A stretch of 64,000 nt of DNA, from positions 1,054,001 to 1,118,000 of the forward strand of contig OZ251238.1 in the NCBI GenBank assembly GCA_965240325.2, given 5' to 3'. The notes under the pieces are model-generated. The model searched no databases. It had not been told where the DNA came from and saw only the letters and a program-made list of their open reading frames with translations. Positions 1 through 64,000 of the stretch are shown here, in pieces. Every line of letters starts with the position of its first letter. Within the stretch, counting starts at the first letter, position 1. The DNA is from Rebecca billardiae RCC1528. Its lineage: Eukaryota > Protista > Haptophyta. The position numbers and the translations under genes were made by a program.

Positions 1-1903
1 CCCGCGATTGCCTGTATGTCGAATCAATGCGACAGCAGCACAACACCTGATCCGCCGTGAGTACAGCTGAATAATCCATTATTATTAAATGGCATGCGTG
101 TGCAGCTGCTCGTTTATTTATAGTTCAGTCGTCAGCAGCTTCTGTCCTGCCCGTATTAATTACGCGATAACAGTCAGAATTAGGCACGCCGTACTCGGTA
201 ATGCGACTACGCTGCGTGATATTTTAAAAAGCCTGCATCTCTAGTCACTGGGACCATGGGCATGGTCGGACTGGCTTCGTCTGGCATCCGCATGGTGCAT
301 GCTGACGTCATCTATGAACTATCGCAGCATCATGTATTCTGTGAGGTGCGCTGCTCGTCCGCGCCACTCCGCGAGAATCAGCCAATGACGGCAGTACAGC
401 CGCTGATCCTTGGCTGAAGGTTTCGCGGCGAGTGGCGGCAATCAGGCGCACCGCACGATGCATTGTTGTGCCCACGGAATGCGCATGCAATGGAAGCAGT
501 GGACCAGGCAGCTGCGCCGCCTAGCCCTCGTCATGGAAGAATGCCACCTGCGCGGAAGGCATGGGCGATGGTGACGCAAGCGCATTGGCAATGAGAAAGC
601 GCGGTGCCCCAGCTTCCCGCGCGGTGCGGTCTGCGCACACACCTGTCTGCACAGAGGTGGTGGAGGTACATTCCCACCCCCTATCGCGTGACATCTAGCA
701 CCGGAGATGCTCAGCCGCTCGAGTGAGTGGTAGACCGTCTCCGAGCTGCACCGTCGGGCATTGTTGTCGTGTGCTGCGCATCTTGCAGCGACGTCCAAAG
801 TCGACAGCGACGCGACATGCGGACGCTGGTGGTGGTAGGTGTTGGTCTCGTCGAGCCCCTCACGGATGCGCGCGTCGCTATCGGCACTTGCCCAGGCGAC
901 AGGCCCAGGAGCCGCTCCGCCGCCGTCATCCGCATGCATCGAAACCTCGGTGGGCCGTCTCGCCGCCGACGAAGGCCGTGTCCGCCCTTTTGGCCGGTGG
1001 CCAACCGGATTTCCCACCGAAGTCATTATTACGGGCGGCACAGTTTAGTCAAGTACGACTCTTCGGCCGCAGGGCGCATCAAACCGGCATCAAACTCCTT
1101 TTGCCCAACTCCTTTTCGACGATCAACCGAGGTGAATCATTCAAGTTCAATTCTGTGAACCGTGCAGGAAGACGGCTTCTGCGCAATGTTCTGGCCTTCT
1201 GGATCCTCGCGTGACTAAATCTGGTGAGAAAAGCTACTACTGTACCGTATAGAGGGGGGTTGGAACTCACCGTTGGAAGTTGGCGCCCAGCGCTCACTTT
1301 CACTTGCTCATCAGTTCACAGTTGCCAGACGGGCCAGGCGAACTAAATAAACGCCGTCGAAAATTATCAGACTGCCTTATCACAGCAGGCTGGCATTGGC
1401 CATTGCCGCGCGCCGCCCCTCACTCGCCGTCACTCGGGCCCGTCAGGCGGCTCATAACCAATATACATATAATTGCGACGGCAGTGCCGCGCCCCGGCCC
1501 CGGGCCCCGTGGCTGCCGGCCGCGATTGCGGCGCGCGCATTGTCGATTCACATGTCACGATTGTGCGGGCGTCGTCGTCGACGTCGGCCCGCGGCCGGGG
1601 CCCAGGCCCCGAGCCCGGCGAGTCCGGCCGGACGGCCGGCCGCCGCGCAGGCTGACTGGCGTCGCACCGTCATAATCTATAGGCCTAGCACTGAGACTCT
1701 GCATGAGACATGAGTGGCTATGCATCGGAAGGTCAGCCTTGAAGTAGATTTAGTAGGGGACGTCCAGCACTCGCAGCAGTCGCTCAGGCACCGATAGAGT
1801 CGTACTCGTAAGTCGAAATCTAATTAATTAATATCGTATATGAGCAGTACAGCTGAATATGTGGATCCGGATCCGACACTTTCAACCGTATCCGCGACTC
1901 TCA

Positions 1904-2120
<217 letters not shown>

Positions 2121-2243
2121 ATGTACGACGTATAATAATAGCTAGACAAGGCTCGATCATCAGTCGCCTATATACTCAAATAATAGTACGAATAATTATA
2201 CCGTAGTTATTGTCATAATACGACTGTATTGATCAGTACTACC

Positions 2244-3410
2244 TCACGCCAGCCCGCGCTCGAGGAAGGCGCTCCGCAGCTCGCGGTGGTCCTCCGGCAC
2301 CGTCTCGAGCAGCACGGCCCAGCGCTCGGCGGCGGCCTCGCGCTCGGCGAGCACCGCGGTGGCGACGGCGCACGGGTCGACCATCCCGCCGTCCAGCGAC
2401 ACCGTCGGCACCTGCACAAGCATCTCGAGCAGGAACTCGTCCGCGACATGGTACTTGCCGTCGCCCTCGAAGCCTGATCCGTGCGCGCGGAAGAAGCGCT
2501 CGAGCCACGCGCGCGAGGGCGCGGAGCGCTCGTCACGCTCGAGCGCGCGCATGGCGCGGCGCACGCCCTCCCGCGTCGCGAGCCGCTTGAGCAGGTCGTA
2601 CGTGCCCCCGCGGAACGCGCTCTTGTCCGTGCCCTCCGCCTCGTGCGCGAACGTCGGATAGAGCGCTTTCCGGCGCGTGTCCTCGCCCTCGGCCGCGATC
2701 GCGTCGTACGCGCGGCGGATCTCGGCGTTCTCCTGCGACATGCGGCGCAGGTCGGAGGACGCCTCGGCGGCCACGTCCGCCGCGCAGTCGAGCAGCCGCA
2801 TCGCCAGCCGCTGCGGCACGATGTCGAACTCCATCCGAAGCACTTTCGGCTTCATGTACGGGTTGTTCTTCGAGCCCGCGCGGTTGCGCGCGACTGACTC
2901 GACCGTGATCGAGGTGGGCGGCTCCTCGAGCAGGCGGTGCACGTAGCTCCTCCACGGGTGCGCCAGCCCGTCCAGCCCGTGGTACTGCCCGATACCGGGC
3001 AGCTCGAGGAATCGCTCGAGCCAGTCGGCCGTCGGCGTGTCGCGGCACGTCTGCAGGTAGAACATGAGCGTCTGCAGGCTGCGCTGCAGCACGAAGCGCT
3101 TGATCAGCTCGTCTTCGTCGATCGGCTCGGGCTGGTCCGCGAGCATCGCCACCACGCCGCGCCGGCGCGACTGAGCGGCGGCGGCGCGCGTGCGCCTCGA
3201 GAGCTGGGAGTCTGCCGCCGCCATCGCCGCCGCCGCTGCCGCCGTCGACGGCGCGGAGACACGGACGGCGTGGAGGGCGGCGGCGCGCGCGGGCAAAGCG
3301 GACGTACCCGGGCGCACCGCAAACGACACCGCCGCGCGCACCGCGACGGGCGCCAACGCCGCCGCCGCCCAGAGCGCGCGCCACCGAGCGGAGTGGCTGC
3401 GCGGGCGCAT
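2244..3410 (-). CDS. Putative plastid-targeted protein with two tandem RbcX-like helical domains
   Basis: Intronless ORF, ATG at 3410. Signal peptide ending ..AAVS-F, then an Ala/Ser/Arg-rich transit-like stretch. Two internal modules share a 'WLERF' core and 'PQRLAMRLL..VAAE' / 'PCAVATAVL..REAAAE' helices that resemble RbcX. Gene is solid; family call is tentative. Confidence 0.75.
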   Translation of the reverse strand: MRPRSHSARWRALWAAAALAPVAVRAAVSFAVRPGTSALPARAAALHAVRVSAPSTAAAAAAMAAADSQLSRRTRAAAAQSRRRGVVAMLADQPEPIDEDELIKRFVLQRSLQTLMFYLQTCRDTPTADWLERFLELPGIGQYHGLDGLAHPWRSYVHRLLEEPPTSITVESVARNRAGSKNNPYMKPKVLRMEFDIVPQRLAMRLLDCAADVAAEASSDLRRMSQENAEIRRAYDAIAAEGEDTRRKALYPTFAHEAEGTDKSAFRGGTYDLLKRLATREGVRRAMRALERDERSAPSRAWLERFFRAHGSGFEGDGKYHVADEFLLEMLVQVPTVSLDGGMVDPCAVATAVLAEREAAAERWAVLLETVPEDHRELRSAFLERGLA

Positions 3411-4661
3411 CTCGGCAACGTGTGCTGCTGCCGAGACGCGCGCGGACCGGCGTGTGTGCACCACCGGTCGCTCTCCGGATCAGAGACGGTTGCCGCGCCA
3501 AAAAACGGATAACCGTAAAGAAGAAATGGTCCGCGGCCGTCCGGCCGTGCTGCGCAAACGATGTCCTCGCCAGCACTCAGCAGCGCTCCCTCTGTCCATC
3601 CAGCGCCGTGACCATCCCGCAAGGTTCCCTCACCTTCTAGACGACGATCTCTGGTTCCAGCATAGGAGACAGTCGAGGTCGGAGGTGTGGCCCGTGCGAG
3701 TGACGGAGTGACCAGCCCGCAGCCGGCCAGTCCTCGTGTGCGGTGTGGCGCCACCTGTGCAGCACGACTTCGGGTTCCGGCATAGCTTCCCCCTGGCTGT
3801 GCTCGTGCTGGCTAACCTGACTGACGCGCATCAGTCGGCTGTGACGTCTGACACGATCCGCGGTAAACTATACGAATCTTACGAACGCGCCCTGGTGCCG
3901 GCCAGGCGCCGCAGACGCACTGCGAGCGAGCCAACCGCGCCGTGCACTGGCCGGTTGACCCACAAGTGGCCATACGGCGAGACGTCACCAGGCACCTGTC
4001 GCACGAGTCGCACGTTAATTAACGTGGTGCGCTCCCTCCGCCCCCCTGCCGATTCAGACTTGATGCCCGGCGCCACACCTGACACACACCAGCTCACTAC
4101 CCCAAGGCCCAGATGTGAGAGGTAAAATGGAGTCTGGGGTGCCGGCCGGAGCCCATCAAGCAGACACGCCTGCGGCTGCTGCAGCCGCAACGTGCTGGCA
4201 ATGACACAGGGGACCAAGACCACCCCGTCCGCACCAAGCCATCCGCGATTGTGGTCATCCAGCCGCCCGAGGAGCCAGCCTCGCACGAGCAGGCGGACGC
4301 CCGACCACCTGAGCGCGGCACCTGGCCGCAGCACATGCCACACAACGGTGGCGCAGCTGCCAAGGGCAAGGCAACGCAGAAGGACGCAATCGTGCGGCCA
4401 GCGTCGTAGCGGGCATCCATCCAACCCACACGGGAGGCCCGCAGCCGCCTAGCAGCCCAGCCCAGCCCGTCACAGTCAGTCACAGCACTGGCTCTCGTGC
4501 AGCATCCGCACCCTGCGAGCACGGAGAGTTCAGGACGCAACGCAGGGCGGCGCGCGCGCGGCAGACGAGCCAGGCCGTCACCGCCCGCCTCCACAAGCCG
4601 GCCCCCCGCGCGCGGCGCGGCGCGCGCCGCGACCCTCGGGTCGAACCGGGACGCACTGCTG

Positions 4662-5235
4662 GCACGCCGTGGCGCAGCGCGACGGGCGCGGCGCGGCGAG
4701 GTCGCATGTGCTTCCCCCGGGGGGCTGAGCGTACTGGCTGAGGCCCCCACGCGCGGCGGACTCCGTGCGCGCCCCGCCTGATGTGCGCGCGGCGCGCAGC
4801 CGCAGCGCGCGGCGGGCCGGTGCCGGTGCGTATTCGGTCTCGTCGGCACCTGTGCTCGGTCTCGTCAAAGCATTACCCGCATCGGCCCCCAGGCGGCCCC
4901 CTTTAGCGCGGTCCTCGACAGCGAGGCCAACCATCGACGCTTGGAAGCCTACGGCCGCGCCAAGCGACGGCGCCGAGCGGGCGCGCGCGCGCGGAACGAG
5001 AGGTAGACTCCCGTAGCGTGCCTCCACACCCCGCCCGCGCCAGCGCACCCGCTCGCGGCTCTCTTTCCGCTCCGCGGCGGCGCGCGGCACCCGAGCCGCA
5101 CTGAACGCGTGCACGGCGCACGCCGTGGCGCGGCGCGACGGGCGCGGCGCGGCGCGCTCGGAGTGAACTCGCCCGGGGCTCCGAGCGTACGGGCCGACGC
5201 GCCCGCGCGCGGCGCGCTCCGCCCGCGCCCCGCCA
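4662..5235. repeat. Degenerate direct repeat pair of about 120 bp (about 4662-4778 and 5118-5235)
   Basis: Both copies read gcacgccgtggcgc.gcgcgacgggcgcggcgcggcg...gagcgtac.ggc.ga.gc.ccc.cgcgcggcg..ctccg..cgcgccccgcc. Confidence 0.7.
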
Positions 5236-6424
5236 AATGCGCGTGTTATCACGAGGCGCGGGTCGGCACGCTCGGGTGCGGCGGCGCGGCCGTCGCGAGG
5301 GGTCCCCGCACTTGGAGGCGGACTGGAAGCGTCCGGACTCTCCTTGATGTTGCACAAAGCCGCGGGGGCGGCACGGTTAAATCCGGGCGTGCCCCCCCCG
5401 CGGAAAAAGCAGCTGCAGGTCCACGACTCCGAAACTCGCCATCACCGAAAAGTGATGATGCGATAAGTGATAACGACCGCAGCAGGCTCGTGGCAGCTGA
5501 CTAATCCGCAGCCGGACTGCCAGAGGCCGCAGACGTCCTCCATGCTTCGCACCAGCCGGATCGCTGGCCACAGGAAGCCAGGATCCAAGGCCAGGCCCAG
5601 GCGCGAGGACACCGCACCTTCGCCTGTCTGATGTGGGAAGCGGGCGGCTCCAGTCGCTGCTGCCACGCGCCAATATGTGAATAGTGAATACGGCGGTGGA
5701 TGGCAGACTCGGCTTGGACTTGGTGCCGCCCGAAGCCCCGCATCTCTCTTATCCCAAGGAGCACTCGTACCCAGATAAGACAGGGGTCCAGAGTGGCTTT
5801 TTGGAAACAATATCATCATATGTACATAATCTAGTCCACACAGTGGACGGCAGTGATCGTTGACGTTGGCACTGGGCGGAGGGCTCTGGCCAGGCTGACG
5901 GATTAGTCAATATTAGAACGGGTTGAGTTCACTCTCATTCGGGAGGATTCGCCGATTCGCGAGCGCCCGTCGTCGCGCGCCCCTTCATGGCCTTCATCAG
6001 CATGCTCTTGGTGACTTGGTCATTGCCACCGCCCGCACCGCCGCGCTGGCCTGCGTAGTGCGTGCACACGCCGGCCCTGATTTATTCTGATTCGATCTTG
6101 AGCCGTGATCGAAATTCTTATTATATATTCGACTACTGCTCTCTAAACTACTACTGTCTAATTCATTATAATTATAATAATAATAGACTCGGATCGGCAG
6201 TCGTCGCGCGTAGCTAGTCGGAGTAGAAGTAGTCAGAGTGAGTCAGACGGTCGATCGAGCTAGCTATTCGAGGCGCTCTGGGGCAGCGGTCAGCGGAACC
6301 CCGACTGGCAGTGGCAGTGGTGAGTGCCGAGTGGACGAGTGGACAGTGGGACCTCCCGACTGGCGCCAATAGTAGTGCCCTCAGAATTCTGATCGACGTC
6401 CGAGACCTACCAGGACATTAGTCA

Positions 6425-7354
6425 TTACGCCTCGGAGGGCGGCGGCGGCGCGATGTACTCGAACGCAGACAGCCTGGGCCGCTCCGTCGCGCCGCCCTCC
6501 CAGCGCAAGCGCACGCCAACCCCGCGCCAGATCACATCTGTGGCGAACGCGGCGCCGCCGCCAGCCGCCGCCTCGACGCTGCCACTCGGCGAACTGACGC
6601 GCAGGCCGTTGGCCAGCACGAGGGCAGCGCCAGCGTCCGTGCGGGGCTCCGGGGCACCGTCGTCGGCGTCGAGCGCGGCGACGAGCGCCTCGGCCTCGCG
6701 CGTCCGCGCCTTCGAGAGCGCCTCGGCGTCCTCCGCCGAGCGGCCCAGCCAGCTGACGACCGGCGGGACGGCAAGGGCACCGCTCGTCTCGGAGAGCGCG
6801 AGCTGCAGCACGCACAGCGAGCTCGCGTCGGCGTCGGCGGCGTCGGGCGCGGTCGGCGCCATGAGGCCGATCTCGCACAGCAGCGGCGCCTCGTCCTTCA
6901 GCTCGAGGATGCGCAGGGACGAGCGGTACGGGAGGGGCAGTCCGGAGAACTCGACGCCGTCCGACGCGGCCCACGAGCCGCACGGCAGCGCGAGCGGCGC
7001 GCACGCGCTCGTCCACTGCTCGGTCGTCTGCGTCGGCCCTTCGATGAAGCAGCCACTCCAGAGTAGCTGGCGCACGTGCTCCCGCTCGACCCAGCCCTCG
7101 CGCTCGCCGCCCGCCGCGGCGCCCAGCTGCCATCTCACCTTGAACCCGAACGGCACGGTGCCCCACTCAAGGTCTGATTCCGGCGTGTACTCGCGCGGGA
7201 GCGGGAGCGGCTGGCCGTCCTTGTGGCTGAAGCGCTGCTCGAAGCCGTGCCACGTGCCCAGGGCGCGCGCCGCGCTCGCGCCCACCGTCGACGCGGCCGC
7301 GCAGGCGGAGCACGCGCTCATCATCGCGAGCAGTCGCATCAGCACTCGCGCCAT
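6425..7354 (-). CDS. Conserved algal/plant hypothetical protein (DUF3598/calycin-like), N-terminal signal peptide
   Basis: Intronless ORF with a hydrophobic leader from ATG 7354. Motif 'LGTWHGFEQRF..DGQPLPLP..Y.PE...EWG' recalls a plastid beta-barrel family. Confidence 0.6.
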   Translation of the reverse strand: MARVLMRLLAMMSACSACAAASTVGASAARALGTWHGFEQRFSHKDGQPLPLPREYTPESDLEWGTVPFGFKVRWQLGAAAGGEREGWVEREHVRQLLWSGCFIEGPTQTTEQWTSACAPLALPCGSWAASDGVEFSGLPLPYRSSLRILELKDEAPLLCEIGLMAPTAPDAADADASSLCVLQLALSETSGALAVPPVVSWLGRSAEDAEALSKARTREAEALVAALDADDGAPEPRTDAGAALVLANGLRVSSPSGSVEAAAGGGAAFATDVIWRGVGVRLRWEGGATERPRLSAFEYIAPPPPSEA

Positions 7355-7705
7355 CGCCGAACGCGAGAACTTCTTTTTTTTCCAGCGCTGCTCCATTTCT
7401 TTTTCATCAAGCAGGTATCAGTCGTGTCTTTTTAAAATCATAGAATTAGTCAGCAGCGTCGTTGGAGGAGTGGAGCCTGGTGCAAGGGTTGCCTGGTGGC
7501 TGGCTGGTGCCGGCCACTGAGGCCTGGTGCGGCTGGTGCGCCCAGACCCCAGTGGAGGACGGAGACTGACCGCGCGGGCGCGGTCGAGAATTCGCCACGG
7601 TCGGGATGCCCGGAGCCGCGGACGTGCGCCGCGCCTCCAGTTCTAGCACCGTCCCGCCGAAACAACTTCATCCACTGCGGTCGACGCTCGGCCAAAGAAT
7701 CAGAC

Positions 7706-8111
7706 TCACAACGGCGTCGCACCAACGCCACCGTCGCACGATGCCGCTGACGTAGAATGCCCCGCGCGTTCCGCCTTCCGCCCAGAGCCACCGGCAGACT
7801 GCCCTCGCCCACCCCGGCCACCTCGCCGCTGCCGCTGCTGGCCGTCATCCCGGGGTGCGCCGCCCGCCGCGCTGCGGCCGCCACTGCCGCCGGCCTGGCG
7901 CGCGGCCGCAGAGGACGCGTGAGCATGAGGCGGCTGCGCGCGCGCCGGCTGCGCGGCCGCAGTGCCAGCGGCAGCCGTGACAACCGCTGCCGCCCTGGGC
8001 GGTCTGGAGGGCTGCTCGGTGCGCGCGCCGCCTGTCGGCGCAGACTCGCCCCGCGGCGCGGATCCACGACCGCCGCGCGCTCCCCCGCTCTGCCGACCCC
8101 GACCCCCACGC

Positions 8112-8148
<37 letters not shown>

Positions 8149-9580
8149 GGGCACGCCCTCCGTTGGTCGCTGGCGGCGCGGCCGGTGCTTTGGCCTCTGC
8201 GCCGGCGCACGCGTACCCAAAGATGCGCGCGCGCGCTGCCTCGTACTCCTCGGAGTCCACACGCGGGCGCGGCTCGGCCTGCGCCGCGGCGCTCCCGCCG
8301 TGCACCCCTCCGGAGCGCCCGCCGGCGTGCGCATGGTTGGCGGGCGCGCAGTGCGCGCGCGGAGGCGCGTTGGCCTGCGGCGCGCCTTGGGCGCACTCGC
8401 CCGTAGCCGCAGCGCACGCGCTGCCATCAAGAAAAGCGGGTGGCTTTCGGCCGAGCAGCTCGAGCAGCCGCGGGTTCACGCATGACGGCGCGGCGGGCTG
8501 CTCACCTGCCGCCGCCGCCACGGCGCCGCCCGCCGCCGCGCCCGGATCGACAGAGTCCGGGAGCGGAAGCGGTGCCCACGGCTCAGCAGCGGCGGCGGCG
8601 GCGCTCGCGCTGTCGACGGCGCTCATCGCGCCGGACGGGCCGCGCGGCAGGATTCGGATGTGCCCGCGGCCGTCGACGGGCGGCGACGCGCCCGGCCGCT
8701 CGACGGCGCGCTCCGCGCCACCGCCCCACCCGTCCGCGTCCCCATGCGGCCGCGCGACCGGCCCCCACGCCGTGCCGCCGCCGGCGGTCGTCGCGATCGC
8801 CAATCGCTCCTGCTCGTGCGCAAGGACGCCTTCAAACACGTGGACCCCTGACGAGAAGACGGCGCGGCGGATGTGCTCGGCGTCGCGCTCGGCGTCGCGC
8901 TCGATGAGCAGCTGCGACGAGATGGGCACCGCGTCCACGTGCGGCCGCTGCCACGCGGGCTGCGCGGGCGGCGGCGCGCGCGGCGGCTGCGCACGCGGCG
9001 CGGCCGACTCGGCCGACGGGTGCGGCTGCGGCTGCGGCTGCGGCTGCGGCTGCGCGCGCCGCCACTCAAGCTCCGGCGCGGGCTCGTGCGACGGCGGCGG
9101 CGGCGCAGATGATGGGCCTACCGGCGCCGGTGCGACCTTGCGGCTCGGCCTCGGCGGCGCCGACGCCACCTTCGGCGGCTCCGCCTCCGGCTGAGGCTGA
9201 GCTGAGACGGCGGGCCAGAGGGCAGCATCAGCATGGCCGCCGCCGTGCACGCTCAGCGAGTGCTGCAGCTCCGCGGGGAGCGCGGCGTGGGCGGACGGCT
9301 CGGGCGGCGGCTGTTCCGCGTTCGCGTCCAGCTGCTCCGCCTCGCCGCCCTCCGCCGGCTCGTGCTGTGCTGGCCTCCGACCCCAGACCGCGCCTGCGCG
9401 CGAGCAGCCGCGAGGGCGGGCGCGCGCGCGCACCAACTGACAGTGAAGCATCGCCCGCGATCGGCGCCTCGCGCGTGCGGGAGAGATTGCGCGCACACCG
9501 CTTCTCGGCACGAGAGAGACGTCGTGGTGCGGGCCGAGCTCCTTGCGCAGGCTCGGAAGGTTGATCGGCAGCGGCAGCAT
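7706..9580 (-). CDS. BAT2_N (PRRC2/MOS1-like) motif plus SUZ-motif, RG-rich RNA-associated protein; exons 9580-9499 and 9393-7706
   Basis: After removing GT-AG intron 9498-9394 the N-terminus reads 'MLPLPINLPSLRKE..HDVSLVPRSGAVWG', matching BAT2_N 'PPPANLPSLKAE..NVSLVP..GTGW'. 'EEYEAARARIFG' is the SUZ signature. RGG-rich tail. Confidence 0.75.
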
Positions 9581-9729
9581 GACGCGCGCGCCGAGCAGCC
9601 GCCCGCGCTGCTGGCGGCCGGTCCGGGGGCCGGGGGCCGTCCCGGACAACGGCGGGATGTCAGCGCAGGCCGCCTGCCCGCCTTCGAATTTCAACGCGCC
9701 CGTCCACGCGCGTGTGGCCGCTCCCCCCA

Positions 9730-10200
9730 ATGCCCAAGCGCAAGACGCCCGAGCCCGCGCTGGCGCCGGATGGCGCGCCCGCCGCGGTGGCGGCGCGCCC
9801 CGAGCTGCTCGACGCGCTGCAGCGGCACTTTGGCATGCCCGCCTTCAAGCCCGGCCAGGCGCAGGTGATCGACGCCATCATGAGCGGCCGCTCGGCCGCC
9901 GCCATATTCCCGACAGGTGGGGGCAAGTCTCTGTGCTACCAGCTGCCGGCGCTGCTCCTCGCCAAGGGGCTCACCGTCGTGGTGAGCCCGCTCATCGCGC
10001 TGATGAAGGACCAGGTCGACGCCCTCCGCGCCCGCGGCCACGCCGCCGACATGCTCGGCTCGATGCTCTCGCTGGATGAGAAGATTGCGACGATGCGCCG
10101 CGTGCGCGCCGGCGAGACGCGGCTGCTGTACGTCGCGCCCGAGCAGCTGAACAACGAGAGCTCGCGTGCGCTGGTCACGTCGCGGCGGATCGCGCTGCTC

Positions 10201-10240
<40 letters not shown>

Positions 10241-12305
10241 CCTTCCGCCCAGACTACCTTCGGCTCGCGGTGTTTGCTCGCGAGTGCGGCGCCGAGCGCG
10301 TGCTGGCGCTGACGGCGACGGCGACGCCCGCGGTGGCGCGCGACATCCGCGAGGCGTTCGGCATCGCCGAGGCGGACTGCGTGCGCACCACCTTCCACAG
10401 GCCCAACCTGCGCCTCGGCTGCCGCGTCGTAGCTGCCGGCGCGGACCGCGACGCCGCGCTTCGCGAGCTCGTGAGCGCCCCTGTGGGCAACGACGACGCC
10501 GCCGACGACGCCGCCGCCGACGACGACGACGGCACTGGCAGAGTCGCGGCGGCGCGCGGCCCGACGATTGTGTACTGCACGCTGCAGCGCACGACGGAGG
10601 AGGTGGCGAGGATGCTGAGCAGCCACGGCGTGCCGGCAAAGGCGTACCACGCTGGCCTTGCCAACGAGCTGCGCTCGTCGATCCAGAACGAGTTCATGCA
10701 ATCCACGGACGGTGCGCGCGCGCGGCTGTCTGGCTTAGCCGCCGCCGTGGCGCCGCCGCCGCTGCGCCCGCCCACCGCCACCGCCACGCGCGCTCGCGCC
10801 CATCGCCGCTGCGCGCCAGCCACGTGAGAGCCGCGCCCACACACCGCCCACGTGGCCACCCGTAGGCGTGATTGTCGCGACCATCGCCTTCGGCATGGGC
10901 GTGGACAAGCCCGACATCCGCCGCGTCGTGCATTACAACCTGCCCAAGTGCGCGCGCGCGCCAAAGCGACGGAGCCTCAGAGCCGCAGAGCGGCCACGCG
11001 CCGCGGCCCGCGCGCGCGAGCACGGCTGCGCGAGCGGTCTGCCCGAGGGCAGGCATGTGCGCGCGGCCCCAGCGCACACGCGCACATGGCGCGCGCCGTG
11101 CTCACACCCGGCTCCCCTCTCGCGCGCCCCGCCCGCGCACACGCCGCGCCGCGCGCCGCAGATCGCTGGAGGGCTACGCTCAGGAGATCGGGCGCGCCGG
11201 GCGCGACGGTCGGCTGTCGCGCTGCGACGTGCTCGCGTGCGCGGATGACACGACGACGCTCGAGGCCTTCGCGCGCTGCGAGGTGCCGAGCGAGCGCGCG
11301 GTGTCCAGCGCGCTGCACGAGATCTTCTTCAGCGCGGCGGGCGCGCCGATGCCGGTCGGCGCCGTGCGCGAGGTCTCGCACTACTCGATGGCGCGCGCGC
11401 ACGATCTCGCCGAGAATGCGCTGCGCATGCTGCTAGCATTTGTGGACATCTACGGCCGGCACCTGCAGGTGCTCACGCCCAAGTACGCGGTGTACCAGCT
11501 GCAGCCCAAGGGGGGCGGCGAGGCGCGGGCGGTGCCGGGCATGCTCCGCGCCGCGCCGGGCGCCTCCGCCGCCGCGCGCGACGCGCTCGCGACCCACTGC
11601 GTGCCCAAGCAGACGTGGGCACACGTCGACTTGGCAGTGGCGGCCGCGGCGAGCGGCGTCGATCGCGCCGAGCTGGTCGCGGCGATCACCGCGCTCGAGT
11701 CTACGGGCAAGCTGGCGGTGAAGGCGTCGCATGTGGTGCACTGCTACCGCATCCTGTCGCAGCCGGACGTGCCCGCCCTCGCCCGCGCCGAGTGGCAGCG
11801 CCTCAAGCAGCGCGAGGCGCGCGAGCTCGGCCGCATCGACGGCGTGCTGAGATTCCTGGGCGCGGACAAGTGCCAGGCGCGGCTGCTGATGGGGCACTTT
11901 GGCGAGGCGGCGCGGCGAGGCTTCGCGTGCGGCGCGGGGTGCGAGCGCTGCCGCACGGGCGCGCGCGTGCCCATCCCGCCGCGTCACGCCGCGCCCGTCG
12001 CGCCGTCGGCGTGGCAGAAGCTCGCGGCGGCGGTGAGCGCGTCCGAGCTGCCAGCGGATGACGCGCAGCTTCTCGTTCGGTTCGCTTTTGGCTACTCGTC
12101 GCCTCGGATCTCGCAAAAGCGGCTCACCGCGCACGCGCTCTACGGCTCGTTCGTCGGCGCCGACTACGACGCGCTGTTCGCGCAGTGCGAGGCGCTGGTG
12201 GCGGCCGCTGGCCGAGCCGCTGCGGGTGGCTTGTCATCTGCGTCTGCTCGCGTGGTCGGCGCGCAACTAGTCCCGCCGGCGGTCGGCGGAATACATCTCG
12301 GATGA
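9730..12305 (+). CDS. recQ: RecQ-family ATP-dependent DNA helicase; exons 9730-10711, 10866-10947, 11162-12305
   Basis: Motifs [91 protein letters not shown] and a Cys cluster (C..HFGE..C..C..C). Two GT-AG introns restore the frame. Confidence 0.95.
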
Positions 12306-13014
12306 TCACGATGACGACTACGCGATACGACATTATAAGATATATTACGCTCAGTAGTACTGTATCGGATGAGCAGCGCAGTCGTAGTACGTAGTCGCAC
12401 GACCGTACTGAGCTAGCTGAATGAATCGGACAATAATCAATTATAATCATCGCATCAAGTATATATCATAGTAGCTATATTGCCCTTTGAGCCTTTCCAG
12501 TTTCCTGCTCAGGCTGTCTAGGACACACTCACCGCACTTCTTTCATCAGAGAGCTCTTGATCCTCGCAGATAGAGATTTCGAATCCCACCCGCATTGGGC
12601 CAAGAAGGCCAAGGCCATTTGTGCTATTCAGCGGAGGGAATTGTCCTATTAGTATCTATGCCTGCACAAAGAGATTAATACGAGCAGGGGAATAATCGTG
12701 GGATAGTACGAACGCAATCAAGCGTCATCAAGGGGGTTGAATGCCATTCACTAGCAGCTCTCCCCCTGCTACAAGTATATGTACAAAATCCCCACCAGCA
12801 TCACGCGCGCCATTCTTTTTTGATTTTGCGGAGCACATGCGCCGCCCCCCCCGGCCGTTTCAGCTCACGCCTCATTACCTTTCGGGGGGGCCGTGCGCCA
12901 TCACTTATATCGTCACTCATATATAGAGTCATTTCAGATTGAGTCGTATAGCAGATGCGGAGTCGTCTTAGCGGACGAACGATTACTAAGCAGCAGCAGC
13001 TAATAAATTTGGTG

Positions 13015-14427
13015 CTACTGGTGTGATGATGTTATAAATGCCGACGACACGCCGCGCCGGGGAGCAAGACGAGCAAGCCTCTTGAAGGAGGGGTTCTTGC
13101 CCTCCGGGCAGCCGCCGCCGATGTTCTTGCTGTGCCGCGACGGGCACTGCGAGAGGTCCCGCACGCACGCGTGGAACCTGCGCATCGCCGCACCGTCCTT
13201 GATGTGGTGGTACGCCACGATGCGCTCGCGGACGAGCCTGAGCGCCATCGAGCGCGAGCGCGTGCGATGCCCAAACGCCGCGCGCTCGCCGAGCTCGAGC
13301 TCGTAGAGCAGCTGGTCGGGCTGCACGCGCATCAGGTTGTAGAAGTAGATGGTGCTGTTCCCGCTCGACTCTTGCGGCAGCCGGTGGCGGAAGAGCTTGC
13401 GCGTCGTGCAGTGCGAGCGCTCCGCGCCCGGCTCCAGCGCTTCCGCGCACGCGCGCTTGCAGCCGCGCGCCGGGTCGTCCCAGCCAAAGCTGGGACAGTA
13501 CGTGTGCTTCGCGTGCGGCGAGTCGACGCCGCAGTACGGCCAGATGAGCGAGTGCTCGCGGGAGCGCAGGCACCTGGGCTGCACGCGGCCCGCGAGCACG
13601 CCCGCCAGGCACACGTTGATCAGGTGGTCGTTGTTGTACAGCGCGCCCTCGTACGGCCGACGGTACATGCGCGTCGCATGCGGGCACGGGCCGTAATCCT
13701 TCTTGAACCCCGTCGCCTTCTTGCGGCGGTAGACGGGGTAGCACTTGACGGTGAGGTCGCGGCACGCGCTGATCACCGACTCCTGCGAGAGCACGCGCGC
13801 GAGCGCGCCGTTCATCAGCATGAACGGGCCGTGCGTCGGGCAGAACGAGTCCTTCTTATCGGCGGCGGCGGGGAAGAGCGTCGTGGGCACGTCGTCGCGC
13901 ACGAGCCGGCCCTGCTCGTACAGCACCTGGCTGAAGGTGGCCACGTTCCAGTAGGTGTCGTCGTCGGAGAACAGGTAGAAGCGCATCATCGGGAAGCGCT
14001 GCGTCGCCTCGCGCACCGCGTACTCGAGCTTGTACTGCGCGCTCGCGAGCGTCAAGCCGAGAGTCTCGTTCCCCGGGCAGCAGCTAGCGATCTGCGCGTC
14101 GTCGCGCACGCCTTTGGCGTGCTTGAGCGTGGGGTCGGACCAGCGTTGCGCCATCGCAGTGGTATCCACGTACACCACGAGCGACGGGCACCACTTCCCC
14201 CACGACTGCAGCACGCCCCAGCCGAACTGCTCGAAGCGCGCGTCGGACGACATCACCGCGACGGCGACCGAGGAGAGCAGTCCGGTGTAGTCGCGCTCGG
14301 CGAAGGCGAGGGTGGGCAGCGATGGTGGCAGGCTCGCGGTCGTGATCGCGCCCGCCGCCCAGCTCGCGCGCCACGGCGCGTTGGCGAGCACGCCAAGCGC
14401 GAGCACGGGGACGACTCGCGCGCGCAT
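13015..14427 (-). CDS. Fringe/GT31-like glycosyltransferase (secretory pathway)
   Basis: N-terminal hydrophobic anchor; 'VAVAVMS', 'SWGKW', 'RFYLFSDDDTYW' DxD motif, 'NNDHLINVCL'. Confidence 0.75.
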   Translation of the reverse strand: MRARVVPVLALGVLANAPWRASWAAGAITTASLPPSLPTLAFAERDYTGLLSSVAVAVMSSDARFEQFGWGVLQSWGKWCPSLVVYVDTTAMAQRWSDPTLKHAKGVRDDAQIASCCPGNETLGLTLASAQYKLEYAVREATQRFPMMRFYLFSDDDTYWNVATFSQVLYEQGRLVRDDVPTTLFPAAADKKDSFCPTHGPFMLMNGALARVLSQESVISACRDLTVKCYPVYRRKKATGFKKDYGPCPHATRMYRRPYEGALYNNDHLINVCLAGVLAGRVQPRCLRSREHSLIWPYCGVDSPHAKHTYCPSFGWDDPARGCKRACAEALEPGAERSHCTTRKLFRHRLPQESSGNSTIYFYNLMRVQPDQLLYELELGERAAFGHRTRSRSMALRLVRERIVAYHHIKDGAAMRRFHACVRDLSQCPSRHSKNIGGGCPEGKNPSFKRLARLAPRRGVSSAFITSSHQ

Positions 14428-14467
14428 GATTCCTCGTGGGTAAATGATGATGGATAAGCGCATGGTA

Positions 14468-15061
14468 CAGGTGGATACGGGCTAACTGTACACAGGGGCT
14501 ATCTGGACACTCAGCGGGCGGCGGGCCTCGTGGCGAGGGCTCGTGGGCGAACGAGCACGAGCGCCCACTGGCGGGTCGCCACGACGGCGCACGATGTTCG
14601 CTGAACTCACCTGGTCGTGAGACGTCGTCTGCGCACGCGCCAGGTCGCGCTTCTCGCCGCCTTCGCCTTGTTTCGTGAGTCCCGCGCACAAGGGCGAACG
14701 CCAGCGTTTCAAGCCGCAAGGCGCGTGCGCGGACTCAGGAAGGTCGGACTCCGAGGCAAGGCGCGGTTGCGCTGGCGTGGGTAGGTCCCAGAGCAACCGT
14801 CCGAGCCGCTGCACACGCTTTTCCTCCGCGCGCGCGTCTCTGAGCTCGATTCCCATGCCTCAGCCAGTGCCAGGGGCTAATTGGACAGTGCCATTGCGGC
14901 CGCCACGCGCGGAGACGGGCCCGCAGCGCAGAAAGCGCGCTGCGGCGGAACTCCAGGGACCCCCTGAAGTCCGTCCCTGGCGCCCCTTCGACCCCAATGC
15001 TCCCAGGGAGGCTTCCGCGTGAGTTGGGTCGGCCACTGTCCAGATCACCCGTATCCACCTG
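14468..15061. mobile_element. Non-autonomous Tc1/mariner-type MITE (594 bp)
   Basis: Perfect 14-bp TIR CAGGTGGATACGGG (14468-14481) / CCCGTATCCACCTG (15048-15061), flanked by TA on both sides. Repeated subterminal motif GGG(C/T)nAnnTGGACA. Confidence 0.85.
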
Positions 15062-15073
15062 TACGAGCCCCTA

Positions 15074-15191
15074 CAGTTTACTTAAGAATAAGAGACGCAC
15101 ACAGCTCAGGCAGGCGATATCACCGATTGTAGCCGCGCGCGCCGAATACTACTTGCCTGAGCTGTGTGCGTCTCTTATTCTTAGTAAACTG
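15074..15191. mobile_element. Miniature TA-flanked MITE (118 bp, TIRs of about 38 bp)
   Basis: CAGTTTACT(T)AAGAATAAGAGACGCACACAGCTCAGGCA at 15074-15112 and its reverse complement at 15154-15191 (one indel). TA on both sides. Confidence 0.85.
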
Positions 15192-15298
15192 TACGGTTAT
15201 TCACCGGTCAAACGATTAATATTGAGCTTTTCCGCGGACCGCGGTCGTGGCCCCGTGGTGTTGCCTGCGCGCTGCGGCGGCAGCCCCTGCGGCCAACG

Positions 15299-16588
15299 AT
15301 GGCTTACGAGCTCTCGCCGTCGCAGATCCTCTTCGTCGTCATGTGCGGCGCGAAGGTCGGCTGGAAGGCGCAGCTGGCGCACAGTACGTGGTGCAACGCC
15401 ACGAGCGCGCGCTGCGTCTTCGCCGCCGACACGCCCTTCCCCGACGCGAGCGGCGAGCCGTTCCCGGCGATGTTTGCACCCACCCCGTCGCGCGAGCCGA
15501 CCGTGAGCGCCTGCTGCAGCTCGATGCGGCGCGAGACGTCGAGCAAGAGCTTCTTCTGCCAGGAGCACCGCAAGGACACGCTCCTCGCGCAGTACCGCTT
15601 CCTCCCCGCCCTCGAGACCGCCAAGGCCGAGTACATCCGCAACGAGACCAAGTGGGTAGCTCTGGTCGACGACGATTCGTTCGTCTCGGTGCCCAACCTC
15701 GTGCGGCACCTGAGCACGCTCAACCCGGAACTGCCGCTGTACCTGGGCGATACGCACCCCACGCGCGACTTCTTCGCCTGCGGCGGCGGCGGCTCCATCT
15801 TCTCGATCGCGGCGATGCATCAGATGAACCTGACGCAGTGCGCGCGCGCGTCGGCTGAGGCGGCGCACTGCCTGCAGTCGGACTGGATGCTGGGCGAGTG
15901 CGCGCTGCGCTCGCGCGTGAGCTTCCTGCGCAACCTGAGCTGCTGGACCTGCGTGCCCGGGCACAACAACCGCGCCGGTGTCGAGCGCCCCTCCTACGAG
16001 TTCTTCTCGCGCTCGCGCTGCGCGTTCGCTCAGAAGCTGCTCGGCATCTCCAAGCTGCGGCCGACGCTGGACATGCCGCCGCTCGTGAAGACGCTGTCGA
16101 TGGGCGTGGCGATCGTGCACGGGATCCCGACGGACTGGCTGAGGCTGGCGTACGAGGACGCGATGGGCTGGTGGCGCAACGGCTCCGTCCTCCAGCCGCC
16201 GCCGCCGCCGGAGCCGCTGGACCTGAGCGAGCTCGGCGCGCCGCCTCGGCTGCCTGTTGCGGGCGCGGACGCGCCCGCGAACGAACGCCCATCGCCGTTC
16301 ACAGAGCCGCCGGCGCCGCCGGAGCCGGATGAGGACGACGCGCCTTGGCGCTCGATGCCCGCGCGTCCGGGGGTGCCCGTGCCTGCGCCTGCGCGCCTGA
16401 GCCGCGCTGAGCAGCGCAAGGCGGCCAAGGCGGCCAAGGCGGCGTCCACGCCGCGCGTGGGTGCGCCAAGGACGAGCCCGTCCAAGCGGGTGCACGTCGC
16501 GACGCGCAGCAACAGTGGTGGCGGTGGCGGCGGTGGTAGCGGCGGTGGCAGCGGCAGACACCGGCCGCGCCGATTGGTGGGCGGTTGA
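15299..16588 (+). CDS. Fringe/GT31-like glycosyltransferase
   Basis: 'ILFVVM', 'STW', 'KWVALVDDDSFVSVPNL..HLSTLNPELPLYLG', 'GGGGSIFS', 'SDWMLGECA' are typical Fringe/C1GalT motifs. Pro/Gly-rich tail. Confidence 0.85.
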   Translation: MAYELSPSQILFVVMCGAKVGWKAQLAHSTWCNATSARCVFAADTPFPDASGEPFPAMFAPTPSREPTVSACCSSMRRETSSKSFFCQEHRKDTLLAQYRFLPALETAKAEYIRNETKWVALVDDDSFVSVPNLVRHLSTLNPELPLYLGDTHPTRDFFACGGGGSIFSIAAMHQMNLTQCARASAEAAHCLQSDWMLGECALRSRVSFLRNLSCWTCVPGHNNRAGVERPSYEFFSRSRCAFAQKLLGISKLRPTLDMPPLVKTLSMGVAIVHGIPTDWLRLAYEDAMGWWRNGSVLQPPPPPEPLDLSELGAPPRLPVAGADAPANERPSPFTEPPAPPEPDEDDAPWRSMPARPGVPVPAPARLSRAEQRKAAKAAKAASTPRVGAPRTSPSKRVHVATRSNSGGGGGGGSGGGSGRHRPRRLVGG

Positions 16589-17129
16589 CATGCGCTGTGT
16601 GAAGACTACTGAACGGTCGTCACGCCACCGCGCCCGCGCCCCGCGGCACCGACGGCGCGACATTAATAATATATCAATCATATATATACTAGCTAATCAC
16701 CGCGACTGGGTCCGTCGGCGAAGTCTACTCAGAGTACTCTCGGCCGCGTCGGCGGGGGCGTGACTGGCGGCAATCCGGCATGTCAGACAATGACAATGTC
16801 GTCCCGGCGCGGCCACATTGATGACGACATTGTCAGGCTCACTCACACTGGCAAATGTCAGCACTGCAGCGGCAAAAGCCAGCCGCAGCGCTCGTCCAGC
16901 CCCAGGCTCTACCCCCATGTAGCCCTAGATCTTATCCCCTTCCCCCGGCCGCTCTGCACCTCCCCGGTGAAGAGAACTCGGTCGTGAACTCCTTCGCGAT
17001 CGGAGCGATTCTGATCTCTTCATGATCACTGATGCACTCACTGCACTGTGACTGGCGGATTGCCCGTTTGCCGGATCAAAGATCGTCCGGGTCGTGCTCG
17101 GTTGCATCACGTTCTGCATGAAAACGACG

Positions 17130-18311
17130 ATGGCGGACGGCGCCGCTGGCGAGGCGCGAAGGAAGCAGCAGAAGCCCGAGCTGACGACAGAGGAGGCTGC
17201 GCGCTTGGCGCTCGAGCACTTCGGTGTGCGCGTTGACGCGCACGCCCAGGTCACACAGCTCGACTCGTACGAAGATGCCAACTTCCGCCTGCGTGACGCG
17301 CACGCGCCCGGACACGACCTCACGCTCAAGGTGCACAACGGCGTGGACACGTCCACGCCGGCGCTGATCGAGGCGCAGGACGCGGCCATCCGCGCAGTCC
17401 GTGCGCACGGCATCTGGGCCCCGCATGCCCAACCGACGCTCGACGGCCGCGCGATGGCCACGGTCGAGCTACAGAACGGGCGCGGCGAGCGGCACACGCA
17501 CGCCATCCGCTTGCTTGAGTTTCGTCGGGCGAGGCTCCACGCGCAGCTCGAGCCGACGGTCGAGGTGTGCGCGGCGCTCGGCAGTGTCATTGCCAGGGTC
17601 GACCTCGCGCTCGCCACCGTCTGCACGCCCACGCAGGCCGCCGCGCAGCGCACGAGCGCGTGGGACCTGCGAAACTTCCGCGAAGCTGCGCTGCCGACGG
17701 CGCGCGCGCACGCGGCCGAGGCCGAGCTGCCACTGATCGACGCGGCGGCCTCGTGGTACGACGAGGGCGTGGTACCGGTCGCGGGCCGGCTGCGTGCGCA
17801 GGTGATCCACGCCGACCTCAACGACAACAACCTGCTCGTCTCGGAGGGCCGGAGCGCGGAGCCTCGGGCGGGCGCGGTGGGCGCGCCGGCCGCTGATGCT
17901 GAGGCGGCAGTCACGGCGGCGCCTGCGGGGGTGATCGATTTCGGCGATCTGATGTGGAGCTGGCGCGTGTGCGACCTGGCGGTGGCGCTGGCGTACGTAC
18001 TCATCCAGTGCCACTACGAGACCAACGTTGAGCGAGGCTCGCCTGCGCGCGCGTGGGCATGCTGCGCGGCCATGGCGGCTGGCTACGAGACGCATGCGCC
18101 GCTCGACGCAGCGGAATGGCGCGCGCTGCCGGGCCTGATCGCGGCGCGCGTCATCACGGCGCTGGGCGTCGGCACGTGCAGCGCGGCGCAGGAGCCTGCG
18201 AATGCGTACCTGCGGCTGGCGCTCGAGCCGTGCCAGCGCGTGCTGCGACTGCTCGCCGCCGCGCGCTCGGCCGAGGAAGTGGAGCGGTGCCTGCGCGGCC
18301 AAGCGCGATAA
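17130..18311 (+). CDS. Hydroxylysine kinase-like aminoglycoside phosphotransferase-family protein
   Basis: 'LDSYEDANF', 'LKVHN', 'WDL', catalytic 'IHADLNDNNLLV' and 'GVIDFGD'. Alternative ATG at 17118. Confidence 0.88.
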   Translation: MADGAAGEARRKQQKPELTTEEAARLALEHFGVRVDAHAQVTQLDSYEDANFRLRDAHAPGHDLTLKVHNGVDTSTPALIEAQDAAIRAVRAHGIWAPHAQPTLDGRAMATVELQNGRGERHTHAIRLLEFRRARLHAQLEPTVEVCAALGSVIARVDLALATVCTPTQAAAQRTSAWDLRNFREAALPTARAHAAEAELPLIDAAASWYDEGVVPVAGRLRAQVIHADLNDNNLLVSEGRSAEPRAGAVGAPAADAEAAVTAAPAGVIDFGDLMWSWRVCDLAVALAYVLIQCHYETNVERGSPARAWACCAAMAAGYETHAPLDAAEWRALPGLIAARVITALGVGTCSAAQEPANAYLRLALEPCQRVLRLLAAARSAEEVERCLRGQAR

Positions 18312-18876
18312 TAAGGCACTGCAAGGGCCGACCTGCGGTCCATTCGCGGCACTGTTTTCCTATCAAGCACGCTGTGGAGTGCCGGCCGGCCGTGACGGGC
18401 AGACGTGACATGAAGCCGCGCCGCCGCCCCGTCCGGGACCACGCCGCCGAGGCGGGCCGCTATGGTCACACAGGCGCCAGGTCTTCATCATTGTCGGCCT
18501 GTCTTGCCGGGGCCAGCCTGCACGGTAACCACGGCTGCTCAGTCGCAGCCGCGTGCATGCCGTTCTCGTTCACGTCGAGATGCACACGCGCCGGCCGCGT
18601 GTGCGAATACCCGCGGCCATCGTGCGCCGAAGCGGCAGATGGCTGATCGGCCATTGTCTTATGATCGTACCGTAACATAGTACATAGGCGCCATAAATCC
18701 GCCATTGCGCCAATGCTCAATCTTGGTCACTCCGATATCTACTTTAGTATCGATGGTTACCCGCATACCCAATGATCCATACTGTACCTACCAGCGAGGC
18801 GACCCCAACCGCCAATGTCGTGCGTTTTCTACAGGCGCGCGCGCGTGGGACCTGGGGCGCGCTCGCAACTTGCACG

Positions 18877-21387
18877 ATGCGGCTGAGCGGTCGCGTGGCG
18901 GCCCTCGCGGCGCTCGCGGCGGCGACCGGCGCGCAGGCGCAGGCGCAGCCGTGCTACGTGGGCCACGGCGCGCCGTTCAACAGGGAGGCCGCCGCCGCGC
19001 TGCCGCTGTGCGAGCCCGCGACCGCGGCGGTGCTGCGCGCATACACCGTCGTCAACTGGGTGGTGGGCCGCCAGCCGGTCGCATCGGCGGGCGCGACCAC
19101 CCACGCCGAGGGCGGTCTGGCGCACCACGCGGGGGTCGCGTCGCTCCCCGGCTCGCTCGCCCACCAGCGCCCGGCCGCCGCCGCCGCCGCCGCCGCGCCC
19201 GCGGCACCGCCCGCTCCGCTTCCGGTCGTGACGATCGTCTCGCATCGCGAGTTTATTCTCGGCTGCCACTCGTTCGACAAGTTCTTCTCCGAGCGCATGC
19301 CGGTGTACTTCGTGTTCTCGCGCGAGTTCGCCGACGGCTGGCGCATCCCGCACCTCGTCTCCGAGCACGCGCCGTCCACCGTGCAGCTGCTCATCACGCA
19401 GCGGCTGCCGGGCGAGATCCTTGCTCGCGGCCTGGTGACTTCGCTGATCGAGGCGACGCGCGGCGACGCGCCGGCGCCCGAGTTCCTCTTCTTCGCGCAC
19501 TGCGACATCCACGTGCTCCCGCCGCCGCTGCCGCGCGGCCTCCCCACGTACGAGGCCGCCATCGAGCAGCTCGCCGCCGACTTCCAGGCGGAGAAGCGGC
19601 TCCGGAAGCTCGGCCGGACAAACGTCAAGAATGACGGCACGTTCGCGCACGCGTGGCCTGACTTCTGGCGCGGCAACGAGACCTGCTACCACACGCCGGC
19701 GGCGGAGCGCGCGCGGATGCCGGTGTACGCGATGAACACGGTGCTGCTCGAGTCCGTGCGCGCGTGGTCGCACCTCGAGGGCTCCGTCTTCCACGGCGTC
19801 GACGTGGGCGGCTTCATGGCGCACGCGGGCCTTCGCACGGGCGCGCAGCCGCGCGCCGACACCAACGAGTCCACCTGGCTCTCGGACGCGGGGTCGTGGC
19901 TGGAGGACCACGCGATCATGTACGACTACGCGATGTACCGCCAGTTCCAGGCCGCCTTCCCCGTCGACAAGGCGGGCGACGTCCTCTTCCACAACGAGTT
20001 CATCCAGCCCGAGCTGCTGTGCCGGCTCGGCTGGACGGCGGTGCGCGACAACGAAGTCTTTCTGCACTACTCGACTCGGCTGGAGGACGACACGAACTTC
20101 CGCGAGAACAACCGGCTGCTGCTGCGGCAGAAGACGGAGGACATGGCGAAGCGCGACGGCCTCGCGCTGTACTCCGACGTCTACTCCCCCGTCGACATCG
20201 AGTGGCTGCGCTCGTTCCAGCTCGAGCTGCTGTATGCGCGCGTCTCGCCCGCGGCGCGCTTCCGCGAGCACACGGCCGCGACCGCGCTGCTCAAGTCGAG
20301 CAAGTTCGTCGAGTGGGGGAACAACGTGGTCGCGCTGTTCATCCGCGCGTCGATGCTGCCCGCGCGGCTGCTCTACGCCCCCGCGCACCGCGCCACCGTC
20401 GGCGACCTGATGGACGACGGCCTCGGCGCGCTCTTTGGCGTTGTCGGTTACGAGCTGGCGTCTTCCAAGGGCAAGCCCAAGCCGGTGAGCGGCTCGGGCT
20501 CGAAGACGAGCGACCTGATCTCGTTGCGGCGCACGGCGTACCCGCTCTCGCGGTACTTCCACGTGACGGTGAGCAACGCGCGGCACACCTCGTCGTACGG
20601 CGTGATCGGCGCCTCCACCCTCCCGCCGCCGCCGTGCCGCAAGCCCCTCGAGCCCTACAAGCACGGCGGCGACGTGGACGGCTGCACGCTGTTCCTTGCG
20701 CTCGAGCTGCCGGAGGAAGGGAAGGTGGTGGCGGTGTACGCGGCGAACTACAAGCAGCTCAACGTGCCGAAGCCGCGGCGGCACAAGCCGAGCGGCGGCT
20801 CGGTCGGCCGGATCGCCTCGCTCCTCTCCTCCGCCTCCTCCGCCTCAGGCTCCGGGCCCACCACGTCCGTCGCGCCGCGCACGCTGCGGCTGCCGCGCGG
20901 CGCGCGCGTTCTCAAGGTGGGATCCCCGATCGTCGGGCAGCCCGGTCGGTCGGCGTCGTCGGACAAGATGCTCGCGCTCGCGCACGAGCTGTGCTCGCGC
21001 TCGGGCGTGACCAACCTGCACCCGTCGCTGCCCAAGCTGCGCGACCTGTCGCTCTCGTCCGCGTCCGCGTCGCACAACATCTTCCTGCCAAAGGCCAACC
21101 AGACGTTGCACAGGCGGGTGCGGCTCCTGCCGGCGCTGCTGGGCACGTCGGAGTCGAGGCAGCCGTGGGCGCTGGGGATGGAGCAGGGCGTGCCGCCCGT
21201 GCCGCTGCGTGACATGTGCGGCATGCTCACCAACACGGTGCCGAGCAAGGCGCGGCTGAACAACGCGATGTGCTCGATGCACAAGGACGCGCCGCGCTGG
21301 GTGGGCGAGGGACCGACTGGCTCGCGCCAGTACATCTGCTGCAGCATGGAGCCGTGCCACCCGTGCGACATCCACGAGGCGGCGTGA
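18877..21387 (+). CDS. Large secreted hypothetical protein, possibly with a GT-A-like segment and Cys-rich C-terminus
   Basis: Long intronless ORF with host-like GC3 bias; signal peptide MRLSGRVAALAALAAATGAQA; 'FLFFAHCDIHV' strand plus DxH. Confidence 0.75.
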   Translation: MRLSGRVAALAALAAATGAQAQAQPCYVGHGAPFNREAAAALPLCEPATAAVLRAYTVVNWVVGRQPVASAGATTHAEGGLAHHAGVASLPGSLAHQRPAAAAAAAAPAAPPAPLPVVTIVSHREFILGCHSFDKFFSERMPVYFVFSREFADGWRIPHLVSEHAPSTVQLLITQRLPGEILARGLVTSLIEATRGDAPAPEFLFFAHCDIHVLPPPLPRGLPTYEAAIEQLAADFQAEKRLRKLGRTNVKNDGTFAHAWPDFWRGNETCYHTPAAERARMPVYAMNTVLLESVRAWSHLEGSVFHGVDVGGFMAHAGLRTGAQPRADTNESTWLSDAGSWLEDHAIMYDYAMYRQFQAAFPVDKAGDVLFHNEFIQPELLCRLGWTAVRDNEVFLHYSTRLEDDTNFRENNRLLLRQKTEDMAKRDGLALYSDVYSPVDIEWLRSFQLELLYARVSPAARFREHTAATALLKSSKFVEWGNNVVALFIRASMLPARLLYAPAHRATVGDLMDDGLGALFGVVGYELASSKGKPKPVSGSGSKTSDLISLRRTAYPLSRYFHVTVSNARHTSSYGVIGASTLPPPPCRKPLEPYKHGGDVDGCTLFLALELPEEGKVVAVYAANYKQLNVPKPRRHKPSGGSVGRIASLLSSASSASGSGPTTSVAPRTLRLPRGARVLKVGSPIVGQPGRSASSDKMLALAHELCSRSGVTNLHPSLPKLRDLSLSSASASHNIFLPKANQTLHRRVRLLPALLGTSESRQPWALGMEQGVPPVPLRDMCGMLTNTVPSKARLNNAMCSMHKDAPRWVGEGPTGSRQYICCSMEPCHPCDIHEAA

Positions 21388-21970
21388 GCGCGGCGGAGCA
21401 CCCCGCCGCCTGCGCGGCTCGCGTGCGCGCCGAGCGGCGCTGCGCATCCAGTCTTGCACACGGGTGGGCGCCGGAGCGCCCAAGCGCACCGCGAGCGGTC
21501 GGCGCGGTGGGGCGGCCCCCGGCTGGGGCCAAGCGTAGCGGGCACGCGCGACTCTGCCAGGCGAGCCCGGCGCCGCGACGTCAGCCGGCGATCGCACGTC
21601 GACCCATCGGCCGGCAGGCGAGGCCGGTCAGCATTGATGAGACTCATCAGTGGCGCGCGTGGACCCGCCGTCCGCGGACTCAGCCGGCGTCGACGGTCGC
21701 CGTCGGCCGTCGCCTCCGGCTCCGTCACTCTGACTCGTTACCACTACCAGCCGAACGAACCGAGGCGTCCAACCGCCGCGCGCCCGGGCGGGCCGGTTCG
21801 AGGCCGGGCCCGACCCGCTGGTCCCGCCGGCCTAGAGGGGTCAGCTAGAGCCCCACTGGGGGGTGCGTGGCCCAAAAATCCCAAAATCCAACTGCTGATG
21901 ACTACTGAGTCCCAGTGTCGTCAATTGAGAAGTGACTCAGTGAGGCTCTCCGAACTTCGGGATGTCAATA

Positions 21971-22664
21971 TATTGGGTAAACGCGAGCTCCGAGCGTCTC
22001 GAGCCCTGCTAAGAGCTCACCGGCACGTCCTCGGGCGCGTCGTCGGTGACGCCCACGAAGGCAATCTCGACCCTCGCTCCTCTGACGAGCAAAGCTAACC
22101 TCCCGCCGAGCTCTTTTCGGCTCCGGCGGGGTGACCCGGCGTTTGCTGGCCCGGCTCGGGGAATCTCAATGATTCCGAGCCGCACGCCCCGTGCGTCAAC
22201 CAATCACAGGTGTTCCCGACGCACCGCCGTAACTGCTGGTCGCACACGGTTTCTGGATCCGTGTACCCGTTGAATCCGGACGTCCTCGTCCGTGATGAAT
22301 TTCTGGATGAAACGGTCGTGTTTGCGTTCTCGAGAACTCCAACACGCTTCCACGATGGCGGCCGAGCCATGCCCGTGCGACGTCACCGTGCCGCGCTGCG
22401 CCGGGCCGTACCGCCCGCGCACGCGCCGCGTCCGTGTCGCTCCGCGTCCGCGCTGCCGCGTCCGCGCTCCGCGTCCACGTCGATCCGCGCCAGCGCTGCT
22501 GCGCTCGCGCTCCTGCCGCCGCGCGCGCCGCGCGCGCGCGCCGCCAGAGCCAGCCACTGCTCTGTAGCTGATGCCGCCGGCCCGCCTGGTGCGGCGCCGG
22601 CCCTGACGTCCCAGCGGCGACGCCATCTGCTGAGATGCGCGCCCCAGGCTGCGTCAGCTCAACA
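21971..22664 (-). repeat. Extra (outer) 3' LTR copy
   Basis: 694 bp, appears identical by eye to 22665-23358 and abuts it with no spacer. Confidence 0.95.
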
Positions 22665-23358
22665 TATTGGGTAAACGCGAGCTCCGAGCGTCTCGAGCCC
22701 TGCTAAGAGCTCACCGGCACGTCCTCGGGCGCGTCGTCGGTGACGCCCACGAAGGCAATCTCGACCCTCGCTCCTCTGACGAGCAAAGCTAACCTCCCGC
22801 CGAGCTCTTTTCGGCTCCGGCGGGGTGACCCGGCGTTTGCTGGCCCGGCTCGGGGAATCTCAATGATTCCGAGCCGCACGCCCCGTGCGTCAACCAATCA
22901 CAGGTGTTCCCGACGCACCGCCGTAACTGCTGGTCGCACACGGTTTCTGGATCCGTGTACCCGTTGAATCCGGACGTCCTCGTCCGTGATGAATTTCTGG
23001 ATGAAACGGTCGTGTTTGCGTTCTCGAGAACTCCAACACGCTTCCACGATGGCGGCCGAGCCATGCCCGTGCGACGTCACCGTGCCGCGCTGCGCCGGGC
23101 CGTACCGCCCGCGCACGCGCCGCGTCCGTGTCGCTCCGCGTCCGCGCTGCCGCGTCCGCGCTCCGCGTCCACGTCGATCCGCGCCAGCGCTGCTGCGCTC
23201 GCGCTCCTGCCGCCGCGCGCGCCGCGCGCGCGCGCCGCCAGAGCCAGCCACTGCTCTGTAGCTGATGCCGCCGGCCCGCCTGGTGCGGCGCCGGCCCTGA
23301 CGTCCCAGCGGCGACGCCATCTGCTGAGATGCGCGCCCCAGGCTGCGTCAGCTCAACA
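22665..23358 (-). repeat. 3' LTR
   Basis: Begins TGTTG on the - strand immediately after the G-rich PPT (23359-23368). Confidence 0.95.
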
Positions 23359-23394
23359 CCCCCCCTCGACAGCCATAGCCGCGAGCTGCGCCGC

Positions 23395-26300
23395 TTACCG
23401 CGCGCGCGTCGGGTGTCGCTCCACCATGATGGCGTCGACGTGCCGCTTGAACGTCGCACCGTCCGTCGCCTTCGTCATGATGTCAGAGTGGTTGAGTGAG
23501 GTGTGTACCTTGACCACCTTCACCTTGCCACCCTCCTGCGCGTCACGCACATAGTGATGCTTGATCTCGATGTGCTTCGAGCGCTTGTGGTGCACAGGAT
23601 TCTCCACGAGGTCGATAGCCCCCTTGTTGTCCTCTCGCACCTCCGTCGCGGCCCGCGGCGGCTGCCGCATGGACTCGAGTATGCTCCGCAAGTAGCTCAC
23701 CTCGCGGCAGCAATCGCTCAGCGCGACGTACTCCGCCTCCGTCGAGCTCAGCGAGACTGTGCCTTGCAGCCCGCTGTGCCACGACACCGGCGCCCCATTG
23801 TAGAACACAATGTATCCACCCGTCGACCTGCCCTTGGTCTCCACCGGATTGCTTGCCCAATCGGAGTCAGCGAAAGCAAGTAGGTCGGGGTGCTCGGAAT
23901 CTGTCGCAAACTTGAACAAGATTCCCAATCGCGGGCATCCACGTAAGTAGCGCAGCACGCGCTTCGCACTTACCAGATCCACCGCCCGCGGACATGACAT
24001 GCGTCGCGTCAGCATGTTCACCGCGTGCGCGATGTCCGGCCGCGCCGTGACCATCGCAAACATGAGACATCCCACCATCGCCTGGTAGTTCTCAATCTCC
24101 GCGCGCTGCAGCAACGCCTCGTCGTCGTCGCTCAGCTGCGCCCGCGCCGCCGGCTCCGGCGTGCGCACCGGCGTGCTCGCGTTCAAACCGAACCGCTGAA
24201 GCACGCTCTCGACGTACGGCCCCAGATGCATCAGGATGCCGTCGTCATGAACTTCAAACACGGCGCCCAGGAACTTATCGAGCCGCTCACTCAGCTTGAT
24301 CTCGTAGTGCTCCTTCAGGTCAGCCGCCAGCTTCTCCACCGCGCGCGCGTCGCGCGTCAGGTTGAGAAACAGCAAGTCGTCGACAAAGCCGCCCGCGATG
24401 ATGAACTCGCCCGGCGCCGACTCCTTGACGTAGATGCACGGCGCACTCGGACACTCCGAGAAGCCGCGCGCGAGCAGCTGGGTGCGGTGCGTGCGATGCC
24501 ACGCGCGCCCAGACTGGCGTAGGCCCGGATACGCCTTCAGGCTCCGGCCCACGACTTTGTACCCCGGCGGCGCCTGCGTGCTCGGCACGTAGCCCGGCGG
24601 GAATGAGAAGAGAGGCCGCTCATCCGGCTTCAACTCCGAGTTGAGGTAGGCGTCCTTGACGTCGCCCTTCGACAGTATGCCCAGCGCCGCAACCGACGCT
24701 GCACCCAAGTCGACTCTCGCGCCAGCCTGCTGAGCGGCGATCGCCACGAGTAGTCGCACTTGTTCCGGCCGGATCGTCGGAGCAAAGACCTCCTGAAAGT
24801 CGATCCCCGGCCGCTGTAGGTTCCCCAGTAGCACCGACCGCGCCTTGAAGCGCGTCACCTCGCCCTCCGGGTTCGACTTCACGTCAAAGACCCACTGGCT
24901 CGGCAACACCCGCGTGCCCTCCGGAACCACCACCTCCTCCGAGGTGCCGAGCAACTTGTGACCTTCCAAGTGCTCGAGCATGGCGCCCTGCCACTGGGGC
25001 GCCTCCGCCGACCGCATCGCCTCGCGATAGTTCGTCGGCACCTTCACGTTGATCTTCTGGAACACCGACGCGGCGCTGACGACGGCAGTAAGCAGCTGCG
25101 GCCGTCGGCGCGACGTCCGATCCCTGCGAAGCGGATCGTGTCCCATATCCAGACCGGGCGGCGGCGCGTCCTCGATCACGCCGTCGTCACCGTCTGCGCC
25201 GCGCGGCGGCCCGCCAGCATCTGCTGCGGCCCCGCGCCGTGATTCCGTCGGCGGTATCTGATCCTGCCGACCCGGCTGCGTCATCGACGCGCCTGCCCCG
25301 CCACGCCCGCCCTGCGACGTCGGCGTCGACGGCTGTGCGCTCGCGCTGCTGCACCCGCGTTGTCCCGCGTCCACGCTGCTGCGCCCGCGCCCCGACGTTG
25401 ACGCATCTGCGTCGTCGTCGTACCCGACGTCGAACCCTGTCGCGTCGTCATTCCCGGCGTCGGCTGGCGTCTCGCCGCCGTCGCCGTCCTCGTCCTCACC
25501 GTCGGCATCACCGCCGACTGGACGATGTCCGCCGCTTACCGCGGCGCCGTCCCCATCACCCACGTACGCGCCACCGTCAGGTGCGCCCAGCGACGAGTGC
25601 CCCCCCTCGACCAGGTCGGTCTCGTCGATGCGTACGTCACGTGAGTGAACGAGACGTCCGTCATCTAAACGACATACGTACCCAAGCACGTAGCGCCATG
25701 TACCGCGCCACTGCACGCCGTGCCCACCCCAGAGATAGACACGTCCGGGTAGTGCGCGCTGCTTCAGCTGCCCCAATGCATTGCGCCGTGCGCCCAGCAT
25801 CAGCACGCGGCAGCGCGCGCCAAACGCCACGTGATGCTTCCACGTCGGACGTTTGCCAACGAACAGCTCATCCGGCGTGAGCCACTCAATGTCTCCATCG
25901 TCACGAATGATACCACGTGACGCCAGTCGATTGCGCGACGCGCATGCGTGCCACGCCGCGTAGTGCCAATCGACCCTCGAGACTCCACGCGCAACGACCG
26001 TGGCGCGCAGTCTCGACTTCAGCGTGCGGATAGCGCGTTCCGCCACGCCATTCGAGCTCGGCGAGTCGGGCGCCGACGTGACCGTCGACGAGAACCCAAG
26101 CTTCGCCAGCTCACCCTCGACGTACGTACTCAGCAACGTCGAGCCACCGTCGGTGTGAATATGGCGTCGCGCCATAGTACACCCCGACGCCAGGACCCAA
26201 TGCGACATGTGCATGGCCCCTGTTCCAAGCAACTGCGCGTACCAGCGGAATGCCCGACCAACCTCGGCGTCATCCAAGCTGCGTAGCGCGTACACTTGCC

Positions 26301-26709
26301 ATCGACGTGAATGCCCATCGATGAATATGATCCCATGAGGATACCCTCCACGTGCGCCATCGGCCCCAACTGGTAAGTCGATGCGCGCCATAGAGAAGAT
26401 GTCGACGTGCGTCACCTGCCCAGGGTAGTGCGCCGTCGGCATTGCGTCCGCGAACGACCGCCGCGTCATGCCCGCCGCCGACTGCTCGTCGAGCGGCTCA
26501 CGCCGCGCGTTCGCCCCCTCCATCCCCTCGGCCACGCGTCGCGTGCGCTCGAGTAGACGTTGGTCATTGGTGCCCGTTCGAACCGACCAAGTGCGTAACC
26601 ACGCCGGATCAGCGCCTCGCGCCGCCTCCGTAGTAGTAGTGGTATCAGATACCGTAGTGGTTGTGTTTGTGGCTCGCACCTGCGCGGGTTCCGGGCTTAG
26701 GCGTTTGGG
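23395..26709 (-). CDS. pol: Copia pol: integrase, reverse transcriptase, RNase H (frame -1 relative to gag-protease)
   Basis: Integrase HVDIF / HTDGG / SNGVAERAIRTL (DDE); RT KARSVLLG.Q.PGIDFQEVFAP, DVKDAYLN, FVDDLL; RNase H ADSDWA, SSTEAEYVA, EDNKGAI, KHIEIKHHYVRD, SDIMTK. Confidence 0.95.
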   Translation of the reverse strand, partial: PKRLSPEPAQVRATNTTTTVSDTTTTTEAARGADPAWLRTWSVRTGTNDQRLLERTRRVAEGMEGANARREPLDEQSAAGMTRRSFADAMPTAHYPGQVTHVDIFSMARIDLPVGADGARGGYPHGIIFIDGHSRRWQVYALRSLDDAEVGRAFRWYAQLLGTGAMHMSHWVLASGCTMARRHIHTDGGSTLLSTYVEGELAKLGFSSTVTSAPDSPSSNGVAERAIRTLKSRLRATVVARGVSRVDWHYAAWHACASRNRLASRGIIRDDGDIEWLTPDELFVGKRPTWKHHVAFGARCRVLMLGARRNALGQLKQRALPGRVYLWGGHGVQWRGTWRYVLGYVCRLDDGRLVHSRDVRIDETDLVEGGHSSLGAPDGGAYVGDGDGAAVSGGHRPVGGDADGEDEDGDGGETPADAGNDDATGFDVGYDDDADASTSGRGRSSVDAGQRGCSSASAQPSTPTSQGGRGGAGASMTQPGRQDQIPPTESRRGAAADAGGPPRGADGDDGVIEDAPPPGLDMGHDPLRRDRTSRRRPQLLTAVVSAASVFQKINVKVPTNYREAMRSAEAPQWQGAMLEHLEGHKLLGTSEEVVVPEGTRVLPSQWVFDVKSNPEGEVTRFKARSVLLGNLQRPGIDFQEVFAPTIRPEQVRLLVAIAAQQAGARVDLGAASVAALGILSKGDVKDAYLNSELKPDERPLFSFPPGYVPSTQAPPGYKVVGRSLKAYPGLRQSGRAWHRTHRTQLLARGFSECPSAPCIYVKESAPGEFIIAGGFVDDLLFLNLTRDARAVEKLAADLKEHYEIKLSERLDKFLGAVFEVHDDGILMHLGPYVESVLQRFGLNASTPVRTPEPAARAQLSDDDEALLQRAEIENYQAMVGCLMFAMVTARPDIAHAVNMLTRRMSCPRAVDLVSAKRVLRYLRGCPRLGILFKFATDSEHPDLLAFADSDWASNPVETKGRSTGGYIVFYNGAPVSWHSGLQGTVSLSSTEAEYVALSDCCREVSYLRSILESMRQPPRAATEVREDNKGAIDLVENPVHHKRSKHIEIKHHYVRDAQEGGKVKVVKVHTSLNHSDIMTKATDGATFKRHVDAIMVERHPTRAR

Positions 26710-29255
26710 GGCGGCGCAGCGCCAACGCGCCCCCGCCCCGCGCCCACGCGCCGCACTGGCGCCCTGCGCCGTGCGCGCGGCTCCGCCGGCGCATCGCCGA
26801 CGTCCGGCCCCACCTGGCGCCGTACGATCTCGGCGCGCAGCGTGGAATCGCGCGGCAGCTGCACGACGCCGCCTCCCAGCGCCGTAAAGTCCGCAGTGTT
26901 GCCGCGCTGCGAGTAGTGGAACTCGATGCCTGCGTCCGCGCAGTGCTCGACCGACAGCAGCGGCGCCGTGACGCGCCGCGACGCCCACGCCTCGATCTCG
27001 AGCGTGAGGACCTTGTCGCTGTCGTCGTCCGCCGCAAGCTTGACCACCAGGGTCCCGCGGTGAGTGACCCGCTCCCGCGCACCGTTCCCCCACTCGATCT
27101 GACATGCGCCGTCCACCGGGGTGAGATTCGTCAAATCCTCGGCCATGGCGATGTTCTTCCGTGCGCCAGTGTCAAACACCAACGCCCGCGTGTTGTCCTC
27201 CGGCGGCGCCACGCGTGCCTCGGCCGCCCGCGCCGCGACGATCTCGATGTCCTCGTCGCGCTGCGCCCTGCCGCCGATAGCCGCGCCAATAGGCGCCAAG
27301 CCGAGTCCGGCGCCGGCGCCACCGCCCTCTCCGGCGTCAGCGTCACCGTCGCCACCAACGGCGCCGTCGGGCTCGTCACCCTGCTCGGGTGCGAACGCGA
27401 CCTGCGTGCGGACCGTGCCGCCGCCGTTGCCATTCCCGACCACGGCGCGGGTGCTGCCCCCGCCACCGCCGCCGCCACCGCCACCGCCGCTCCGATGTGA
27501 GCCACGGCTGCGATCCGACCGCGTCGACGCCGCGTCATCGCCAGCGTTCGAGTCGCGATCAGCCTGCGTCACCTGCGGGCAGTAACGCTTGATATGCCCC
27601 ACGGCGCCGCACTTGTAGCAGCGCGGCCCGTGCGCGTCGTCGGAGTCGTCCTGGCCTCCGCGGCCGGCGCCGCGGCCAGTGCCGCCGCCACCGCCACGAC
27701 CTCCGCCGCCGCCACCACGGCCAGCCGGCGACGTCGTGTCGCCGCCGCCGCCACCCGCCGACGCCGCCGCCGCCTGCGCCAGGCGGAGCCCGTCGATTGG
27801 GTGCGCGCGGGTAGCGCCGCCGCCTCCTGGCGTGCGGCCACCCGCCCCTGGGCGCCCAGGGCCCCGGCGGTCAACCCGCTTGCCCTTGGAGAAGTCCCAG
27901 TCCTCGAACTTGCCGTTGAGCTAGTGCACGAGCTCCTGCACGTCGAAGTTCGTCACGGTCCTGTAGTCCTTCGACTCGTACCGCGTCCGCATCTCGATGC
28001 CCGCGCCCACCGACGGAATGAACTCGATGAGCCGCGCAAGCATCTCCGCCGCTGGCGCTGCGTCACTCAGCTCCTGCAGCAGCACGTGGTTGTGCTGTAG
28101 CACCTGGAAGAGCTCGAGGGCGCCGACGCCGTCCTTGCCACAGTCCGGCAGGACCGTCCGATGCCAGCGTGCCCGCACCGACATGTACTTCCGCATGTCG
28201 TCGGGCTTGCGCATGCGCAGGGTCGTCTTCCACAGGTACAGAAACTCGCGCCCGGGCGTAAGTGCGCCCCGGCGCGCGCGCTCCTCCTGCACCTCCGGCT
28301 GCGTCTCCATGAGGCGGTTGATGTGCTGCCACGCAGCCTCCGTCACCCACGACCGCAGCTCGGTGCGTAAGAAAGCCGTCCCCTTCTCGTACTGCGCCCC
28401 GGCGTACTTGGCGGGGTCCGCCTCGTCGCCGTCCGGCGCTGCCTCCAACACGCTCTGTCGGAGCTTGATGTCCAGCATGGCATGCTCGCTCGCCTGCCGC
28501 TCATACATCTGTTCCTCGGTCTCGCGCTCGCGGCGGTAGAGCTCGCGCGCGCGCGGATCGAGCGTCACGGCAGCGCCGCCCGCGGGCGCCGCGCCACCGA
28601 TCCCGCCGGCGCCGCCCGTAGGCGCTGCGCCGACGCTGGCGCCGCCCGCAGGCGTCGCGCCGTCAGTCCCAGCCGGCGCACCTGCCGCGCCGCCTGTGCC
28701 CACACCCGGACCGGGTGTGCCGGCCGCCGGACCCGGAGAAATTCCGGATCCGCCGCCCGCCGCCGGACCTGAACCCGGTCCGGTCGCCGTCGGGCCGCCA
28801 GGAGTGGCTAAACCACTCCCCGCGCCCGCCGAGGCAGCCTGCGCGTAGCTTGGCGCCTGCCTCGCCCCCGCCGCCGCCGCCGCGCGTTCCGCCGCGGCCC
28901 GGCGCTCGGCGTGCTCGCGGCGCTCGTGCTCGTGGCGATGGTCGAGCAGCCGCTGCTGCAGCGCGTAGTTCTCACGCGCCAGGTCCATCCGCTCGGCACT
29001 GACCTTGATCATCTTCGCCGCGGATGGGTTGAATGTCTCCCACGTCGAGTTGTACTCCTCGAGCGTGTTGATGCGGTGCTCCGCGTTCGGGCCGTGCGTC
29101 ACGATGATGCCGTTCAGTGCGGACATCGTAGCACCTTGCCCCGCCGGAAGCGCCGCCAGCTTGCTCGCCGATTGTGCGAGCCAACGCTGCTGAATCCCCT
29201 TGTCGTTGAGGCTCCCAACGTCGACCGAGCCGTAGTACCGGCCGCTCGTGCTCAT
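26697..29255 (-). CDS. gag: Copia gag-protease frame interrupted by one in-frame TAG (27923-27921)
   Basis: ORFs 27921-29312 and 26697-27602 are in the same frame, and the sequence between them is open after the TAG. It encodes zinc knuckle CYKCGAVGHIKRYC and protease LVFDTGA. Confidence 0.85.
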
Positions 29256-29311
29256 CGGCGCGATCGATGAGAAAGCGCCGCGCGTACGATCCCTCCCGAT
29301 CGCTGCATGCA

Positions 29312-30005
29312 TATTGGGTAAACGCGAGCTGCGAGCGTCTCGAGCCCTGCTAAGAGCTCACCGGCACGTCCTCGGGCGCGTCGTCGGTGACGCCCACGAA
29401 GGCAATCTCGACCCTCGCTCCTCTGACGAGCAAAGCTAACCTCCCGCCGAGCTCTTTTCGGCTCCGGCGGGGTGACCCGGCGTTTGCTGGCCCGGCTCGG
29501 GGAATCTCAATGATTCCGAGCCGCACGCCCCGTGCGTCAACCAATCACAGGTGTTCCCGACGCACCGCCGTAACTGCTGGTCGCACACGGTTTCTGGATC
29601 CGTGTACCCGTTGAATCCGGACGTCCTCGTCCGTGATGAATTTCTGGATGAAACGGTCGTGTTTGCGTTCTCGAGAACTCCAACACGCTTCCACGATGGC
29701 GGCCGAGCCATGCCCGTGCGACGTCACCGTGCCGCGCTGCGCCGGGCCGTACCGCCCGCGCACGCGCCGCGTCCGTGTCGCTCCGCGTCCGCGCTGCCGC
29801 GTCCGCGCTCCGCGTCCACGTCGATCCGCGCCAGCGCTGCTGCGCTCGCGCTCCTGCCGCCGCGCGCGCCGCGCGCGCGCGCCGCCAGAGCCAGCCACTG
29901 CTCTGTAGCTGATGCCGCCGGCCCGCCTGGTGCGGCGCCGGCCCTGACGTCCCAGCGGCGACGCCATCTGCTGAGATGCGCGCCCCAGGCTGCGTCAGCT
30001 CAACA
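29312..30005 (-). repeat. 5' LTR
   Basis: 694 bp; one difference noticed versus the other two copies (G at 29331 versus C at 21990 and 22684). Confidence 0.95.
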
Positions 30006-30934
30006 CAATAATATATTATTCGCCTGATGACGAAATGAGCTGCCATGGGGTCACGCTGACAAGTTTTGCGAAATAAAAATGTCATCACATATACTGGAGA
30101 TACGACCTCAATCTAGGCGCGATCTCTCGAGCAACATTAGTAGGGGAGATACACGATCTCCAAGGTGATCTCGCTATTTGCACCAGAATCGCACCGTCTA
30201 GATCACATTTTGGCAGTCTGAAATTGGCACAGGCGGATTCTACACCCTGGAATTAAGCCTTGACGCCTACTAACTAGTTCGCCCAAGTAAATACCCGTGT
30301 GATAGTTCATGCTAAGAGATTTCGGGAGATTGTAGCACCCGAGAGTGTAACGGTCGGAGCTCTGACCCCACTACCGCGTCTACCGCCGGCCGCGTCGGCC
30401 CCGCCGGTCTTATTCATGGCACACGAGTCATGAGTGTCATGACTCGCCACTACGGCTTACTGCTGAGTAGTGGCGGGCTCTCAGGCTCAGCTCCGACAGA
30501 CTGACTGGCGACGACTGATGCTAACCTTCCGTACCGTCAGTACAGACACCGCCGCAGAGTCCGAGACGGTCACGGGTCAGACTGACAGACTCAGTCTCAG
30601 TAAACGACACTGTCACTACACTGCTGTCCGCTCTGCTGAAGAATCCCGCCCTGCTGGTAACTGCTAGTAAACTATACACGCGCACACATATATTCGGCAA
30701 TATATATGTCACTACATGATGTCCTCTGCTGGTTACGCACTGTGAGGTGAAGGTTATAGACTCGGAAGGTGACACAGTTGTCACTGAGTGTTGTCACAGG
30801 TACGCCAGTCGCCAGACGGTGTGGTCGCTCGTCGACGTTTGACGTTTCGTCGCCCACCGGCTCAAGCGGTCAAGGGTCGTACGTTTCGCGGCCTGTTGCT
30901 GCGCCACCCTCGTTCGGCGGCGGAGGGGCAGGTG

Positions 30935-32932
30935 ATGGATGTGGGCACGCAGCTCGCGCCCTTCCTGACGGATGCACAGCTGCGCCACCTGGCGGGCGGC
31001 TCGGCGGAGCTCGACCTCGCGACTGTCGAGTCGATCGAGCTCACCGCCGACGCGAGCGAGCACTCACTCGCCGCGCTCGGCGCGCGGCTGCCGGCGCTTG
31101 CGGAGCTGAAGCTCTCTGGCTCGCGAGTGCCGAGCCTGCGCGAGCTGGGTACGCGGCTGTCGGGGCTGACGGTGCTCTGGATCGCGCGTTCGGGGCTCGA
31201 GACGCTCGACGGCATCGCCGCGCTCCCGCGGCTTCGCGAGCTCTACGCATCCTTCAACCGCGTGCAGTCGCTCGAGCCGTGTGTCGGGCTGGCCGCTCTG
31301 GAGGTGGTCGACCTGGAGGGCAACGAGGTGGCGGCGGCGCAGGAGGCGGCGCACCTGCGCGACGCGACGGCGCTGCACGCGCTCGTGCTCACCGCCAACC
31401 CGTGCACCCGCGGCGGCGAGCGCGCGTACCGGCGGGAGGTGCGGCGCGCGCTCCCGTGGCTAGCCCTGCTCGACGAGCTGCCGCTCGCGGACGGCGAGGC
31501 CGCGACCGAGGCCGACGTCGACGACGCCGACGACGTCGCCGACGCAGGCGGTGGCGCCGGTGGCGGCGAAGCCGGGGCTGGAGTGCGCGACGAGGCTGCG
31601 CGCGCGCCCAGCGCACCCTCCGGCGTTGGAGCTGCGGCCGCGCGCGGCGCCGCCCCTGGGCAAGCGGCGCAGGCAGGCCCCGGCCGTGCAGTGGAGGAGG
31701 AGGAGGATCTGGTGGCGGCGCTGCTGCGGCAGGGGGACGCGGACGAAATGCGTGCGTACGACGTGAGCACGCTGCCGCCGCTTGGGCTGGGCGGGCCGGC
31801 CCTGGCCGCGGCCGCGGCGGCGGGCACGCCCCTGGGGCTCGGCGGCAGGGCGGCGGGAGCATTGGAAATGGAGCGAAGCCTGGCACGGTCTGACGTGTCG
31901 GCGCGCGGCGCTGCGTCGGCGCTGCGCCCACTCTCGGGCGGCGCGGCGGTGGGCGGCGTCAGCGCGAGCGCGCGCGGTGCGCTTGCCTCGCCGCGCCGGC
32001 CTCACACCTCGGCGGGCATGCGCAGACTGCTGCACGCCGCCGCGTCGACGCATGGCGCGAGCGGCCCTCACAGCGCCCACCCGCTGGCGGCGACTGCGGC
32101 TGCAGTGCTCGCGCTCACAGATGCGGCGGGCGCGTCCGACAGCAGCTCGGCCTCCGAGCTCACACGCGGGGCAGAGCCGCTGTGCGGCGCGCTCGGCGCC
32201 GCGCGCGCGTGCCGGCTGCGCCGCGCTGCGCGTGCAGAGGCGGGGGCGGAGGCGGAGGCGGAGGCTGTAGCTGAGACAGACTGGTCGCGTGCCGGCAGGC
32301 TCGCCCCAGGGTTCCCTCCGCCCGCGCCGGCCGCGCGCCGCCCTGCCACGGCGGGCGGCGGCGGCTGGAGCCGCGCCGGCCGGGCCCCGGAGGCGGAGGC
32401 TGCCCAGTCGGAATTCAGCGAGCTCGTCACCGAGCTGCGCGCGCACAAGCTCGCGCGAGCACTCGGGCTGGGCACATGGGAGGCGGCGGGCGACGAGGAC
32501 GAGCGCAGCGGCGCGGGCGCGCTTGCCGAGGGCGGCGCCGCCGATGCGTTCTCGCGCAGGCTGCTTGCCCTCGAGCTCAGCCAGACGACGCGACCGCCGA
32601 CGGGCGCGTCCGCGTCCTCCGACGACCGCGCCTCGTGCACGTCCGATGCGTCGACGCACGTTGCAGGCGGCGCGACCTTCGCGCTGGGCGCGGGCACGGC
32701 CGGCAGTGTTGACGGGGCACTGCTCAGTGCGCGGCTGCTGCCCTCCTCGCTCCCACTGGCAATGGGCGGTGCGGTCGCACACACAGGCGGAGGTGGCCAG
32801 CCGGACCCGGCGGCAGCGGCGGTGGAGGTCGACCCCGCCGCCGACGAGCAGCCCACGGTGGAGGATGGCCCGGCTGAGCAGCGGCAGCAGCGCATTCTGC
32901 TGATCGACAGCGGCCAGTGGCAGCAGGGATGA
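30935..32932 (+). CDS. LRRC56: Leucine-rich repeat protein LRRC56/ODA8-like (dynein arm assembly)
   Basis: 'LGARLPALAELKLSGS.V.SLRELGTRL..LTVLWIARSGL..LDGIAALP.LRELYASFN....LEP...L..LEVVDLEGN' closely follows LRRC56; LRR cap 'NP...YRREV...LPWL..LD'. Confidence 0.88.
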   Translation: MDVGTQLAPFLTDAQLRHLAGGSAELDLATVESIELTADASEHSLAALGARLPALAELKLSGSRVPSLRELGTRLSGLTVLWIARSGLETLDGIAALPRLRELYASFNRVQSLEPCVGLAALEVVDLEGNEVAAAQEAAHLRDATALHALVLTANPCTRGGERAYRREVRRALPWLALLDELPLADGEAATEADVDDADDVADAGGGAGGGEAGAGVRDEAARAPSAPSGVGAAAARGAAPGQAAQAGPGRAVEEEEDLVAALLRQGDADEMRAYDVSTLPPLGLGGPALAAAAAAGTPLGLGGRAAGALEMERSLARSDVSARGAASALRPLSGGAAVGGVSASARGALASPRRPHTSAGMRRLLHAAASTHGASGPHSAHPLAATAAAVLALTDAAGASDSSSASELTRGAEPLCGALGAARACRLRRAARAEAGAEAEAEAVAETDWSRAGRLAPGFPPPAPAARRPATAGGGGWSRAGRAPEAEAAQSEFSELVTELRAHKLARALGLGTWEAAGDEDERSGAGALAEGGAADAFSRRLLALELSQTTRPPTGASASSDDRASCTSDASTHVAGGATFALGAGTAGSVDGALLSARLLPSSLPLAMGGAVAHTGGGGQPDPAAAAVEVDPAADEQPTVEDGPAEQRQQRILLIDSGQWQQG

Positions 32933-33259
32933 TGACGAAGCCCGAGTCGACGATGGCTCACTACGTCGATCTAATTCTGCTGCTGCGCTATATATTTCTA
33001 ATAACTAATATATGACCGCGTTCCGCGGTCCTTCCGTAGAACCAACGCAGTTAGGGGCCCGCGGTGTACCCTCCGTCGGCTGCTGTCAGTCTGACATGCG
33101 TAACACTAACAGTTCGCCTGAGCTGCCACCGCCAACTCAGTTGCCGCCCACCGGGCCGGCGGGCCGAGTCACTGTCGCCGACGCCGACGCGCCGCCCGGG
33201 CCGCGCGGGGAAGCGGCCGCCGTGGCGCGGGCCGGCGCGTGCGCGCGTGCGGGCGCACC

Positions 33260-34400
33260 TGCTTGAGGTGCTCGCGCTGCGCCATGCGCTCGACGACGGG
33301 CCGCTGGTCGCTCAGCCGGCTCGCCTCGTGCCGGCAGAGCGAGAGCGCGCGCCACGCGGCTGCCCCGGCCTGCCGCTGCGCAGCCGCGCACCGAGACCGA
33401 GCGGGAGCTCGGGGTGGAACGAGGCGAGCGGGGCGTCGCGCCTGCCGCCGCGCGTGCGCGCCTGCTCCACCGCGCCGCCGTGCTCGCCCGCCGCCTCCTC
33501 CGCCGCGTCGGCGGCCTCGAAGACGGCGGCGGCCAGCCAGCGGCAGGCTCGGAGCCCGTGCGCGCTCAACCGGCGCCGATCGCCTCGACGGCCGTCTACT
33601 CCACAGCTGGCTGCTCGAGCTGCTGCACGGGGCGTCGCGACGAGGGCGCCGCGCGCGCCCAGCGCGTCCGTCGCCGCGTCGCGCAGCGCGTCGAGCTCGG
33701 CGCCGCGCTTCGCCAGCTCGGCGCACAGCGCCTCCGCGCACACGTGCTGGCATGCAGCACGGCCTCTCTAGTCTCTGGCATCAGTGTCTGTGTGACGCCG
33801 CCCATCCGTGCGCGCGCAGCTCGGCTGCAGCTCGGCTGCAGCTCGACGGCGGACTCGTCGCGGCTGGCGGCGAGGGTGCGCAACGCGTCGACGGCCGAGG
33901 CCTGCAGCCCGGTGATCGCCGCGTCGACGCGCGCGGCGCATTCCCCTCGCAGCTCCTCGCGCTGGCCGCGCTCGCGTGGCAGCAGTGTCTCATGCGAGCG
34001 TTCGGCACTGGCCGTCCGCTGCTCGTCCTCACGCTGCTGCACCTCAGCGCCGCCGTCGACCGAGTTGAGGAGGAGCTCGCGCTCGGCGTCGAGGAGCGAG
34101 CTCGCGTGCTCGAGCTCGCCCTTCAGCTGCGCGAACTCCGGGCGCATCCGGCTCATCTCCGCTGCGTGGCTCCAGGCGCGCTCCGATCCTCAAGGCGTCG
34201 CCAACGAGCTCGTGAGCGTGCTCCGGACTCGGCTCGCCCTTGCGCGCTCCTCCTCGAGCGACGAACGCGCCCGCGGGCAGGCTGTTGACCGCCGCCTCCG
34301 CCGCGATCTCGCCGCCCCCGCCGCGATCTCGTCGCGCATGCTTTGCAGCGAGGCGCTGTGTGCGCGCCGTCGGCACGGCCTGGCGAGACTCTGAGGCGAG
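33260..34400 (-). pseudogene. Probable frameshifted coiled-coil protein gene remnant
   Basis: Coiled-coil-like peptides (SLQSMRDEIAA, SSLEEERARA, EFAQLKGELEHASSLLDAERE, LCAELAKRGAELDALRD, RLSDQRPVVERMAQREHLKQ) occur in several frames with no clean splice path found. Confidence 0.4.
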
Positions 34401-34936
34401 ACCGCGGACCGAGACGCGCGCGACGCCTCGGGGAGAGCCGTCGGAGCGGAGCGCGAGGGCGAGAGCAGAGCGCGAGGGGGAGACCAGCGGCCGGCCGGCT
34501 CCCGCCACCGCGCGCGCACCGCGGCGTACGCGGCGCCGACACGCACGTCCCCGGCCAGGGCGCCGCAGCGACGCCAACGCGAGCGAACGAGCGAGCGAGC
34601 AGCCGTGGGGACTCGCTCGCTACTCGCTAGACGCTCGGGCAAAGACCCTCCGTGCTCGTTCGAATAAATATACGGGGCCGCGCGCGCGCCTGGCGGCTCC
34701 GAGTATCCAACTTATTCGCGTATCTAAAATCCGTTTAGTGAATAAGTAGCAAAACTTGATCACTTCCAAGTGCCCGTAGTGTGTGGCCTATGTTTCCAGC
34801 ACCAAGTGATGCATCGGTAAATAACAGCGCGCCGCGCGCGCACGCAGTACGCCGACATGCAGTAGTTGAGGAGGACCCTGACCATGCACATCAACATGCA
34901 CTTTCAAAAGGTTGCTGCGCTTAGGCCCGGTTTGTA

Positions 34937-35150
34937 GGCGGGTAACTTGTTACTTTTTACAAGCCGCCATAGGCGCCATTCAAAGAATCTCGTTTAACAT
35001 TAGTGCACAGGTGGTTCATCCATCGAGGCAGGCGGGTAATGTGGTTGAACAAGCGCTATTCAAAAGAATCTCTTTTAATATTATAAGGCGGTCGTTCATC
35101 CATCGAGACAGGCGGGTAGCTGTTTAAACAAAGCGCTATTCAGAAGCATC
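34937..35150. repeat. Degenerate tandem repeat, about 79-bp period, 2.5-3 copies, AT-rich
   Basis: Recurrent aggcgggta...caagcgctattcaaaagaatctc...gttcatccatcgag.caggcgggta. Confidence 0.7.
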
Positions 35151-36271
35151 TGGCCTCATAGCTGTTTTCGACCCAAAACAATCAAACGTCGCTCGGCAAA
35201 CTCGTACTCCAGCATACAAGAATGACAAAAATACTCACTTGTTTCACCCCCGGGGTATCTGATCCCACGTCCGTCCATCGACTTATGCGGAATGGCGTGG
35301 GCGCGCTTATTTCGTCAAGCGCGTAGTTGCTAACTGCAGAGCACTATGGGCCAACGTACCCCTCGAAAAAGCGAAAACTCACCCTCCAACACCCCTCAAA
35401 ATCGTCCCCCGTCCCCTTTTCTTTGATCAAAAGATCTTTTTGACAACGTAGTGAGGGCCCCCGGCGGGGCTCCACTCCACGCTACGCGCTCCGCCCTACA
35501 CCGCGGGCCATAACTAGTCAGGCAGGTCAGTGCATTAATGAGCAACGCCGAACGCGGCAGCCCGATCTGCCGCGCATCCGTGGCACGGAGCCAATCGTCA
35601 TGTAGTGTGCAATCGGTCCGAATGTCGTCATCACACTACACTAACTACACTCTACAGCACCGTTCAAAATAGAAATGGGAGCAGCTACGGGACGCATCCG
35701 CCACTCGTCTCTTCTCTACAGACGTCACAGCGTTGCGTGTTGCTGCTCCGGCGGCATCATCAGCATCACGCACTCACGCGCCTATATTATTTCGGGCGTG
35801 CAACTGCAAATGAGCCGAGCGCGTGCAAGCTGAATTGCGGGTTGGCTGACTGCGACTGCGACGCAGTCGGCGTTGCAGATCGCGCGTAGTCGGTGTGACA
35901 ATTGGTGGCAGAGACGACGGATGACAGCATGCCGAAGCGGCGCATGCCCTTCCAATTGGTGTCTACTTGCCCACCATCCACCCCGGCGGACGATCCAGCG
36001 ATGGCGCCGCGACTCTGAGCGCGCACAGTAGGCGAGGTGCGCTGGCGGGACGAGCCGGGCGGCACTGAACCCACTGAAGCCGGGGCCACAACCTTTCCTG
36101 AAGGGTCTTTAGCTTAGGCCGCCCCCATATCCTCGCGTCGCGTCGTCTCGCGCTGCTCACCTGTACGTCTGTCGTGCGCACGCTGGCTGCCGTAGTTCAT
36201 ACTGTCATAGCAGACGACTGCTGCCAGGCTATTGGCGCAGCCCGGAGCCCATGGGCCGCCATCCGTACTCC

Positions 36272-37024
36272 TCAGCGGCCACCGCGCCCGCCACGCCCAG
36301 CACGCCCGCCGCGCTTCCCGCGCCCGCCGCGCCCGCCGCCGCGCCCGCCGCCGCGCCCGCCGCCGCGCCCGCCGCCGCGCCCGCTCTCGGGCTGCGCAGG
36401 CGCGGCGCCCTCCGTGCCGCGCCCGCTGCCCGTGCCCTCGCGCTGGCTGCGCTCAATGTACGCGGTGCGCTCCTCGTCCGAGAGCGCCTGCCACTTGGCG
36501 CCGAGGGCCTTTGCAATGTCGCCGAAGGAGAGCTCGGGGTTCTCCGCCTTGACCGCCGGGCGATGGTCACGGCAGAAGACGATGAAGGCGCGCGCGCTCG
36601 CCGAGAGCTGGTGCGCGCCGCCGCCGCTGCCGCTGCCGCGCGCCCCCCCGCCCTTCTTCTTCCCAAAGCCCTTGCCGCGCGCGACGAGCGGCTGCACGTG
36701 CACGATCCCGTCCTCGAAGTCGGAGTCGCCGTCGAGAGGCACCTCGTCGATGTCGATGCGCGCGCGCTTCTGCCCCGGCGGGCCGTGCCAGTGGTACGCG
36801 ACGAAGCGCCAGAGCCGTCGGCACTCGTCCTCGTCGCGACTCGTCAGGCTCGCGACCGCGCTCCAGTCGATGGTCTCCGACTTGTTCGAGGCGACGACCG
36901 AGTGCACCATCTCGACAAAGCGCTGCACCTCCACGAGGGAGTGCCGCGACGTCACGAGCACCTGCGGATCCAAGTCATCCACGCGCCGGTACGGCGGCAG
37001 ATCGCGATCGCGCCGCGGCGCCAT
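36272..37024 (-). CDS. HMG-box protein with N-terminal Myb/SANT-like helix and RGG tail
   Basis: HMG box 'AFIVFCRDHRPAVKAENPELSFGDIAKALGAKWQALSDEERTAY'; 'IDWSAVA...RDEDECRRLWRFVAY'; (GGRG)n C-terminus. Confidence 0.88.
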   Translation of the reverse strand: MAPRRDRDLPPYRRVDDLDPQVLVTSRHSLVEVQRFVEMVHSVVASNKSETIDWSAVASLTSRDEDECRRLWRFVAYHWHGPPGQKRARIDIDEVPLDGDSDFEDGIVHVQPLVARGKGFGKKKGGGARGSGSGGGAHQLSASARAFIVFCRDHRPAVKAENPELSFGDIAKALGAKWQALSDEERTAYIERSQREGTGSGRGTEGAAPAQPESGRGGGRGGGRGGGRGGGRGGRGKRGGRAGRGGRGGR

Positions 37025-37610
37025 CGTCGCCCAACGATCCACTACCGGAACAACTCGTCAGGCCAACAAATAAAAGGAATCGCTTATTATGACGCGATGC
37101 TGCATGGGGGAAACTCTAAAAACAAGTGCCTCCGCTGGTCTTGCACGCGCGGGAAACTCTCACTGTGACAACTCGGCGGCACGGTTCACTATCGGAAACG
37201 GCCACTGCCGCCACTGCGCCGCCACGAGACGTTCGCATGAGACAGAGTCCGAGGTCCGACGCTTGGTGCTGCCAGCAAACAAGGCCACACGTAAGCGCCG
37301 CGTCGACTCTTGACAATTCCGCGAGCTGGCTGGGCGGTCCGTACTCCGTGCGCCGGCAGCGCCGCGTGCCGCAGGCGGCACGGGCAGCGGCTGTGCGGGT
37401 TGATGATGCCGCCGCGCCAGCCGAGCGGCCGCGCGCCGACGACGGCGTCGCGGCGCGCACTCCCCGGCGGCGGCCGCTAGTGCCCGTGCGGCCGTTATGC
37501 GCTCAGGCATCAGCTGGAGCTCGCGTGCCGATGCGAGGCCGCTGCGCCGTGCAGCGCGGCTCAGCGCGCTGTGCGCCGCGCCGAGCAGACAACGGCACGC
37601 GCCGTGCGGG

Positions 37611-38664
37611 CTACTTGCCCGCGCAGCACGCGGGCTTCTTTTTGCCCGCCGCGGACGCTGAGCCCACGCTCACCGTCCCGCCGCCGCCGCCGCCCAGGCC
37701 GCCTCCGCCGCCGCCGCCCGCGCCGCCGCCCGCCGCCACTAGCCGCCCGACCACGTCGCGCGCGAGCGTGAGGAATGCGTCATCGACATTCAGCCTGGTG
37801 CGCGCGGAAGTCTCAAAGAATTTCATCCCGTACTCGTCGGCGAGCTGCTGGCCCTGCGCGGCGGAGACCTGCCGCTCGGCGGACAGGTCGGCCTTGTTGC
37901 CGATCAGCACTTTGTCCACGGTCTGCGGCGCGTTCGCCTCGATATTGGCTGCGCGGGAGGCGCGGCCGGGCGCCAGCGTGAGACAGAGGCCGCGGCGCGC
38001 GCGCACTCGCCTCCGCACCCGCACGGTGCCGCGCCGCGCGCCCGACGCTGCCGCCAAAACGCACCGACCCAGTTGCGGATGTTCTCCCACGTCTTCACCT
38101 TGGTCACGTCGTAGATCAGGAAGATCCCCATCGCGCCGCGGTAGTACGCCTGCGTGATCGTGCGGAAGCGCTCCTGCCCGGCTGTATCCCAGATCTGAAG
38201 TTTCACACGCCGACCATCGATCTCCATGGTCTGCGCGGCGGCGGGGCGCGCGGCGCGGCGGGCTCGTGGGCGGCCCGGCGCGAGGCCGATCCCGCACGCG
38301 CCGCGCGCACGGGCGCACCTTGATCTTGAAGTCGATGCCGATCGTCGCGAGGACTGACTCGTTAAAATCGTCGTCGGCGAATCTGAGCAGGAGCGACGTC
38401 TTGCCGACGGTCGTGTCGCCAATCATCATGAGCTGCGGCGCGCGCGGGGTGCGCAGGGCGATTGGTGGCTGAGCACTCCCCCTGCGCCCGCTGGCGCGCG
38501 GCTGCGGCGACGCGGCGCCCGGGTCTGTGCTCTGCCGCGCGCACGCGCCCGCTGCTCGCGGCAGCAGACGATCGGGGCTCACTCTCGCGCGCGCCGGGCT
38601 GGCGCACCTTAATCTGCATGTCGAAATTCCGAGCGGCGCCGGCTCCTCCCTGCGGAGCCGCCAT
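37611..38664 (-). CDS. RAB8: Rab8/Sec4/RabE-family small GTPase; exons 38664-38608, 38432-38319, 38230-38065, 37948-37611
   Basis: [54 protein letters not shown]-terminal CCAGK. Three GT-AG introns give a continuous frame. Confidence 0.92.
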
Positions 38665-39687
38665 GTCCGCGGCGCGTGCGCTCGAGAGCCGCCGCGCTGT
38701 CGCTGCCTCGCCCAACGGCCCGACGCGTGCGCGGGCGTAGCAGCACCTTGGCGGCGGAGGGCCAAGAGAGCTGGTCAGCCTGGCCGACCGAGGGCAGCTG
38801 AGGCGGGCAGGCGCCGCAGAATTTCAGCATGGCGGCCGCTCGCTTTGCCGGCTACACCTCAAGCCTTACTTACCCTTGGTAGCCTTCTCGGCACGATGCG
38901 CATTTCATCTCGTCGCGCGCGCACGCGCCTCAGTCCTGGACGCGCCGAACCACGGCGTGATGCCGCACGGCACCGCCGGCGCAAGTCGGGGAGAGTGCAC
39001 GCTCAGCGCAGTCATGAGCTTCGTGTCGTGCGCTCGCAGAGCGGGGAGGTGAGCCATTCGGGCAAATGCACGCCGATGCGCGCTCGGGCACTGGTCTGGC
39101 TGTCGAGGTGGGCTGGTTTGCGCGCGCGGGGCGATGAACGGACTTGCATCTGGGCGATTGTTGTCCCATCGCGCCCTGTGGATCAGGGTCCTTAACGCAG
39201 GGCCCGGCCCGGCCGGAGCAGGCAGGAGCACGGGCGGTGCACTTCCGGCCCAGTCGATTTGGAAATGCACTTGCGATGAGTCAGCGTAGGCGGATGCTTG
39301 CGCTCCGCGTTGGCACAGGCCGCACAGCGCCGAGGCGGACTTGCTGCGCGGTTCGCGGGACTTACTGTGACACGGTCCGCGAGTCTCAGGCCGACGGCGC
39401 GGCTGTCGTCTGTCGGGCACTAAGTATTAATGACCCGCGACCGGCCCGGCCGGACCAGCTCGAGCAGAGATGTCTGCTACGCGTGCGAGCCTTGGTGGGC
39501 AGCCGCAAACGGAGGCCCCTGCGGTGTCGGCGATCGTGCTCGCGAGCAGCGGCGTGTACGAGTACGGTCTGCCGCCCACTCCGGGGAAGAATGAGCTGCG
39601 AGTTACTCAGGTTGAGGGTGCGGGCAAAGCCTCTTGGCGCAAAATCTTGCCTTCTTATCCTCTGAATTACGCGCGAATCGGCGATGT

Positions 39688-39760
39688 GCCCTGATAGCTC
39701 AGTCGGTAGAGCGCACGCCCTTTAAGCGTGTGGCCCCGGGTTCGAGCCCCGGTCAGGGTG
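39688..39760 (+). tRNA. tRNA-Lys(UUU) with C at position 33
   Basis: Cloverleaf GCCCTGA/TCAGGGT, D arm GCTC/GAGC, anticodon stem CACGC/GCGTG with loop CCTTTAA, T arm CCGGG-TTCGAGC-CCCGG, discriminator G, downstream TTTT terminator. Confidence 0.92.
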
Positions 39761-40269
39761 CTACTTTTGCGCGTAGCCGTTTTCACCGACTTTTGACGCA
39801 CTTTCGCCCACTGTCGCTCGGCCGATTATACCGGGGCGCCGCTGTGCCACTGACGCAGCATACTACCGTCGGATACCGCGCTACTTGAAAACGACTGTAC
39901 GCTTGCTTCGTATGCGGAGCGCTAACGGCGTGCAGGCATAGGGTGATCAAGCGCGGGTCCGAGTGCCGGTCCGCCGCAGCGCGTCGCCGCGGGCTGTCCG
40001 AAACGTTTGCCGAGACGATCGGGAGACTTCATATCGAGTTCGGCGGCCGCCGCGTCCGCATCATCAGCAGCAAGAACTCTGAGTCGGCGGGGTAGTGACC
40101 CGCGCCGGGCCCGGTCCGTATAACGATCCGTATAATAACGGTCAGGCCGCCGTGAGCCAACGGCACCGGGTGAACTGAGACTCGGAGTCGACTGCTGTGG
40201 CAACGGACGGCGGATCGCTGCTTGCAACGGCCCAGGTCGGTCCGAGCCGCTGCCCGCGCGGGGAGCCGG

Positions 40270-43200
40270 TCACGACGACAGCGCGGTGCCGGGCGGTTCG
40301 GGTGCTTCAGACTGTTCTGCCGCTGCCGCCGGCGCTGCTGATGCCGCGGCGTCTGCACCGCCAGCACCGCCCCCGGAATCGTTCGGCGCCACCTTCTCGG
40401 CCGCAGCGGTCGGCGGGGGTGCCACCTCCGACGCCTGGGCAGCGTCCTCCGCTTTGGGCTCCGCCGCAGGCCTCGCGCCGCCGTTGGCAGCTGGGCTCAC
40501 CCTGTCCGCCTCCGCCGCGCCGGCCGGCGCCGCAGCGTGCCCAGCTGACTCAGCCAACCTAGCTGCGGGCGCGGCCGCCGCCGGCTCCGCCGCTGCGCCC
40601 GCGGGTGGCTCAGCGCGTGCGTCGTCGGCAGGGGCGCGCGCCGGCGCGGCGGCGCCAGGCGCCGCCGCCGCGGCGGCCATCGCGGGCTCCAGCGGCGCGC
40701 GCGCGGCCTGCGGCGGCGGCGTGGGCGCTTGCTGCTGCTGGTGGGGCGACGACTTGGCCGACGCGCCCCCGCCTGATGCCACCGGGTGGGCGGGCCGTGC
40801 GCTCGCGGGCGTGGGCCTCGAGCTGCCAGCCAGACCGATCCCGACGCCTGTCGGGGTCGGGGCAGGCCCCGGCGCCAGGCCAGTCGCCCAGAAAGGGGCC
40901 AAGGAGGCGGCGGGCGTCGACGCGTCGCCTCTGCAGGTGGGCGAGACGTCGCCGGCGGACGCGGCGCGGGGCGCGGAGTGCGGCCTGTGTCCGCCGCCGC
41001 CCCCGCAGCCACCCCCGCCGCCGCCGTGCGTCGCGCCCGAACGCGAGATTGGCCATAGGACGGCGTGCGGCGTGTTCGCGTCGTTGGCGGGCGCGACCAC
41101 GAATCGCTCGCGCAGGTGAGCCTCCAGGGCCTGCTCCGAGGCCAGCGGCAGCCCGTGGGTCTGAGCGCGGCGAGCGCGCGGCGCGGTTGGCGCGGAAGGG
41201 GTGCGCTCGGGTGAGACGCCGGATGGAGGGAGGGGTACTGCCAGTCTCGCACGTGCGTGAGGCGCTGGGCGCGCGGGGCGCGCCGTGCAGCCGCCGTGCA
41301 GGAGCGGTGCGCGGTGCGCGCTCTCGCGCGCAGGCTGGGAGATCGCAATCTCGGCGCGGGCGCAGCGCACCTCTGCGAACGTGCGCACGAGCTGCGGCAG
41401 CGGCGCGCCTTGCGGCACGTGCAGCGTCGCACTCTGCCCGTGGGGCAGAACGACCGTCAGCCGCGCAAGCAGCCGCGGCGGCGGGCTGCTCGGGCGCGGG
41501 CTCGCGTCACCGGAGCCGCCCGCGCCGGCGTGGCGCGCGGGGCCACTTGGCTGATGCTGGTGGTCGTCGTTCTCGTCGTCGTCGTCGTCGTCGTCCACGT
41601 CGCCGCAGCACGCGGACGAGGAGCCCTGCGTGTTTCGGCTGAGGCCGTTGATACTCTCGGCAGAAATAACGGCACTGCGCGCGCCAGGGAGAAGTGAGCA
41701 GCGCGGCAGCGTGCGCGCGCGGCGGGGCGGGGCGCGCGGGCGCGTCGCGCGCTCAGCTGTGGGCACGGGCGCTGGCATGCCGGGCCGTGTGCCGCGCTCC
41801 GCGGCGGGGTGCGCGCGCTGCCCGGCACGCGCGCAGGCTGTGCTCCGACGCGCGCGGCACGGCATGCATGGGCCGGAGCGCGACCGGGCGCGCGCACATA
41901 CCTGGGCGGGCTTGCGGTGCGGCGGAGCGGGCTCGGGGTTCGGTGTCGTTCGAATGGGTCACCGGCTTCGCCGGCCGTCTTCGGCTCGGGGCTTCGGCCG
42001 CGCGCGGCGCCGACGCAGCCGCCAGCCAGCTCGACGCCGCCCGCGCCGCGATGGCCGGAGCACGAGTGCGCGGCGTAACCGCCGGCGTAACCGCCGCCGC
42101 TTGGATAGGAGCACCCGTGTGCGTCCGAATCCGTCGAGCCCCTGCGCTCGCCGTAGATGCCGGGCGCGCAGCTGCTGCTCGTCGAGGCCCGCCACCCGCG
42201 GAAGCCGTACGGGTGCACGTGGTGGCTATGGCTGGAGATCGCGCCATCGGCCGCGGCGCCCGCGCCGCCGCGCGCGCACCGCGACTCCGCCTCAGCAAGG
42301 GCCGCGCAGAGCAGTCCGCTCAGGGCCAGGACGGCCAGCAGTGCCACGCCCTGGCTCTGCGCCTGCGCGAGGAGCTGGCCGCTCGGCGCGACGACGACCG
42401 CGCCCGCCGCGCCGATCGCCGTCCCGAGCCCGAGCGACCGCAGGGCGTCCGCGCGCTTCCGCCGCGCCGACGCGCCGAACGTCAGCGGCTCGACAAGATC
42501 GATCAGCATGGCCGCCGGCGCGGAGAGCGGAGCGTGCGCGCGCGCGCGAGCGCGCTGCGCGACGACGACGCCGGCGGCACTCGCCGCGCCCGCGGCGCAG
42601 CCGAGCAGCGCGGCCGCGGCGAGCGGCAGCAGCGCGCACGCGCCGGAGGTCGCCAGCAGCCCAGCGAGGGCCCCTAGCATCGCCGGTGCCAACGCCGGCC
42701 GCTCGCGCGCCGCGCCGACGTGCACGCACGCCGCGGCGCCGAGGCCTGCGAGCGCTCCCAGCTGCGTCTGCAGCAGCGCGGCGCGCAGGACGGGGCGCGG
42801 GTCCGCGGCGAACGAGTCCTCGCGGAAGCCCTCGTCGGCGAGGTCGTCCGCGAGCGCGCCCGCCGTGTACGCGACCGCGCTGCCGGCGGCGCATGCCGAC
42901 GCTGAAGCGTACATCAGCAGAGCGCCAATGGCCGTCTGCGTCGTGCCACCGCGGGCATCCTCGGTGACGTCCGCACTTCCGTCGAGCTCGGCGCGAATCA
43001 GCCTCGTGAGCGCGTCGCCGCCGCCGCCGGCGCGAGCCGAGCGCACGGCGCGGAAGCTTCCGCGCTCGACACCGCCGCCGCCGCCGCCGCCCACGCTGTC
43101 GCCGCCGTCGACGGCGAGCGGAGGCATCGCCGCCGTCGCGCGCCACGAGAACGCGGCCGCTCCGACCAGGCCGGCACCGAAGATGCACATGCACCCGCCG

Positions 43201-44736
43201 ACGTCGATCGCGCCGACGGGCGAGCGCAGCCAGCCCTCTGGCGCCCAGAGCGCGTGCGCGCACGGCAGGTACGCGAGCAGGGCCCACGTCGGCGGCAGCC
43301 ATGCCGGCACCGTCGGCCCGCCCGGCCCGCCTGCGAGGGCGAGCAGTGACGCCCCAAGCGCGGCGCGTACGCCCCAGAAAAGACAGGCCGCGACGGCCGC
43401 GCCCGCGCGCGCCGCATCCTCCGCCGCCGCCTCATCCGCCGGCCCGCCGCGGCTCGCGTCCTCGTAGTCGAACGCGCGCGGCGTGATCGGCAGGTACTGC
43501 GCGAGCGCGCGGACCACCGCGGCGGACGAGCCGACCAGCTGCGGCAGCAGCAGCTGCGCGACAACCGCGAGCGCGCCGCCAAAAAGAGCGGGTATCGTCG
43601 CCATCAGCACGAGCTGGTGCGCCGGCCGCGGCTGCTCCGAGCGCACGCCGAGCGAGCGGAGCGCGGGCGGCGCGTCGAGGCCGCTCGGCGCGCGCGCCAG
43701 GCCAAGCAGTGGCACCGACGGGCGACGCTGAGTCACCGGACTCACCTCCGGATCGCGGACGTCCGCGACGATTGTGACAGAGCGGCCCGGCGGCGCCTGC
43801 GAGCCCGCGTCGCCGCCGCCGCCGGTGCGCATGGCCGACTGGCGGGTCGCCGCGGCCGAGGCGGAGGCGCGCTCGGGAGAATCGTTGGGCGCTCCCGCCC
43901 CGCGCGGCGCGGCGCCCGGGCCCGGCGGCGAGCCGGCCAGCCGGTCGGAGAAGGAAAGTCCGGACGAGAAGAGAAGTCCGGATGCGCCCAGCCGCAGCGA
44001 GAGACCGGCGTCCCCGCCCGCCACCTCCTCCGCGGTGAGCGTGCCGTCGTCCAGCGGCGCGCTCAGCAGCACGACGCCGAGGGGCCCCAGCAGCGTGATC
44101 AGCGCCAGGATATTCAGGAGCGCCGCTCGCCTCCGCAACTGCTGGTGCCATTCGGCGCCGCTGCCGCCGGCGCCGCCCGGCGGCGGCTGCGGGCGCGTCG
44201 GCCCGCGCCGCGCGCCGCCGTCCGCGCCGCCCGCGTCGGCGCGCCCGCGCGTGCCGCGCGAGCCGGCGCCGATCATCGCGTCGTCCGCGGCGCTCGCGCG
44301 CGCGCGGAAGATCGTCGTGCGCTCGCTGTGCACGCGGCGCGCGACGTCGGCGGCGCCGCAGCCAAAGCAGGTGCCGCCGCCGCCGTCGGCGGCACCGCCC
44401 ACCGGCTCGGCGAAGGCGCACCAGCCGAAGCCGTGCTCGCGCGCGAGCGTGATGCACAGCGGCGCGGAGCGCACGCGCGCCGCGAGCAGCGCGCCGCAGC
44501 CCGCGTGCTCAAAGAGCGCTGCTGGGTGCGCGGGGTCGTCAGCTGCCGCCCCGCCGCCGCCCGGCCCTGGCACCGGCCGCGGCCAGCCCGGAGGCTCGGC
44601 GCTCGAGTGAGGCGGCGGCGGTGGCGGCGAGGCGGTCCAGCCGATGGCGGGCGAGCGGTGGGGCGGCGGCGACGAGTGGGAGACGACGCCGCCGTGCGCA
44701 GCCGCGCCACCGCCGCCGCCTCCGCCACCGATGCTA

Positions 44737-44768
<32 letters not shown>

Positions 44769-46022
44769 GCCGCCGCCACCAGCCACGAACGCGCCAACCC
44801 GATAGATGTCGAAGGCGGGGTCGGGCTCGGGCGTGCGCAGTGCCTGCTCCTCGGTGCACGCGTAGCAGTACCCCGTCGCGCTCGAGAAGGAAAAGTACGG
44901 CTGGCCGCGCGCCCACGCTGTCTCACTCACAGAGCGTGCGCACCCTTCCACGCTCACCGCCGCAGTGTCCACGGGCCAGCGCCGCAGGCCGCAGCGCGCG
45001 CGCGCGCGCGCGACGCCCGCCGCGTGGGGCGGCGCGGGCGGCAGCGCGCGCGGCGCGGGCGAGGCGCTTGGCGGCGAGTGCGCCACCAAGTGCGCCGCGC
45101 CGCCGCCGGCCGCGCCGCCCGCGCGCCCGCCGCCGCCGCCGCGCGGCGCGCGCGGCGACTTGGGCGGCGGTGGCGACGACGGCTGCCCGGCAAAGCGCAC
45201 CGTCTCGAAGATCGCGTATCGCACGTCCGACCAGCGCTTCCCGAGCTGCTCCGGCGTGCACGCGAAGCAGTACTGCAGCTGCGGCGAGAAGTTGAAGTAA
45301 GGCGCGCCCTCCGCCTCCGAGATCACAATCTCGGCGCACGCGCGCGGCGACGGCACCTCTGCGGAGACGCGGGGCGGCGCGAGGCAGGGCGCGGCAGCGA
45401 GGGGCGAGGGCACGAGCGACGCGGTCACACAACGCAGCGCCGGCCGGCCGGGACGGACGCGGTGTGGCACCAGGCGGCGCGTACGGCCACGGGGCGATGG
45501 GTGTGGCGGTCGCGCCGCGCGGCGCCGGGCGTGTGGCTGCCTGGCAGCCGAGCCCAGGCGGCGCGCGGCGCGGCGCGCAGGGCGCGCACCGGTTGCTGTG
45601 GGCGAGTGCCACGCGCCGCAGCGCGCCGCGGGGTAGATCGCGCCGAGCGCGCCGGGTGAGAGCGGGCTTGGTGACGGCGACGGTGGCGGCGCGGGGTGCG
45701 CCGCCGGCGGCGGCGAGCGCAGCGGCGGCGGGGGCGAGGGTGGCGGCTGGTGCAGCTCGACGAAGTCGGTCGTGGCGTACACCGCGTACCCCGCCGCCGG
45801 CGTGCGCTCGTCATTCGCGCCGCACGCGAAGCAGAGCTGGTAGGGGCCGCCAAAGGCGAAGAAGGGAGCGCGGCGCGCTGCCGCGTTGAGCGCGCATTCG
45901 TCGGCGCCGTCGGCGCTGCCGATGGGCGCGCCGCAGCCAGCCTCTGTCGCCACCGGCGCGGGCGCCTGCTGCGCCGCGGCGCAGCCCAGCAGCGCGGCCG
46001 CGAGCACGGCGAGGCGGAGCAT
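40270..46022 (-). CDS. Large membrane protein: signal peptide, four Cys-rich repeats, degenerate ammonium transporter (Amt)-like domain, long low-complexity tail; exons 46022-45590, 45358-41902, 41674-41371, 41160-40270
   Basis: Signal MLRLAVLAAALLGCAAA; four 'CG..x..C..x..F.F..x..C(F/Y).C..x..(I/V)(F/Y)' repeats; Amt-like motifs 'QLVLMATIPALFGGALA', 'WALLAYLPCAHALWAPEGWL..GAIDVGG', 'GALLMY..AAGSA', 'GALAGLLATSGACALL'. Three GT-AG introns join the ORFs in frame. Confidence 0.8.
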
Positions 46023-46274
46023 GAAGGCGCGCGCGCACGAGGGTCGAGCAGCGTCAGCTCGCACGAAGGCGGCGCGGGTTCGTAGCGCCGACTCGATGAA
46101 GACTCCGCTGCCGAGATTCGTCCCAAATCTGTTGCGGGCTTGCGGGCTTGCGCGCTGGCGGCAAGCGGAGAGCTCTCCCGCTCTCCGGACTGCGCGTTTG
46201 TGACCGAATCAGCGCCCGGCCGTGAACTTCGCTGATGGTGCGCGCGGCGGCCCGGCGCGCCTCTCACTTTCAGG

Positions 46275-47442
46275 ATGGCGACTGCGCAAACACTCGCCGC
46301 GGATGTGAAGGACGTGATCGAGGATCAGCTCGAGCGGAACCTCTCGCCGAAGAAGCTGAAGCGCTACCTCGAGTTCCTCGGACCCGCGCTACTCGTCATC
46401 ACCTATGCCGAGGACGCCTTGCGGTGCGGAGCACGTGCCGCGCGCGTATTCGGCACGCGCGCGCCCAGCGCACGTGCGCCTGACGCCTCGCTCCGCCGCC
46501 GCGCGCGGCCCGGCGCCCGCCGCGCGGCGCAGCATCGTGATGCGCTGGGGCGAGCAGATGCAGTACATGACCATGCAGATGCGCTGGCCGCGCAGTATCG
46601 CGTGGCTCATCCTCATGCTCTCGCTCGTGACGCAGGCGACAGGCACGGCGGGCGTGCTGGCGCGCCGGCAAGTGAAAGCGTCGTGTTACGCGCTACTCGC
46701 GTTCACCGCGCTGCAGCCGGTCGTGTACGGGCAGCTCGACCACCCGGACTTCATGTTCCGCACGCTCACGCTGCTCGGCGGCCTGCTCCTGCTGCTGCGC
46801 CACGAGAACGACATTGCGAACGCGGGAAAGCGCAACTCTGGCAAGCAAGCGCTCAGCGGGCTCACGGGAATGGCGGACGGTCCGGGCGGCGAGGGCGGCG
46901 CCGCCGCGGGCTCGCGGCTACAGCTGATCGGGCGCGTGCTGCTGATGGTGATCTTCTTCTTCCAGGGCGCGCGCCACCTGTACACGCGCGGCCTCACCCT
47001 CTTCTCGCTCGTGGGCTACCTGGCCCTCCTCGGCCTGTGCGCGCTCGTCGTCGTCGGCTTCAAGGCGCGCTGGTCGGCAGTGATCCTCGCCGTCTCGCTC
47101 GGCATCTCGAACCTGTGGCTGTACCCGTTCTGGATGGTGCGCCGCGCGCGCCGCGCGCCATGCGCGACCCGCGTGGGCACGTGAGGCGCGGGCCCCACGC
47201 CAGAGCACTCGGGCCGCGTGCGCCCTGCCCTCCGCCGACTCGCGTGCGCACCGCCTCGTCGCTGTCGCCGCGCGTGCCGCGCGCGTCGCGCCTGCCGCTG
47301 CGCGCAGATGGATAACCGGATCCGCGACTTCTACAAGTACTACTTCTATAACACGCTCTCGATCATGGGCGGCCTGCTGCTGCTCGCGCTGTATGGGCCA
47401 GGCGGGCTCTCGGTCGACCACGGCGCAAAGAAGAGCCTCTAG
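46275..47442 (+). CDS. SURF4: SURF4/Erv29 ER cargo receptor; exons 46275-46423, 46533-47136, 47308-47442
   Basis: '[12 protein letters not shown]...W.EQ..Y', '[10 protein letters not shown]', 'LQLIGRVLL', 'VVGFKAR', '[19 protein letters not shown]...[12 protein letters not shown]' with a KKxx ER-retrieval end. Confidence 0.93.
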
Positions 47443-47856
47443 GCTCTAGCCCCTATCTCGGCCCTAGGGCCGCGGCGCCGCCGCCGGCGCGCCGGATGCC
47501 CGCGCTGGCGGTGGCCTCTCCGCTGAGGTCCCGACAGCCCATGGCGGCTCAGAGCGGACTGCGGAGAGCCGCTCAGGAGTGGGCGCCACGCTTGTCGGCC
47601 AGCGAGGGGTGCGCGCCAGCTGGCTCGGCAGGCTGGGCCTCCACCTCTCACCTGGCCGTCAGGCTCGGCGGCGAAGCGCAGCACTACACGGCCGTCGCTC
47701 GCGACACTCCGCACTCGGCCGACACGCGCTGCGTAGTAGTCCATCCATCGCGGCCGATGACGGGCATCCGTCGACATATATATTTATTTATTCCATATGC
47801 ACCACGCGGCCGCGGAACGGCGCGCCCGGACGAAACTTACTCAGCGCTGCCACTCG

Positions 47857-49324
47857 TCAGGACCCTGCTGCACTGACATCTGCGCGCTCCTCTTCCCACT
47901 TGCGGCAGTGCGGCTTGTGAGCCTTCCACGCGCGCCGCATGTGGTCGGCTGAGCAGAACACAGCCACGCGGCACTTCACGCACCTCTTGAGCCCGCGGCC
48001 CGCTTGTGCGCAGATCATGCAGCACACAGACACCACCTCACGGCAGCTAGCGAAATCGGCCATCGCCACACTGGCGTCCAAGGCGCCCCCGAGCTCGTGG
48101 GCGCTGCGAATGAGCTTCGCGCCCTCGCGCACGTCACGCTCCACGACTCGACCTTGCAGCAGCAGCTGCCCCAGCGTGGCTTGCGCGCGCGACTCCTCCG
48201 CGTCCGCCGCCAGCCGCAGGAGGCGCAGCGCCTCGGCCACGTTCTGCGGCACGCCCCTCCCTGTCAAGAGGAGCCCTCCCAGAGTATACTGCGCCTCTGC
48301 GTTGCGCTGTTCGACTGCGCGTCGGAGCCAGCGCGTCGCCTCGGCCTCGTCCTTCGGCACGCCCTCGCCGCGCATGTAACTGTCGCCCATCTTGTACTGC
48401 GCCTGCGCGTGGCCCTGCTCGGCTGACTTCCGGGTCCAGAGCACGGCCTCGGCCAGGTCTCGCGCAACGCCATCCCCGTTTGCGTAGCACACCCCCAGGT
48501 TGTACTGCGCCATGGCGTGGCCCCGCTCGGCCGCCATGCGGGACCAGCGCACCCCCTCGGCATGGTCCTGCCTCACGTCCAGCCCGCGCGTAGCACTCGC
48601 CCGCATGGTACTGCGCGAGCAAGTGGCCCTTCGCGGCTGCCTGCCGGAACAATCGCGCCGCCTCGGTCCAGTCCTGTCGCACACCCTCGCCACTGCCGAG
48701 GCGCATCGCCAGCTTGAATTGCGCGTCGGTGTCGCCCTGCTCGGCCGCCAGGCGGGACCAGCGCGCCGCCTCGCTCGAGTCCCCCGCCTCCCCGCGCGCA
48801 CACAATTCGGCGAGGGTCGACTGCGCGACGGCCAGGCCCTGCTCGGCTGCCAGCCGGATCCAGTGCACCGATTGGTCCTGGTCCTTCGGCACGCCATCGC
48901 CACGCCCGTAGCACCCTCCCAGGTTGTACTGCGCGGGGGCGAAGCCCTGCTCGGCTGCCAGCCTGCACCAGCGCACCGCCTCGGCTCGATCCCGCCGCAC
49001 GACCTCGCCGCCTCTCGCGTACTGCTCCGCCAGGAAGTACTGCGCTTCGGCGAGGCCCTGCTCGGCGGCCAGCCGGCAGAAGCGCACCGCCTCGACTGCG
49101 TCCTTCGGCACGCCCTCGCCATATGCGTAGCATTTGCCCAGGCTAAGCTGTGCTTTCGCGTCGCCCTGCTCGGCAGCCGCGCGCAGCAACTGCGCGGCCT
49201 CGCGCTCATCTCGTGCGACGCCGTTACCGTCCATAAGACGTTCGGCTAGGAGGCACGTGGCGCGCGCGCCGCCTCGTGCCGATCTGCGCCGGAGCAGCTG
49301 GACCGCGTGGCTCTCTGCAGCCAT
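47857..49324 (-). pseudogene. Sel1-repeat plus zf-MYND protein with one apparent frameshift near 48585-48590 (pseudogene or sequence error)
   Basis: Sel1 repeats (AAEQG..AQY.LG..Y..G.GV..D..EA..W) run in one frame to 'GECYA' and resume in another frame at 'GLDVRQD'. MYND 'CMIC...LKRCVKCRVAVFCS.DHMRRAWKAHKPHC'. Confidence 0.85.
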
Positions 49325-49606
49325 CGTCTCACGCTCGGCGCTACGTAACCTTGCCACCCTTTGCCGCCGAGCCGCCCGAGCGATCGCGGCTCCCGCCCAA
49401 ACCGCGCGCCACGGCGTGCGAGCCGGGCGGGAGGACGGTCCGGGTTCACAACTTCACGCACTATTTCAGTACTTTCACTGGTCACCGGAACCACTGCTCC
49501 CGACCGGCTGAGTGGCTGGTCAGGAGCAAGGACGCGAAACGGCCAGTCGTCGCGCGGCTGCCGCGGCACCGTTCGCCAGCCGTGACACGCGGTGACGTCC
49601 GCCGCC

Positions 49607-50881
49607 ATGCGCTCCGCTGCGATTGCGGTCGTCACCCTCCTCAACGCCGTGCGCGCGGCCTCACCATGGAGCCAGTATATCCCAGCAGGCTTTGGGGGCG
49701 GCTCTGCCGGCGGCTCTGCGGGCGGCGGCAGCCCGATGAGTCAGTATGGCCCGGTGTCGCTCCCGCGCAAGCCGGCGCTCGGCTTGGCCGCCGAGGTCAA
49801 CAGCACGTGCGGCGAGAGGACGTTCACGCTTCGCTTCGAGTCGTCGAGCTCGTTCAGCTCGGGGTTCGTCGGCTCGGTCGTCGTCGAGCCGTGGACGCGC
49901 GACCTCCTCGTTCAGCTCAACTACTCGCGGACGGATGTCAATGTACAACGCCTGTGGAACGGAGACATTGTGGATGGCGCGGGCAAGCCCGTCGCCGCCT
50001 ACGACCTGCTGACGGGCAAGGGCGGGCAGGCGTACGGCGTGAAGCTGCACAACGCGTCCGTCGCGTCGAGCGCGAGCGCGCCTCCGGACTCAGTCTCCTT
50101 CATGGCACAGGGCACCGCGCAGCCTCCGGAGATGAGCGTGATTGGCTGCGCATCCATTGATGATGACGGCGCGGACGGCGGGTCTGAGCTCGGGTACGAG
50201 CAGGGCACGACGTGGCCGGGCGGCTTCGTCGCCGCCGTGATCGTGCGCCCCTGGACCGAGGGCGAGCTGCTCGCCCTCGACTTCACCTCGTCCCCGGGCG
50301 TCAGCCTCAGCCACCTCACGGATGCGACCGTGGAGCGAGCGGACGGCGGCAGCCACCTGACGATTGTCCGGCTGGGAAATCTCACCGTGCGCACCGGATC
50401 GGACGGCATGCGTCCACCCTCGTCGTTTGCGATCCAGGGCTTTGGCACCGTGAGCGCTCCTCCCAAGATCAGTCGCTTGCTGCGCGCAGCGCGCGCCACG
50501 CCCGCCCAATCGGATGGCCACGTGCACAGCCGCGCCGGCAGGTCTGGCCTGCGCCAGCTGGTGATGGCGGCGGCCTTCGCGCTTGGCTCGGCGAGCGCCG
50601 TCATGGCGCTCGGCGTGTACGAGTACCACCGTCGTCGTGTGCGGCGCTGCACGCTGCTTCCAGACCACTTTGGCCCGCGGGGCGACGTGCCGCAGCCGGA
50701 GCGCCCTGCACGTGGCCCTGGTGGCGGTGTTGCGCGCGCGGCCGCTGGGCGATGGCTCGGCTTCTGCCCAGGCTCGGCGGCATGGGCAACGATGGCGGCA
50801 TCTGCGCGGGGTGTCAGCAGCGCAGGTGCTGGCGACGGTGAGGACTACTACAGCTCGTTTCCGCTGGTGACCAGCGGGTGA
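49607..50881 (+). CDS. Type I membrane protein with two CBM2-like (carbohydrate-binding) modules
   Basis: Signal peptide; modules 'SSFSSGFVGSVVVEPW...LWNG' and 'TTWPGGFVAAVIVRPW' resemble CBM2 'SW.GGF.A.V.V'; TM helix followed by RRRVRR. Confidence 0.7.
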   Translation: MRSAAIAVVTLLNAVRAASPWSQYIPAGFGGGSAGGSAGGGSPMSQYGPVSLPRKPALGLAAEVNSTCGERTFTLRFESSSSFSSGFVGSVVVEPWTRDLLVQLNYSRTDVNVQRLWNGDIVDGAGKPVAAYDLLTGKGGQAYGVKLHNASVASSASAPPDSVSFMAQGTAQPPEMSVIGCASIDDDGADGGSELGYEQGTTWPGGFVAAVIVRPWTEGELLALDFTSSPGVSLSHLTDATVERADGGSHLTIVRLGNLTVRTGSDGMRPPSSFAIQGFGTVSAPPKISRLLRAARATPAQSDGHVHSRAGRSGLRQLVMAAAFALGSASAVMALGVYEYHRRRVRRCTLLPDHFGPRGDVPQPERPARGPGGGVARAAAGRWLGFCPGSAAWATMAASARGVSSAGAGDGEDYYSSFPLVTSG

Positions 50882-53000
50882 TGCGGCGCCGCGGCTGCCT
50901 CGGAAGTGCGTCCCGTAGTACCTGCGGCTCCCCGCGTAGTCCTGCCGCCGCCTTATTTATTCGGGGGGCGCCGCCCGCCGGCCCGACGCCTCGCCCGAGT
51001 CGCCGCCCTCAGGCCGAGGGCGAGGCGGAGGCCGCAGCCGCTGCCAGCCCGCCAGGCCGCTGAGCGCAGGCCTCAGGTCCGGCGCGGTCCGTCGACGCGC
51101 CGCGGCGCCATGCCCGTGCATGACGAGCACTGGCCCGACTGGGCGACTGGCCGCCGGCACTGCCGGCCCGCACTCCGCAGGCGGCCCGCGGCCACTGGAC
51201 GGTCCGCCGGTCCGGTCACTCACAGCCTGCTGATACTGACGTCACAGGACCAGCCGAGCCCGGCCCCGGGCCGAACGGACGCCAACAGGACCGGGACTGC
51301 TGTGATTGTGAATAGTGTAGTAACTAACTGTAAATGTAATGTGATTGACACGCGGCAGTCGTCAGTCAGTAGTCACTCCGAGCCATCAGTGTGATGCGAC
51401 GACTGAGTGACTAGAGTCACACTCTCACACTCGAGTCAGCGACGAGTGACTGACGAGACCCGCGAAGTATACCCTAATAACAAGCGGTAACTCACCGGGG
51501 CCAGTACTCTCTCTCTCTCTCTATATATATATAGGCGGGTAACCCGTGGGCGCCGCAGGCATTGTCGCACTCACAGTGTCAGTGACTTCAGACTCACTAC
51601 ACTGAGTCACTGTGCCACGGTCACAGTGGGCACCAATTGTCGCCATCACCAATTCAAATTGGCAGCAATTTGCCTGTCCAACGTAGCTAGTGACCGAACG
51701 CCCGTCCGAACGGTCAGTGTCACGGACGACTTACGCCGGGTCACGGAGTTACTGCTGGACTACGCCTACGGAGCCCGATCGAGTACACCGTGCGGCGTAC
51801 CGGGAGCGTTACTACTTAGTCTTACTCAGACGCGAACGCGTTAAGGGAATAGGGGCGGCCCGGCCCGTCCGCCGTCGGGCCGTCCGATTCAGCCATATCA
51901 ATCAATAAGTGATATGATCAACCCGAACCGGCCCGAGCCGGAGCCACCTGGCCGCAGCAAGTAGGGTGGACGGGATAGCAGCTTCAAGTACCTGGAACAC
52001 GGACCCACAAGGACAAATCCAATAAATATGACGATGACTAATTAATCAAGCGCGGCGCCGCGGGCCGCCGTGGCGCGCAGTCGGTACGCGGCGGCGCCGC
52101 GGGCCCGGACGCGGGCGCCGCGCCGCCCGCGCCACGCGCCGCGGCCGGCGCGGCCCGGCCGGCGATGCGCCGCTCGACGACTTGTCATCGTCCGAGACGT
52201 CAGTGGGCCAGTGGCTCAGTCGTCGTCGGGACTCGAGCAAGAAAGGACGCCTTCGGTGCGCAGCCTCCCTCAGACGCGACAGCACCTGCTGCCGCTGGGA
52301 CGGCAGCACCGCCGACGCTGGATCGCAAGCTGCGCGAACTGGCCACTGGCCGTCTTGATATAGTAGTTGATTTTCTGGCGGCGGACTGGCGGACTACAAC
52401 TTGACGACGTATGTAGTACTTGTAGTTATACGTCTGATTCGATTAATTTTTCCGCCTGCTCATGCTGCTGCATGCAGCATGATCTGATGCAGCGGCATTT
52501 TCCTGGTCAGGGCCTGGCACTGGCAGTACCGCACCGGTCCCGTGACCGCAGTCACAGTGTCAGTCCGCAGCTCTTAGCCAGTACGCGGCCGGTCTCATCC
52601 GTCATCGGAGTCCGCATCAGCTCTTATTAGCCAGTACGCGGCCGTTGACTACTGACACTGTCGATCATTCCGCCAGTAGTAATTATAATAGTTACGCTGT
52701 AGTCTAGTACTCTGTAGTGCACTCCTGCCTGTCTGTAAGTAGTGTACCGGCGTCGTCGTATATATGAAATATATAAACTACCGGCGGCGCGCTCAACTTC
52801 CACGATCGATCGAGTCCGATCGACGATATATATATTCCAGCGCCTATTATTATTATATATAATATATATTATAATATATATTAAGCCTTATTGATGGGCT
52901 TGCCGCCGTGGGCCGCAACCCTTTTTAGAGATGAGAGACAGAGTGCCCGATCGTCAGCCCAAGACGACAGGCTGCTAAGACTGGACTCATCAGTCATCAA

Positions 53001-54606
53001 TCAGTGGCGCCCGCCGCCCGCCATGAGGGCCTGTGGCAGTGGCGCGGACTGCCCCATCCCGCCGGGCGCCTGGCTGAGCCGCTTGAGCACGAGGGTGTGC
53101 GAGACGACGCCGATGCGGATCTCCATTGCCCTCGCCTCCTGCTTCAGCTTCGTCAGCGCCGACTTGATCTTGACGATCGGCGACGTGTCCGTCATCGCCG
53201 AGCCACGCTCGTCCATGCGCCCCTTGACGGTCTGCAGCTCCTCCGTCACGGCGGCGAGCTCGGTCTGCAGCCGGTTGATTAGCTCGGACGACTTGTTGTA
53301 CTCCTCCTGCTTGGACGCGAAGTCCGCCTGCTTCGCCGCGTACTCCTGGATGTCCGCCTCGCACTGCATGTTCAGCTTCTGCTCGATCTTGCCCACCATG
53401 TCGAGGGTCTCGGTGAGCTCCGTGCGGATCTTCTCGAGCGCGCCCGTCGAGGCGGGCATCCGCTCCGCGACCGCCTCGTGGTGCGCCTTGGCCTGCGCGA
53501 TGTGCGTGCGCCACTCCTTGCCGTCCGAGACGACGGTCACCTTGAGCTGCGGCAGCACGCGCTCAAGCTCGAGCCGCCACTCCTCGGGCTCGATGCTTGG
53601 CTCGATAGTGGTCGGCGCCTGCCTGCTCGGCAGCGGCAGCCGCGCGGCACGCGGCGCGCGGCGCGCGGCGCGCGGCATCGGGTGGTGAGCGAAGCGCGCG
53701 TGCGGTGATGCCGCGCGGCCGGCAGCGCGCGTGCGGGCGCGCACGTGTTCCCCGCGTCCTCCGCCACGTGGATCCCCGCCGCGCCGTAGTACAGGTCGTC
53801 CTCGTCCTCCGTGTCCGCGCCCACCTCGTCGGCGATCGCGTCGGCGTCGAGCGCCGCGTCCTCGTCCACCTGCGCCTCCTCCGTGTAGTCGTCCGGCCGG
53901 TGGTACGGCTTCTGGAACTCCTGGTTGAGCCGCTCGAGGAGGGAGAGCAGGATCGCGCAGACCGCGTCGCCGTGGCCCAGCTTCACCTTCATTGGCGCGT
54001 AGTCGTTCGGCACGTCGAGCTTCTTGAGCTCGATGGCTGCGCGCGGCGCGCGGCGCGCGTGCGCGAGCACGGGCGGCGGTGGAACGAGCGCGAGCCATCA
54101 GATCGACGCATGCGCACGGCGTGTGCGCGCAGAGGCGTGGGGCTGTCAGCCGCGCGAGCGCGGAGCGTGCGCGCACTCAGGTTCGCGACCGTCGAGTTCG
54201 GGTCGTCGTAGTGGCTCGGTGGCTTGCAGTCGTTGCCCAGCTTGTTCATGAGCCACGTTGCCAGCGTCGTGAAATAGTGAAACTGCTCAGCCGGGTTGGA
54301 CGAGGGCATCGCAAAGAAGGTGCGCGTGAGCGGGCGGAAGCCCTTGGGGAAGAAGGTCTGCTCGTAGTTGAGCAGCTTCAGACGCTCGAGGATCTCCTCC
54401 ATCATCATGAAGCTGTTCTGCTCGCTGGGCCCATCCAGCTTGGGCGGCGCCGCTCGGCGCTCGGTACCGCCCGCCGGTGCGTACGGCTCGCCTCCGGCGG
54501 CAGGCGGAGGCGGTGCCTCCGGCTGCGCATACGCCTCGGGTTGCCCAGACGGAAACGCCTCGGGCTGCCCGGGCGGAGGGAGGTCCTGCCCGTCCCCGTA
54601 TTCCAT
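53001..54606 (-). CDS. IFT57: Intraflagellar transport protein 57; exons 54606-54177, 54036-53745, 53622-53001
   Basis: 'MEEILERLKLLNYE', 'NPAEQFHYF', 'YDDPNST', 'K.GHGDAVC', 'EEWRLELERVLPQLK...D.KEWRTH', 'MDERGSAMTDTSPIVKIK.AL.KLK.E...M.IRIGVV'. Confidence 0.95.
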
Positions 54607-55377
54607 GCGGCTCGCACCACCCCCCCTTTGCTGGCTGGCCGCCTTCAACGGACGACACGATGGAGTCCGCGGGCCGGTTCGCGGCTTGGAGTTTTTTTGA
54701 AAGGCGGAGAAAAACGCTTTGTCGTCGCGACAATCGCGTGTATTCAGTATGATGATCGGTGAATATTATTATTGAATATTCGCGATTTTCAGACGCGACG
54801 TACGATATTTTCTGACGCTGGGTGCGCCCGCACCGCTGCACCCAGCACCGTGCACGGCGCAGTGCGCAACGTCCCCCACCGTCTCCTAAGGCCCGCTCGA
54901 TCAATGGTACTGATCGTCGCGCCGAGCCGCAGCTGGTCGCGACGAGCAATTTAAAATAGCAGCATCGGCAACCCGGCCAGAGAATGAGAGATGAGAGAAG
55001 GCCACGGCGTCCGCGGCGCGGCCGGCGCCATCGCCATGCGCAGCGCGCCGCACGCCACGCGCTCGGCCGTGGTCATGTTATTGAATATTGTTCCATGTCC
55101 ATGTCCATGACTCAATAAATCCATGACCATGGCCTAGATGGCTTCAGGCTTGGAGCAGCCCGAGCCTTGCGACATGTTGCCTTGAGTGACAACGACCTGG
55201 AACCCGCCGTCAGCGCAAACTTACCCGAATTGAGCGTCACGCGCCAGCGCGCGCCCACACGGCGCGCGTGGCGCTGCAGCCCGTGACGCAGCGGTGTGCG
55301 CGCCGCCGCGGCCGAGGCCCCGCCGGTCGCGCGCAACTCGAATGACGGATCGACCAGCAGCACCAAAAAAAAACTCG

Positions 55378-56079
55378 TCAAAAGTCTTCTGGCCACTTCT
55401 CCCAGAGCGAGGGCAGCAGCAGGTGGTGCCCGTCGTGGAAGTCGCCGAAGATCTGCCCGACGAGCGGGTGCTCCACGGGGATGCTTGCGTCGTCGGAGCC
55501 GGGCTCGACCGGTATCAGATTCTCCTCCGCCGCGAGCGCGATGAAGGGCCGCGGCCGGTCGCGCGTGCACACGCACGTCTTATAGAAGGCCTGCATGAGG
55601 CCTTTTTCGAAGGGGCCGTACTCGTCCACCCACGTCTCGCCCGCGGGGCACCGCGGGAACCAGTCGATCACCACGCCGCGGAAGCCATGCTTCTTGTGCC
55701 GGTAGACAGTGCCGATGTCCAGAGCCACATGCGCAGGCTTGGGCACCCACGTATCCGACAAGAGCGTCGCGCGGCGCGTGCCGAGCCGGCGGATCGCGTC
55801 GAAGGCGACGTCGACCACCTCGTCCCCCGGGTCGCGCCCGACGACTTCACGCCGGAACGCGGCACTGAGCGCCGCGCGCACGCTCGGCGGCGCCCCTGTC
55901 GCATCGACAAGCTCTTGCGCCTCTGGCGTCAGCGGGCGGTGAAGAGCGCGCTCGAGCCGCGCGAGCTCGCGATGCACGTCCACCTGTCCCGCGCGGCGAG
56001 TGAGCACCTGGTCCAGCCCGCGCGCCTCCTGAAGGACGGCCTTGTACAGCACGGCCGCCAGCCGGCTCCTGCTCGCCAT
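55378..56079 (-). CDS. YccV/HspQ (hemimethylated DNA-binding-like) domain protein
   Basis: 'IGTVYRHKKHGFRGVVIDW.P.C', 'QAFY', 'AEENL', 'VEHPLV...F..F'. Confidence 0.88.
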   Translation of the reverse strand: MASRSRLAAVLYKAVLQEARGLDQVLTRRAGQVDVHRELARLERALHRPLTPEAQELVDATGAPPSVRAALSAAFRREVVGRDPGDEVVDVAFDAIRRLGTRRATLLSDTWVPKPAHVALDIGTVYRHKKHGFRGVVIDWFPRCPAGETWVDEYGPFEKGLMQAFYKTCVCTRDRPRPFIALAAEENLIPVEPGSDDASIPVEHPLVGQIFGDFHDGHHLLLPSLWEKWPEDF

Positions 56080-56228
56080 CCCCCGTCGCGACGACGTCGG
56101 TCGTTCGGGAGTCTGGCCGTGGTGCAAGCTCGTGCCGACCGGGACGGTTCCGTGGCCCGACCGGACGCAGAAAGGGAAAGTAGGGTCGAGATCCAGGCGG
56201 AGAGCTGCTGTTGGCGCGGGCTGTTGCA

Positions 56229-57434
56229 ATGCCGACGCCAGACGACGCGGTGGCGCGCGAGCATGAGACGCGGCCGCTGCTGCTGCAGGCGCCCGACGAG
56301 GACGAGCGGCCTCTCTCGCCGCAGTCGAGCGAGCGCCGCGCCTTCTCCACCTTCCGGGACTGGACGGTGATCGCGTGCCTTCTCGGCGCGGCCGTTGCAC
56401 TCGTCGCGTGCTCGGTGCTGCTGCTGGGCCGCCGCACGCGCACGCGCGTGGGCACGTCGCAGCCGACGAACATCACGCTGCTCGAGAACGGTTTCACCGT
56501 GGTGCTGAACACGTTCCGCCGGAATGCGTGCCTGCAGATGGCCTTCGAGCACTGGGCGAGCTGCAACGCGGTCGCGCAGATCCGAGTCTCGTGGTCAGAC
56601 GTTGAGCGGCGCCCGCCGCTGTGGTTGCGCGCGCGCGCGACAGCCGAGCCCGAGCGCGTGGTGATCGACACGTACAAGTACAACCGGCTGTCGAATCGCT
56701 TCAGGCCCCTTGCCAGCGTGCCCACCGACGCGCTCTTCTCCGTCGACGACGACCTGTACTACTCGTGCGAGCTGATGGCAGAGGCGCACGAGGAGTGGCG
56801 GAGGCGCCGAGCGCACGCAGCCGCGCGCGGCAAGGGCGCGCCGATGGTGGGCTTCGCGGCGCGGCTGCTGCGCGACGGGCCGTACGACTGGCCGCAGCCG
56901 TACCGCAAGCCGTTCGTCAAGAACACGCTCTTCGTCACCAAGGGCGCGTTCCTCTCGCGCGACGACCTTGACCTGTTCTGGCGGCCTGAATATTCGCCGA
57001 TCGTTCGGCACGTGGACGAGCACACGACTGCGGAGGATATCTCGATGAGCGTGATATTCGCGGCGTTGAGACGGGTGCCGCCGGTGCACGTCGGGATGGC
57101 GAGGGGGCAGCTCACCGAGCTGTGCTGCTCGGCGTCGACCGTCTTCTCTGAGGGCATCGCCGCCGTCAAGCCTCGCTCGGCCGCGAAGCGCAAAGCGGAG
57201 CGGGCGTGCCGGAAGGGTAAGAGAAGCTCGCTGCACGCGCGCACCGCCACCTTCCGGCTGAACATCCAGCGGGAGGCGGTGAAGCTCGCGGGCGACGCGA
57301 TCATGCGGATCAACACGACGGAGGTGAAGCTCCTGCCCTCCACGCTGCGCCTCCTCAACGGCGCGAACGCCTCCACACCGGCGCTCGTCGAGCATGCGTA
57401 CAAGCGCGCGCAGCTTGTCGCCGTCCGCTTGTGA
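56229..57434 (+). CDS. Glycosyltransferase family 64 (EXTL2-like), type II membrane
   Basis: TM helix, then 'FTVVLNTFRR', 'IRVSW', 'LSNRF.P', 'TDALFSVDDD', 'MVGF.AR', 'EDISM'. Confidence 0.9.
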   Translation: MPTPDDAVAREHETRPLLLQAPDEDERPLSPQSSERRAFSTFRDWTVIACLLGAAVALVACSVLLLGRRTRTRVGTSQPTNITLLENGFTVVLNTFRRNACLQMAFEHWASCNAVAQIRVSWSDVERRPPLWLRARATAEPERVVIDTYKYNRLSNRFRPLASVPTDALFSVDDDLYYSCELMAEAHEEWRRRRAHAAARGKGAPMVGFAARLLRDGPYDWPQPYRKPFVKNTLFVTKGAFLSRDDLDLFWRPEYSPIVRHVDEHTTAEDISMSVIFAALRRVPPVHVGMARGQLTELCCSASTVFSEGIAAVKPRSAAKRKAERACRKGKRSSLHARTATFRLNIQREAVKLAGDAIMRINTTEVKLLPSTLRLLNGANASTPALVEHAYKRAQLVAVRL

Positions 57435-58833
57435 CGCATCTGGCAGCCCGCGGCCCGGCGGTGGCATCTGACAGCCGAGCCGACCGACGAGCGGCTGGAC
57501 GTGCCGGCGCGACGCGCCTGGCAGGGCGCGGGCTGCGATCTGGGTGGCTCTCAGGGGCTGAGCCCTTCGCGGCTGGTGCGGTGGTGCGCACGATAAATGA
57601 CTGTTCCGCAGCCGCCCTGCGGCCGGCTCGCTCATCTCGCGGAGTCTCTCGGAAGTCGGAGGACTTCTCTGAGGGAGACTCTGACGCCGCGGATGGCGTC
57701 TCGGCTGCGGAGCCTGAGGGCTGGCTGCTCGGGCTGCCGCTGGTATCCGCCGGGCTTATGGCGCCCGAACCACGGATCCGCGCAGCCTGCCGCGGGCCGC
57801 CTGCCGGCCAGGGCCTGCCGCCCGGCGCCCGGGGCACTGCGCGCGGTCTGCGTGCGGACGAGTGCTACGCTATAGCAGCAGTGACAGAGTATAGTAGCTC
57901 AGAATTCATCAGACGAAGTACGGCCTCAGTGGCAGCAGCATGCCAGAGCCTGAGATGAGCCTCAGAGATCACGCATGATTGCGGTGAGCACTGAGCGGAC
58001 CGAGCCCCGTAAGGCGTAAGGCACCGGTTGCAGCCGGTCCGGCGCGCGCCGGCCTGTCGCGAACGGGAGTCATGATGGTCCCAGCGTGGCCGAGAAGCGT
58101 GGCGCTTCCTTGCGCCAGGCCATGCTGCCTGTCACAATGGGCTCTCCCGCGTCCGCTGCCGCTTTCTCTCCGCCTCAGCCAGCGGCTCTCCGATTGAGAG
58201 GCGTGGCGTGTCGTCGAGCGAGGAGAAGAGCTTCAGTGTGGTCTGCGGTGTCTCGATGCCCCATGTTCTCGTCGTCGTGCGCGGAGACGTCACGCCCGCC
58301 TCCGCCAGGTACATGGCCCGCAGCTCGTTCTGCTCCTGCTCGCGCACCATCTGCTCGAGCTCCTGAAGAGCCGCGCGCTCCGTCCGCTCCTGTGCAAGAC
58401 GAGCACGCTCGTCGTCCGATAGTGACGACTCGAAGATCTCTTCTTCCAGATCACGGAGGGCGTCGTCAGTGAAGCTACTGGCGCGTAGGTCCTCCACAGA
58501 CGACTCGCGGTCGGGGTCCGCGCTCGTCATTGCCCCCTTTCCCCCGCGGAGCACCGGGGATACCCTCGCCAGGGAGGGCGCGGCGCCCCTTTATGGAGCC
58601 TTGCTTTCTGGTGGCCTTGGCGAGTGGAAGCCAGTCGTCGGGGCTGTAGGGCTGATGTGAGTCGTCGTTTTCGTCACAGGTCATCACAACGCCCCTATTT
58701 GTCACCGCTCGCACTAGTAATCGATACCGGTTGCCACCGAGGAAGATTGGATCTCGCCAGGCACAAGAAACGTCGCACGAACGTAACGAACCAATTCTAT
58801 GATTTAAAGACACAGGCACGAGGGCGCAGCTCT

Positions 58834-61800
58834 CCTGTATACACTTCGTACACATAGAAAACAAGAAGCTGGCATAAGTTTTCAAGGTGTGAGGCTGTCT
58901 CATCTCGTCTTTGCCCACATACGGCTTCAGCCCCGGCTGAAGCCGTTCTGAAGCGCGCAGAAGCGGGCTGCCGGACCGAGCAGCGAGCGCCCGGACCAGC
59001 GCCACGCGCGCGCGCCTGCAAGAGCAAAAAAATGGCGGATCCCGGTTCCCGCCACCCGGCGCCTCCGCCCCTGGCCCGCCCCTGCATGGGCCCGCTCGTG
59101 GTCGCGCGCCCGCCCCGGCGTGGCCCGCTCGTGAGCTTGCGTGCCCGCTCGTTGGTCCCAGCTCCCGCCACCACCGCCGGCTCCCCGTCCCCGTCCCCGC
59201 GTAGCCGCTCTCGGCGCCGCCGCGCGGCCGCAGCCCGCCGAGCTGGTGCATGGTGCAGCACCTGGAGGCAGACCACCAGCAGCTTGAGGCAGACCGGGGC
59301 GTGCCTGGGCCGGGGCGTGTCTATTGGGCCCTCGTGCGCCCTCGCCGGCGGCCGATTCCGGCCGTGAGTGCAGCCTGACACCGAGCAGCGTCGCACGGCT
59401 CGGCGCCGCCGCGCGCCAGCCGAGCTGAGCCACTGGGCGCGGCTGTGATCTCACCCGCGCTACCCTCACCACCGGCTTGAGCCGAGCCCTGCGGCGCAAA
59501 GGCGCAGAGGCTACGCACGCACGCACGCGCAAACCGCTGCTAGTATTGAAACCAGCCCTCGCGCGCCCTTGTCGGCGGCCAATTGTGGCCGCGAGCCAGC
59601 AGTGTCGCAGCTGCGCAGCAATTACAATAGCATGCGATCGCCTGGCCCGCCCGGCACTCGACAGCCCTGCTGCCCTGGGCGCGGCTGTGATGTCACACGC
59701 GCTACCACCACCACCGCGGGCGGGCTAGCCCTCCACACACACCCGCTACTAGCATCAGTCCACGCAGCCGACTGTAGCCGCGAGCCAGCGAGAAGTGGCA
59801 TCGCAGGGCTCCGCGCAGCCGCGCCGCGCACGGTCTGCCCGCCGACAGCCTGGGCGTGGCTGTGAGTGTGATCTCACCCGCGCTACCACTACCGTGGCCC
59901 GGTTGTCCGCTGAGTCTTCGACGTCGCGGTCGCGCAGACAGCTCCTGATGGCATCCGAGTTGGAAGGGGCGCTGCCGCTCGCCTCAGCATCGCGCTCGCA
60001 CCGCCCCACCTCGTCCGCTTGCTGCCGGAACCGTACAGCCTCAGCAGGGACTGGATGCGCTTGCGCCCGAGCACGTAACCATGCTGAGCATGGTCCAATC
60101 CGCGAGAGGCGTATCGAAGCAAGACATCATCTTCGCCCTCCTCCTCATCATGCCAGCTGTCTCCGCGTTCGTGTCTTCGTGGAAGATGGCGAACTCGCAG
60201 CCGAGCCGGCGCAGCCGTATTCGGTTGGCGCCACCGCCGCGCCGCCGTTGAGCCGGCTGCCGCGCGGCTCCTGGTCAGCGGGGCGGACAGGGTCAGGTGT
60301 CTTATACGCGGAGGCAGAGACTCCACCATCCGCATCGGCCGCTCTCGCGCCTCGCATGAAGGCGGAGACGGCGGGGATCGTTGCTCGCGCGGCCTGCGCG
60401 ATCCGCCGCCCCGCGGCAGAACCGGCTTCGTGCCGCTTCGACCGGCTTCGTGTTTTAAATATGCAGGCTTCAGACGAGAGAAAAATACCGTCCCTGTATA
60501 CACTTCGTACACATAGAAAACAAGAAGCTGGCATAAGTTTTCAAGGTGTGAGGCTGTCTCATCTCGTCTTTGCCCACATACGGCTTCAGCCCCGGCTGAA
60601 GCCGTTCTGAAGCGCGCAGAAGCGGGCTGCCGGACCGAGCAGCGAGCGCCCGGACCAGCGCCACGCGCGCGCGCCTGCAAGAGCAAAAAAATGGCGGATC
60701 CCGGTTCCCGCCACCCGGCGCCTCCGCCCCTGGCCCGCCCCTGCATGGGCCCGCTCGTGGTCGCGCGCCCGCCCCGGCGTGGCCCGCTCGTGAGCTTGCG
60801 TGCCCGCTCGTTGGTCCCAGCTCCCGCCACCACCGCCGGCTCCCCGTCCCCGTCCCCGCGTAGCCGCTCTCGGCGCCGCCGCGCGGCCGCAGCCCGCCGA
60901 GCTGGTGCATGGTGCAGCACCTGGAGGCAGACCACCAGCAGCTTGAGGCAGACCGGGGCGTGCCTGGGCCGGGGCGTGTCTATTGGGCCCTCGTGCGCCC
61001 TCGCCGGCGGCCGATTCCGGCCGTGAGTGCAGCCTGACACCGAGCAGCGTCGCACGGCTCGGCGCCGCCGCGCGCCAGCCGAGCTGAGCCACTGGGCGCG
61101 GCTGTGATCTCACCCGCGCTACCCTCACCACCGGCTTGAGCCGAGCCCTGCGGCGCAAAGGCGCAGAGGCTACGCACGCACGCACGCGCAAACCGCTGCT
61201 AGTATTGAAACCAGCCCTCGCGCGCCCTTGTCGGCGGCCAATTGTGGCCGCGAGCCAGCAGTGTCGCAGCTGCGCAGCAATTACAATAGCATGCGATCGC
61301 CTGGCCCGCCCGGCACTCGACAGCCCTGCTGCCCTGGGCGCGGCTGTGATGTCACACGCGCTACCACCACCACCGCGGGCGGGCTAGCCCTCCACACACA
61401 CCCGCTACTAGCATCAGTCCACGCAGCCGACTGTAGCCGCGAGCCAGCGAGAAGTGGCATCGCAGGGCTCCGCGCAGCCGCGCCGCGCACGGTCTGCCCG
61501 CCGACAGCCTGGGCGTGGCTGTGAGTGTGATCTCACCCGCGCTACCACTACCGTGGCCCGGTTGTCCGCTGAGTCTTCGACGTCGCGGTCGCGCAGACAG
61601 CTCCTGATGGCATCCGAGTTGGAAGGGGCGCTGCCGCTCGCCTCAGCATCGCGCTCGCACCGCCCCACCTCGTCCGCTTGCTGCCGGAACCGTACAGCCT
61701 CAGCAGGGACTGGATGCGCTTGCGCCCGAGCACGTAACCATGCTGAGCATGGTCCAATCCGCGAGAGGCGTATCGAAGCAAGACATCATCTTCGCCCTCC

Positions 61801-62155
61801 TCCTCATCATGCCAGCTGTCTCCGCGTTCGTGTCTTCGTGGAAGATGGCGAACTCGCAGCCGAGCCGGCGCAGCCGTATTCGGTTGGCGCCACCGCCGCG
61901 CCGCCGTTGAGCCGGCTGCCGCGCGGCTCCTGGTCAGCGGGGCGGACAGGGTCAGGTGTCTTATACGCGGAGGCAGAGACTCCACCATCCGCATCGGCCG
62001 CTCTCGCGCCTCGCATGAAGGCGGAGACGGCGGGGATCGTTGCTCGCGCGGCCTGCGCGATCCGCCGCCCCGCGGCAGAACCGGCTTCGTGCCGCTTCGA
62101 CCGGCTTCGTGTTTTAAATATGCAGGCTTCAGACGAGAGAAAAATACCGTCCCTG
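58834..62155. repeat. Near-perfect tandem duplication, unit 1659 bp (58834-60492, 60493-62151) plus terminal CCTG
   Basis: Identical ORF sets offset by 1659 bp; CCTG occurs at 58834, 60493 and 62152. Confidence 0.95.
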
Positions 62156-62448
62156 ATTCGTCTGTAGTGGTACTGGTCGAAGCTTGCAGCAGTGGCAGTG
62201 GTGTGAGCGCGTTGATGTTGGTCCCCATGGCGGATGTCGTTGTTGTCGTCGTCCGGACGTCGTCAGGCCCACCAGGAAGTGCATGGGTACGAAATCAAAG
62301 GCGAGTGAGCATGTTGGCGTCGGCCAGGCCGTCCCCTACTTGGTCAGCAGCTGGTGCGGATGATGTCGTCGCCTACTTGGTCAGTGGCAGGTCATGGTGG
62401 ACGATGGTGTAGCCTGTTCTTGGTCAGCAGCTGGTGGGTGATGTTGTG

Positions 62449-62910
62449 GCCGAAGTTAATAGTAGTTGGACTCGCCTGAGTTAGTAGTAGTTGGACTCGC
62501 CGAAGTTGGTAGTAGTTGGACTCGCCGAAGTTAGTAGTAGTTGGACTCGCCTGAGTTAGTAGTAGTTGGACTCGCCGAAGTTAGTAGTAGTTGGACTCGC
62601 CGAAGTTAGTAGTAGTTGGACTCGCCGAAGTTAGTAGTCGTAGTTGGACTCGCCGAAGTTAGTAGTAGTTGGACTCGCCGAAGTTAGTAGTAGTTGGACT
62701 CGCCGAAGTTAGTAGTAGTTGGACTCGCCGAAGTTAGTAGTAGTAGTTGGACTCACCGAGGTTAGTAGTAGTTGGACTCGCCGAAGTTAGTAGTAGTTGG
62801 ACTCGCCGAAGTTAGTAGTAGCTTTGGACTCGCCGAAGTTAGTAGTAGTTGGACTCGCCGAAGTTTGTAGTAGTTGGACTCGCCGAAGTTAGTAGTAGTT
62901 GGACTCGCCG
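62449..62910. repeat. 25-bp minisatellite (GCCGAAGTTAGTAGTAGTTGGACTC)n, about 18 copies
   Basis: Contiguous units with occasional extra GTA or substitutions and no unique spacers. Confidence 0.95.
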
Positions 62911-62989
62911 TCGGGGACTGGTTCCGGTACTTGTGGGGGATGGCCGTGTCTCTGCTGGGCCTGGTGGTTCTGGTTGAGCTCGTCCTCCT

Positions 62990-63020
<31 letters not shown>

Positions 63021-63094
63021 CGCTTGGGCAGTTCCCCCACCCTCCCCAGCAGGGGCCTCTGGCCAGCCTGAGTTCTGCCTGCGGGCCCGTGGCC

Positions 63095-64000
63095 TCAGTG
63101 GGCCTGACCTGGCAGTGCCCTTGGGACTGTGGTCCTGTAATGGCCTCTCCAGTGAGAGATGACCCTGGTCTGTCCGAGTGCGCCCGCTGCCAGCCTGGTG
63201 GCCACTTGGGGCCAGGGTAGCACCTCAATGTGCAGCGGGTCGTGCCGGTTGTACTGGGGGGAGCCTGGGCTGTGGAAGACCTGGACCATACGAAGAGGGG
63301 CGCCGGTGTGAGGGTCTCTGGTGACCAGGACGACTGTGGTGTTCGCCCCTGCTGCCACACAGGGGAGGAGTGCATCTGCCAACGGGGTGCCAGCCTCTCG
63401 AACCGTGCCCAGGGTGGCAGCCGCTGCTGCTGCCCTCTGTGCGCTCCCATCGGGCTCGAGGTGGGCCGGCTGGAGGGCCACTGCGGCCGCCAGGACCCCC
63501 TGGTGCTGCGCACTCAGGGACAGGGCGTGCTGTACGGTGGCTTGCCTCAGTGCCTGGGCGCTCCTGGTTGCCCCTGCTGGGTCTTCGCGGGCCCCTGCGC
63601 GGGTGACGCCCAGTACCGCAAGGAACCCGCAGTTGGCACCAGTGCCATCGACGTCAGCATCCTGCAGTTCAGCTGCTGCATAGTAGGCATTGAGGGCCTG
63701 TTGGCCAGGTTCCTGCTGGGCCAGTGGGCCAGGGGGTGGAGGGGCCCTGCTGCCGGCCGGGGGCTGGCGCCCCCCTGCTGGGCCCTCCTGGCTGCTTGAT
63801 GGGGGTCGGGGGCCCTGTGTTCGGTCAGGGGAGGGTGTGAGTCTTGGGCCGCTGGCGGACGATCCCTGGGTCTGCCCATCTCTGGGGCTCGCTCCCCCTG
63901 TGAGGCGGCCGCGGCGGAGAGCGGTGAGGAAGTGCGCGAGGTCGTACCAGCGCTGGCGGCCCTCCGTCCCAGCTGTAGCTAGCTCGAGGCGCTTGTGGTG
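63095..64000 (-). CDS. 3' part of an ORF entering from beyond the window, ending in an OTU-like cysteine protease domain; probably transposon-encoded
   Basis: Frame is open from 64000 to the stop at 63095: 'DVDGTGANCGFLAV...ALRQATVQH...DALLPCVAAGANTTVVLV...ISHWRGHYRTTVP'. Confidence 0.7.
   Translation of the reverse strand, partial: HHKRLELATAGTEGRQRWYDLAHFLTALRRGRLTGGASPRDGQTQGSSASGPRLTPSPDRTQGPRPPSSSQEGPAGGRQPPAGSRAPPPPGPLAQQEPGQQALNAYYAAAELQDADVDGTGANCGFLAVLGVTRAGAREDPAGATRSAQALRQATVQHALSLSAQHQGVLAAAVALQPAHLEPDGSAQRAAAAAATLGTVREAGTPLADALLPCVAAGANTTVVLVTRDPHTGAPLRMVQVFHSPGSPQYNRHDPLHIEVLPWPQVATRLAAGALGQTRVISHWRGHYRTTVPRALPGQAH

Follow-up and report, generated by a model that had tools for sequence, protein, structure and literature searches.

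Two fused RbcX-related modules in a nuclear-encoded protein of the haptophyte Rebecca billardiae and other algae of the red plastid lineage

The stretch of DNA analysed here, called the window below, comprises 64,000 nucleotides of contig OZ251238.1 from the haptophyte Rebecca billardiae RCC1528 (contig C21 of a host assembly of 72 Mb in 41 contigs). Its minus strand carries a gene for a protein in which a targeting-like presequence precedes two modules resembling RbcX, the chaperone that assembles Rubisco in cyanobacteria, green algae and plants (Pfam PF02341; PDB entries 2PEO, 3Q20, 4GR2, 4GR6 and 5BS2). The features of this gene, which we refer to as the tandem RbcX-like gene, are as follows.

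2244..3410, minus strand: complete intronless coding sequence, 388 aa plus the TGA stop at 2244–2246 (open reading frame list and sequence)
3324..3410, minus strand: signal-peptide-like leader, residues 1–29, ending ...RAAVS/F with Phe at +1 (hydrophobicity and motif)
3126..3323, minus strand: transit-peptide-like stretch, residues 30–95, rich in Ala, Arg, Ser and Thr (composition of the translation)
2676..3125, minus strand: N-terminal RbcX-like module, residues 96–245, helices α1–α4 (hhalign, PDB profile, Pfam, conservation)
2820..2915, minus strand: β-hairpin insertion between α3 and α4 of the N-module, residues 166–197 (strands in the model, hhalign gap)
2628..2675, minus strand: inter-module linker, residues 246–261 (less conserved, lowest confidence in the AlphaFold model)
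2247..2627, minus strand: C-terminal RbcX-like module, residues 262–388 (hhalign, VIA-align, Foldseek, PDB profile)

The reading frame runs from its first ATG at 3410 without internal stops and without an intron, in a region of 72–75% G+C. In the open reading frame listing it can be extended upstream to a GTG at 3464, and we prefer the ATG because P0001, a gene called independently on a contig of another assembly that is 99% identical, has the same start and the same length of 388 aa. Apart from that gene call, homologues are found at 52–62% identity, and the mature part of the protein can be aligned with six homologues spanning 52–99% identity. The gene thus encodes a real, conserved protein. 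A 99% identical Logan contig (L007), which joins window position ~5401 directly to ~3513, was considered as a possible transcript and rejected. GT-AG is missing at its junction, where a CCG microhomology is shared, and we therefore take it for a strain-to-strain DNA indel rather than for a spliced 5′ UTR, so that it provides no evidence for expression. No RNA run is listed for this stretch, and expression of the gene has not been shown.

The two halves of the protein are homologous to one another. BLASTP aligns residues 91–229 with residues 251–388 (E 4e-6, 31% identity over 67 aa), and hhalign matches the alignments of the two modules with a probability of 99.0% (E 2.7e-18, 118 columns). The module alignments, with 85 sequences for the N-module (residues 96–245 here) and 121 for the C-module (residues 262–388), were cut from relatives gathered by searching 1.84 billion cluster representatives with a profile. 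The sole large difference between the modules is a stretch of ~30 residues in the N-module (166–197), which is modelled by AlphaFold as a β-hairpin (strands at model residues 71–78 and 95–102) and which is gapped in the hhalign alignments to the C-module and to RbcX alike. The insertion, which RbcX lacks and of which the C-module keeps only a vestige, bears an RGGSxxNPY motif throughout the family, with N183 and P184 kept in 97% of sequences. Nearly invariant positions of the N-module are Q109, R110, Q113, H144, N183–P184, P199, E216 and D220–L221; those of the C-module are R267, D272–L273–L274, P346, R357 and W364. Model confidence is lowest in the linker of about 16–25 residues (pLDDT 65–74 around model residues 150–170, versus >90 elsewhere).

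Both modules are homologous to RbcX. Single-protein searches of Pfam and the PDB, as well as a full-length profile of seven sequences, found nothing, and RbcX was reached only by the module-level profiles of 85–121 sequences. As a reference we assembled 17 cyanobacterial RbcX sequences of <72% identity, fetched through a degenerate DNA pattern for LQSYLTYQA that was itself derived from the PDB alignments. Against this set, hhalign aligns the N-module over 102 columns (RbcX positions 9–115; probability 96.0%, E 4.1e-9) and the C-module over 97 columns (positions 9–110; 97.3%, E 1.6e-11). When the module profiles were compared with 177,635 distinct PDB sequences, all eight matches of the N-module were RbcX (2peo_A, E 5e-5; 7xsd_5, E 1.2e-4), as were seven of the ten matches of the C-module (best 2py8_A, E 1.4e-3). 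The pieces aligned to PDB RbcX are collinear: LQSYLTYQAV with FLTQRAVQT in helix 1, the W-L pair in helix 2, and, in helix 4, LALRIMTVREHIAEE versus LAxRILxVREQIAxEW. By hhalign the similarity between the two modules exceeds that of either one to RbcX, as would follow from a duplication within this lineage.

The Pfam RbcX family (PF02341) provides an additional line of evidence. It matches 30 of 63 two-module relatives (best E 2.3e-10), 34 of the 85 N-modules (best 4.4e-7) and 13 of the 121 C-modules (best 6.2e-5), and no other Pfam family is matched by more than four relatives. The window protein itself has no Pfam match even at E ≤ 10, and its two modules searched alone have no RbcX match; it lies below the Pfam RbcX gathering cut-off of 27 bits, which is why it carries no annotation. 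Among ten relatives scanned singly, the best (P0027) reaches 26.4 bits, just under the same cut-off, and this fits the absence of Pfam labels on the database entries.

An AlphaFold model of the two modules built from a 63-sequence alignment has a pLDDT of 94.5 and a pTM of 0.90; it replaced a poor first model built from seven sequences (pLDDT 61.5). In the model each module follows the RbcX helix order α1–α4, with the hairpin placed between helices 3 and 4, and ends in the long kinked helix 4 of the four-helix RbcX fold. Exhaustive comparison by VIA-align with 48,161 PDB representatives gave only five chains with Z ≥ 8, all of them RbcX (3q20_B, 9.8; 4gr6_B, 9.6; 4gr2_B, 9.1; 2peo_A, 8.6; 5bs2_A, 8.5), and the next chain followed at Z 6.4. 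The C-module superposes on RbcX with rmsd values of 3.0–4.4 Å, covering 101–112 of 105–118 residues. All of these structural matches involve the C-module; the helix order of the N-module was read from the whole model, without a separate search. Foldseek against the PDB returned no significant E-value with either model (0.85 and worse), and RbcX chains alone had high probabilities (3q20_A, 0.98, with a TM-score of 0.65 by target). Since no Foldseek E-value was significant, we rely on VIA-align and on the sequence profiles. The two-module model also superposes on an independently predicted diatom homologue over 274 residues (TM-score 0.83, rmsd 3.1 Å). Judged from this agreement and the pTM, the two modules are predicted to keep a fixed and reproducible relative position. 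In RbcX itself, two chains make up a two-fold dimer with a single central groove and a pair of peripheral surfaces.

Which RbcX residues have been retained, and which lost, can be read from the hhalign alignments. Y17 and Y20, which line the groove for the RbcL tail in cyanobacterial RbcX, are invariant in the 17 cyanobacterial sequences (the PDB includes a structure of a Y17A/Y20L mutant, 2pej). They align with F106 and Q109 in the N-module and with L277 and R280 in the C-module, so that the groove tyrosines are replaced; Q109 is Gln in 90% of the family. The peripheral residues Q29 and E32 are likewise not kept, their positions being occupied by Y118 and T121 in the N-module and by variable residues in the C-module. 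E32-T33-N34-P35 is invariant in cyanobacterial RbcX, and the family shares only an R-D pair near N34. The W40–L41 pair of RbcX is kept in both modules (W130–L131 and W302–L303). RbcX R70 aligns with R205 of the N-module, and R75 aligns with the nearly invariant R357 of the C-module; at the R75 position of the N-module the window protein has Ala and the family consensus has Arg. The family has invariant residues of its own, namely Q109, R110, Q113, N183–P184, E216, D220, R267, D272, R357 and W364.

These results bear on an earlier note, made from the sequence alone, which had described two tandem RbcX-like domains in one plastid-targeted chain. The motif strings quoted there are all present in the translation of the 388-aa frame. 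The two internal modules hold beyond chance, by the BLASTP and hhalign E-values given above, and the likeness to RbcX holds by four routes (PDB profiles, hhalign, Pfam on relatives and structure). The note had further proposed a single-chain pseudo-dimer; the two-module chain is confirmed, and the RbcX-dimer geometry remains an inference.

The presequence has the pattern of a bipartite plastid signal. A basic tip is followed by the hydrophobic stretch ALWAAAALAPVAVRAAV, the hydrophobic window of the scan lying in residues 14–32, and then by ...VAVRAAVS/FAVRPG..., with ~60 almost acid-free residues after the VS/F site, up to about residue 90. Residues 30–95 show no conservation across homologues and had pLDDT values of <50 in the first full-length model. 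Targeting was judged by a crude hydrophobicity and motif scan, not by formal prediction, and the hydrophobic region of the leader scores 1.95, slightly below the threshold of 2.0. The scan covered 68 relatives that are extended at the N-terminus: in 43 of them a hydrophobic region reaches a Kyte–Doolittle value of ≥2.0, and in 26 of these 43 it is followed by an [ASGCT]x[ASGC][FWY] motif (ASAF, ACAF, CTAF, TTAF). A small-x-small-aromatic site (the ASAFAP type) is a hallmark of import into secondary red plastids. Two red-algal members, P0009 and P0029, are without a hydrophobic signal peptide (score 1.17). The pattern as a whole fits a stromal protein, an inference that rests on this simple scan and not on localisation data. 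The leader of the window protein looks bipartite, as described in the earlier note, and so do those of relatives with secondary plastids, whose signal peptides show an A-x-A/F motif. The two conditions under which the note's interpretation would have failed, a lack of profile or structural similarity to RbcX and a lack of plastid targeting, were both checked, and neither was the case.

The family is large and confined, as far as its named members go, to lineages with red-type plastids. The profile search returned 580 clusters at E < 1e-3 and 361 at E < 1e-10; a word search with the C-module alignment, which gave three matches only and no RbcX, was set aside. All named members are red algae (Rhodosorus marinus, Porphyridium purpureum), pavlovophyte haptophytes or diatoms (Stauroneis, Thalassiosira, Skeletonema, Cyclotella, Pseudo-nitzschia, Cylindrotheca; non-model species throughout), the closest named homologues being Diacronema lutheri KFE25_006915 (55% identity) and a protein of Pavlovales sp. 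CCMP2436. From these nearest homologues we infer that the host is itself a pavlovophyte. The entries are all labelled hypothetical or uncharacterised, and one UniRef cluster is mislabelled ‘Selenoprotein O’. Many members stem from MMETSP transcriptomes, which shows transcription of the family in other species. Many diatom members have long extra regions, with lengths of up to 768 aa. The red-algal proteins already contain both modules and the hairpin, and since these are primary red algae, the fusion together with its hairpin is ancient and older than the spread of red plastids. The guess of a red-lineage alga made from the sequence is supported by the pavlovophyte nearest homologues and by the red-type plastid RbcL of the host; the accompanying focus on secondary red plastids holds only in part, as the family also occurs in Rhodosorus and Porphyridium.

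Two paralogs are present in the same genome, on contigs C13 and C15, with 33% and 24% identity to the window protein. For each of them closer relatives exist elsewhere, in other organisms, and in both there is an intron-like frame break in the C-module. The plastid contig of the host (C41) carries rbcL (488 aa) followed 97 bp on by rbcS, with nothing between them. The host RbcL scores 960–995 bits against red-type structures (8bdb, Galdieria 1bwv, diatom 5mz2) versus ~610 against green-type ones. A six-frame scan of the host genome with the Pfam RbcX model (E ≤ 10) found no classical rbcX, and the cyanobacterial control was found. RbcX itself accompanies green-type (form IB) Rubisco, often within an rbcL-rbcX-rbcS operon; the tandem RbcX-like gene is a nuclear gene in an organism with red-type Rubisco.

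According to two open-access papers (PMC9833100, PMC6508576), organisms with red-type Rubisco lack RbcX. In the open-access literature that we searched, outside which most subscription journals lie, no red-lineage relative of RbcX is described, and the only algal report of an ‘RbcX-like’ protein concerns the green alga Ulva. What is new here is an RbcX that either serves or was derived in the red lineage, as a tandem fusion that has diverged too far to pass annotation thresholds. A diverged, doubled RbcX that is widespread in red algae, haptophytes and diatoms corrects the published statement of absence. It also provides a natural example of the conversion of a homodimeric chaperone into a single-chain asymmetric form, fixed before the spread of red plastids, if the dimer-like packing that we infer is correct.

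Two important questions for the interpretation of this protein are (i) how a fused, diverged RbcX might act in a red-type plastid and (ii) whether Rubisco assembly is a reasonable assignment on the evidence at hand. For the first question, we propose that the nuclear-encoded two-module protein would be imported into the plastid stroma, its signal peptide and subsequent transit peptide allowing passage across four plastid membranes. There the two modules may pack like the two RbcX chains of the homodimer, giving a single-chain, asymmetric ‘dimer’ that would clamp newly folded Rubisco large subunits coming from the chaperonin and stabilise RbcL dimers or L8 cores until binding of the small subunit displaced it. 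The client would be red-type (form ID) Rubisco. With the halves free to evolve separately, their binding surfaces would no longer be those of RbcX; the contact with RbcL would probably differ in detail and may use the NPY hairpin and the face of helix 1 that bears the conserved QRxxQ. Role, binding, location and packing are all inferred in this proposal and there are no functional data for any of them, so we regard a form ID Rubisco assembly chaperone as a reading that may as readily prove wrong as right.

The second question is supported from several sides. RbcX is not known to have any role other than Rubisco assembly. It binds the EIKFEF motif of green-type RbcL, and the host RbcL tail ...WKDITFNYTSTD keeps the I-x-F-x-aromatic spacing; this spacing, together with the restriction of the named members to form ID lineages, favours a role in Rubisco assembly. 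No foreign host has so far yielded assembled form ID Rubisco, and this is interpreted as a need for chaperones that are still unknown (PMC9833100). Points against such a role are the loss of Y17/Y20 and of Q29/E32, and the report that a hairpin of the red-type small subunit replaces RbcX in the bacterial form IC enzyme (PMC9833100). The three old paralogs (24–33% identity) suggest several clients or roles. Co-folding with the C-terminal 44 residues of RbcL (445–488), which the earlier note had proposed as a check, was run and gave a score of 0.00; controls were not run, and the result speaks neither for nor against binding. The suggestion that the protein may be an unrecognised assembly factor remains an inference, with the groove tyrosines of RbcX not conserved.

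The strongest alternative is that the protein is a true descendant of RbcX with another job in the plastid, either serving a different client or tethering or regulating assembled Rubisco, for example in a pyrenoid. It accounts for the replacement of the groove tyrosines and of Q29/E32, and the new invariant residues (QRxxQ in helix 1, the NPY hairpin, R267 and D272) point to a new binding surface. The occurrence of three deeply diverged paralogs in one genome and the long extra regions of many diatom members (up to 768 aa) can also be counted in its favour, as can an RbcX-like protein of Ulva in the pyrenoid matrix (bioRxiv 10.64898/2026.07.16.738900) and the small-subunit hairpin that reportedly makes RbcX dispensable in form IC (PMC9833100). 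Against it, the protein keeps those parts of RbcX that are best conserved, namely LA.R.L..RE.IA.E in helix 4 and W-L in helix 2, every named member belongs to a lineage with form ID Rubisco, and no data suggest another client. We place this alternative a little behind the assembly chaperone and, on balance, lean against it.

A location of this RbcX-fold protein outside the stroma, in the ER or the periplastidial space or by secretion, is very improbable. It can be entertained only because targeting was read from a simple scan in which the leader scores 1.95 versus the threshold of 2.0. It is opposed by the Phe at +1 of a small-x-small site, a type of site found in 26 of the 43 relatives with a clear signal peptide, by the acid-poor stretch rich in Arg, Ser and Ala that follows the cleavage site, and by the lack of a signal peptide in the red-algal P0009 and P0029, the pattern expected of a stromal protein. 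Finally, convergence on a common helical bundle without kinship to RbcX, which might be argued from the non-significant Foldseek E-values (0.85 and worse), from Z values of 8.5–9.8 that VIA-align's own guidance places within the chance range for helical bundles, and from the silence of Pfam on the window protein, is all but ruled out by the sequence-only hhalign matches (E 4e-9 and 1.6e-11, in collinear order along the full length of RbcX), by PDB matches that are almost solely RbcX and Pfam matches to RbcX in dozens of relatives versus at most four for other families, and by the five RbcX chains standing more than 2 Z units above the next match.

To return to the assembly-chaperone reading, a bolder form of it can be envisaged, in which the tandem RbcX family supplies the missing, lineage-specific chaperone for assembling form ID Rubisco. 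We consider this no more than a possibility. If it were true, the lack of this family in test hosts would account for the failure of Rubisco from red algae and diatoms ever to assemble in plants or in E. coli, and supplying the tandem RbcX-like protein together with its paralogs would permit form ID assembly there. Red-type Rubiscos have the best CO2/O2 specificity known. The family also provides a short list of concrete genes for co-expression with form ID Rubisco.

Comparison with characterised systems helps to place the protein. Like RbcX, it is a small, cofactor-free helical protein whose modules have the four-helix order with a long kinked last helix, the (Y/F)LTxxA signature in helix 1, W-L in helix 2 and LA.R.(L/M)..RE.IA.E in helix 4; its plastid location is inferred. 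It differs in having two modules in one chain versus a homodimer of ~130-aa chains, in the ~30-residue β-hairpin with invariant NPY added to the N-module, in that Y17/Y20 and Q29/E32 are not conserved, and in being a nuclear gene in an organism with form ID Rubisco, whereas RbcX occurs in an rbcL-rbcX-rbcS operon or in the green lineage. Raf1, Raf2, BSD2 and the red-type activase CbbX share the task of Rubisco biogenesis or maintenance, and Raf1 also brackets RbcL dimers, but their folds are unrelated and no similarity to them appeared in any search. The Ulva protein UM003_0241 (bioRxiv 10.64898/2026.07.16.738900) is, like the present one, an algal RbcX-derived protein with added features, and it shows that relatives of RbcX can have pyrenoid-associated roles; unlike the tandem protein, it belongs to the green lineage and has one RbcX domain plus a C-terminal Rubisco-binding motif, without a tandem. 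The eukaryotic RbcX-I and RbcX-II proteins (AtRbcX1, AtRbcX2 and Chlamydomonas RbcX-IIa) differ from it in being single-module, dimerising, recognised by Pfam and devoted to green-type Rubisco. They resemble it in being nuclear-encoded, plastid-imported and diverged from cyanobacterial RbcX, with several paralogs per genome, and they are among its best structural matches (Z 9.6, 9.1 and 8.5).

Two further tandem RbcX-like genes are present in the same Rebecca billardiae assembly (G000), on contigs C13 and C15, and the plastid contig, C41, carries the rbcL–rbcS pair:

G000:C13:2182449-2186255 (L003), ORF 1414-2556, (-) strand: paralog, 33% identity to the gene under study
G000:C15:670871-675192 (L004-L006): paralog, 24% identity to the gene under study
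G000:C41:67957-71877 (L001): plastid rbcL–rbcS pair

Both paralogs show a frame break within the C-module, the second of the two RbcX-homologous modules, suggesting one intron in each. The C15 paralog also has a long N-terminal extension and, between its modules, a long insert rich in Ala, Gly and Glu. The plastid genes encode an rbcL product of 488 aa and an rbcS product of 139 aa, are spaced by 97 bp and lie downstream of a ribosomal-protein-like ORF; they constitute a red-type operon without rbcX.

Immediately upstream of the gene under study, a Logan contig from run ERR14847148 (L007) lacks ~1.9 kb, corresponding to window positions 3513-5400, but is 99% identical elsewhere. An intron in this interval is disfavored: the two sides of the L007 junction share a CCG microhomology, and the junction lacks GT-AG. 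For the same reasons, the gap is most readily interpreted as an insertion or deletion between strains. On the other side of the gene, ~120 bp 3′ of its stop codon, lies a compound microsatellite (1880-2125) in which a long (TA)n run is followed by a (CA)n run. The L007 version is shorter and different, with 87% identity across the repeat.

Two database labels also merit comment. The UniRef cluster of one tandem RbcX-like family member, P0224 (Pseudo-nitzschia multistriata VEU38178.1), is named 'Selenoprotein O', which appears to be an annotation error because 94% of the family's tandem RbcX-like profile is covered by the P0224 alignment. A contig labeled as a Candidatus Gracilibacteria MAG (L008, JAAUUT010000063.1) contains a typical cyanobacterial rbcX (134 aa, LQSYLTYQAV...), likely reflecting a binning error in the MAG.

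Follow-up and report, generated by a model that had tools for sequence, protein, structure and literature searches.

The Amt/Rh fold has been put to uses other than net ammonium uptake. In humans, RhD and RhCE have this fold and are regarded as structural anchors that do not transport, and to our knowledge all Amt/Rh proteins so far repurposed as sensors keep the conduction motifs and add cytoplasmic output domains. Ks-Amt5 and Sd-Amt1 are non-translocating Amt receptors (PMC11152129, PMC5764959). Sensor Amts are C-terminal cytoplasmic fusions that retain all pore motifs and carry an N1/N2 signature, Q-x6-E-x15-N-x2-D-F/T-x54-60-T-x2-S/T (PMC11152129), in agreement with the original prediction for the present locus, which had described Amt-derived sensors as cytoplasmic-domain fusions. 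Here we analyze an intact nuclear gene of a GC-rich alga in a window of 64,000 nt, the whole stretch of DNA under study, that most likely encodes one large surface protein combining four PAN/apple modules with a diverged Amt-type core without the ammonium-moving residues.

Results

Gene model and coding signal

The gene lies on the minus strand, where a stop-free frame (frame A) spans positions 46064-41457, corresponding to 1535 codons. The ATG at 46022 and the stop at 40270-40272 are both present, matching the start and stop originally proposed, and a gene caller applied to an independent Logan contig picked the identical ATG, strand and frame. Third-position GC is about 0.86-0.98 in every proposed exon, compared with 0.76-0.81 in the proposed introns and ~0.69 in the flanks. 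The features, in the order of the coding strand, are:

45969-46022, minus: start codon at 46022 and predicted signal peptide (M-L-R, Ala/Leu core, AAA/QQ), read from the sequence; third-position GC rises here
45747-45959, minus: PAN/apple-like module 1, 4 Cys (module alignments)
45590-45746, minus: Pro-rich linker followed by module 2, N-terminal half, with its first Cys and a C-G motif
45359-45589, minus: candidate intron 1, 231 nt, in frame, G/GTGCGC ... CAG/; codon-position GC periodicity lost (0.87/0.81/0.81)
45183-45358, minus: PAN/apple-like module 2, C-terminal part (module alignments; tblastn match to module 3)
44781-45011, minus: PAN/apple-like module 3, the one modelled (AF2 and structure searches)
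44526-44780, minus: Gly-run and Pro-rich linker (sequence)
44280-44525, minus: PAN/apple-like module 4, 5 Cys, Gly insertion (module alignments)
44061-44144, minus: extra hydrophobic helix H0, aa 641-668, RRR before and an acidic stretch after (hydropathy 2.46)
43626-44060, minus: 145-residue low-complexity loop from H0 to the Amt core (AF2 pLDDT < 50)
42273-43625, minus: diverged 11-helix Amt/Mep/Rh-fold core, aa 814-1264 (HMM, phmmer, BLASTP, hhalign, AF2)
43179-43205, minus: D-V-G-G-C-M-C-I-F, equivalent of AmtB D160-F-A-G-G-T-V-V-H168, Asp kept, His lost (phmmer, MAFFT, hhalign)
42879-42914, minus: M-Y-A-S-A-S-A-C-A-A-G-S, TM6 motif, equivalent of AmtB L208..S219 (alignments)
42423-42449, minus: D-A-L-R-S-L-G-L-G, equivalent of the AmtB D310..H318 stretch (alignments)
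42040-42272, minus: start of the tail, still in frame A and coding-like (third-position GC 0.89)
41676-42039, minus: intron 2 zone, where a switch from frame A to the tail frame is required and several GT..AG pairs are possible
41371-41675, minus: tail exon in a second frame, with an acidic Asp run and the first half of a small segment singled out in the original prediction; third-position GC 0.85
41161-41370, minus: candidate intron 3, 210 nt, in frame, G/GTGCGC ... CAG/; GC periodicity lost (0.81/0.76/0.76)
40270-41160, minus: rest of the Ala/Pro/Gly-rich tail and stop; the last ~330 nt not clearly coding in this frame

For intron 2, a donor at 42279 is unlikely because frame A is coding-like down to ~42040. 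The long plus-strand ORFs (e.g. 43617-45659) were rejected as genes because they are low-complexity Arg/Ala frames on the antisense strand whose codon-position GC is wrong. When the tail exons were searched separately against Pfam, only chance-level matches and no domain were obtained, including no C-terminal cytoplasmic transducer domain of the kind found in Ks-Amt5 and Sd-Amt1. The C-terminal regulatory motif of Amt proteins is likewise absent from the tail after the core, and a regular-expression search of the ORF for the N1/N2 signature gave no match, its sub-motifs also being absent in aa 631-1270.

Cysteine-rich modules of the ectodomain

The signal peptide and the four related Cys repeats on Pro/Gly linkers described earlier are borne out, the repeats being 22-38% identical in pairs and sharing an invariant F and a CxxC. 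Modules 2 and 3 also find each other in an internal tblastn comparison (E 8e-4), and the four-Cys pattern C-x12-16-C-x20-27-C-x2-C, of candidate disulfide-forming core cysteines, is kept across the modules. Removal of candidate intron 1 gives module 2 a Cys-to-Cys spacing of 16, within the range of 12-16 found in modules 1, 3 and 4; in the searches the two exons of module 2 were used separately rather than in the joined, spliced form.

On the basis of structural modelling, the Cys modules have a PAN/apple fold, a helix packed on an antiparallel sheet. The AF2 model of module 3 (pLDDT 73.7, pTM 0.65) was compared by VIA, independently of Foldseek, with 48,161 chains. The top 22 matches were all of the PAN/apple/WSC/MANEC type, with Z from 8.9 to 4.6; next came a single unrelated chain (Z 4.5) and then a mixed tail. 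The best matches were the apple domains of TgMIC4 and SML-2 (Z 8.9/8.6/8.0), TgMIC4-A5 superimposing at Z 8.9 with an rmsd of 2.1 over 67 residues, and Wsc1 reached Z 6.7; these top matches, TgMIC4-A5 and SML-2, are galactose-binding apple domains. An ESM-Atlas shape search gave a TM of 0.72 to a PAN_1 cluster, a module feature search gave 0.93 to PAN clusters and Foldseek returned probabilities of up to 0.97, so that the PAN/apple-like ectodomain anticipated by the original prediction is recovered by structure. At the sequence level, the PAN/WSC family HMMs of Pfam (PF00024, PF14295) matched none of the four modules at E 10, and a profile built from the four modules found no match among PDB sequences.

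A remote Amt/Mep/Rh homologue in the membrane

Sequence comparison shows that the membrane core is genuinely, if distantly, homologous to Amt/Mep/Rh proteins. The match runs through TM1-TM11 without rearrangement, and long insertions occur in the TM5-TM6 and TM9-TM10 loops. The core was aligned by segment-wise hmmsearch, MAFFT and hhalign. Its match to Pfam PF00909 is significant by E value (1.3e-4), although the score of 21.2 bits lies under the cut-off of 23.2; for TIGR00836 the values are E 1e-5 and 24.7 bits, below a cut-off of 343. E. coli AmtB, to which the core is about 20% identical, is matched with E 2e-4 by phmmer and 1e-5 by BLASTP, and hhalign produces a single colinear alignment of TM1-TM11 over 316 columns (query 7-450 to AmtB 37-396, E 2.5e-5). 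A custom Amt HMM scores the core at 16 bits, compared with at most 4.9 bits in 2000 shuffles. The segment-wise best hmmsearch matches fall in order, and the protein-language-model neighbours of the core are all PF00909 clusters. The multi-pass region had been proposed to hold the Amt motifs in order, and the colinear matches in three libraries and to AmtB agree with this. The AF2 core model superimposes on AmtB 14-382 at Z 33.6 and rmsd 3.0 over 322 residues, a comparison that is circular since an Amt alignment underlies the model, in which TM1-TM3 reach a pLDDT of only 54-68.

Preceding the core, H0 has a coding-like GC pattern (0.83/0.41/0.93) and is a helix in the AF2 model, outside the AmtB-aligned part. 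Within the loop that follows lie a stretch of weak hydrophobicity (aa 685-705) and an in-frame segment of 114 nt that could be an intron (43745-43632, GTGAGT..CAG). Within the core, ~17 K+R on the canonical cytoplasmic side versus ~7 outside fit the canonical orientation. The extra helix creates a conflict of topology: with the PAN modules outside, a lone H0 would leave Amt TM1 inverted, unless aa 685-705 also spans the membrane, and the positive charges of H0 lie on the 'wrong' side for the PAN-outside arrangement.

Pore residues

Both histidines of the AmtB pair are replaced. H168 aligns to Ile961 (Phe962 in an ungapped alignment, as in the original pairing of DFAGGTVVH with DVGGCMCIF), and H318 aligns to Leu1211 or Gly1214, with no His in aa 1196-1230, in keeping with the predicted loss of His from VHG; within aa 640-1265 the only His residues are 640, 816, 937, 1115 and 1177. 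At the Phe gate, F107 corresponds to L903, in a TM3 alignment of low confidence, and F215 to C1058. MAFFT and hhalign agree on the equivalences of H168, F103, Q104 and F107, and the equivalent of Q104 is also replaced. In TM6, W212 is replaced by Ala, F215 by Cys and N216 by Ala, while S219 is kept; the proposed match of WFGFN to SASAC was off by one residue in register, WFGFN aligning to ASACA. The assignment of FQxxF in TM3 to HQLVLM was wrong, since the HQLVLM helix aligns to Amt TM1 (LVLFMTIPG..ALFYGG). Nor is the D160 equivalent (D954) the only one kept, as had been thought: the vestibule equivalents W148 (W940) and S219 (S1062) are retained, together with those of Y140, P142, H145, G163, G164 and D310. 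Retention of W148, S219 and D160 may allow ligand binding in the vestibule or some conduction. With no His at the twin-His positions and no Phe at the gate positions, the idea of a pseudo-transporter fold is supported, and a loss of transport would be expected from these replacements.

Search for relatives

An exhaustive phmmer search with aa 640-1265 against 1.84 billion representatives returned nothing at E 1e-3, not even the query itself, and neither the core nor the module alignment gave a confirmed relative in metagenome scans. Word-based searches found none with the core and none with modules 2-4, for which low-complexity candidates swamped the list, and the 64,000-nt window holds no paralogue. 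The missing relatives are weak evidence, because even the neighbouring SURF4 gene has a nearest database relative that is only 58% identical. A literature search listed no paper joining 'ammonium transporter' with 'PAN domain' or 'apple domain', consistent with the earlier statement that no described protein of this architecture was known.

Discussion

We consider it somewhat probable, at slightly better than an even chance, that the gene encodes a non-conducting Amt-fold scaffold or receptor, a type-I-like multi-pass surface glycoprotein with a PAN/apple ectodomain, a diverged core and a cytoplasmic tail. Judged from its residues, the core would no longer translocate ammonium and would act as a membrane scaffold, probably trimeric by analogy with all Amt/Rh proteins, which would display up to twelve lectin-like PAN modules. 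The modules would bind a glycan or protein ligand in cell-cell, cell-scale or cell-prey/pathogen contact, with the cytoplasmic tail as the proposed link to the cell interior. Such an arrangement would resemble the use of the same fold as a non-transporting anchor by human RhD/RhCE.

Two alternatives leave the pore a role. Some AmtB twin-His substitutions alter selectivity rather than simply closing the pore, and the replacements here are all small or hydrophobic and none charged (Ile/Phe, Leu/Gly, Leu and Cys for His, His, Phe and Phe), so the complete 11-helix core without stops could still form an all-hydrophobic pathway for a gas (NH3/CO2) or an unselective one for ions, with the PAN modules as accessories. 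This is quite unlikely, given that all hallmarks are gone together, including W212, Q104, N216 and the C-terminal regulatory region, and that PDB entries of AmtB twin-His variants, among the best structural matches of the core, carry titles calling the pair 'essential for substrate conductance'. Alternatively, W940, S1062 and D954, which align to AmtB recruitment-site residues, could form a kept vestibule that binds NH4+ and relays to the tail without translocation, making the protein an ammonium or amine sensor, for which the non-translocating receptors Ks-Amt5 and Sd-Amt1 offer a precedent (PMC11152129, PMC5764959). Those receptors, however, keep the Phe gate and the twin His, sense at internal N1/N2 sites reached via the His pair and carry a recognizable transducer, whereas here the tail has no domain, the N1/N2 signature is missing and F107 is Leu; the kept residues, moreover, sit in the structurally most conserved motifs of the Amt family. 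We therefore regard a sensor of this kind as improbable.

The remaining alternatives concern the gene itself. The locus could give two products, one a PAN protein that is secreted or anchored and the other an Amt-like protein, or an Amt-only isoform could start at Met597 with H0 as signal anchor. ATG codons lie in frame at aa 597 and 764, H0, with RRR before it and the acidic stretch after it, resembles a signal peptide or an N-in anchor, and the core would gain its canonical orientation, so that the topology conflict would disappear. We nevertheless rate this division as unlikely: there is no stop and no drop in coding signal from module 4 to H0 (third-position GC 0.98, and 0.88-0.98 across the junction from module 4 through H0 to the loop), so that a 3' end and a promoter would have no space there. 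The sub-threshold family scores and the lack of relatives among 1.84 billion representatives could also be read as signs of a decaying or never-expressed relic, but the frame is open for 4.6 kb with third-position GC well above intron and flank levels throughout, and such deep divergence, with the frame free of stops and frameshifts, points to constraint over a long time. A contig from a second individual shows no changes in the 900 nt of the gene that it covers, compared with 5 SNPs and 3 indels in its other 2.4 kb, and we judge a relic very improbable.

If the non-conducting scaffold or receptor is correct, the gene would represent a different route from transporter fold to receptor or trimeric anchor, one that proceeds via extracellular lectin-type modules. 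It would also offer a natural test of which features the Amt scaffold requires in a protein that does not transport; the constraints marked by the kept W148, S219 and D160 and by the TM4/TM8-9 motifs would then be those of structure and not of function. For the biology of algae, the gene would point to a class of surface proteins not studied so far, with a possible role in recognizing glycans, cells or viruses. A more tentative extension, which we hold to be possible though doubtful, is that haptophyte-type algae have a family of receptors in which a non-conducting trimeric Amt core couples ligand binding, at the PAN modules or at the Trp/Ser vestibule, to the cytoplasmic tail. Such a family would be a new kind of surface receptor or adhesin in eukaryotes, derived from an ammonium transporter.

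Comparison with known systems

The PAN/apple surface proteins, such as TgMIC4, Sarcocystis SML-2, AMA1, the HGF N domain and yeast Wsc1, are alike in the module fold, in the four-Cys core and in the arrangement of tandem copies on a membrane-anchored stalk. The modules described here differ in having their own motif, P-Y-F-x-F ... Y-C-F-A-C, which is accompanied by the lack of a Pfam PAN/WSC match at E 10, and they are anchored by a multi-pass transporter fold, where those proteins have a single helix. With respect to canonical Amt/Mep/Rh proteins (PF00909; AmtB), the 11-helix core is colinear and its loop charge bias fits the canonical orientation, whereas the extra N-terminal helix, the ectodomain of ~600 residues, the tail of ~500 residues and the long TM5-6 and TM9-10 inserts are additional. 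Ks-Amt5 and Sd-Amt1 (PDB 6eu6, 8qj3), both among the structural matches of the core, likewise reuse the Amt fold beyond net uptake, but they are bacterial, keep the pore motifs, sense at N1/N2 and signal through C-terminal HK or HAMP-GGDEF transducers, while the present protein lacks both the pore motifs and the N1/N2 signature and has its additional modules at the N-terminal end, where they are predicted to be extracellular. Human RhD/RhCE are found in the ankyrin complex of erythrocytes, whose structure (PDB 7uzq) matches the core model at Z 29, with a sequence likeness at the superfamily level only; they are members of the Rh branch that lack an ectodomain and act in hetero-trimers with RhAG.

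Reading frame and genomic setting

The studied gene lies on the minus strand in a part of the window with a GC content of 70–80%. One minus-strand reading frame, referred to as frame A, runs for 1535 codons without a stop from 46064 to 41457 (codon i begins at 46064 − 3(i − 1)), and at its first ATG, 46022, begins a signal peptide of typical make-up (M-L-R, an Ala/Leu core, AAA/QQ). The predicted gene extends from this ATG to ~40270. Third-position GC was 0.86–0.98 in every proposed exon, compared to a GC of 0.76–0.81 and no periodicity in the two in-frame candidate introns and ~0.69 in the flanks, a pattern indicating that frame A is the one in use. Long ORFs on the antisense strand, the largest 680 codons, were rejected as genes, as they are the usual by-product of GC-rich composition. 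On an independent Logan contig from run ERR14847148, with 99.4% identity to the window, the gene caller picked the identical ATG, strand and frame; there are no differences over the 900 nt of the gene covered, vs 5 substitutions and 3 indels elsewhere (2.4 kb). The original observation is confirmed. The same contig lacks 9 nt at 46154–46164, in the intergenic/promoter region between two divergent genes. The neighbouring genes are:

46275–47400, plus strand: SURF4/Erv29-like gene (PF02077) with introns, head-to-head with the studied gene, ~250–380 nt from its ATG
39688–39761, plus strand: tRNA-Lys (anticodon UUU), ~500 nt past the 3' end of the studied gene

The ectodomain modules are predicted to adopt a PAN/apple-like fold

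Following the signal peptide, frame A encodes four Cys modules, the second of which is split by a candidate intron:

45959–45747, minus strand: Cys module 1
45641–45590 and 45358–45183, minus strand: Cys module 2
45589–45359 (231 nt), minus strand: candidate intron 1, G/GTGCGC ... CAG/, inside module 2
45011–44781, minus strand: Cys module 3
44525–44280, minus strand: Cys module 4

With candidate intron 1 removed, the spacing between the first and second Cys of module 2 becomes 16, vs 12–16 in the other modules, and this restored spacing is the best evidence for the intron. Aligned, the modules share the pattern C-G ... C-A ... P-Y-F-x-F ... Y-C-F-A-C at 22–38% identity, and tblastn matches module 2 to module 3 (E 8e-4). 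They are separated by linkers that are Pro-rich and contain Gly runs. Between modules 3 and 4, at 44700–44780 (minus strand), the linker includes 15 Gly, S-I, 8 Gly and more Gly-rich residues followed by a Pro run, and this tract could show length polymorphism.

Family searches with Pfam on each of the four modules gave zero matches even at E 10, and a profile of the four modules had none among PDB sequences. Language-model features place module 3 next to PAN_1/PAN_4 clusters at 0.93, with the best ten family-bearing matches all from that clan. An AF2 model built from the four-row module alignment (pLDDT 73.7, pTM 0.65) was compared to 48,161 representative chains in a search independent of Foldseek; the top 22 entries, down to Z 4.6, are all of PAN/apple/WSC/MANEC type, led by TgMIC4-A5 (Z 8.9, rmsd 2.1, 67 residues), SML-2 (Z 8.6) and MIC4 (Z 8.0) and including AMA1, plasminogen, HGF, kallikrein, factor XI and Wsc1. 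Below them come one unrelated chain at Z 4.5 and a mixed tail. Foldseek agreed on PAN/apple with probabilities up to 0.97, but with E-values of only ~0.07, and an ESM-Atlas shape search gave TM 0.72 to a PAN_1 cluster. The PAN/apple-like ectodomain of the original prediction is therefore supported as a fold by features, AF2 with structure search, and Foldseek with ESM Atlas, not as Pfam membership.

The membrane core is remotely related to ammonium transporters

For the membrane region, several sequence comparisons point to Amt. PF00909 matches the core in two colinear stretches at E 1.3e-4 (21.2 bits vs a cut-off of 23.2), TIGR00836 matches at E 1e-5, and the sole PDB sequences matched by phmmer are those of AmtB and Mep2, at a best E of 2e-4. 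BLASTP to E. coli AmtB yields two colinear HSPs (E 1e-5 and 1e-3), and when the sequence alone is compared to the Amt profile with hhalign, one 316-column alignment results, from AmtB TM1 to TM11 (E 2.5e-5, probability 75%). Using an HMM made from 92 bacterial Amt genes, fetched by the DFAGGTVVH pattern, and AmtB, the core scored 16 bits, whereas the maximum of 2000 shuffles was 4.9 bits. Helix-wise segments match AmtB in order, with aa 926–966 corresponding to 134–173 (21.8 bits) and aa 1120–1170 to 253–303 (12.5 bits), and more weakly TM6 to 201–223 and TM11 to 359–366. By language-model features, every neighbour of the core is a PF00909 cluster (0.89, 203/256 features). An AF2 model of aa 640–1265 (pLDDT 63, pTM 0.61; TM4–TM11 70–95) superimposes on AmtB 14–382 with Z 33.6 and rmsd 3.0 over 322 residues; since its alignment used 54 Amt rows, it speaks for fold compatibility and is not independent proof. 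Overall, the methods agree on a link to Amt, although its scores are weak.

MAFFT and hhalign alignments provided the residue equivalences.

AmtB residues and their equivalents in the studied protein
F31, Y140, P142, H145, W148, D160, G163, G164, S219, D310: retained
F103: V899
Q104: R900
F107: L903
H168: I961 (F962 in the ungapped version of the original prediction)
W212: A1055
F215: C1058
N216: A1059
T273: S1140
H318: L1211 (hhalign) or G1214 (MAFFT); aa 1196–1230 contain no His

The DFAGGTVVH and VHG motifs had been assigned correctly; for WFGFN the assignment was off by one residue. Equating FQxxF with HQLVLM was wrong, as BLASTP, HMM, MAFFT, hhalign and the model all place HQLVLMATIP..ALFGG at the TM1 motif (LVLFMTIPGIALFYGG). 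The statement that only D160 is kept understated the conservation, which extends to the vestibule Trp/Ser pair. The protein also lacks the regulatory motif that Amts have at the C-terminus.

Topology and gene integrity

All 11 Amt helices fall within aa 814–1264, preceded by a strongly hydrophobic extra helix (H0, aa 641–668) and a 145-residue low-complexity loop. The loop charges of the core agree with the canonical orientation, in which TM1 starts on the outer side; with the PAN modules outside and H0 as the sole extra span, TM1 would begin from the cytoplasm. This could be reconciled if the weakly hydrophobic aa 685–705 formed a second extra span (Kyte-Doolittle mean ~1.0 for the 20 residues G-L-S-L...S-F-S, computed by hand without a tool), if an internal start at Met597 gave an Amt-only isoform, or if the core were inverted. 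H0, with RRR ahead and acidic residues behind, resembles a signal peptide or an N-in anchor. That the PAN and Amt parts belong to separate genes is unlikely, because the coding signal peaks exactly between module 4 and H0, where third-position GC is highest (0.98) and no stop occurs.

Downstream, a strong GTGAGT..CAG pair at 43745–43632 would excise 114 nt in frame, but these nucleotides are themselves still coding-like. Frame A remains coding-like down to ~42040, and the signal then shifts to a second frame (41675–41371 and from 41160 onward). For this frame switch, candidate intron 2 (expected between 42040 and 41626), several GT..AG pairs fit; within the second frame, a further intron is plausible:

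41370–41161, minus strand: candidate intron 3, GTGCGC donor as in intron 1

The unusual donor consensus G/GTGCGC is common to the candidates at 45589, 41370, 41897 and 42279 (minus strand); in this GC-rich genome it may be the usual donor form, and it could aid gene modelling elsewhere. The tail combines an Asp run with Ala/Pro/Gly-rich sequence and contains no Pfam domain. In the tail exon at 41580–41620 (minus strand), an acidic run of eight Asp with Glu/Asn precedes His/Gln, and its Pfam matches (Osteopontin, BDHCT_assoc) are at chance level only.

Comparison with ammonium receptors

No relatives were found by exhaustive phmmer of aa 640–1265 against 1.84 billion representatives, metagenome scans or word-based searches. 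As a calibration, the best outside relative of the neighbouring SURF4-like gene, an MMETSP transcript, reaches only 58% identity, implying that the lineage is poorly sampled; a fast-evolving surface protein could easily be missed there. A full-text literature search returned no paper combining 'ammonium transporter' with 'PAN domain' or 'apple domain'. We assign the protein to the Amt/Rh superfamily and regard its domain architecture as not described before, and the structural part of the original interpretation, an Amt fold with PAN/apple modules, is supported. From the lost residues, we infer that the core may serve as a scaffold or receptor that does not conduct, is probably trimeric and displays lectin-like modules.

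The ammonium receptors Ks-Amt5 and Sd-Amt1 have transducers at the C-terminus and still possess three motifs, Trp/Ser, Phe pair and His pair, and an N1/N2 signature has been proposed for ammonium receptors (Pflueger et al., PMC11152129). In the studied protein, by contrast, the Phe and His pairs are replaced and the N1/N2 signature is absent, and because of these missing features it is not of the Ks-Amt5/Sd-Amt1 kind. The same authors note in passing, giving no detail, the existence of Amts with N-terminal fused modules (PMC11152129).
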